Shown: positions 1-32,000 of the stretch, piece after piece
How positions within the stretch are numbered: the stretch's first letter is position 1
Layout: each line of letters begins with the position of its first letter
Source of the DNA: an uncultured archaeon
GTDB taxonomy: Archaea; Asgardarchaeota; Jordiarchaeia; Jordiarchaeales; Jordiarchaeaceae
Assembly: GCA_964510585.1 (NCBI GenBank)
Contig: CAZECW010000193.1
Coordinates: forward strand, 1-32,000
Length of the DNA: 32,000 nucleotides
Reading direction: 5' to 3'
Program-made: the position numbers and the translations under genes
Notes under the pieces: model-generated
The model's input: the letters and a program-made list of their open reading frames with translations, nothing else
Databases searched by the model: none
Told to the model about the DNA's origin: nothing

Positions 1-140
1 CCCCCATGAGGGTGCCAACATAGACGCCGTTCCCTTTGAGGGAAGGGCGTGTTAACTGGGTGATGGCACACCCATTGCTTCGAAGGCTCCCGATGAGCCA
101 GAAGCAAGAATCTCCCGACTTTAGTCGCGGAGAGTGTCAA
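1..140 (+). mobile_element. Right end of an IS200/IS605-family element (tnpB-type); the element continues beyond the left window edge
   Basis: Ends AGAATCTCCCGACTTTAGTCGCGGAGAGTGTCAA: GAAT guide tetranucleotide (108-111) at the foot of a subterminal hairpin (111-133, loop TTTA, bulged C128), then TCAA (137-140). Closely resembles the ISDra2 right end as I recall it (AGAATCACGCGACTTTAGTCGTGTGAGGTTCAA). Malic-enzyme homology breaks at this point. Confidence 0.9.
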
Positions 141-160
141 AACTCCAGCAACAGATAGTC
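1..160 (+). ncRNA. Predicted omegaRNA/reRNA (TnpB guide RNA) scaffold plus flank-derived guide
   Basis: Consecutive stems: 24-50 (ACGCC-G-TTCCCT/AGGGAA-G-GGCGT), 58-73 (GGGTG/CACCC), 75-107 (TTGCTTC/GAAGCAA enclosing GGCTC/GAGCC), 111-133 terminal hairpin. The guide would be the ~16-20 nt after TCAA (AACTCCAGCAACAGATAGTC). The 5' end is probably outside the window. Confidence 0.7.
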
Positions 161-947
161 CAATAAAAACGTCTGCGTCTTTGATTATGTCTGAGAGTTT
201 TCCTTCCCTTCTCTCAATGTTGGTGAAATGTGCCACTTCCTCTTTGTAGGGATTCATGTTATAGGGTCTGCCTTCATAGATTGCCCCCTTGCTGTCACAT
301 ACTGTAAGGTTTTTTACTCCCGCCTTTACCAGAAATTTTGAAACTGCAAGACCTGCTGCTCCTGCTCCATTAATCACCACTCGAACCTCCCCCAATTTTT
401 TGTCCACCACCTTTAATGCGTTTATTAGACCTGCCAAAACCACAACTGCGGTTCCATGCTGGTCATCGTGAAAAACAGGTATATCCAACTCCTTTTTCAA
501 CTGAGCTTCAATCTCGAAGCAGGACGGCGCTCCTATATCCTCCAGATTTATTCCTCCAAAAATGGGAGCTATACGTTTGACTGTTTCCACAACCTCCTCT
601 GGCTTGTTTGTTGATAAACAAATGGGGAAGGCATCTACACCCGCCAACATCTTAAAAAGAATGGCTTTTCCCTCCATGACCGGCACCGCCGCATAGGCTC
701 CAACGTTTCCCAAACCCAACACTGATGAACCATCGGACACAACCGCAACAAGGTTTCCCTTAACAGTGTAATCATAAATCTTGGATGCATCCCTACTTAT
801 TATCTTAGAGGGCTCAGCTACTCCAGGAGTGTAAGCGAGAGCGAGCTCATGCAAGTTTCTTACCGGTGTCTTTGCAACCACCTCCAGTTTACCATTACCA
901 GGAGGATTATTCCTATGATAGTTTAGTGCCTCATCTTTTAGAGACAT
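141..947 (-). pseudogene. maeA: NAD(P)-dependent malic enzyme, N-terminal 269 codons, interrupted by the IS200/IS605 element
   Basis: Own translation from ATG 947 (RBS GGAGGT): MSLKDEALNYHRNNPPGNGKLEVVAKTPV...LAYTPGVAEP...VVSDGSSVLGLGNVG...VMEGKAILFK...GINLEDI...PVFHDDQHGTAVV...INGAGAAG...DADVFIGLSVAGV, then non-homologous IS sequence. Not in the ORF track because the frame has no stop before the window edge. Confidence 0.92.
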
Positions 948-1041
948 AAAATTACCTCCAAAACAACAATTAAAAAGAATACATATTTGGCTATCGGAAT
1001 GAGAAACCGGTCAGAGGGCTGAGGCGAAAAATTCACAACTT

Positions 1042-2079
1042 TTAACCTATGCCCTTTTCACCAACTATGCTGTATAGGGTTTCCAGGTCACTATTGGTCT
1101 TTGCAAAAACGCCAATATTGCCCAGTTTTACCTCCTTTAAGCCAAGAGCCTTAACCATAGAGTAACTCTCCACCATTTCCATTAGCGTGGGAGGGCGGAC
1201 ATCAAGCATTTTATACTGGGGAAAGAATGCCAAGATTATGAAGGGTATTTTGGGATCAGCGTCTTTTACTATTTCAGCAATCTTAACTATTTGGTCCTTC
1301 TCCACCCATCCCGGAATATATAAGGTTAAAACCTCAATCACAAAACCTCTAGCAATTAATTCTTGAGGAAGTTTGAGAATCCACTCATTGGTGGTTCCGC
1401 AGAGCCTACGGTAAACCTTCTCGTCATAGGCCTTTATATCCAGCCAGAAAGAATCCACACCAGCATCCCTAAGCAAGTCCATATTTTTAGGCGTCAAGCC
1501 ATAACCATTAGTTTCAATGAGGACAAAGATGTTTTCACACTTCTCCTTTATTTTCCGAGTTGCCTCAGCATAGAACTCCGCACAACACACCACATCTCCT
1601 CCCGTGAAGGCCACAATGTTTCTTGCAGGTCCCCATCCCTGAGGACTCAGCACTACCTGCTCTGGGCTGAGTTTACCGGGACAGTGCCTGCTTCTCCTGC
1701 CTTCAAGAACGCAGGAACCACAGTGGCGACAAAAATCCGTGGCCGTTGACATAAGGGCTCTTTCTCTAGGCTCTACAAGGGTTACGGTTTTTTCATACTC
1801 CGCGCACATTTCCGCTATCTCATCGGTGGACATCCAGTGTCCTGAAAAAATTTGGCTAAACTCCCAAGAGTGGCATTTGAGGCAGGCGTGATTGCAGCCA
1901 CTCTGATATATGGAGAAATAATCTTCAGGCCGTGAAAGGTGCGCGGATTTAATCACCCTACTCCACACACCTCCTGACTGCCTAAGAGTTGCCTTACAGG
2001 CAGGTTTCACACCCTCCTGAGTCTGGGTCAAACATTTACCCCTAGGAAACCCCTGATCCACCATTCTGCAAGACGACAA
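1042..2079 (-). CDS. Radical SAM protein (PflA/COG1180-like) with additional Cys-rich segments
   Basis: CxxxCxxC motif CNHACLKC; PflA-like GGD, IETNG, LDIKA and TLYIPG motifs. Probable start TTG 2079 after GGGGTGA (the ORF track extends to 2163). Confidence 0.88.
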   Translation of the reverse strand: MSSCRMVDQGFPRGKCLTQTQEGVKPACKATLRQSGGVWSRVIKSAHLSRPEDYFSIYQSGCNHACLKCHSWEFSQIFSGHWMSTDEIAEMCAEYEKTVTLVEPRERALMSTATDFCRHCGSCVLEGRRSRHCPGKLSPEQVVLSPQGWGPARNIVAFTGGDVVCCAEFYAEATRKIKEKCENIFVLIETNGYGLTPKNMDLLRDAGVDSFWLDIKAYDEKVYRRLCGTTNEWILKLPQELIARGFVIEVLTLYIPGWVEKDQIVKIAEIVKDADPKIPFIILAFFPQYKMLDVRPPTLMEMVESYSMVKALGLKEVKLGNIGVFAKTNSDLETLYSIVGEKGIG

Positions 2080-2567
2080 ATCATCACCCCAAGTAAGAAT
2101 GTACACGTGGTGGCCAAGTAAAAAGGTGTACCTGAATATTTTAGTATTTATCTTTTGCTCCAAATTTTTGCCGTCACAATCTTCCCAAATGTTTCTCGAG
2201 TCACTGGAAGCTTTTGTCTTATTTGTACTTAAAGCCCAAAACTACTTTTTTCATAAGAAACGTAGAATGTTTTTGTTTGAACTAAATTGTCTTTAATTAT
2301 TTTTGTAATATGCTAGTTTACTTGGTTAATATCGTGGCGCCCACAATTTTTTATCTCAATTTTTCTATAAACCTTTGTTGGAGTAAATCTGCACTTACTG
2401 CAACTTTTTATTTAGCTGATTTTCAAAAAAAGCTAAAATATTTATCTAGTTTCTGCTTTTTTTTCAGAATTCTTATATAATTTTTTGCATTTTTTTCAAG
2501 GCAACACTAATAAAGCCTATCAGCGCCATAGATTTCAACTATGACAATTCGGCTTGGTGAGGTGTAT

Positions 2568-2789
2568 ATGTTTAGGAAAGTCTTAAGGAGGAAACGGTAC
2601 TGGCGGAGCAGAAACTCTGGAGAAGTGGTTTATTTAAACCATGATAAGGACAGCGGGGGAGTTTACGTGACCCTAAAAGAAGGGCAGGCCATTGTCAGAG
2701 TTGAGGACTTGGACATGATAAAAGTTTTCACAAGCGCAAAGAAGCTTGAGGACTTCTTAGACGAATTAAAACCGGAACTTTGGGATTAG
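2568..2789 (+). CDS. Small hypothetical protein (73 aa), weak DUF2283-like DxxxxxxYxxL segment
   Basis: ATG 2568 preceded by GGTGAGGTG RBS; basic N-terminus, acidic C-terminus; no confident family. Confidence 0.6.
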   Translation: MFRKVLRRKRYWRSRNSGEVVYLNHDKDSGGVYVTLKEGQAIVRVEDLDMIKVFTSAKKLEDFLDELKPELWD

Positions 2790-2990
2790 CTAAAACACCC
2801 TCTATCAGTAGACTTGGTAAAAATAGTGATGCTCACGTTCTCCCCCCACTCCTTTTCATGTAGCATATTTTAGAACCTGTAGTGGTTCCTAAGCTTGTCA
2901 ATTTTTTTCCACATAACTATTGCTTCAAATGATACATGTGTATTTCTGTTCGATATATTCGGGTAGCAGTGGGTTATAAATAGAAGCTGT

Positions 2991-3275
2991 TTGCAAGTAC
3001 TTGCCAAATATATGATTCTGGAGAGAGTTGGAGTGCCTGAAGTGTTTTGTCGTGTACTAAATAGAGTGGTGGATGGTGGCTACTGCGCGTTTATATGTGA
3101 GCTTCCTGAAACGGAAAAAAAGATTGTCTTCAATCCATTTAGGGGAATATTTACGGGTTGCAGATTCAGCGTTGAAGATTTAAGGAATCCATTAATACAA
3201 CTTAAAACTGAGAAATTTAACTATTTGAAACTTAATGACACAAAAAAGGAACTAGTAGAGAATCGAGCCGTCTAA
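2991..3275 (+). CDS. Small hypothetical Cys-containing protein
   Basis: ORF with VFCRVLNRVVDGGYCAFICE and a further Cys in GCRF; start uncertain (an internal ATG or GTG is likely). Confidence 0.5.
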   Translation: MQVLAKYMILERVGVPEVFCRVLNRVVDGGYCAFICELPETEKKIVFNPFRGIFTGCRFSVEDLRNPLIQLKTEKFNYLKLNDTKKELVENRAV

Positions 3276-3766
3276 CGTAAGCTTCCAAAAATTATGAGTT
3301 CCCATTTTGAAATAGAACCGGCAAACACCATTCTTGGAGAGCATAATTTCAACTTCTAAGTGTGGCGTCTAGGAATTTGTGATCAATACTGACAAAAGGT
3401 TCAGACTTAAGGTATCTCTTTTTAAAACCGGATAATAAAGTACTGTTATTCCTGATTGAAATTTTAACTGGTTGAAGCCTTTTGCTTTAAACTCAATCCG
3501 GATTGTTCATCTCAACCTATGGATGTAAGAAAGCCCTGCCATGATAATCAGTCTTCCATAGTTTGACAACCAATAACTTCTGAGAGTAATTATGTTGCAA
3601 GTTTTTGTTTCTGGTGATCTGTTTTTCCCATCTGAAAGATGTTTTGTTGAAATCAAATATTTGGGTGCTATTTTTCAGTGAGTTTTGTTTTTTGAGATAC
3701 ATGGGTTAAATTTATTAATTTTGAATCGGAAAAAAACAGAAATCTATCTTGTGGAGGTGAACATCT

Positions 3767-4165
3767 TTGGTTAAAGTTAATGACATTGCAAGACAAAATG
3801 TTGTCACCTGCAAAATAACTGATGATGTGCCCTACGTTGCCAAAAAGATGGTTGATGCAGAAGTTGGGTCTATTTTTGTGGAGGATGAAGAAGGGAGAAT
3901 AGTGGGGCTCATTACTGATGGTCAAATTTTCAGGCTTGTAGCGGATAGAGAGGATCCCACCAGGAAAACCGCCAAAGACATCATGGTTACACCGATCCAA
4001 AAAATAGATAAGAACGCATCATTAAAGGAGGCTTGGGAACTCTTCCAAAAAACGGGTTACAAGAGATTAGCGGTAACAGATAAAGGCAAAATTGTGGGAG
4101 TGTTAAGCCGAAAAATCGTGCAGAAATTCATGAAGTATTCACGAGCAAAAACACTCCTAGAATAG
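3767..4165 (+). CDS. Stand-alone CBS-pair domain protein
   Basis: GGAGGTG RBS; two CBS repeats (GSIFVEDEEGRIVGLITDGQI...AKDIMVTP; RLAVTDKGKIVGVLS). Confidence 0.92.
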   Translation: MVKVNDIARQNVVTCKITDDVPYVAKKMVDAEVGSIFVEDEEGRIVGLITDGQIFRLVADREDPTRKTAKDIMVTPIQKIDKNASLKEAWELFQKTGYKRLAVTDKGKIVGVLSRKIVQKFMKYSRAKTLLE

Positions 4166-4404
4166 AATGTACCTTTTTATCTAAGGCTCTCCAAAGTTTG
4201 AGCGCATTGTAAAATGACTTCACAGTTTCCTTAATCGGCTCCTTCTTGTACTTTTCCAATTAATGATGCCAAAAAAGCGGAGAATGGAAGCGTCTAACCC
4301 TTGGAGTAAATCTTCCCCGAACTTGGAATTGTGATATCCATATTAATGGGGATACGAAGGTCTGGATTTAAAAATCCGTCAGTATTTTTAAGATTTTTTA
4401 GTCC

Positions 4405-4854
4405 TCAGCTCGGTCTTTTGTTTGACACCATGACTGTTGCGTAGCCTTCAACTACAGTTTCGCCTCTCTGATTCTTTATTTGTATATTGAATTTGACCAC
4501 TCCTCCGTCATATTTCTGTACAGGTTTAGTCTCTGCCACTTCGAGTTCTGTATGGATTGTGTCGTTGATTTTTACTGGGGCTTTGAATTTATACTCAGCT
4601 TCCAAGAACGCAATTGCGGTTCCAGCTAGAAGCATACCAATGAATCCAGATTCCATAGATATTGTCAGCATTCCGTGTGCAATTCTTCCCTTGAAGGGCA
4701 TTTTTTGGGCAAACTCCTCATTTGTGTGAAGTGGGTTGAAATCTCCAGATAAGCCAGCGAAGAGTGATATGTGAGATTCGGTGACTGTGATTGAAGGCGA
4801 AACCAACTTGTCACCTACCTTAAATTCCGGAAAGGTTTTTCCTTTATAACTCAT
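4405..4854 (-). CDS. MaoC-family (R)-specific enoyl-CoA hydratase/dehydratase (hot-dog fold)
   Basis: Hydratase-2 motif FAGLSGDFNPLHTNEEFA...GRIAHGML; likely start ATG 4854 (ORF track 4884). Confidence 0.92.
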   Translation of the reverse strand: MSYKGKTFPEFKVGDKLVSPSITVTESHISLFAGLSGDFNPLHTNEEFAQKMPFKGRIAHGMLTISMESGFIGMLLAGTAIAFLEAEYKFKAPVKINDTIHTELEVAETKPVQKYDGGVVKFNIQIKNQRGETVVEGYATVMVSNKRPS

Positions 4855-5409
4855 AGCAACACACCGAACCCTAAAGGATTCCAAGTTTTACTTAAATCTT
4901 TCGGGAAAAAGTCTGCATAAAAACAGTTGCTGGATTGTGTAAGCTATCCTAATTTTGGTATATAATCTCAACTTAGTGGAGTTATCCATAATGTTCTAGT
5001 AACTTATTTGATCTATGTGTACTTCTTATATGTCCTCAAGGCTTGGGAGTGTGCAAATTGGGGGGAATGGGATGTTGGGAATATTTCTCATTCTTTGGTT
5101 AAAGGTGGCAAATTCTTCAACTGCTTCTCGTTTTAGGACTTGTTTAGGTGTAGAACTCCTATGTCTCATTGGGCCAATAAACTATGCTTCACTGAGTCTA
5201 TAGAAAAAAGGAATGCTTGTTATGTTGTGCGAAGATTCATCAGATAACCTTTATATTTAAACAAAGGATTCTGTTACTTGGAAAATGGATGTAACCTTTA
5301 AGAGTGGGTGAGGAGAAAAAACTTGCTGCGGGTTTGGGGGCGAGAAAAGTCATGGAGTAGAGCGTTTCACGTGTTTCAGTTTGGAATCTATTCCTCTAAG
5401 TAAGGAAGG

Positions 5410-6588
5410 TTGATGGTTATGGAAACTCTTAGAATAGCATTCTTCTGCTGGGAGTCCCTTTATTCTGTGAGAGTGGGAGGGCTGGCTATGGCAGCTACTA
5501 ATCTCGCTGAAAGTATTGGGAGGGAACATGAGGTTCACTACTTTACACCGGGTTTGAAAGATCAGAAGAAGACAACCGAAAAGCAGGGGGTTTTTTACCA
5601 TCGTTGCTGGCCCTCTGGGTCAAACATAGTTGATTACTGTAAAAATATGAGTCTAAAAATGGTGGAGGACTATTTAGCCGAAGAAAAGAATGGAGATTTT
5701 GACGTTCTCCACTTCCATGACTGGCATCCTACTGAAGCATTGCACCTCCTTCAGAATCGATCAACTGTCCTAACTTTTCATTCGACGGAATACGGTAGAA
5801 ATGGAAACAATTTTGGAGGCTGGTGGGAGTTTAAAGAAATTTCTGGTAAAGAATGGTACGCCGCTCTCATATGCAAAAAGATTACAACAATTTCTCAGGC
5901 TTTAAGGAAGGAGGCTATGTGGCTCTACAACATTCCAGATTGGAAGATTAAAGTCATCCCAAATGGAATAGAGCCTGAAAAATTTCACATGAATGTTGAT
6001 GCAGCTAAGGTGAAAAAAGATTACGGCGTAAACCCTCAAGAACCTCTGGTGTTCTACATGGGAAGGCTAGTTTACCAGAAAGGACCAGACTTACTTCTTC
6101 AAGCTGTTCCAAAAATTCTGGAACACCATAAAAACGCAAAATTCCTCTTTGCAGGAGATGGGGATATGCGTTCCTACCTAGAAGGCTTGTCAAATAACTT
6201 TGGAGGACGCGTAAGATTTTTGGGCTATCTCCCAGACATGGAATTCGTTAGGCTACTCAACTCAGTGGATTTAGTGACTATCCCCAGCAGAAACGAGCCC
6301 TTCGGTCTGGTCTTGCTGGAGGCATGGAGCGCCCAAAAAGGCGTTGTAGCAACGGAAGTTGGAGGGCTCTCAGAAAACATAGACAACTTTGTAGATGGAG
6401 TTAAAGTCTATGTGAATCCCGAATCCATTGCTTGGGGAGTAAACTATTGTCTAGACGACCTCGAAGCCACCAAAAATATGGGAAAAAAGGGGTGGGGGAA
6501 GCTTGGCAAATTCAGATGGGAAAACATTGCAAAAGAAATGGTGGAATACTATAAAAGTCAACCAGAAACCGTCACAAAAAATCAATAA
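5410..6588 (+). CDS. Glycosyltransferase family 4 (GT-B, retaining)
   Basis: N-terminal VGGL, HFHDWH, HSTEYGR, GRLVYQKG and E-x7-E motif EPFGLVLLE. Confidence 0.92.
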   Translation: MMVMETLRIAFFCWESLYSVRVGGLAMAATNLAESIGREHEVHYFTPGLKDQKKTTEKQGVFYHRCWPSGSNIVDYCKNMSLKMVEDYLAEEKNGDFDVLHFHDWHPTEALHLLQNRSTVLTFHSTEYGRNGNNFGGWWEFKEISGKEWYAALICKKITTISQALRKEAMWLYNIPDWKIKVIPNGIEPEKFHMNVDAAKVKKDYGVNPQEPLVFYMGRLVYQKGPDLLLQAVPKILEHHKNAKFLFAGDGDMRSYLEGLSNNFGGRVRFLGYLPDMEFVRLLNSVDLVTIPSRNEPFGLVLLEAWSAQKGVVATEVGGLSENIDNFVDGVKVYVNPESIAWGVNYCLDDLEATKNMGKKGWGKLGKFRWENIAKEMVEYYKSQPETVTKNQ

Positions 6589-6618
6589 AAGTGTAATTCT
6601 ACAATTTTTTCGAGTTCT

Positions 6619-7410
6619 CTAATGGAATTCTACGCCTCCATCAATGTTAATCGATTGGCCAGTCATATAGTCCGAATCAGTTGATGCCAGAAAAGCAGCA
6701 AGCGGAGCCACATCATCCGCGGTTCCCAACCTTCCCCTAAGAATTTCTGGAGCCTTAAAAGTCTTCATACTTTCCCTAACCACCTCTTCACTATTAAGAT
6801 AGATGCCTGTCACATGGAAACCGGGACAAATGGCATTCACAGTTATGTCGGGAGCCAACTCCTTCGCCAAAACTTGGGTTAAAGCTATCACTCCGAATTT
6901 GCTCACTGAGTAGGCACCTATGTGGGGAACCGCTGTTTTACCCGCTATGGAAGCAATGTTAATTATTTTTCCCCTCAGTTCCCCAAACTTTTTCTCCTGT
7001 TTCAGCATTCTTATGGCAGCAAATTTTGAGCAAAGCCAAGCACCCTTAACATTAGTATTCATAACGCGATCCCAATCTTCCTCGGTCTGCTCAATGAGAA
7101 TATAAGGGAGGCCACTTATGCCAGCGTTATTAACTAGAATGTCTAGTCTTCCCCACTCATCGTAAACTTTTTCAATCATTGCCTCCACTTCGGCTGATTT
7201 TCCCACATCGGCTCGGATAACCATAACTCTTCTCCCTAGTTTTTCTATCATCTTCGCAGTCTCATTTGCTCCTTCCAAATTTACGTCGTTAACAACAATG
7301 TCTGCTCCTTCCTTAGCATACCGCACACTAATTGCTCTGCCAATGCCAGAACCGCTCCCAGTAACTAGGGCTATCCTACCACCCAATCTCTGTTCCGAAA
7401 ACTCTTTCAA
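6619..7410 (-). CDS. SDR-family NAD(P)-dependent oxidoreductase (FabG-like)
   Basis: TGSGSGIG, NNAG, catalytic YSVSK, NAICPG, TGQSINIDGG; probable TTG start 7410 after GGAGGTG. Confidence 0.93.
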   Translation of the reverse strand: MKEFSEQRLGGRIALVTGSGSGIGRAISVRYAKEGADIVVNDVNLEGANETAKMIEKLGRRVMVIRADVGKSAEVEAMIEKVYDEWGRLDILVNNAGISGLPYILIEQTEEDWDRVMNTNVKGAWLCSKFAAIRMLKQEKKFGELRGKIINIASIAGKTAVPHIGAYSVSKFGVIALTQVLAKELAPDITVNAICPGFHVTGIYLNSEEVVRESMKTFKAPEILRGRLGTADDVAPLAAFLASTDSDYMTGQSINIDGGVEFH

Positions 7411-7864
7411 AAACACACCTCCACACATATTATGTTTATCAATAATTTTCCCTGTCTCCCCTTATAAATAACTAGGTTTGTAAATTAATAATTTATCTTA
7501 CGGGAATAGTTCCGATTTATTCCTCTTCCTTTTGGAAATAATGGGTAAAGGTAGAGCCTCTCCTCTAAATTTGATTTTGCAAAAATAAGTTCCCATTGAA
7601 TTAAGAGGTCCCCCATTCTTCCTTCACTCAAAAAGAGGGATAAACGATCTCATATATTTGAATACAGCTCTCAAAAGAGTGTTGACTTATTACTGGGCAT
7701 ACCCGGTTCTATTTCTGCTTTCTCTTCCGTTTACAGTTTTCTAAATTTTAAAAAGAACGGGTATTTCCAATTTTGGTTAAGCAGTCTTAAGTGGAGTCAA
7801 CCATATGGGGGTGCATTCTAGGTTTTAGATGCATAGCTTTTAGGAAAACATATTATTTCTTCTT

Positions 7865-8665
7865 CTATTTTTCAAAAATTTTTCTCACCTTATTTTTGCT
7901 TAGGGTTAAATAGTCCCGATCTATGGTGAAGACTTCTAGGGTTATGGTCTTATTGTATCCTTTTTTGGCCAGTTCTTCGAGGGGTGCTTTATAATTGGTT
8001 CTACCTGCACCTAATGGGAGATGGTCGTCTCTTTCTCCAAGGTTGTCGCTGACATGTATATGAGCCACTCGATTGTAGAGTTTGTTGATGAACTCTTGGG
8101 GTGGATCTGATCCGCGTAGGTAGGCGTGGGAAATGTCCAATATGAGGGATAGCTTGTCTGATGCAAGTTGGCTGAAAAGATCTTCAAACTCCTTAACCCT
8201 TGTGAAGTGGTCGGATGAGGGGAAGAATCCTGAGGGTAGGTTTTCAACGCCTAAAATCATATCATAGTCCTCTGCTTTTTTCAGAAGTTTATTCAGAGAT
8301 TGGACTGTGTTCTGATATGCTTTTTCTTTGGGTAGGAGGGGGAAGCGGAAGCCGGGATGCACAGTTAGAAGGCGTACTCCCAGCTCGTAGGCTGCATTTA
8401 TCGCCTTCATGGTTTCCTGAACAGAAGCCTCTCTCAGCCCATCGTAAAAATTGCAAATGTCCACAAATGTGGGGGTATGTGCAAGTCTTACAAGGCTGTA
8501 TGTTGAGAGTGTGTCCAGTAACTGCTTCTTCTTGGTTAATATTTGCTCTGGAGTTGAAAAGGGATACTCAAAAACTATTTCAAAGCCATCAAAACCATTT
8601 TCACCAGCAAATCTAATATCCTCCGCGATGTCTTTAAAGGGGCTGTTCATCATGCAAATTTTCAA
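7865..8665 (-). CDS. Sugar phosphate isomerase/epimerase family TIM-barrel protein (AP endonuclease 2/xylose isomerase-like)
   Basis: GFDGFE, TVHPG, GVENL, LDISH, HIHVSDN, DDHLPLGAG, TLEV metal-binding motifs; probable TTG start 8665 after GAGGTG. Confidence 0.88.
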   Translation of the reverse strand: MKICMMNSPFKDIAEDIRFAGENGFDGFEIVFEYPFSTPEQILTKKKQLLDTLSTYSLVRLAHTPTFVDICNFYDGLREASVQETMKAINAAYELGVRLLTVHPGFRFPLLPKEKAYQNTVQSLNKLLKKAEDYDMILGVENLPSGFFPSSDHFTRVKEFEDLFSQLASDKLSLILDISHAYLRGSDPPQEFINKLYNRVAHIHVSDNLGERDDHLPLGAGRTNYKAPLEELAKKGYNKTITLEVFTIDRDYLTLSKNKVRKIFEK

Positions 8666-9012
8666 GTAAAACACCTCTCCAATAATGAGGAGTAAGTTTC
8701 CTTAAATCCTTTCTTTTCCTTATCATTCTCTTCCAAATTTGTTTCGTTTACCCCAATATCTGCTCTCCCTATCCTTTATAGCAGATAAGTGATTCTTTAA
8801 ACCTCATTACTCCTGCTAAATTGGCTTTTTTACATCTATATTATCTCTAAAAAAAGACTCTTCGTAGAGCAGTTCTAATTTCTTGCTCTCGTAATCCAAA
8901 AATATTGCTGTTTCCTCTCATAAAAAATATAAATTTATTTTAGACAATTATAAAAAGAAGAGGGGAGAAATGCTACGAATTCTGATTTCTCCAGCCTTCA
9001 ATTTACCTTCTT

Positions 9013-10989
9013 TTATTCATCCTTCTCTTTTTGAAGCTCAGGAAGAATTTTTTCAAAGTAGTCCAGCGATTCTGGATTGATTAGTGCATCCCTGTTTAGG
9101 ACTGGCTTGCCGTTTATTATGTTTGAAACGGCTATTTCCACTTTTTTGCCGCTGAAGGTGTATGGGATATCTGGAGCCTCTAGTATTAGGGCCGGATTAT
9201 GCTGGGGTGAGGCTTTTTCACGCAGATTTTTTCTTATCTTCTTTTTTAATTCATCTGTGAGGCTATATTTTGGGGCGAGTTTTACAAAAAGGATAATTCG
9301 TTGGTCTCCTTTCCAATTCTGCCCTATAGCTACGCTATCAGCAATTTCCTCCATATCTTCCACCACACTGTATATCTCAGCAGTGCCTATGCGTACACCA
9401 GAGGGTTTTAACACAGCATCTGAACGACCGTAGAAGGTTACTCCACCAGTATCGCTGTGAATCACTATGTAATCGCCATGTCTCCATACATTTTTATGCG
9501 GATAAAATTCAAAGTAGCTTGCTTTGTACTTTTGGTAATCAGTGTCTTTGAAGAAATAGAGTGGCATAGAGGGGGCAGGAGCTTCGCAGACGAGTTCCCC
9601 CTGTTTATCATATATCTCATTTCCGTTCTCATCATACGCCTTAACTTTCATTCCTAAAGCTCGATACTGTAACTCACCGGCATAAACTGGAAGAGTGGGG
9701 CTTCCACAAGCAAAACAGCCGTTGATATCTGTGCCTCCCGATATCGAGTTGAAATGTAAATCTTTTTTGACTTCTCTGTAAACCCACTCAAAACCTTCGG
9801 CCGAAAGCGCTGACCCAGTCTGGGATATTTCTCGTAACGTCGATAAATCGTAATCTCGCCCCGGCTTAACTCCCTGACTCCGAAGATAATTTATGTAACT
9901 TGCACTGCAACCGAAAATAGTAATTTTTTCATCCTGAATCATTCTCCACATAGCACCAGGATCAGGATAATTAGGATTACCGTCGTATAATACTAGTGTT
10001 GCCCCAGTTGCTAGAGAGCTCATCAGCCAGTTCCACATCATCCAGCTGCAACTCGTTATATACATGATGGTGTCTTCACGTTTAAGATCCGTATTTAGTA
10101 TAAGCTCCTTCAAGTGATTGATGAGCACTCCCGCTGCTCCCTGAACCATACACTTTGGTTTACCAGTTGTTCCGGAGGAGAACATGATGAATAAAGGATG
10201 GTCGGCAGGCAATTGTTCAAACCGAATTTCCGGCTCTTTTTCGGGAGATATAAAATCATCCCAATAAACGGATTTAGGGATTTTGCTAATGTCTGGATCG
10301 TCTTCCACATATTTTGTAACAACAACTTTCTCCAGTGAGGGTATTCCCTCAGCCACTTCTTGAGCTTTACTTAAAATATTATATGTGACACCCTTGTAGA
10401 TGTGTCCATCAACTGTAAACAAAAGCTTGGGTTCAATTTGACCAAGACGATCAAGTGCTGCTTTTGTCCCAAGCTCAGCACCACAAGAAGACCAAACGGC
10501 ACCAACACTTGTAGCGGCAAGCATTGCAATGGATGTCTGTATCATATTGGGCATCAGAGCGCATACCCGATCACCAGGTTTGATTCCTAACTCACGTAGA
10601 GATTTTGCTAGGCGCGCCACAGTGTCGTACACTTCTTTATAGGTCATCCTTGCTGATTTCTGGTTTTCTCCTCTAAATTTGAAAGCCAATTTGTCGTCTT
10701 TGTATCTCAAAAGGTTCTCAGCATAGTTTAATCTTGCACCAATGAACCATTTTGCACCCGGAAACTTGGTTAAGTCATCAACCACTTTATCATACTTGCG
10801 AGAAGCTTTAATCTCTACGAAATCCCAAACAGCCGCCCAGAAATCGGGTATATTCTCAACAGACCAATCATATAATTCAGCGTAGGAACCAATTTCTAGA
10901 CCGTATTCCCTGTTGACAAAGTCAATAAAACGAGTCATGTTCGCCTGCTTTATAATTTCCTCGGAGGGTTCCCAAAGTAGTTTTCCCAC
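9013..10989 (-). CDS. aacS: Acetoacetate--CoA ligase (AMP-forming)
   Basis: 658 aa; LLWEPS N-terminus, WF.GARLNYAENLL, FSSGTTGKPKCMVQG, SISGGTDI, WRHGD, GRSDAVLKPSGVRIGTAEIY, GKKVEIAV: characteristic of acetoacetyl-CoA synthetases. Confidence 0.92.
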   Translation of the reverse strand: MGKLLWEPSEEIIKQANMTRFIDFVNREYGLEIGSYAELYDWSVENIPDFWAAVWDFVEIKASRKYDKVVDDLTKFPGAKWFIGARLNYAENLLRYKDDKLAFKFRGENQKSARMTYKEVYDTVARLAKSLRELGIKPGDRVCALMPNMIQTSIAMLAATSVGAVWSSCGAELGTKAALDRLGQIEPKLLFTVDGHIYKGVTYNILSKAQEVAEGIPSLEKVVVTKYVEDDPDISKIPKSVYWDDFISPEKEPEIRFEQLPADHPLFIMFSSGTTGKPKCMVQGAAGVLINHLKELILNTDLKREDTIMYITSCSWMMWNWLMSSLATGATLVLYDGNPNYPDPGAMWRMIQDEKITIFGCSASYINYLRSQGVKPGRDYDLSTLREISQTGSALSAEGFEWVYREVKKDLHFNSISGGTDINGCFACGSPTLPVYAGELQYRALGMKVKAYDENGNEIYDKQGELVCEAPAPSMPLYFFKDTDYQKYKASYFEFYPHKNVWRHGDYIVIHSDTGGVTFYGRSDAVLKPSGVRIGTAEIYSVVEDMEEIADSVAIGQNWKGDQRIILFVKLAPKYSLTDELKKKIRKNLREKASPQHNPALILEAPDIPYTFSGKKVEIAVSNIINGKPVLNRDALINPESLDYFEKILPELQKEKDE

Positions 10990-11171
10990 GAGAGCTCCAC
11001 ACCTCCAAAAAGTTTTTGGACACAGAACTTCACTTTTTTGGGAAAAAAATGTATTTTTCTTTATTAAATCTTACTATTTTCGCGTTAAAATGTACGAAAA
11101 ATAAACTTGTATTGACTTTATTTAACATAATTACATATAGATGATTATTTTTTTATTAAAATCTAAATTTT

Positions 11172-11214
11172 AAGAAAAAATTATAAAAAGTTCCAAGTTA
11201 TCGTCTTATAACTT
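11172..11214. promoter_or_regulatory. Divergent promoter region: BRE/TATA (TTATAAAA 11181-11188) and 7-6-7 inverted repeat AAGTTAT-cgtctt-ATAACTT (11195-11214)
   Basis: Read directly; lies between the divergent aacS and CoA-transferase genes. Confidence 0.5.
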
Positions 11215-11237
11215 ACAAGCAAGATGGTGATTTTTTT

Positions 11238-12275
11238 ATGACTGTAATCAAATTAAATGAATTGAAAGTCCTGGCCAGAGGAAAAGGTGAGTTAGTAGGC
11301 TGGCATGATCCAGATGAGCATCGAAAATGGATACGTGAAAACAAAACCCGAGACTTAGTGGACAAAACCATGACGGTGAAGGAGGCAGTTTCCAAATTCG
11401 TTAAAGACGGAAGCTACATCGCCTCTGGTGGATTCGGCCACATCAGGGTTTCCATGTCCGTAATTTATGAGATAATAAGGCAGAAAAAAAGGAACCTAAC
11501 AATGGCTGGAAAAACAGCTGTACACGACCTTGATGTACTTGTGGGCTCCGGTGTAGTTAACAAGGTTGAGGTTGCCTACTCATTCGGCCACGAGCTGAGA
11601 GGTCTCTCCCCCGCCTCCAGAAGAATGGTTGAAGGGGGAAAATGTAAGGTCATCGCTGAAATAAGCAATGCAGGTTACCAGTGGCGCTTCCTAGGAGGAA
11701 TGATGGGAGTACCCTTCATACCCTCACGCAACATGGTGGGCACAGACACTTTCAACTACAGCTCCTCCATAGTAATTGAAGATCCCTTCAGCGGGAAACC
11801 CATATGCTTGATTCCCTCATGCAACCCTGATGTAGCTTTCATTCATGTGCCCCGATGTGACATATATGGTAATGCCCAAATCGACGGTATACTGGTAGAA
11901 GACTTTGAACTCGCAAGGGCTGCAAGGAGACTAATAATCACAACTGAGGAGATAATTCCAGAAAATAAGATTAGAAGCGAACCATGGAGAACAGCAATTC
12001 CATTCTACTGTGTGGACGCAGTTTGTGAGGTACCATTCGGTTCACACCCCTGCCAGATGCCTTTAATGTACTTCTTTGACGAAGAACACATCGCCGAGTG
12101 GCTTCAACTCTCCAGCACAGAGGAAGGCACACAGCAATATCTCGACAAGTATGTATTTGGCGCCGAGGACTTCGAAGAGTACTTAAAACTTATTGGTGGA
12201 ATTAAGAAGCTAAACTATCTTAAGAGAGTCGAACAGTTAAGGGCGCCCATGGTAGCTCCTTGGCGTAAAAAGTGA
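11238..12275 (+). CDS. Class I CoA-transferase subunit A (glutaconate CoA-transferase GctA/CatI-like)
   Basis: DGSYIASGGFG, GMMGVPFIP, PDVAFIHV...D.YGNAQIDG, VDAVCEVPFGSHP motifs; carries an N-terminal extension. Confidence 0.9.
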   Translation: MTVIKLNELKVLARGKGELVGWHDPDEHRKWIRENKTRDLVDKTMTVKEAVSKFVKDGSYIASGGFGHIRVSMSVIYEIIRQKKRNLTMAGKTAVHDLDVLVGSGVVNKVEVAYSFGHELRGLSPASRRMVEGGKCKVIAEISNAGYQWRFLGGMMGVPFIPSRNMVGTDTFNYSSSIVIEDPFSGKPICLIPSCNPDVAFIHVPRCDIYGNAQIDGILVEDFELARAARRLIITTEEIIPENKIRSEPWRTAIPFYCVDAVCEVPFGSHPCQMPLMYFFDEEHIAEWLQLSSTEEGTQQYLDKYVFGAEDFEEYLKLIGGIKKLNYLKRVEQLRAPMVAPWRKK

Positions 12276-12286
12276 GGTGAAGCTAA

Positions 12287-13063
12287 ATGAGTAAAGAAGT
12301 TAAATACACGATGGGTGAACTCCTAGCAGTAGCAGCTGCAAAGTTACTTGAAGACAAAAAATCGGTTTTCGTGGGAACCGGCTTACCCATGATCGCATCC
12401 ATGCTGGCCCAAAGAACACACGCACCCAACCTATTAATTATCTTTGAAGCGGGCGGCATTGGGCCACAAATACCAACCCTACCCATCTCAGTTGGTGACT
12501 CAAGAACGTTCCACAAGGCAGTGGGAGCATCCAGCATGCATGACGTTATGTCCGCCTGCCAAGCGGGCTACATAGACTACGGCTTCTTGGGCGGAGCCCA
12601 AATAGACATGTATGGGAACCTAAACACCACCTGCATCGGAGACCACGACCATCCAAAGGTAAGATTCCCGGGAAGCGGTGGAGCAAATGACATTGGTTCA
12701 CTATCTCATAAAACTATTTACATTATGAGAAACCAAGCTCCTAGAACCTTTGTGAAGAGGGTTGACTTCATAACAACTCCGGGTTACCTATCTGGGCCAG
12801 GAGCGCGAGAAAAAGCTGGGCTTCCAGAAGGCACGGGCCCCTACAGGGTAATAACGCAGCTGGGTATATACGACTTTGAAGAGAAGACTAAGAGGATGAG
12901 GCTAATATCCATACATCCCGGTGTCACACTAGAGCAGGTAAAGGAGAACTGTAGCTTTGAGCTACTTATTGCGGACGACCTTCAAACAACACCAATACCC
13001 ACAGAGAAGGAAATTAAAATACTACATGAGCTTGACCCACAAGGAGTATCCATAGGCAAGTAG
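12287..13063 (+). CDS. Class I CoA-transferase subunit B (GctB/CatJ-like)
   Basis: VFVGTGLP, catalytic Glu in IFEAGG, GAQID.YGNLN, GSGGA; GAGGTGA RBS overlapping the subunit A stop. Confidence 0.92.
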   Translation: MSKEVKYTMGELLAVAAAKLLEDKKSVFVGTGLPMIASMLAQRTHAPNLLIIFEAGGIGPQIPTLPISVGDSRTFHKAVGASSMHDVMSACQAGYIDYGFLGGAQIDMYGNLNTTCIGDHDHPKVRFPGSGGANDIGSLSHKTIYIMRNQAPRTFVKRVDFITTPGYLSGPGAREKAGLPEGTGPYRVITQLGIYDFEEKTKRMRLISIHPGVTLEQVKENCSFELLIADDLQTTPIPTEKEIKILHELDPQGVSIGK

Positions 13064-13128
13064 CAGGTTGCACTGAAATCGTTTATTATTTCGCCATTCC
13101 CCATTTATTTTCTGCTTCTCTTTTTTAG

Positions 13129-13142
13129 GAAAGTTATAAAAG
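13129..13142 (+). promoter_or_regulatory. BRE/TATA promoter of the crotonase gene
   Basis: GAAAG-TTATAAAA (TATA 13134-13141), about 60 nt upstream of the start; same AAGTTATAAA core as the thrS promoter. Confidence 0.5.
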
Positions 13143-13188
13143 AGGTTTAGTATCACTAATTTTTTAATTTGAAATTTTCTGAAGATGT

Positions 13189-13980
13189 TTGAGGAGAGTG
13201 AAGATTATTCCCTACAAGTATATTATTGTTGAAAAAGAAAAGGATATTGCCGTAATAACTATGAATCGCCCCGAAAAGCTAAACGCTTTAAACCTTGAAT
13301 TGCAGGAGGAGTTAAAACACGCATTGGATACCCTCTACTTGGACAATGAGGTGAAAGTTATTATACTAACTGGTGCAGGCAGAGCTTTTAGTGCTGGTGG
13401 AGATATTGGAACAATGAAGGAGGCTCACCAGTTAGATCCACTATTGCTGAGACAAGCTTTGTATCAATCTACGTCTGAAGTAACCAATAGAATTTGGAAC
13501 TATGAGAAGCCTATTATAGCTGCGGTTAATGGGGTGGCGGCTGGAGGTGCTTGCAACTGGGCTTTAGCTTGTGACTTTGTTATAGCCTCTGAGAACGCAA
13601 GATTCGGCGAAGTTTTCATTCATGTTGGATTGGTCCCCGATGGTGGCGGAAGCTGGCTTCTTCCCAGGCTGGTGGGTTTGCAGAGAGCGAAGGAAATTAT
13701 TATGATGGGGAAGATGGTGTCTGCTGAGGAGGCTGAGCGAATCGGAATGGTGAACAAAGTTGTTCCAGAAAATGACTTGATGTCCACAGCTAAAGAGTAT
13801 GCAAGGATACTAGCTTCTCTGCCATCGAGAACACTTGGGGCGGCTAAGAAAACCATTAATAAGGCTATGACCACAAGCCTTGGAGAAGCAATGGATTATG
13901 AAATGACTATGCAGGCAATATGTTTCCAAACAGAAGCTCACCGAGAACGTGTAAAAGCCTTTTTAGAGAAGAAAAAGTAG
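13189..13980 (+). CDS. Enoyl-CoA hydratase/isomerase (crotonase superfamily)
   Basis: NRPEKLNAL, GRAFSAGGDI, AAVNGVAAGG, GLVPDGG, AEEAERIGMVN; likely start GTG 13198 after GAGGAG. Confidence 0.93.
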   Translation: MRRVKIIPYKYIIVEKEKDIAVITMNRPEKLNALNLELQEELKHALDTLYLDNEVKVIILTGAGRAFSAGGDIGTMKEAHQLDPLLLRQALYQSTSEVTNRIWNYEKPIIAAVNGVAAGGACNWALACDFVIASENARFGEVFIHVGLVPDGGGSWLLPRLVGLQRAKEIIMMGKMVSAEEAERIGMVNKVVPENDLMSTAKEYARILASLPSRTLGAAKKTINKAMTTSLGEAMDYEMTMQAICFQTEAHRERVKAFLEKKK

Positions 13981-14228
13981 CCATAGCTACTTCGCCCCTT
14001 CCATAAATTTTTCTAATAGGATAAGGATACGGTCATCTTCTTGGTGCAACTTGCCCCAAGAAACATGGTTAGGCTGACTTTTTAAGATTCAGAATTTGTT
14101 ATTCTCCCTTTTTTAAATTTATTAAATTAACCACTTTATATTATATTCTTAATTGCTTTTTTGTTTAAACCATATCCTTAGGAAAAGATTAAATAATTTT
14201 TACACTCCTCCGTTTTCCAAAATTTATA

Positions 14229-14532
14229 ATGTTTGTAGAAAAACTTGATTATCTAACTAGCCCCGGATATCTAGATGGAAGTGTAGGTGCGGGAGAGAAA
14301 GCAGTGTGGCCGGGTTCTGGTCCTGTACTAGTGATAACCAATTTTACACTGCTGTATTTTGACGTAAAAACCATGAGAATGAGGCTAAAATCGGTTCACA
14401 CAGGGGTAACAGTTGACTAGGTGGTGGATGTTACAGGCTTTGAGTTGATACTATCCAAGGAGAATAGGAGAAACTGAGCCGCCCACTACAGAGGAGTTGA
14501 GACTGCTAAGAGAGAAGATAGATCCCCATGGC
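14229..14532 (+). pseudogene. Decayed C-terminal fragment of a second CoA-transferase subunit B
   Basis: FVEKLDYLTSPGYLDG...PGSGPVLVIT...MRLKSVHTGVTVD*(TAG 14418-14420)VVDVTGFELIL, frameshift near 14455, then PRRIGETEPPTTEELRLLREKIDPHG; collinear with the 3' third of 12287-13063. Confidence 0.85.
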
Positions 14533-14694
14533 AATTTTAAAGAAAACACTAAAAGAATAGAGGAACAGGCAGCCCGGAACTATTACTACAATTTTTTTAC
14601 CCTAAAAAATATTTTTCATTTTTTGGTTTAAAAAAAGAAGTTTGCACAGGCTTTTTAAACTGAAGGGGATAATTTAAAACCCGAATACTACCAC

Positions 14695-14706
14695 AAGTTA
14701 TAAATA
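14695..14706 (+). promoter_or_regulatory. BRE/TATA promoter of thrS
   Basis: AAG-TTATAAAT-A about 62 nt upstream of ATG 14768. Confidence 0.5.
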
Positions 14707-14767
14707 TATTTATTTGATACTCAGAGAATCACTCCAAAGAACAATTTTTTGATGGGATGCAATTAGA

Positions 14768-16639
14768 ATGAGGATTCTACTAATACATTCTGATGAGTTT
14801 TCCTACAGGGTAACCCAGAAAACGCCCATTGCTGAGAAATTGGAGGACGAATCAGTCAAGCAGGGCTCCTCTGAAGACTGCTTGGTGGTTTTTTCAGCTG
14901 TTGAGAAGGGCGATGAACTTAACAAGAACTATGTTATCAACCAGACCGTTGAAGAAATAAAGAAGGTAGCAGACCAGGTGGGGGCCAAAAAAATAGTGGT
15001 TTACCCCTACGCCCACCTATCATCCAATCTTTCAGACCCCAAAACAGCCATAGAGATTCTTAAGGGCGTTGCCAAGAAGTTGGGGGAACAGTACTCAGTT
15101 ATGCGCTCCCCATTCGGTTTCTACAAGGCCTTCAAGTTGAGCTGTAAGGGGCATCCTATGTCGGAACTCTCCCGCGAGATTCACCCACCTGAGAGGGAGG
15201 TTGAAGAAAAGGAGGCACCAAAAGAGGCACCCCGAAAAATCGCCAAGAGGTTTCTGGTGCTCACCCCCAACGGTGAGGAAATGGAACCCGGAGAATTTGT
15301 GAAAAATTGTGAGGACGACGAGTTCAAGACCCTTGTGGAAAAGGAGGCGTTGGGTAAGGAGAGCCCTGGTTCTGGTGAGGAACCAGAATTCATAGGCATA
15401 GTCAAGAGGTATAATATAAATTGGGAGGGCTTCTCTGATAGGGGACATATGAAGTTTGGTCCCGAAGGCAACCTACTATTTGAACTCATAGCGGAGTACG
15501 CAGAGAGAATCGTCAGGGACTTTGGAATTCCGGTTTACTCTGTTAGGGGGACAAATATGTTTGATTTGGAAATGAAGCCGGTGAGAGAACATGCGGAACT
15601 CTACGGCGACCGCCTATATCAGCTGGAAGTGGAGGATAAGAAATTGGTTATGCGATACGCCGCTTGTCACCAGCAATTTTCCATGATTAAGGACTGGACG
15701 ATTAGTTATCGCAACCTTCCCTTCGGAGCCTTCGAAGTGGCGGACAGTTATCGCATGGAGCAGAGCGGAGAACTATTGCTATGTTTCAGAACCAGAAAAA
15801 TGCACATGCCCGACTTCCACGTAATATGCCGAGACGAGAAGGAAGCCCTAGAATGGTTTTACAAAATACACGAGAAAATCTATGAGGCCATGGAAGAGTT
15901 GGGACGAAACTATGAACTGCTCATAAATCTTACCTCAGAGGAGTTCTACGAGAGAAACAAGGACTTCCTGCTCAAACTCGCCAAAACCCGCAAAAAGAAT
16001 CTTCTATTATGCTTCTATCCTCCAGGAATAAACTACTACTGGTCAATAAATAATGAGTACCACATAACCGACGAACTCAACAGGCCCAGAGAGATTGGCA
16101 CTGTCCAGATAGATTTTGGAAACAGTAAAAGGTTCGGAATAAAATACACTGATGCTGATGGAAGCGAAAGGTTCCCCTTCATACTGCACACCGCCGTTAT
16201 CGGCACAATTGAGAGATACCTATTTGCCCTTTTCGACACCGCAGTAAAAATGAAGAAGGAAGGCAAACCCCCCATGCTGCCAGTATGGGTCTCCCCCACT
16301 CAGCTAAGGATAGTTCCCGTCGCCGAGAGACACCTGAAATTCGCCGAAGAGCTGGCAAGCAAAATCAGAGGAATACGGGTGGACATTGATGATAGAAGTG
16401 AAACAGTGGCAAGAAGAATAAAACAAGCTGAGGAGGAGTGGATACCCTACATAGTAGTGGTGGGAGACAAAGAAGTGGAGGGAGAAAAACTCACAGTTCG
16501 AATCCGAGAAATCAGAAAAGAAGTCCAAATGACCCTCGAAGAACTTGTGAAAGAAATCCACAAAAAGATTGGCGACAAACCCTTCAAACCCCTAACTCTA
16601 CCAATCCACGTTTCAAAAAGACCAATCTTTAACGTCTAA
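14768..16639 (+). CDS. thrS: Threonine--tRNA ligase, archaeal type with N-terminal editing domain
   Basis: MRILLIHSD, VYPYAHLSS.L, RSPFGFYKAFKLSCKGHP.SELSR editing domain; RYAACHQQF, E.SGEL...R.R, HTAVIGTIER catalytic core; anticodon domain DIDDRSETV...EWIPY. Confidence 0.98.
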   Translation: MRILLIHSDEFSYRVTQKTPIAEKLEDESVKQGSSEDCLVVFSAVEKGDELNKNYVINQTVEEIKKVADQVGAKKIVVYPYAHLSSNLSDPKTAIEILKGVAKKLGEQYSVMRSPFGFYKAFKLSCKGHPMSELSREIHPPEREVEEKEAPKEAPRKIAKRFLVLTPNGEEMEPGEFVKNCEDDEFKTLVEKEALGKESPGSGEEPEFIGIVKRYNINWEGFSDRGHMKFGPEGNLLFELIAEYAERIVRDFGIPVYSVRGTNMFDLEMKPVREHAELYGDRLYQLEVEDKKLVMRYAACHQQFSMIKDWTISYRNLPFGAFEVADSYRMEQSGELLLCFRTRKMHMPDFHVICRDEKEALEWFYKIHEKIYEAMEELGRNYELLINLTSEEFYERNKDFLLKLAKTRKKNLLLCFYPPGINYYWSINNEYHITDELNRPREIGTVQIDFGNSKRFGIKYTDADGSERFPFILHTAVIGTIERYLFALFDTAVKMKKEGKPPMLPVWVSPTQLRIVPVAERHLKFAEELASKIRGIRVDIDDRSETVARRIKQAEEEWIPYIVVVGDKEVEGEKLTVRIREIRKEVQMTLEELVKEIHKKIGDKPFKPLTLPIHVSKRPIFNV

Positions 16640-16870
16640 AATTTCCACACACCAGAGCCGAAAAACTCCCAAATAATTAAAAAACTTTTATGTCCTATCT
16701 ACCCCGAACCACACTTCAAATCAGTCCGCCCCAAATTGGAACAGAACCCTACCCCCTCGCACCATTTATCCATTTATTTATTCAATTCTTAAAGTTCCGC
16801 TTCCCCATATTCAAAATATAAAATAAAAATTGGAGTAGGGCTTTTGTAAAAGAAAAAATTGTGGGTTCGG

Positions 16871-17284
16871 CTACTCTGTGGTTCGTCCGTCAAAATGTTC
16901 CTTACTCTCCATGGCGTCCTTTTTGGTGCGATGTACTATACCATCTTGGTGTTCGGGTGGAGAGTAAATCGTGTAAAGTTTGAGATTAGCGCTCTTGGAG
17001 GTATTTATGACGTTATGTTTTGCGCCCGCTGGAACTACGACCGCGCTCCCATCCTTTACGCGGTGTTCTACACCGTCAATTACTACTTTTCCTTCTCCTT
17101 CCTCAAATCGGAAGAATTGATCCACATCGTCATGTGTTTCTTCACCTATCTCTTCGCCGGGCTTAAGGTTCATAAGCACAAGTTGACTGTGTTTACCAGT
17201 GTAGAGTACGCGTCGAAAATTGGTGTTCTTCTTGGTTTCTTTCTCAATGGATACTACAAATCCCTTCAAACTCGTCGCCTCCAT
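16871..17284 (-). CDS. Cupin domain protein (cupin_2)
   Basis: NFRRVLYTGKHSQLVLM, EIGEETH..VDQFFRFEEG, VPAGAKHNV, LYTIYSPPEH; possible true start TTG 17269 after GGAGG. Confidence 0.9.
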   Translation of the reverse strand: MEATSLKGFVVSIEKETKKNTNFRRVLYTGKHSQLVLMNLKPGEEIGEETHDDVDQFFRFEEGEGKVVIDGVEHRVKDGSAVVVPAGAKHNVINTSKSANLKLYTIYSPPEHQDGIVHRTKKDAMESKEHFDGRTTE

Positions 17285-17604
17285 AAATGAAAAAGCTCAT
17301 TTCGCTTATCAAGATTTCTTATCAATAAAGTGCTTATTGGTCTTGCTTCTTATAACTGGTACCCTTTTTTTGGCAAAGAAGGCGATTTAACAGTAAAACT
17401 TTAAAGGACGTTTTCAAAATCTTGGAGCACACTATTTTCGCGGTGGGAATTACGCTTTCTGGGTTAATTTTTTTAGTTGTATTTTCTTTTATAGTTTTGT
17501 TTTCGCCGTGCTGCTCGTATGGAAAATTTATTGTACGAACGAATTATTTGGAAAAATATAATAATTTTGTAGGGTTAACCTTCAAAGAATAGGAAGGGTA
17601 CAAT

Positions 17605-18825
17605 GTGAGATCTTTGAGGCTAAAAGATTTTTCCATCACTTCTGCTAGAGAAATCTTGGGTATTACATGTTTAAGTCTCTTTGTGGATTCCCTTGGTTAC
17701 GGGATAGTGATTCCAATTCTTCCCACATATGTTTTGTCTCTGGGGGCCACAGATTACGATTTGGCACTTATTTTTTCCTCATTTGCCATGGTGCAGCTCT
17801 TCACTACCATACCTTTTGGCTTGTTTTCGGATAAGTATGGGCGAAAAGTGTTCATGGTTACGGGAATGCTTCTTCTTGGCATTTCTTTTATGTATTTTCC
17901 CTTCGCTCATAGTGTTCTTGCGCTTATTACTTGTAGGGTGGTGCAGGGCTTGGCCGCCTCTGCTACTTGGTCTTCTGCCCTGGCTCTGGTTGCCGATGCG
18001 TATCCTGGTGGTGATAAGGGTGAAAAGTTGGGTATTGCAAATGGGGCTGTGGGTTTGGGTAACATTGCTGGTCCATTGGTGGGGGGCGTTTTGGGTGATA
18101 TTAATTTTGGTTTGCCCTTTTTAGTTATAGGTTCTATTGCTTTTTTCGCCTGTTTCTATATGGTTATGAGATTAAAGTTGGAAAGAGGCGAAGCTGTGGA
18201 GGCTCCTGTAGCTTTTCGTGAGATGTTGCGGGGGGCTATCCGAGTCAGGAATGTTTTGTTGGTGGTTTTCATCAACCTTTTGGTAGCTGTGTTTTTCGGC
18301 TTCATTGAGCCACTTTTGCCGCCCTACTTGGGTGGGAGGTTTAACATGTCGGGTACGCAGATTGGTTTATTCTTTGGGGGCGCCTTTCTAACCTATGTAG
18401 TTTCTCAGCCCTTTGTAGGAAGATTGTCGGATAGGTATGGGAGAAAGATGTTTATTGTGAGTGGGTTAATTGCTCTTTGTATCACAAATGTGGTGATTCC
18501 CTATCTCTCTGATGTGTGGACTCTCTTTGCACTGCTTGTTGTTATGGGGGTTTTTTGGAGTTTAGCGTATACGCCGCTTATGCCTCTTGCTGTGGATTCT
18601 TTGAGGAGCAAAAATAGGGAAACTTTTGGGACAATGTCTGGATTCTTCAATATTGCCTGGAACTCGGGATACAGCATAGGTCCCATAATAGGGGCTCTGG
18701 TAACCTCCTATTTTGGTTTTGAATCAATATTCTGGTTTTTCAGCGGGTTGCTTGTGGTGATGATAATTGTTTCCCAAACCTTGATAGCTGAGAAGAGGGT
18801 GTTTGTCGCGAAGGCGACTAATTAA
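17605..18825 (+). CDS. MFS transporter, DHA1/SLC18-like (paralog 1)
   Basis: 12-TM pattern; DSLGYG (TM1), motif A GLFSDKYGRK, RVVQGL, GPLVGG, FIEPLLP (TM7), GRLSDRYGRK, GYSIGP. Confidence 0.93.
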   Translation: MRSLRLKDFSITSAREILGITCLSLFVDSLGYGIVIPILPTYVLSLGATDYDLALIFSSFAMVQLFTTIPFGLFSDKYGRKVFMVTGMLLLGISFMYFPFAHSVLALITCRVVQGLAASATWSSALALVADAYPGGDKGEKLGIANGAVGLGNIAGPLVGGVLGDINFGLPFLVIGSIAFFACFYMVMRLKLERGEAVEAPVAFREMLRGAIRVRNVLLVVFINLLVAVFFGFIEPLLPPYLGGRFNMSGTQIGLFFGGAFLTYVVSQPFVGRLSDRYGRKMFIVSGLIALCITNVVIPYLSDVWTLFALLVVMGVFWSLAYTPLMPLAVDSLRSKNRETFGTMSGFFNIAWNSGYSIGPIIGALVTSYFGFESIFWFFSGLLVVMIIVSQTLIAEKRVFVAKATN

Positions 18826-18974
18826 AAATTTTTTTATGAATAATAACAAATAAATTTAAATAAATAGCCAAAAATTTCTTATTTTTTAAGTCTGAGAAAT
18901 CGGTTAGCCTTAAAAATTCTCCAGCCATTTTCTTTCTGGAGAAGACCAAAGAGCCGAGAAGGGGGCGTTAAAAT

Positions 18975-20255
18975 ATGCAGAGACATTTTAAGAAGATGCC
19001 CCGCTCAACCGAAATACTCATAATGGTTTGTACCAGTGCATTTACTGACTCATTGGGATACGGGATAATAATTCCGTTCCTCCCACAGTACGCCATGTCC
19101 CTTGGCGCGTCTGACCTAGATGTGGGCATTATCTTCGCCACCTACGCACTGGTACAGTTAGTGACCACCATACCATTCGGTTTGCTATCTGATCGCTATG
19201 GTAGAAGACCCTTCATGATTTCGGGAATGCTCCTTCTCGGCATAGCTTCACTATTATTCCCCCTAGCCCAAACCGTGCACCTGATGATATTATGTAGAGC
19301 AATACAGGGTTTGGCGGCTGCGGCGACCTGGTCTTCAGCAGTAGCATTAGTGGCAGACACATTTCCGGGAAACGATAAGGGAACAAAACTCGGAATAATG
19401 GCGGGAGTAACCAATATGGGAGGCATTGCAGGACCCTTACTGGGAGGAGCCCTATCCGATGTGAATTTCAACATACCATTTCTATTAATTGCCGCTCTAT
19501 CAATATTTATGTTCGCCTACATGTTCTTCCGACTAAAACTGCCCCCCAGAGAAAATAAGGCGGGGGAAATTTCGTACATGACGATGATAAGAGGCGCCCT
19601 GAGAATCAGAAACGTTGTTATAATCATACTCATTAACGCGTTGACAATGATTTTCTGGGGCTTCGTAGAACCCTTAATGCCCCCGTACCTCTCTGGTAGA
19701 TTTTCACTGTCAAGTACCCAGATTGGCATCATTTTTGGTGCCATGTCTCTCATCTATGCCTCAATTCAACCATTAGTGGGCAGACTAACTGACAAGTATG
19801 GACAGAAAAGATTCATAATAGCGGGAATGGCCCTCCAAGCATCCATAGGTTTAATCATACCACTATGCAGTGATGTGGTAAGCTTAGCCGTTTGCCTGGT
19901 GCTAATCGCCGCGGTGGGTGCCATAGCTTGGACACCATTAACACCCCTATATGTAGAATCTCTCCAAGATGGAAACATGGAAGCCTACGCAACAGTTGGC
20001 TCTCTCTTTGGCACCGCATACTACATAGGATACATTATTGGGCCGGTAATTGGAACTCTGGTAAGTTCCCATTTCGGATTTGGAGCAGTCTTCATCTTTA
20101 ACAGCATAATACTATTAGCCCTAGTTCTCTTATCAGGATTATATATTAAAGACGGAAAAAGGGCAGAGGCAAAAACGCAAGTAATGGAGTCGAAAATTTC
20201 CAGACAAAGAATCATAAACCGCAAAAAACCTCAGGAGCTAACAATAAGAGCTTAG
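18975..20255 (+). CDS. MFS transporter, DHA1/SLC18-like (paralog 2)
   Basis: Same motifs: DSLGYG, SDRYGRR, RAIQGL, FVEPLMP, GYIIGP. Confidence 0.93.
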   Translation: MQRHFKKMPRSTEILIMVCTSAFTDSLGYGIIIPFLPQYAMSLGASDLDVGIIFATYALVQLVTTIPFGLLSDRYGRRPFMISGMLLLGIASLLFPLAQTVHLMILCRAIQGLAAAATWSSAVALVADTFPGNDKGTKLGIMAGVTNMGGIAGPLLGGALSDVNFNIPFLLIAALSIFMFAYMFFRLKLPPRENKAGEISYMTMIRGALRIRNVVIIILINALTMIFWGFVEPLMPPYLSGRFSLSSTQIGIIFGAMSLIYASIQPLVGRLTDKYGQKRFIIAGMALQASIGLIIPLCSDVVSLAVCLVLIAAVGAIAWTPLTPLYVESLQDGNMEAYATVGSLFGTAYYIGYIIGPVIGTLVSSHFGFGAVFIFNSIILLALVLLSGLYIKDGKRAEAKTQVMESKISRQRIINRKKPQELTIRA

Positions 20256-20633
20256 ACCTACTGAACATAAGATTGGTTTCACTTATCCCCACAATTAAAA
20301 TTGTTCCGCCACTATTTACTTTCCTCACCTTCCCTTTTTATGGCCTGGAGCCGCTGTACATTTGCCATCTCCAGCAACTTGGGGAAAACTAAACCAACCC
20401 CAATTTAACTCATTCAAATTAGTGGAATTCTCTCTAATACCGTAACCTATTTTCAATTAATACAGGCAAGGGTTCAATAAATAGTTGGTGTGACTTATTT
20501 CTTCCCATTACAGGTTAGAATGTCACAAGCCACACTATTTTTTCAATCATTATTGAGATTTCTTCTTTTATCATTTTTGAAAAGTTAAGCTTAAAAATTT
20601 AAGAGCTACTGGTTTTTTGAAAAATGGAATTAA

Positions 20634-21878
20634 TTGTGGGACCTGATTTTTTTGCGGTTATCACTAGCCAGGCCTAAACCACCTATTGAAATATTAATCA
20701 TGGTTTGCCTAAGTGCATTCATAGACTCCTTAGGCTACGGGATAGTGGTTCCTTTTCTTCCCCAGTATGCTTTGTCACTGGGAGCCTCGGATTTAGATTT
20801 GGGTATTATTTTTTCCTCCTATGCCCTGGTGCAGCTGGTGACATCTGTTCCTTTTGGGCTGATGTCTGACCGTTATGGCAGAAGATGGTTTATGATTAGC
20901 GGAATGCTTCTTCTGGGTGTGGCTTCTCTTGTTTATCCTTTGGCGCAAAGTGTGCTTATGATATCAGCATGTAGAGCTATACAAGGTTTGGCGGCTTCTG
21001 CTACCTGGTCTTCTGCCATAGCATTAGTGGCTGACACGTTCCCAGGGAGGGATAAGGGGGAAAAGTTAGGAATCGCGACTGGAGTATCCGGTATGGGAGG
21101 CATTGTGGGCCCCATGGTGGGGGGCGCCTTATCTGACATAAATTTTATTTATCCCTTCCTCCTTATAGCTGTCCTTTCTTTGGCTATGTTCACCTACATG
21201 TTTTTCAGATTGAAAATTTCCAGAAAAGAAAAATTAGTTGAAGCTCCACCCTATGTGGAAACCATTAAAAAGGCTCTTGGAATCAGAAACATTCTCATAA
21301 TAATAGTTATCAATGTTTTAACCACAATTTTCTGGGGATTCATTGAGCCCTTAATGCCCCCATACCTTTCTGGACGTTTTTCGCTCTCCGCTACACAAAT
21401 AGGTTTAATTTTCGGCGTGGCTTCTCTGAGCTACGCGGTCTGCCAACCATTTGTGGGCAGACTATCTGATAGATACGGAAGAAAGATTTTTATTGTAACA
21501 GGTATGGCTCTACTTGCAGCTGTGAATCTAATTATCCCATTTTGTGTAGACCCAGTAAGTTTAACAATAGTTATAATGACCACCGCATCCATCGGAGCCT
21601 TGGCCTTTACTCCCTTGACTCCCCTGGCCATAGAGTCGCTTCAAGACCAAAATATTGAAGCCTATGCTACAGTGAACTCGCTGTTTGGTATCGCTTTCTA
21701 TATAGGTTATAGCGCTGGCCCGGTGATTGGAGCTTTAATCAGTTCATATTTTGGATTCGAATCAATGTTCTTCTTCTACAGCATAATACTGTTAACAGTT
21801 CTCATCGTATCCCAGGCCAAATTAAAAGAAATAATGAAAAAAGAGGAAAAAGCAGTGATAAGAAGCACAAAAAAATAA
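20634..21878 (+). CDS. MFS transporter, DHA1/SLC18-like (paralog 3)
   Basis: Same motifs: DSLGYG, SDRYGRR, FIEPLMP, GYSAGP; closest to paralog 2; start codon uncertain. Confidence 0.93.
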   Translation: MWDLIFLRLSLARPKPPIEILIMVCLSAFIDSLGYGIVVPFLPQYALSLGASDLDLGIIFSSYALVQLVTSVPFGLMSDRYGRRWFMISGMLLLGVASLVYPLAQSVLMISACRAIQGLAASATWSSAIALVADTFPGRDKGEKLGIATGVSGMGGIVGPMVGGALSDINFIYPFLLIAVLSLAMFTYMFFRLKISRKEKLVEAPPYVETIKKALGIRNILIIIVINVLTTIFWGFIEPLMPPYLSGRFSLSATQIGLIFGVASLSYAVCQPFVGRLSDRYGRKIFIVTGMALLAAVNLIIPFCVDPVSLTIVIMTTASIGALAFTPLTPLAIESLQDQNIEAYATVNSLFGIAFYIGYSAGPVIGALISSYFGFESMFFFYSIILLTVLIVSQAKLKEIMKKEEKAVIRSTKK

Positions 21879-22090
21879 CCTAAAACTTCCAATAAATCTC
21901 ATTTTTCGCACTCTGGTTTATTTTATTCCAGTTTTGACGGAATTAATTAGATACTGGAATTCTATTCTTCAATGAATATTTTTTGAGAGCTTAAAATCTC
22001 TGCAAGAGAAATGGGCAGAACTCGGGAAAAAAGAAGAATGCAAAAACTTAATGATGCGGAATGTGGGTTAAAATCCTAATTTTAAACTTT

Positions 22091-22837
22091 TTATAACTCT
22101 ATTTCTAATTCTTTTATTCCATCCATGAAAATCAGTCTATCTTCTGCCTTGTAATCTTTAACATATTTTAAGGGCTGGGTGAGTTTGCCTATTTGTTGCA
22201 GTGTGTGTGCATCGGATCCAAGTGAGAGCTTAATTTCTTCTACCTCAAGTATCCTTTCGAATCCTTCCATCTTGTAGTTCTGATATGTGGAATTGAGTTC
22301 CACAAACAGGTCTGCATCCACAATTATTTTAATCGCTTCCTCCAATTCTTCCTGTGGCAGTATGTGAAGGTAAGCGTGGGCCAGCCCCACTAAACAATCC
22401 TTGGGAAGCCGCTTCTTAAATTCCCTTATACGATGCAAAAGCACTAACGGCAACCTATTATTCTTGTAAGGCAAAGAATTTGCACCCGCACCAAAATTGT
22501 CCGTCACATACTCAAAAAGATAATAATCAAATTTTTGGGATGTGAGTACTCTACTCTCCCTTGGCGAATCGAAAACACAAGCCCTAGTGTCTATTTCTAT
22601 ACCCTTCTTTAAAACAATTTTATCCCAATAAGCTTCACAGAGAGTTTTTAATTCTTGGAAGTATCCAGTCATATTTCCCATAATTTGGGAGCACTTCACA
22701 GTGTTGTGAGAATAGTGGTCTGTGACTCCCACCGCCTTTAAACCCTTACGAACACAGTAATTGAGTATACTCTCAATGCTGGAGTAGCCATCAGACCAAG
22801 TTGAATGGATGTGATAATCAGTGGTAACCAACTTCAA
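22091..22837 (-). CDS. PHP-domain metal-dependent phosphoesterase
   Basis: DYHIHSTWSDG, GVTDH, GIEID, LAHA, ELNS, LGSDAH motifs. Confidence 0.9.
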   Translation of the reverse strand: MKLVTTDYHIHSTWSDGYSSIESILNYCVRKGLKAVGVTDHYSHNTVKCSQIMGNMTGYFQELKTLCEAYWDKIVLKKGIEIDTRACVFDSPRESRVLTSQKFDYYLFEYVTDNFGAGANSLPYKNNRLPLVLLHRIREFKKRLPKDCLVGLAHAYLHILPQEELEEAIKIIVDADLFVELNSTYQNYKMEGFERILEVEEIKLSLGSDAHTLQQIGKLTQPLKYVKDYKAEDRLIFMDGIKELEIEL

Positions 22838-23180
22838 ACCAGATACCCCAAGTAAAAGCGATAACTCAAATAGCTAATTGGAGGGAGAGTAACGTGAACG
22901 TTTTTGAACGATACGAACTCCTATATTAAAATTTTATGTATGGATTGCGTTGTTGCATAATTTTATTTTTTTTCAATTTATTTAATATATTTTGATGAAT
23001 TTTTTGCAATTTCACATTGTTAATCTGAAAAAAATTAGGAGTATTAAATAAATCCATTCGAAAAAGTAAAATTGTGCAACAAAGCAGTATGGATTAAAAA
23101 ACACTTTATGGATTGCTTCAAACTTAAAACAGTAGGATAAATTATCATTTTTCTCGTTATTGAAAAGTGATAAAATTGCA

Positions 23181-23220
23181 AAAAAACTTATATTGATAAT
23201 CGAATATAACAGGTTATCAA
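23181..23220 (+). promoter_or_regulatory. Candidate thiolase promoter (AAAAAAC-TTATAT) followed by inverted repeat TTGATAA-N14-TTATCAA (23193-23220)
   Basis: Read directly; the inverted repeat abuts the TATA box and spans the expected start site. Confidence 0.45.
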
Positions 23221-23340
23221 AAAGAGAAGAAGAGGAAAACCCCTAAAGGAAGAGGCAAAGTAGGGGGCCTCAGTCGGCAATAAGGAACTTATTATGATTC
23301 AAATTATGAATGAGAATTGTTTAAAAGGGAAGGATATGAA

Positions 23341-24510
23341 ATGGTTAGAAAAGTAGCCATAGTTGGCACGGGCCAAACTAAACATGGCAAAAGACAGGAT
23401 GCGAGTTTCCCAGAGCTAGTTTACGACGCAGTTAGCAAGGCTCTGAATGATGCCGGCCTACAAATAGAAGAAATAGATGCGGTGGTGACAGGGTCAATGC
23501 CTGCCCCCATGGAGGGAGTCAACGCCCCCCACCTCTATTGGGGTGATGACCCCGCGGGAGCAGTTTTGAAACCATTAATGCGCGTTGCAACTTGTGGAAC
23601 CACCGGCGTTTCTGTCGCCCACTCTGGTTACTATCATGTGGCCTCGGGTATGTTTGATGTAGTAATTGCGGTGGGTGCAGAAAAACAATATGAGGGAGAA
23701 CCGCAGGGAACAATGACCACTGTTGTTGAGGGGTGCTTCCAAAGACCCTTTACTGCTGGTGCCCCCAGCGTATTTGCAATTCAATCAAATGAATACGTTC
23801 ATAGATATAATATTCCTGAGCAAAGGGTGCGTATGGCGGCGGCAGAGGTTTCGGTGAGAAACCATAACGATGCGCTTGACAATCCCTACGCACACATTCA
23901 GATAAAAATCACGGTGGATGATGTTCTAAAGTCAAGAATAATCTGTTATCCAGTCAGGCTTTTAGATGTCTGCCCCTCATCTGATGGAGCCACAGCAATA
24001 ATATATGCTTGTGAGGAGAAGGCTAGGAAAATAACAGACACGCCCGTTTGGGTTAAGGGTTTAGGATACCGAGGCGACGAGTATTGGATAGGTGACAGCG
24101 ACAAGGTGATTTGGGATTCAGCAATCGAGGCAGCCAGAATCGCCTACAAACAGGCTAAAATTACCAACCCCTTAAAACAACTAGATGTGGCGGAAGTTTA
24201 CAACCCCTTCACATTCCAAGAACTCTTATACTATGAATGCTTCGGCTTCTGCGAAAAGGGTGAAGCCTGCAAGTTAGTCGAGGACCAAGTGGTCATGAGG
24301 CATGGAGAACTACCCTGCGACCCTTCAGGAGGCGTGCTCTGCACTAACCCCATAGGAGCCACCGGAATAACGAGAGTCGCAGAAGCGGCACTACAGGTTC
24401 AGGGAAAAGCTGGAAAGCACCAAATTCCAGATGTTGAAACCGCCTTTGCACACGCAATGGGTGGCGTTTCACAACTAAACGGGGTAATGATACTGGGAAG
24501 AACACCCTAA
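23341..24510 (+). CDS. SCP2-type thiolase-fold protein, Ltp3-like subfamily
   Basis: VAIVGTGQT, EKQ, CPSSDGA, AEVYNPF (in place of HDCF), PSGGVLCTNPIGATG, HAMGG; likely start ATG 23341 (ORF track 23317). Confidence 0.88.
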   Translation: MVRKVAIVGTGQTKHGKRQDASFPELVYDAVSKALNDAGLQIEEIDAVVTGSMPAPMEGVNAPHLYWGDDPAGAVLKPLMRVATCGTTGVSVAHSGYYHVASGMFDVVIAVGAEKQYEGEPQGTMTTVVEGCFQRPFTAGAPSVFAIQSNEYVHRYNIPEQRVRMAAAEVSVRNHNDALDNPYAHIQIKITVDDVLKSRIICYPVRLLDVCPSSDGATAIIYACEEKARKITDTPVWVKGLGYRGDEYWIGDSDKVIWDSAIEAARIAYKQAKITNPLKQLDVAEVYNPFTFQELLYYECFGFCEKGEACKLVEDQVVMRHGELPCDPSGGVLCTNPIGATGITRVAEAALQVQGKAGKHQIPDVETAFAHAMGGVSQLNGVMILGRTP

Positions 24511-24961
24511 AAAACCATTTATTTCACCTTTCTTCCCACAGCAAAATTATACCCTCTGAGAATTCTCTGCCTTCGACATAGTTCTTCTTGTTTCTTCTAA
24601 TTTGGATTCTTTAACGCAAATTTCCCTAAACAAACATGTACAATTGTTTCTTTAGTTTGTGAAGTTTTCTCTCACCCCTCCTTTTTCAGAGACTAATACT
24701 TCCACTAAATGGGGCAGCCTCTATCCTAATTTTTCCCTCGGTGTGAATTCTCTTTTTGGTTACATGATTAGTTGCTCTTTAATTGTGTTTGACTTGTTTC
24801 CTTGAGTTAAGTTGGTTTGGGTAAACCATTAATTTTGGAGTTCGATTTCGGCATATTCGTCATTTGTCGTATCTCTAGGAAGTGTTGGAGATAAAGTTTA
24901 AATTTGGAAAAAACGCAAAAATAGTAATTCCAACCAATCAAGTATAGAGGAGTGATATTGA

Positions 24962-25378
24962 ATGAGTCTCACCTACATAAAATATGGTGTTCTATTGGCT
25001 CTACTGGGCGGTCTCCTCGGAATCATTGCCTTCATTTTGGGACTACTGATGACCCCTATTTTGGCCTCGCTGATGCCTAACATGCTCCTTACTATTCTTG
25101 GATACCTAAGCCTACTAGCCTCAATTATAATACTCATACTTACTTTAGCACTGGCAGCAAGGAAGCTTCTAGCAAAAATAAAGACAATAATTCTCCTAGT
25201 GATTATCTTGGGAATTATCGAGCTTTTGAACCTTAACTTCGCAACCATTGCGCCAGTCATTTCAATTATAGGCGGCTTACTCGCCATAATTGGTGGCGTA
25301 TTAGCCATGATGGGCATGAGACCAGCGCCGGCACCAAAACCAGCTGAAGCAAAACCAAAAGCTAAGAAGGCAAAGTAA
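24962..25378 (+). CDS. Small integral membrane protein (about 4 TM) with Pro/Ala/Lys-rich C-terminal tail
   Basis: GAGGAGTG RBS; hydrophobic Leu/Ile/Gly helices; tail RPAPAPKPAEAKPKAKKAK; followed by a T-tract. Confidence 0.8.
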   Translation: MSLTYIKYGVLLALLGGLLGIIAFILGLLMTPILASLMPNMLLTILGYLSLLASIIILILTLALAARKLLAKIKTIILLVIILGIIELLNLNFATIAPVISIIGGLLAIIGGVLAMMGMRPAPAPKPAEAKPKAKKAK

Positions 25379-25403
25379 GGAGACCAAAAGGCGTTTCTAA
25401 AAA

Positions 25404-25428
25404 ACATTTTTTGTTTTTTCTTTTCTTA
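25404..25428 (+). terminator. Oligo-T archaeal terminator-like tract
   Basis: CATTTTTTGTTTTTTCTTTTCTT about 25 nt after the stop of 24962-25378. Confidence 0.45.
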
Positions 25429-25552
25429 ATTTAATGGAATATGCTCTCTCTTTTGATTGTGGTTCCCATAAGGATTTTTCAAGTTTTTGTTTGGCATTGT
25501 TGATGATTACTTTTATTAATACTGGTGTTTTAGGAATTTTGTGGGGTTCTAA

Positions 25553-26179
25553 ATGAATATTGGAGTGCTTGTTTCCGGTAGGGGTTCTAATCTTCAAGCA
25601 ATTATAGATGCTGTGGAGTCTGGCTATATTAAGGCTAAAATCAGTGTAGTTATAAGTAGTCGAAAGGACGCTCCAGCCCTGCAGAGAGCCAAAGAACATG
25701 GGATTGAAGCCATCTTCATTGATCCTCAGGATTTCTGGAAGGACAAGGAGCACCGTGAGGAGAAAAGGGTCGAGTACGATAAGAAAATTATTGCGGAACT
25801 TGAAAAGAGAAATGTTGAATTGGTGCTCCTTGCAGGCTACATGCTCATGCTCAGCCCCTACTTTGTCAACAAATACAAAAACAGGATTATGAACATTCAC
25901 CCCGCCCTGCTCCCTTCATTCCCCGGAGTAAACGCTCAAAAACAGGCTCTAGAATACGGAGTTAAATACACCGGAGCCACAGTACACTTTGTGGATGCAG
26001 AAATGGATCATGGACCCATAATACTCCAAGATGTTGTGCCAGTTTATGACGACGACACAGTGGAAACCCTATCCAATAGAATCCTGGAAAAGGAACACAA
26101 AATCTACGTAGAAGCAGTTAAACTATTCACAGAAGGAAAACTCAAGGTAGAGGGGAGAAGGGTAAAAATTTTGAAATGA
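25553..26179 (+). CDS. purN: Phosphoribosylglycinamide formyltransferase
   Basis: VLVSGRGSNLQAI, LAGYM, MNIHPALLPSFPG, GATVHFVD...DHGPII.Q, RIL.KEH. Confidence 0.97.
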   Translation: MNIGVLVSGRGSNLQAIIDAVESGYIKAKISVVISSRKDAPALQRAKEHGIEAIFIDPQDFWKDKEHREEKRVEYDKKIIAELEKRNVELVLLAGYMLMLSPYFVNKYKNRIMNIHPALLPSFPGVNAQKQALEYGVKYTGATVHFVDAEMDHGPIILQDVVPVYDDDTVETLSNRILEKEHKIYVEAVKLFTEGKLKVEGRRVKILK

Positions 26180-26199
26180 TTCATCTCAATTTGTGTAAC

Positions 26200-27633
26200 C
26201 TATCCTTCCCTGTGTTTGTCTAGGAATTCCCTGTACTCAATTATTCTCTTTATGGCTTTAGAGGCTCGGGTCATGGTGGGCACCACAGATATGCCGCGGG
26301 CAGTGTAGAATTTTCTGAGAAATATGGCTTCATGTTCACTAAATGCGGGCAGAATTGCCATAACAAAGGGTTTCCCCAACTCGTTTTTTATGTAGTCAGC
26401 AGCATCCTTTATGGATTTGCGGAGATTAATGTACCATTCATAACCTCTAGAGCGTTTTGCAAAGCTTCTGAAGCGGTCTAACATCTCGAAAATGACGAAG
26501 TCAATGTTATCCTCAGACGCTGCCACCTTGACCACTTCGGCAATGTTTGCGAATCGGAAAAAGGCTGAAGGAATATCCAGAGGGTTTCTGGTGCTTATAC
26601 CCGCTGCGGGAACCATTTTCTCAATTTTCTCCCTGGTCTCTCTCGAGAGTAAGGGAATCTCCAAACCCATTTCCACAGCTTTGTCCGTTTCTGTGACACT
26701 TTCCCCTCCGCTAAAGGAGACTATGAGGCCTCTCCTACCCCTAGGTGGTGGATTTTTCAGAAAAACCAAATAAGTATCAACTAGATCCTCTAGGTCCCTA
26801 ATGTCTATGGCCCCAATCTGTTTCAAAGCCGCCCTCCAAATATTCCCAGAACCCGCCAGAGAGCCAGTGTGAGAAGAAACCGCCACCGCTCCCCTCTCTG
26901 TTTGTCCCCCCTTCCAAACTATCACCGGCTTCTTCTTAACCGCTTCTTTTAACGTTTCGAAGAGTCTCCTCCCATTCTTGGTTCCCTCAATATAGGTGGA
27001 GATAATCTTTGTTTTGGGATCTTCAGCCAGATACTCTAAAAAGTCCGGATTGTCCAAGTCTATGGCGTTCCCGTAGCTAACCACTTTACTGAAGCCAACA
27101 CCCCTCAATCTACCAGTATAAATCACCTGCTCCGTAAGCGCACCGCTCTGAGCTATGAAGGCTACTGGTCCGGGACGCTTGGGAAAGCCGGGTAGGAAAG
27201 ATAAACCACTCTCCGGGCAATAGACACCCATACAGTTGGGTCCAATTATTCGGGTCACACCCTTCCTCGCAATTTTTAGAAGCTCCTGCTCCAGCTTTTT
27301 TCCTTCCTCGGTTCCAGTCTCACTGAACCCCGAGGTGAAAAAATGAACCGTTTTAACCCCCTTCTCAACACATTCCCTCATAACATCCGGAGTATACTTG
27401 GCGGGAACAGTCACTGTGGCGAAATCAATGTCACCAGGAATATCAAGGACACTCTTATAACATTTGAAGTTCAAAATGCTTTCCCTATTGGGGTTGACCA
27501 CATATATTTTTCCCCTAAATCCTGTAACTAGGGGACCCTGAAGATAGAATAAGGAGCCCTCATTAATGCCGATAAAGGCAATGGACTCAGGGTGAAACAA
27601 TCTCTCGAAATACTCGAATTTTTCACGATCCAA
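26200..27633 (-). CDS. ADP-forming acyl-CoA synthetase (ACD) alpha subunit / CoA-binding protein
   Basis: LFHPESIA.IG, VNPN, FTSGFSETG, IIGPNCMG, AQSGA, SYGNAIDL, YIEG, KGG...SHTGSLAG (phosphorylated His); no ATP-grasp domain. Confidence 0.9.
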   Translation of the reverse strand: MDREKFEYFERLFHPESIAFIGINEGSLFYLQGPLVTGFRGKIYVVNPNRESILNFKCYKSVLDIPGDIDFATVTVPAKYTPDVMRECVEKGVKTVHFFTSGFSETGTEEGKKLEQELLKIARKGVTRIIGPNCMGVYCPESGLSFLPGFPKRPGPVAFIAQSGALTEQVIYTGRLRGVGFSKVVSYGNAIDLDNPDFLEYLAEDPKTKIISTYIEGTKNGRRLFETLKEAVKKKPVIVWKGGQTERGAVAVSSHTGSLAGSGNIWRAALKQIGAIDIRDLEDLVDTYLVFLKNPPPRGRRGLIVSFSGGESVTETDKAVEMGLEIPLLSRETREKIEKMVPAAGISTRNPLDIPSAFFRFANIAEVVKVAASEDNIDFVIFEMLDRFRSFAKRSRGYEWYINLRKSIKDAADYIKNELGKPFVMAILPAFSEHEAIFLRKFYTARGISVVPTMTRASKAIKRIIEYREFLDKHREG

Positions 27634-27791
27634 GAAAAATCACCAGTATACTGTACTTTTAACAACACAAGTCATAAGGATTGAATATTAAACTTTTCCA
27701 AAATTTTCTACACACCAAAATTTTTGGTAACGCATATAAGTACCAACGACCAAAATACTTTATCCAATACCTTGAATAGTGAGATGGTATT

Positions 27792-29273
27792 ATGGTTAGT
27801 GTTTTAAAGGCTTTAGAAGACGCCGTAGGCTCAGAATATGTTTCAGACAAGGACTTCATAACCTATGCCTACGCCAGAGGAATAGACAGCGCCCTCCCAG
27901 CAAACCCACCAGACTATGTGGTGAAGCCAGGAACAACAGAGGAAGTCGCTGCGGTAATGCGCATCGCCAACCAGTACAAAATACCAGTGGTTCCACGTGG
28001 AGGAGGCTGCTGTTTAACCGGTGGTTCAAAGCCCATAGAGAAGGGAGGAATACTTCTAGACACAACCAGAATGCACAAAATACTAAACATTGATTTAAAC
28101 ACCCTAACCGTAACCGTTGAAGCAGGAATAACTTGGGCAGAGCTCAACAACAAACTTAACGAGTTGGGCTACTACACTGGAAACCTTGGTCCAGGAAGCG
28201 GAATGTCCGCTGTAGTAGGAGGCGGACTCTCGCACCACAGCGTGGGAGGAGGCGGAGGAGCGAAATACGGCACTTGCACCGAGCACGTTGTAGCCCTAGA
28301 AGTTGTATTGCCAACTGGCCAAATAATAAATACGGGCGCAAACGCCAGCGTCTACACCAAGGAGCCATTCTGCAGATTTGGATTCGGCCCAGATCTAACC
28401 GGACTATTTCTGGGCGATAATGGACTTTTGGGAATAAAAACCAAAGCAACATTGGAGATTTTCCCCAAACCTCCCTACCATGCGGCTAAGACCTTCACCA
28501 TAGAGGAGCCCTCAGCTGAGAACGCGGCCAAAATCTGGCTAGCATGGAGGAGAAGAGGAGACCTTGGAATTTATGATTCACAGTGGTGGCCTCTAATAAT
28601 GGTTCTAGGTCTACAACTACTTTTAGATGTGCCACCAGTAAAGCCTTGGGTGGGGCTACAGAAGGCAGTGTTCTGGTACACAATGGAGGCCGAAACAGAG
28701 GAGCAGCTGGAAGCCAACATGAAAATTGTGGATAAAATATGTAAGGAAAATGGTTGTACAGAGTTGGGACCCGAATTAAAGGATGGAAACATTGCAAAAT
28801 GGCACTATGAGGAACAGGGACACTGGCTGAACTGGCACAGCCTCTGGGGAGGGATGGGGCCAGGTTCCATACCCCTAACAACAGAACATCACCAGGCCAT
28901 ACACCGCGTTCCTTATATTAGCAAGAAACTTGACGAGTGGGAAGCGGCACACAGGGCAGAACTTGATGCGAACGGTGGAATGCAGACCGGCATATCTACA
29001 GCAATTCTCTGTGGGCATACGACTGTGGAGGTTGACTCTGGGCTTCTGGCTTGGGATAAACCAGAATACCGTGAGAAGAATCTGGAGCTCTGGAAGAGTC
29101 AGATTGAGATGCTGCTAAGAGAGGGGGCAATGCCCTACATGGTTGGAGAGATGTTTAGCAAGGGACTAATAGACACTGAGGCATTTAACGGAACCTATTA
29201 CGCTTTTCTTAGAGATGTAAAAAGGGCTTTGGATCCCAATAGAATTCTGAGTCCCGGAAAATTCTATCTCTAG
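27792..29273 (+). CDS. FAD-binding oxidoreductase (GlcD/VAO-like FAD_binding_4 family)
   Basis: PDYVVKP, PRGGG, VTVEAG, AKYG, LEVVLPTG, GPDLTGLFLG..GLLGI.TK, KRALDPNRILSPGK. Confidence 0.9.
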   Translation: MVSVLKALEDAVGSEYVSDKDFITYAYARGIDSALPANPPDYVVKPGTTEEVAAVMRIANQYKIPVVPRGGGCCLTGGSKPIEKGGILLDTTRMHKILNIDLNTLTVTVEAGITWAELNNKLNELGYYTGNLGPGSGMSAVVGGGLSHHSVGGGGGAKYGTCTEHVVALEVVLPTGQIINTGANASVYTKEPFCRFGFGPDLTGLFLGDNGLLGIKTKATLEIFPKPPYHAAKTFTIEEPSAENAAKIWLAWRRRGDLGIYDSQWWPLIMVLGLQLLLDVPPVKPWVGLQKAVFWYTMEAETEEQLEANMKIVDKICKENGCTELGPELKDGNIAKWHYEEQGHWLNWHSLWGGMGPGSIPLTTEHHQAIHRVPYISKKLDEWEAAHRAELDANGGMQTGISTAILCGHTTVEVDSGLLAWDKPEYREKNLELWKSQIEMLLREGAMPYMVGEMFSKGLIDTEAFNGTYYAFLRDVKRALDPNRILSPGKFYL

Positions 29274-29287
29274 GAGGAAAAAGAATA

Positions 29288-30493
29288 ATGGCTAAAATGA
29301 AAAATACAAGAAAGCTATCGGACATGGTTTATGCCTGCTCCGGCATTGGCGATTGTAGAATAGCTTATAGGTGGGCTGTGGGCAGATACGGAGTTTGCCC
29401 GGTTCTTGAGCACTCCCCCCAGTTTGACCCCTTCTATGCTCGGGGCAAAATACGCATCGCTAAGGGGCTTTTAGAGGGTGCGCTTGAACCCAGCAAAGAA
29501 CTAGCAGAAGTACTATATCAGTGCACCACTTGTGGTAATTGTCACTCCGCCTGCCACCAGAGCATGTGTGAGGAAATAGTACTACCCATAAGTAGATTTA
29601 TTGATCATGTGAAGCTTTTCGAGGCTATGAGGGCGGACCTGGTTGAGGAAGGATTTGGTCCCATGCCCAGGCATAAAGAGATACTGGAGTCAACCAGAAA
29701 GGAGCATAATCCCTACATGGAGAAACACGCTGACCGCGTAAAATGGATTCCTAAGGGTAAAAAGATTCCCCAGAAGGCAGACCTAGTATGGTTTGTGGGT
29801 TGTACGGAGCCCTATCGCCAACCAGATTTGGCTCAAGCATTTCTGAAAATTCTGGAGGCTTCAAAAACAAACTTTGCAATAATACATCCCGAGGAGTGGT
29901 GCTGCGGTTCCGTGTTTTTCAGAACTGGAGTGTGGGACATGGCTGAGGAGCTTGCAAAACACAACTTAGAAGCTCTCAAAGCTGCTGGAGCTAAAAAAGT
30001 GGTAATTCACTGTGCAGGTTGCTACAGAACAATTGCCAAGGATTATGCGGAATTATTTGGAGAGCTTCCCTTCAAAGTGGTTAACGCAGTGGAGCTTATC
30101 AGAGACTTCATGAAGGAGGGCAAGTTGAAACTCAAAAAACTGGACACCAAAGTAACCTACCATGACCCCTGCCACCTTGGAAGACATATGAAAATATATG
30201 ACGCTCCTCGAGAGATACTTGAAATGATGCCTGGAGTGCAACTTGTTGAGATGAAAAGGATAAAGGAAGCTTCCTGGTGCTGCGGAGCGGGTGGGGGCGT
30301 TAAAAGCGGCTTTCCAGAACTGGCAGTAGACATAGCTAAGGACAGAATAAAGGAAGCTGAGGAGACTGGAGCAGATTACTTGGTGACTGCTTGTCCCTTC
30401 TGCGTGAAGAATCTCCAAGACGCGGCAGAGGCTTTGAACAGCAAAATTAAGGTTTTAGACATTGTGGAACTAGTAGCCGAAAACTTGGCATAA
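29288..30493 (+). CDS. Fe-S oxidoreductase, GlcF/HdrD-like (ferredoxin domain plus two CCG domains)
   Basis: CTTCGNCHSAC; CCG domains WFVGC...EWCCG...CAGC and YHDPCHLGR...WCCGAGGG...TACPFC; own GGAGG RBS, 14 nt after the FAD oxidoreductase stop. Confidence 0.92.
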   Translation: MAKMKNTRKLSDMVYACSGIGDCRIAYRWAVGRYGVCPVLEHSPQFDPFYARGKIRIAKGLLEGALEPSKELAEVLYQCTTCGNCHSACHQSMCEEIVLPISRFIDHVKLFEAMRADLVEEGFGPMPRHKEILESTRKEHNPYMEKHADRVKWIPKGKKIPQKADLVWFVGCTEPYRQPDLAQAFLKILEASKTNFAIIHPEEWCCGSVFFRTGVWDMAEELAKHNLEALKAAGAKKVVIHCAGCYRTIAKDYAELFGELPFKVVNAVELIRDFMKEGKLKLKKLDTKVTYHDPCHLGRHMKIYDAPREILEMMPGVQLVEMKRIKEASWCCGAGGGVKSGFPELAVDIAKDRIKEAEETGADYLVTACPFCVKNLQDAAEALNSKIKVLDIVELVAENLA

Positions 30494-30807
30494 AAAAGCG
30501 ACATCATTCCCCTCCTTTTCCGAACACATCTTTTATTTTTTGATGATTCGTCGGTCAATGTGGGGGTCGCCTGAGTTTTCTATAACTCGGGGTCAAATTT
30601 GATTTTTTTAATTTTGAATAATTGGATGCTTCCATCTTAGCCTGTTCTCGTTAAACTTAAAAAGGTTGTAGAATTCCTAAAGCGTAAAAACAAATTCAAT
30701 TGAGATTAAAATTCAAGTTAATTATGAGCCTGTTTAGGGATAGATGTTACCTTTATGATGGGATAATCTAAATAAGGCTACCATTCTCAGTTACTAGATA
30801 GTAACTG

Positions 30808-31686
30808 GTGATGATGTTAGAGATGGCAAACAAGGTTGGTTTCGTGGTTAGGACTGGTTCCCAGGCGGCATTATCCTCCACCGAAGATATTTCAAAATTT
30901 TTGAAGAGAAGGGGATTCGCCACTTATACCATTAGTGGTGTGGATGATGTGCAGGATGGCACCTTTTTCATAATTTCTAATGGGGGGGATGGTACAGTTC
31001 TGAAAACCGCCAGGATGGTTGTGGAGCGTGGGGGAGGTATTCCCATTTTTCCAGTGAATTCTGGCACCGTTGGTTTTCTAACTGAGGTGGATGCTCACAA
31101 CGCGATACCAGAACTGGAAAAGATTTTGGGAGGGCATTACAAGGAGGAAGATCACCACGTATTAGACGTTTACCTGAAAGAAAAGTATGTGGGATTCGCG
31201 GTAAATGATGTTGTCATCACTTGTGAGCATGGAAGGATACTTAATGGAAAATTGTTTCTGGATAATGTTCTAATATCATCAATTCGCGGTGACCGGGTAG
31301 TAATAGCTCCACCCTTGGGTTCGACTGCCTACAATTTATCCGCAGGAGGATCAATAATACATCCAAAACTTGAGGCGATGTCGATTACCTGCGTTGCGCA
31401 ATTTTACACAAGTAGGTTTTTCCCACTTATTGTGCCCATTAACACTAATGTAAAATTTGTTTTGTCTGATACACCTTACGACAACTATGTTGTTCTAGAC
31501 GGACAGATAGCTGAGGTAAATGGGAAGAAAATTAGAGGTGGACAAACCATCGAGGTGAGGGTGTCTCAGAAAACATTCAAACTAATTTACACTGAAAGAT
31601 CCTTCTATGAAAGGATAAACAAGGTTATCCTAACCCAACAAGAGAAAGCCCCATGGATAGAACCCCTTCCCGGAGACATCTACTGA
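30808..31686 (+). CDS. nadK: NAD(+) kinase
   Basis: GGDGT, VNSGTVGFL, AVND, GSTAYNLSAGGSI, LDGQ motifs. Confidence 0.93.
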   Translation: MMMLEMANKVGFVVRTGSQAALSSTEDISKFLKRRGFATYTISGVDDVQDGTFFIISNGGDGTVLKTARMVVERGGGIPIFPVNSGTVGFLTEVDAHNAIPELEKILGGHYKEEDHHVLDVYLKEKYVGFAVNDVVITCEHGRILNGKLFLDNVLISSIRGDRVVIAPPLGSTAYNLSAGGSIIHPKLEAMSITCVAQFYTSRFFPLIVPINTNVKFVLSDTPYDNYVVLDGQIAEVNGKKIRGGQTIEVRVSQKTFKLIYTERSFYERINKVILTQQEKAPWIEPLPGDIY

Positions 31687-31864
31687 AAAGTGAACCCTGC
31701 CTATTATTCTGAAACAACCTAATGTTTATGCTAAAGTGTATGAATCAAGTCGTAGGAATCATCGTCAATTATTGAATAGAAACAGAACCATTAAATATGA
31801 AGTTTGCATAACTATTGATTCACTTAAAATTTTTGCCTATTTTTCAAGAATTGGAGTTGGTGCT

Positions 31865-32000
31865 ATGCCGATTAAGGTAGGAGATATGGTGAAAATTGAG
31901 TATACTTTAACCCTTAACGATGGAACTATTCTCGACACATCGGAGGGTAAAAGACCCCTAGAATTTGAGGCGGGTTCGGGACGCGTAATAAAGGGTTTGA
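31865..32000 (+). CDS. slyD: FKBP-type peptidyl-prolyl isomerase (SlyD-like), 5' partial
   Basis: Own translation: MPIKVGDMVKIEYTLTLNDGTILDTSEGKRPLEFEAGSGRVIKGL, running off the window edge. Confidence 0.85.
   Translation, partial: MPIKVGDMVKIEYTLTLNDGTILDTSEGKRPLEFEAGSGRVIKGL

Follow-up and report, generated by a model that had tools for sequence, protein, structure and literature searches.

The window analysed here, a stretch of 32 000 nucleotides, is the start of contig C193 of the MAG G000 (3.78 Mb, 217 contigs), and it opens with 140 nucleotides of structured sequence that run directly into a malic enzyme reading frame. From the letters alone, a preliminary description had taken these nucleotides for the right end of an IS200/IS605 transposon carrying an RNA scaffold of the type that guides the nuclease TnpB (an omegaRNA), with a tnpB gene just to the left or, alternatively, for a non-autonomous element that had retained the RNA. 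The locus raises the questions of what kind of element ends here, how it relates to the interrupted gene and whether its scaffold could serve as RNA. In our reading, which we hold with high confidence, window 1–140 is the right-end half of one copy, approximately 275 nt long, of a non-autonomous IS200/IS605 element (a PATE/MITE) with IS608-type signals; this confidence covers the reading as a whole, namely a PATE half-copy that is inserted in a malic enzyme gene, is derived by deletion and is moved in trans. The features of the locus, in window coordinates, are as follows.

1–140, forward strand: right half of a PATE/MITE copy of approximately 275 nt (very probably); consensus positions 140–279; the left 139 nt are absent, as the contig begins here
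1–23, forward strand: internal spacer; AACATAG, its 3′ part, is left over from the 3′ coding region of tnpB
24–50, forward strand: helix H1; the sequence varies and the hairpin is kept in 20 of 20 homologues, with both-side changes in four of five counted pairs
57–74, forward strand: helix H2, a 6-bp stem with a 6-nt loop, AUGGCA; 95% of cells paired
64–68, forward strand: 5′ strand of a pseudoknot (UGGCA of the H2 loop), with its partner at 135–139; 100% of cells paired in 20 sequences
75–107, forward strand: helix S3; closing stem UUGCUUC/GAAGCAA kept, both-side changes in six pairs
108–111, forward strand: GAAT, lying 5′ of the palindrome as the right guide tetranucleotide (G_R); invariant in all copies and identical to G_R of IS608
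111–133, forward strand: IP_R, the right subterminal imperfect palindrome and predicted TnpA binding hairpin, from the fold; AU-to-GC exchange in seven of 20
133–140, forward strand: tail AGTGTCAA, with TCAA (137–140) as the right cleavage site and last element base in 74 of 74 junctions
141–160, forward strand: flank, the would-be guide of an omegaRNA from this copy, judging from TnpB biology
141–947, reverse strand: malic enzyme gene (Pfam malic and Malic_M), interrupted by the insertion after its first 269 codons

Repeat family and boundaries

Approximately 80 places in G000 match window 1–140 at 95–100% identity, and the identity reaches 99–100% for the right half of 29 full internal copies and for about 45 contig-end halves. 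The tally of copies is 29 full internal ones, with about 45 right halves and about 45 left halves at contig ends. The search for other copies with different flanks that the preliminary description had proposed yielded 74 distinct right junctions, all of which end in TCAA and are followed by 74 different 3′ flanks. On the left side, TTAC precedes the repeat at 89 of 89 junctions, the surplus over the right junctions (89 versus 74) belonging to tnpA-bearing elements. Window position 140 is the exact end of the repeat; since this position coincides with the repeat end at 74 distinct junctions with differing flanks, the feature is not a product of chance.

The extent of the element is given by the 27 copies whose upstream sequence is visible for 400 nt or more, in which similarity runs only about 139 nt further and stops at a TTAC-preceded left end. 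The consensus measures 279 nt including TTAC, which gives an element of approximately 275 nt. Internal copies consist of the left end, about 275 nt and the right end and of nothing besides. No ORF fits in them; a remnant of the tnpB C-terminal frame, NWVMAHPLL...SRGECQ, is present and resembles the TnpB C-termini NWAMAHPL and NWVVAHPLL, and in the TnpB-linked ends of contigs C8 and C54 the stretch AAACATAGGTGCCG is the homologue of the spacer at 1–23. As the visible copies continue for about 139 nt to a TTAC-preceded left end with no ORF, the idea of a tnpB just to the left is not supported, and the other option of the preliminary description, a non-autonomous element retaining the RNA, agrees with the genome.

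Dozens of G000 contigs end with 138–141 nt of this element. Overlaps of this length at contig ends are typical of a k-mer assembly that has been broken by a repeat, with k presumably 141, and the window begins inside the element because the assembly broke within a repeat of about 74 copies. The left half of the window copy lies off the contig, and the assignment of this copy as a PATE is made through its 99–100% identity to PATE copies and the lack of a tnpB-linked copy that has this sequence. A solo right-end remnant of 36 nt, 100% identical to window 105–140, was also seen at C136:4663–4698 of G000, with no recognizable scaffold or left end upstream.

Insertion in the malic enzyme gene

Homology of the malic enzyme ORF is lost at position 140/141. 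A genome of the same genus, G003, contains a 98%-identical uninterrupted allele of 421 codons (locus L042), which at this point reads ...gctggagtt/GTAAGCC..., equivalent to TTAC (element strand) joined directly to window 141 onward; GTAA and 152 further codons follow beyond the insertion point. To judge from the two alleles, the G003 site is a textbook empty site without duplication, and the element would have landed within the malic enzyme gene on the 3′ side of a TTAC. The preliminary description had named as adverse outcomes a genome free of tnpB, left ends and other copies and an uninterrupted malic enzyme allele containing the same sequence; other copies, left ends, tnpA and tnpB are all present, and the uninterrupted allele is free of the sequence.

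The occupied junction between the right end and the malic enzyme gene was found in Logan contigs of three hot-spring metagenomes (X1–X3), of which X1 may be the one this DNA came from. In a further run (X4), from a diverged strain, a 906-nt contig aligns from exactly position 141 (window 141–303, with five differences in 163 nt) and leaves approximately 716 nt hanging; it probably represents a malic enzyme allele, free of the element, from another hot-spring population. In G000, the final 152 codons of the malic enzyme gene were not found among the left-junction flank translations, with Pfam Malic_M or by tblastn and blastn with the G003 C-terminus. The missing 3′ part was either lost on a short unassembled piece between repeats or separated by a rearrangement at this copy. 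The annotation of the locus is corrected accordingly: a mobile element interrupts a malic enzyme gene, and the contig ends here because a repeat broke the assembly, and not at a nuclease locus.

The host itself can be placed to some extent. A full-length eukaryote-like actin is encoded at C156:3223–4332 (forward strand) of G000 (456 bits to Pfam Actin), and none of four control archaea gave any actin match. The runs containing the locus are hot-spring metagenomes, and the actin and these runs are consistent with an Asgard archaeal host. No SSU rRNA was found in the G000 MAG; a profilin search gave no match in G000 and likewise none in the control genomes.

End signals

The left end of the element consists of TTAC, then 18 nt ending in AAAG and then the palindrome CCCCCGAC-TTTA-GTCGTGGGG, and the right end of GAAT, the palindrome CTCCCGAC-TTTA-GTCGCGGAG and AGTGTCAA. 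Both ends bear subterminal imperfect palindromes, IP_R being near-identical to the left-end palindrome of the same element, and the ends are not mutual inverted repeats. AAAG and GAAT adjoin their palindromes, as befits guide tetranucleotides. Insertion is specific to a tetranucleotide, lies 3′ of TTAC and involves no target-site duplication, as seen at 89 of 89 left-end junctions and at the G003 empty site. In IS608 the left and right cleavage sites and guides are TTAC (C_L), AAAG (G_L), GAAT (G_R) and TCAA (C_R) (PMC5934647; for C_R also PMC3201880), with TTAC 19 nt 5′ of IP_L and TCAA 10 nt 3′ of IP_R (PMC3201880). The identity of the four tetranucleotides and the junction data support the earlier recognition of an IS200/IS605 right end with IS608-type signals. 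By analogy with IS608, TnpA would excise and insert the top strand of the element as single-stranded DNA.

RNA scaffold

Folded as RNA, window 1–160 forms the hairpins 24–50, 75–107 and 111–133 with a minimum free energy of −65.9 kcal/mol, versus −45.6 ± 4.2 kcal/mol for shuffled sequences (z = −4.84; 0 of 200 shuffles as good). A further hairpin, 57/58–73/74, is seen on folding window 21–140 and has the best covariation support of all helices. The four hairpins that the preliminary description had drawn (24–50, 58–73, 75–107 and 111–133), together with its GAAT and TCAA tail, all proved to be correctly placed when the letters and the RNA folds were checked.

Covariation was assessed in an alignment of 20 right ends: that of the window, 13 TnpB-linked ones from other archaea and, from G000, three that are TnpB-linked and three belonging to copies of a second, older short family; the presence of 16 TnpB-linked ends in this alignment establishes homology to the right-end region 3′ of tnpB in TnpB elements. 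Each of the 20 ends folds alone into the same H1, H2, long S3 and IP_R. For the structure used in the count, which was specified by the analyst, 91.8% of cells are paired versus 43–52% when the partners are slid by 1–3 columns, and both-side changes occur in 18 of 38 pairs; the observed values were reached by 0 of 500 shuffles. H2 shows GC, CG, AU and UA exchanges at three of its six pairs, and the pseudoknot between 64–68 and 135–139 shows two compensatory AU-to-GC changes, in the Methanomethylicales and Jordarchaeia rows. In the C8 and C54 ends, H1 and the short S3 were misplaced by MAFFT, and covariation in these two ends is therefore under-counted. All helices are intact in the window copy, and its S3 interior is shortened compared with the TnpB-linked homologues, as is also the case in the TnpB-linked C8 type. 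Rfam gave no gathering-threshold match in the window and none at E ≤ 1 on a full copy.

The covariation of IP_R may reflect the DNA hairpin needed by TnpA. H1, H2, S3 and the pseudoknot are not known to be required by TnpA, and they therefore point to RNA. As judged by comparative sequence analysis, window 1–140 carries a genuine TnpB omegaRNA scaffold in a shortened form, and the earlier assignment to this scaffold type is upheld by the covariation of its helices and pseudoknot in TnpB-linked ends. A covariation-backed, four-helix, pseudoknotted omegaRNA scaffold is defined, which is common to a TnpB clade of many thermophilic archaeal lineages and absent from Rfam; both points bear on the suggestion in the preliminary description that it may be a distinct archaeal omegaRNA type.

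Transposase and nuclease genes elsewhere in the genome

Y1_Tnp genes (113–129 bits) are located on contigs C7, C169 and C162, with a truncated one on C81. Those on C7, C169 and C162 begin approximately 40 nt behind a left end that is 90–95% identical to element positions 1–64, and at least nine such tnpA-type left ends occur in G000. Their products retain the HUH (HLH) and tyrosine (NSY) motifs, and the presence of these genes together with the shared left end marks them as encoding the putative cognate Y1 (HUH) TnpA. TnpB genes are found on C81 (424 amino acids) and C204, with pieces on C7, C169 and C8. In the autonomous insertion sequence tnpB follows tnpA, and only residues ∼1–192 (C7 and C169) and ∼280–387 (C8) of it are assembled. 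The TnpB-linked right ends on C8, C54, C152 and C45 are 75–78% identical to the element over the scaffold; in the right end on C81 only the last 41 nt match, with 93% identity. Since G000 encodes TnpB, and also TnpA behind the same left end, at loci other than this one, mobilization and any RNA use would be in trans.

The element on C81 (C81:5075–6787, reverse strand, corresponding to L034:1315–2988) is a complete insertion sequence with a single 557-amino-acid ORF. This ORF fuses a TnpA remnant, which has YIQ in place of HUH and matches Pfam Y1_Tnp over profile positions 22–121 only, to the 424-amino-acid TnpB, which has OrfB_IS605 and Cas12f1-like TNB domains. For the tnpB copy at C7:11–605 (reverse strand), the alignment to the C81 TnpB falls into two overlapping segments that lie in different frames, so that this copy is frameshifted; that on C169 is open to the contig end. 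In the clade of the C81 TnpB, glycine occupies the canonical RuvC-II glutamate position in every homologue (C81 aligned with L079–L088), the motif being IVLG[RK]L versus LALEDL in the classical TnpB on C204. A conserved glutamate in SEY/ERxTSS, approximately 45 residues downstream of this glycine, may be the relocated catalytic residue; relocation of the glutamate is known from TnpB and Fanzor clades. Relatives of the C81 TnpB, mostly with 54–83% identity over the best aligned segment, come from MAGs labelled Bathyarchaeia, Nitrososphaeria, Archaeoglobales, Methanomethylicales, Terraquivivens, Culexmicrobium, Thermoprotei and Jordarchaeia, and their right ends have the form ...GAAGCAAGAAT-hairpin-AGTGTCAA.

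Origin and related short families

The element would have arisen as an internal-deletion derivative of a tnpA–tnpB insertion sequence, retaining the left end of its parent together with a TATA-like box and the final ∼120 nt, which include the scaffold overlapping the tnpB end, the TnpA hairpin and the cleavage site. Element positions 1–64 correspond to the left end of the tnpA-bearing insertion sequence, positions ∼65–96 resemble its tnpA-proximal region, with GGTATATAAATAG in the element where the insertion sequence has GGTGTATTGATAAAT, and positions ∼145–279 correspond to the tnpB 3′ end and the right end. Between the TATA-like box and the tnpB remnant lies a module of ∼45 nt (GTAGCTGAAGGG...; consensus positions 97–145). 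Its pattern, GTAGCTGA...GGCTA[AG]ACAAGAC.CAGCC, recurs in a second family of G000, and at locus L067 of the sister species G004 (C77:12593–12737) the module follows a left end and precedes unrelated sequence. Private substitutions among the copies amount to approximately 0.17% per site, so that the burst is very recent and a selection test has no power.

The second family, older and also protein-free, measures approximately 328 nt, and its copies are 81–91% identical (C58:28227–28557, C107:6906–7233, C21:145–398 and C32:13043–13377 of G000); it has its own TATATATT box and the same H1, H2 and IP_R, with a differing S3 interior. G004 possesses a separate protein-free family of 210 nt, in which the tnpA-proximal A/T box is fused approximately 12 nt upstream of H1 (loci L061, L064, L049, L055, L069 and L058, at about position 1500 in each). 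This family is an independent deletion derivative of the 'promoter plus minimal scaffold' kind. H1 through the right end is kept in all three short families, that is, in both families of G000 and in the 210-nt family of G004, and PATEs of only 52 bp seem mobile in Haloquadratum (PMC3119063). Taken together, the two observations are a weak argument that something besides TnpA accounts for the retention of the scaffold. The exact family is found only in G000; G001, G003 and G004 have related but different families, and none was found in G002 and G005. Among 201 genomes of the phylum, 14 match the element, mostly to its last 35–41 nt.

Proposed RNA function and alternative explanations

In the G003 empty site, TTAC is followed on its 3′ side by exactly the sequence of the flank at window 141–160. 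A function in trans can be imagined, and we put it forward tentatively, at somewhat less than even confidence: the copy would be transcribed into an omegaRNA with the malic enzyme flank (141 to ∼160) as its guide, and a TnpB from elsewhere would cut TTAC-flanked empty sites. Transcription could start from the TATA-like box or occur by read-through, the RNA would carry window 141 to ∼160 as its guide, and cleavage of empty sites by TnpB in trans, followed by recombination that restores the element, would favour its retention. The broader proposal that the ∼74 copies act as dispersed stand-alone guide-RNA genes, driven by the TATA-like box and loading TnpB against their own empty sites, takes this box as retained from the promoter region of the tnpA of the parent, and we consider it slightly more doubtful. 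If it were true, retention would be secured by the non-autonomous element itself, which could explain the recent burst in this Asgard-like archaeon. In three of the host tRNA upstream regions (only five were parsed), an A/T box ending in ...AATAG or similar is found, like the TATATAAATAG of the element, but so small a sample carries no weight. No RNA run was listed with the 3-kb window stretch, and one metatranscriptome showed a word share of 0.08 for the element. Our reading also has to reckon with the divergence of the TnpB-linked right ends in this assembly and with the lack of the canonical RuvC-II glutamate in the C81-type TnpB clade. Should such RNAs be expressed, a naturally shortened scaffold of ∼120 nt and a TTAC TAM would be of interest for compact thermostable TnpB editors.

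The competing account of the same mini-transposon, to which we assign an even chance, is that its RNA scaffold is inert: the helices would be a recent leftover of the tnpB end of the parent, and the element would persist only as a TnpA substrate, with no omegaRNA made or used. The burst is very young, and with so few private changes per site (0.17%) the scaffold could be intact simply through recency; the nearest TnpB-linked scaffolds are 22–25% diverged and no RNA run containing the locus was found. Against an inert scaffold speak the three separately derived short families that keep H1, H2, S3 and IP_R with a TATA-like box upstream, the apparent mobility of the far shorter 52-bp PATEs in Haloquadratum, the covariation of the scaffold helices across archaeal lineages and the statement of Meers et al. 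that PATEs often encode omegaRNAs.

Two further accounts concern the identity of the window sequence itself. It could terminate, on the right, a full-length autonomous IS200/IS605 element whose tnpB, and perhaps also tnpA, would lie directly to the left, given that the contig begins inside the repeat, so that the left side of this copy is unseen, and that TnpB-linked right ends of the same architecture exist in the genome (C8, C54 and C81). This is very unlikely, however: the window is 99–100% identical to the protein-free copies and only 75–78% identical to TnpB-linked ends, 27 of 27 copies with at least 400 nt upstream continue as the short element, all contig-end partial copies match the element consensus, and on no contig of the assembly is a tnpB 3′ end joined to the exact window sequence. 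That the hairpins instead belong to the malic enzyme locus as a structured host RNA or a regulatory element (a terminator, riboswitch or CRISPR-like repeat) that has nothing to do with transposons has hardly any probability; strong structure would suit it, but approximately 74 copies scattered over unrelated sites and bounded exactly by TTAC and TCAA, an orthologous G003 site without the element, the lack of an Rfam match and a location inside rather than beside the coding sequence would not, and a host structured RNA is refuted by the copy and junction data. The half-copy of a non-autonomous PATE is retained as the identity of window 1–140.

Comparison with known elements

With IS608 of Helicobacter pylori the element shares all four cleavage and guide tetranucleotides, insertion 3′ of TTAC and asymmetric ends bearing subterminal imperfect palindromes. 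It differs in lacking an internal tnpA or tnpB, in its archaeal host, in palindrome sequences that are unrelated and in its spacing, with 18 nt (versus 19 nt) from TTAC to the palindrome and a tail of 8 nt (versus 10 nt). The archaeal elements of the C81 type possess the same H1–H2–S3–IP_R–AGTGTCAA right end with covarying helices and end in TCAA or CCAA; unlike the window element, they have a TnpB of approximately 410–425 amino acids and a long S3 interior (∼60 nt).

Compared with the omegaRNA (reRNA) of TnpB from ISDra2 and Geobacillus, the scaffold is likewise encoded at the right end and overlaps the tnpB 3′ end, and it combines several helices with a pseudoknot adjoining the guide; DNA immediately flanking the element would supply this guide, and the TAM would be the TnpA target TTAC. 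In contrast to those RNAs, with which no sequence or Rfam similarity could be demonstrated, the putative omegaRNA here stands without tnpB.

PATEs (palindrome-associated transposable elements), protein-free derivatives of IS200/IS605, were defined in Haloquadratum walsbyi in 2011 (PMC3119063), and PATE-like elements that 'often encode omegaRNAs' have been noted in Geobacillus stearothermophilus (Meers et al., 2023; PMC10055086). The window element agrees with this class in its length of 275 nt, in having no intact ORF and only the remnant of the tnpB C-terminal frame, and in its 74 distinct 3′ flanks, its left end being common to tnpA-bearing copies and its right-end architecture to tnpB-bearing ones. 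Like PATEs, it lacks inverted terminal repeats and target duplication, has near-terminal palindromes in common with IS605-type elements, exists in many near-identical copies ('homogeneous PATE'), derives from a tnpA/tnpB element through loss of the interior, contains the omegaRNA region and would depend on TnpA and TnpB supplied in trans. It departs from them in residing in a hot-spring archaeon with a eukaryote-like actin, in the apparently very recent burst of approximately 74 copies, in the TATA-like box upstream of the scaffold and in the shortened S3. The concept of an omegaRNA-carrying PATE is already published, and the element adds a further example to the idea of Meers et al.; it documents a very young burst of approximately 74 copies of such a PATE in an archaeon with eukaryote-like actin.
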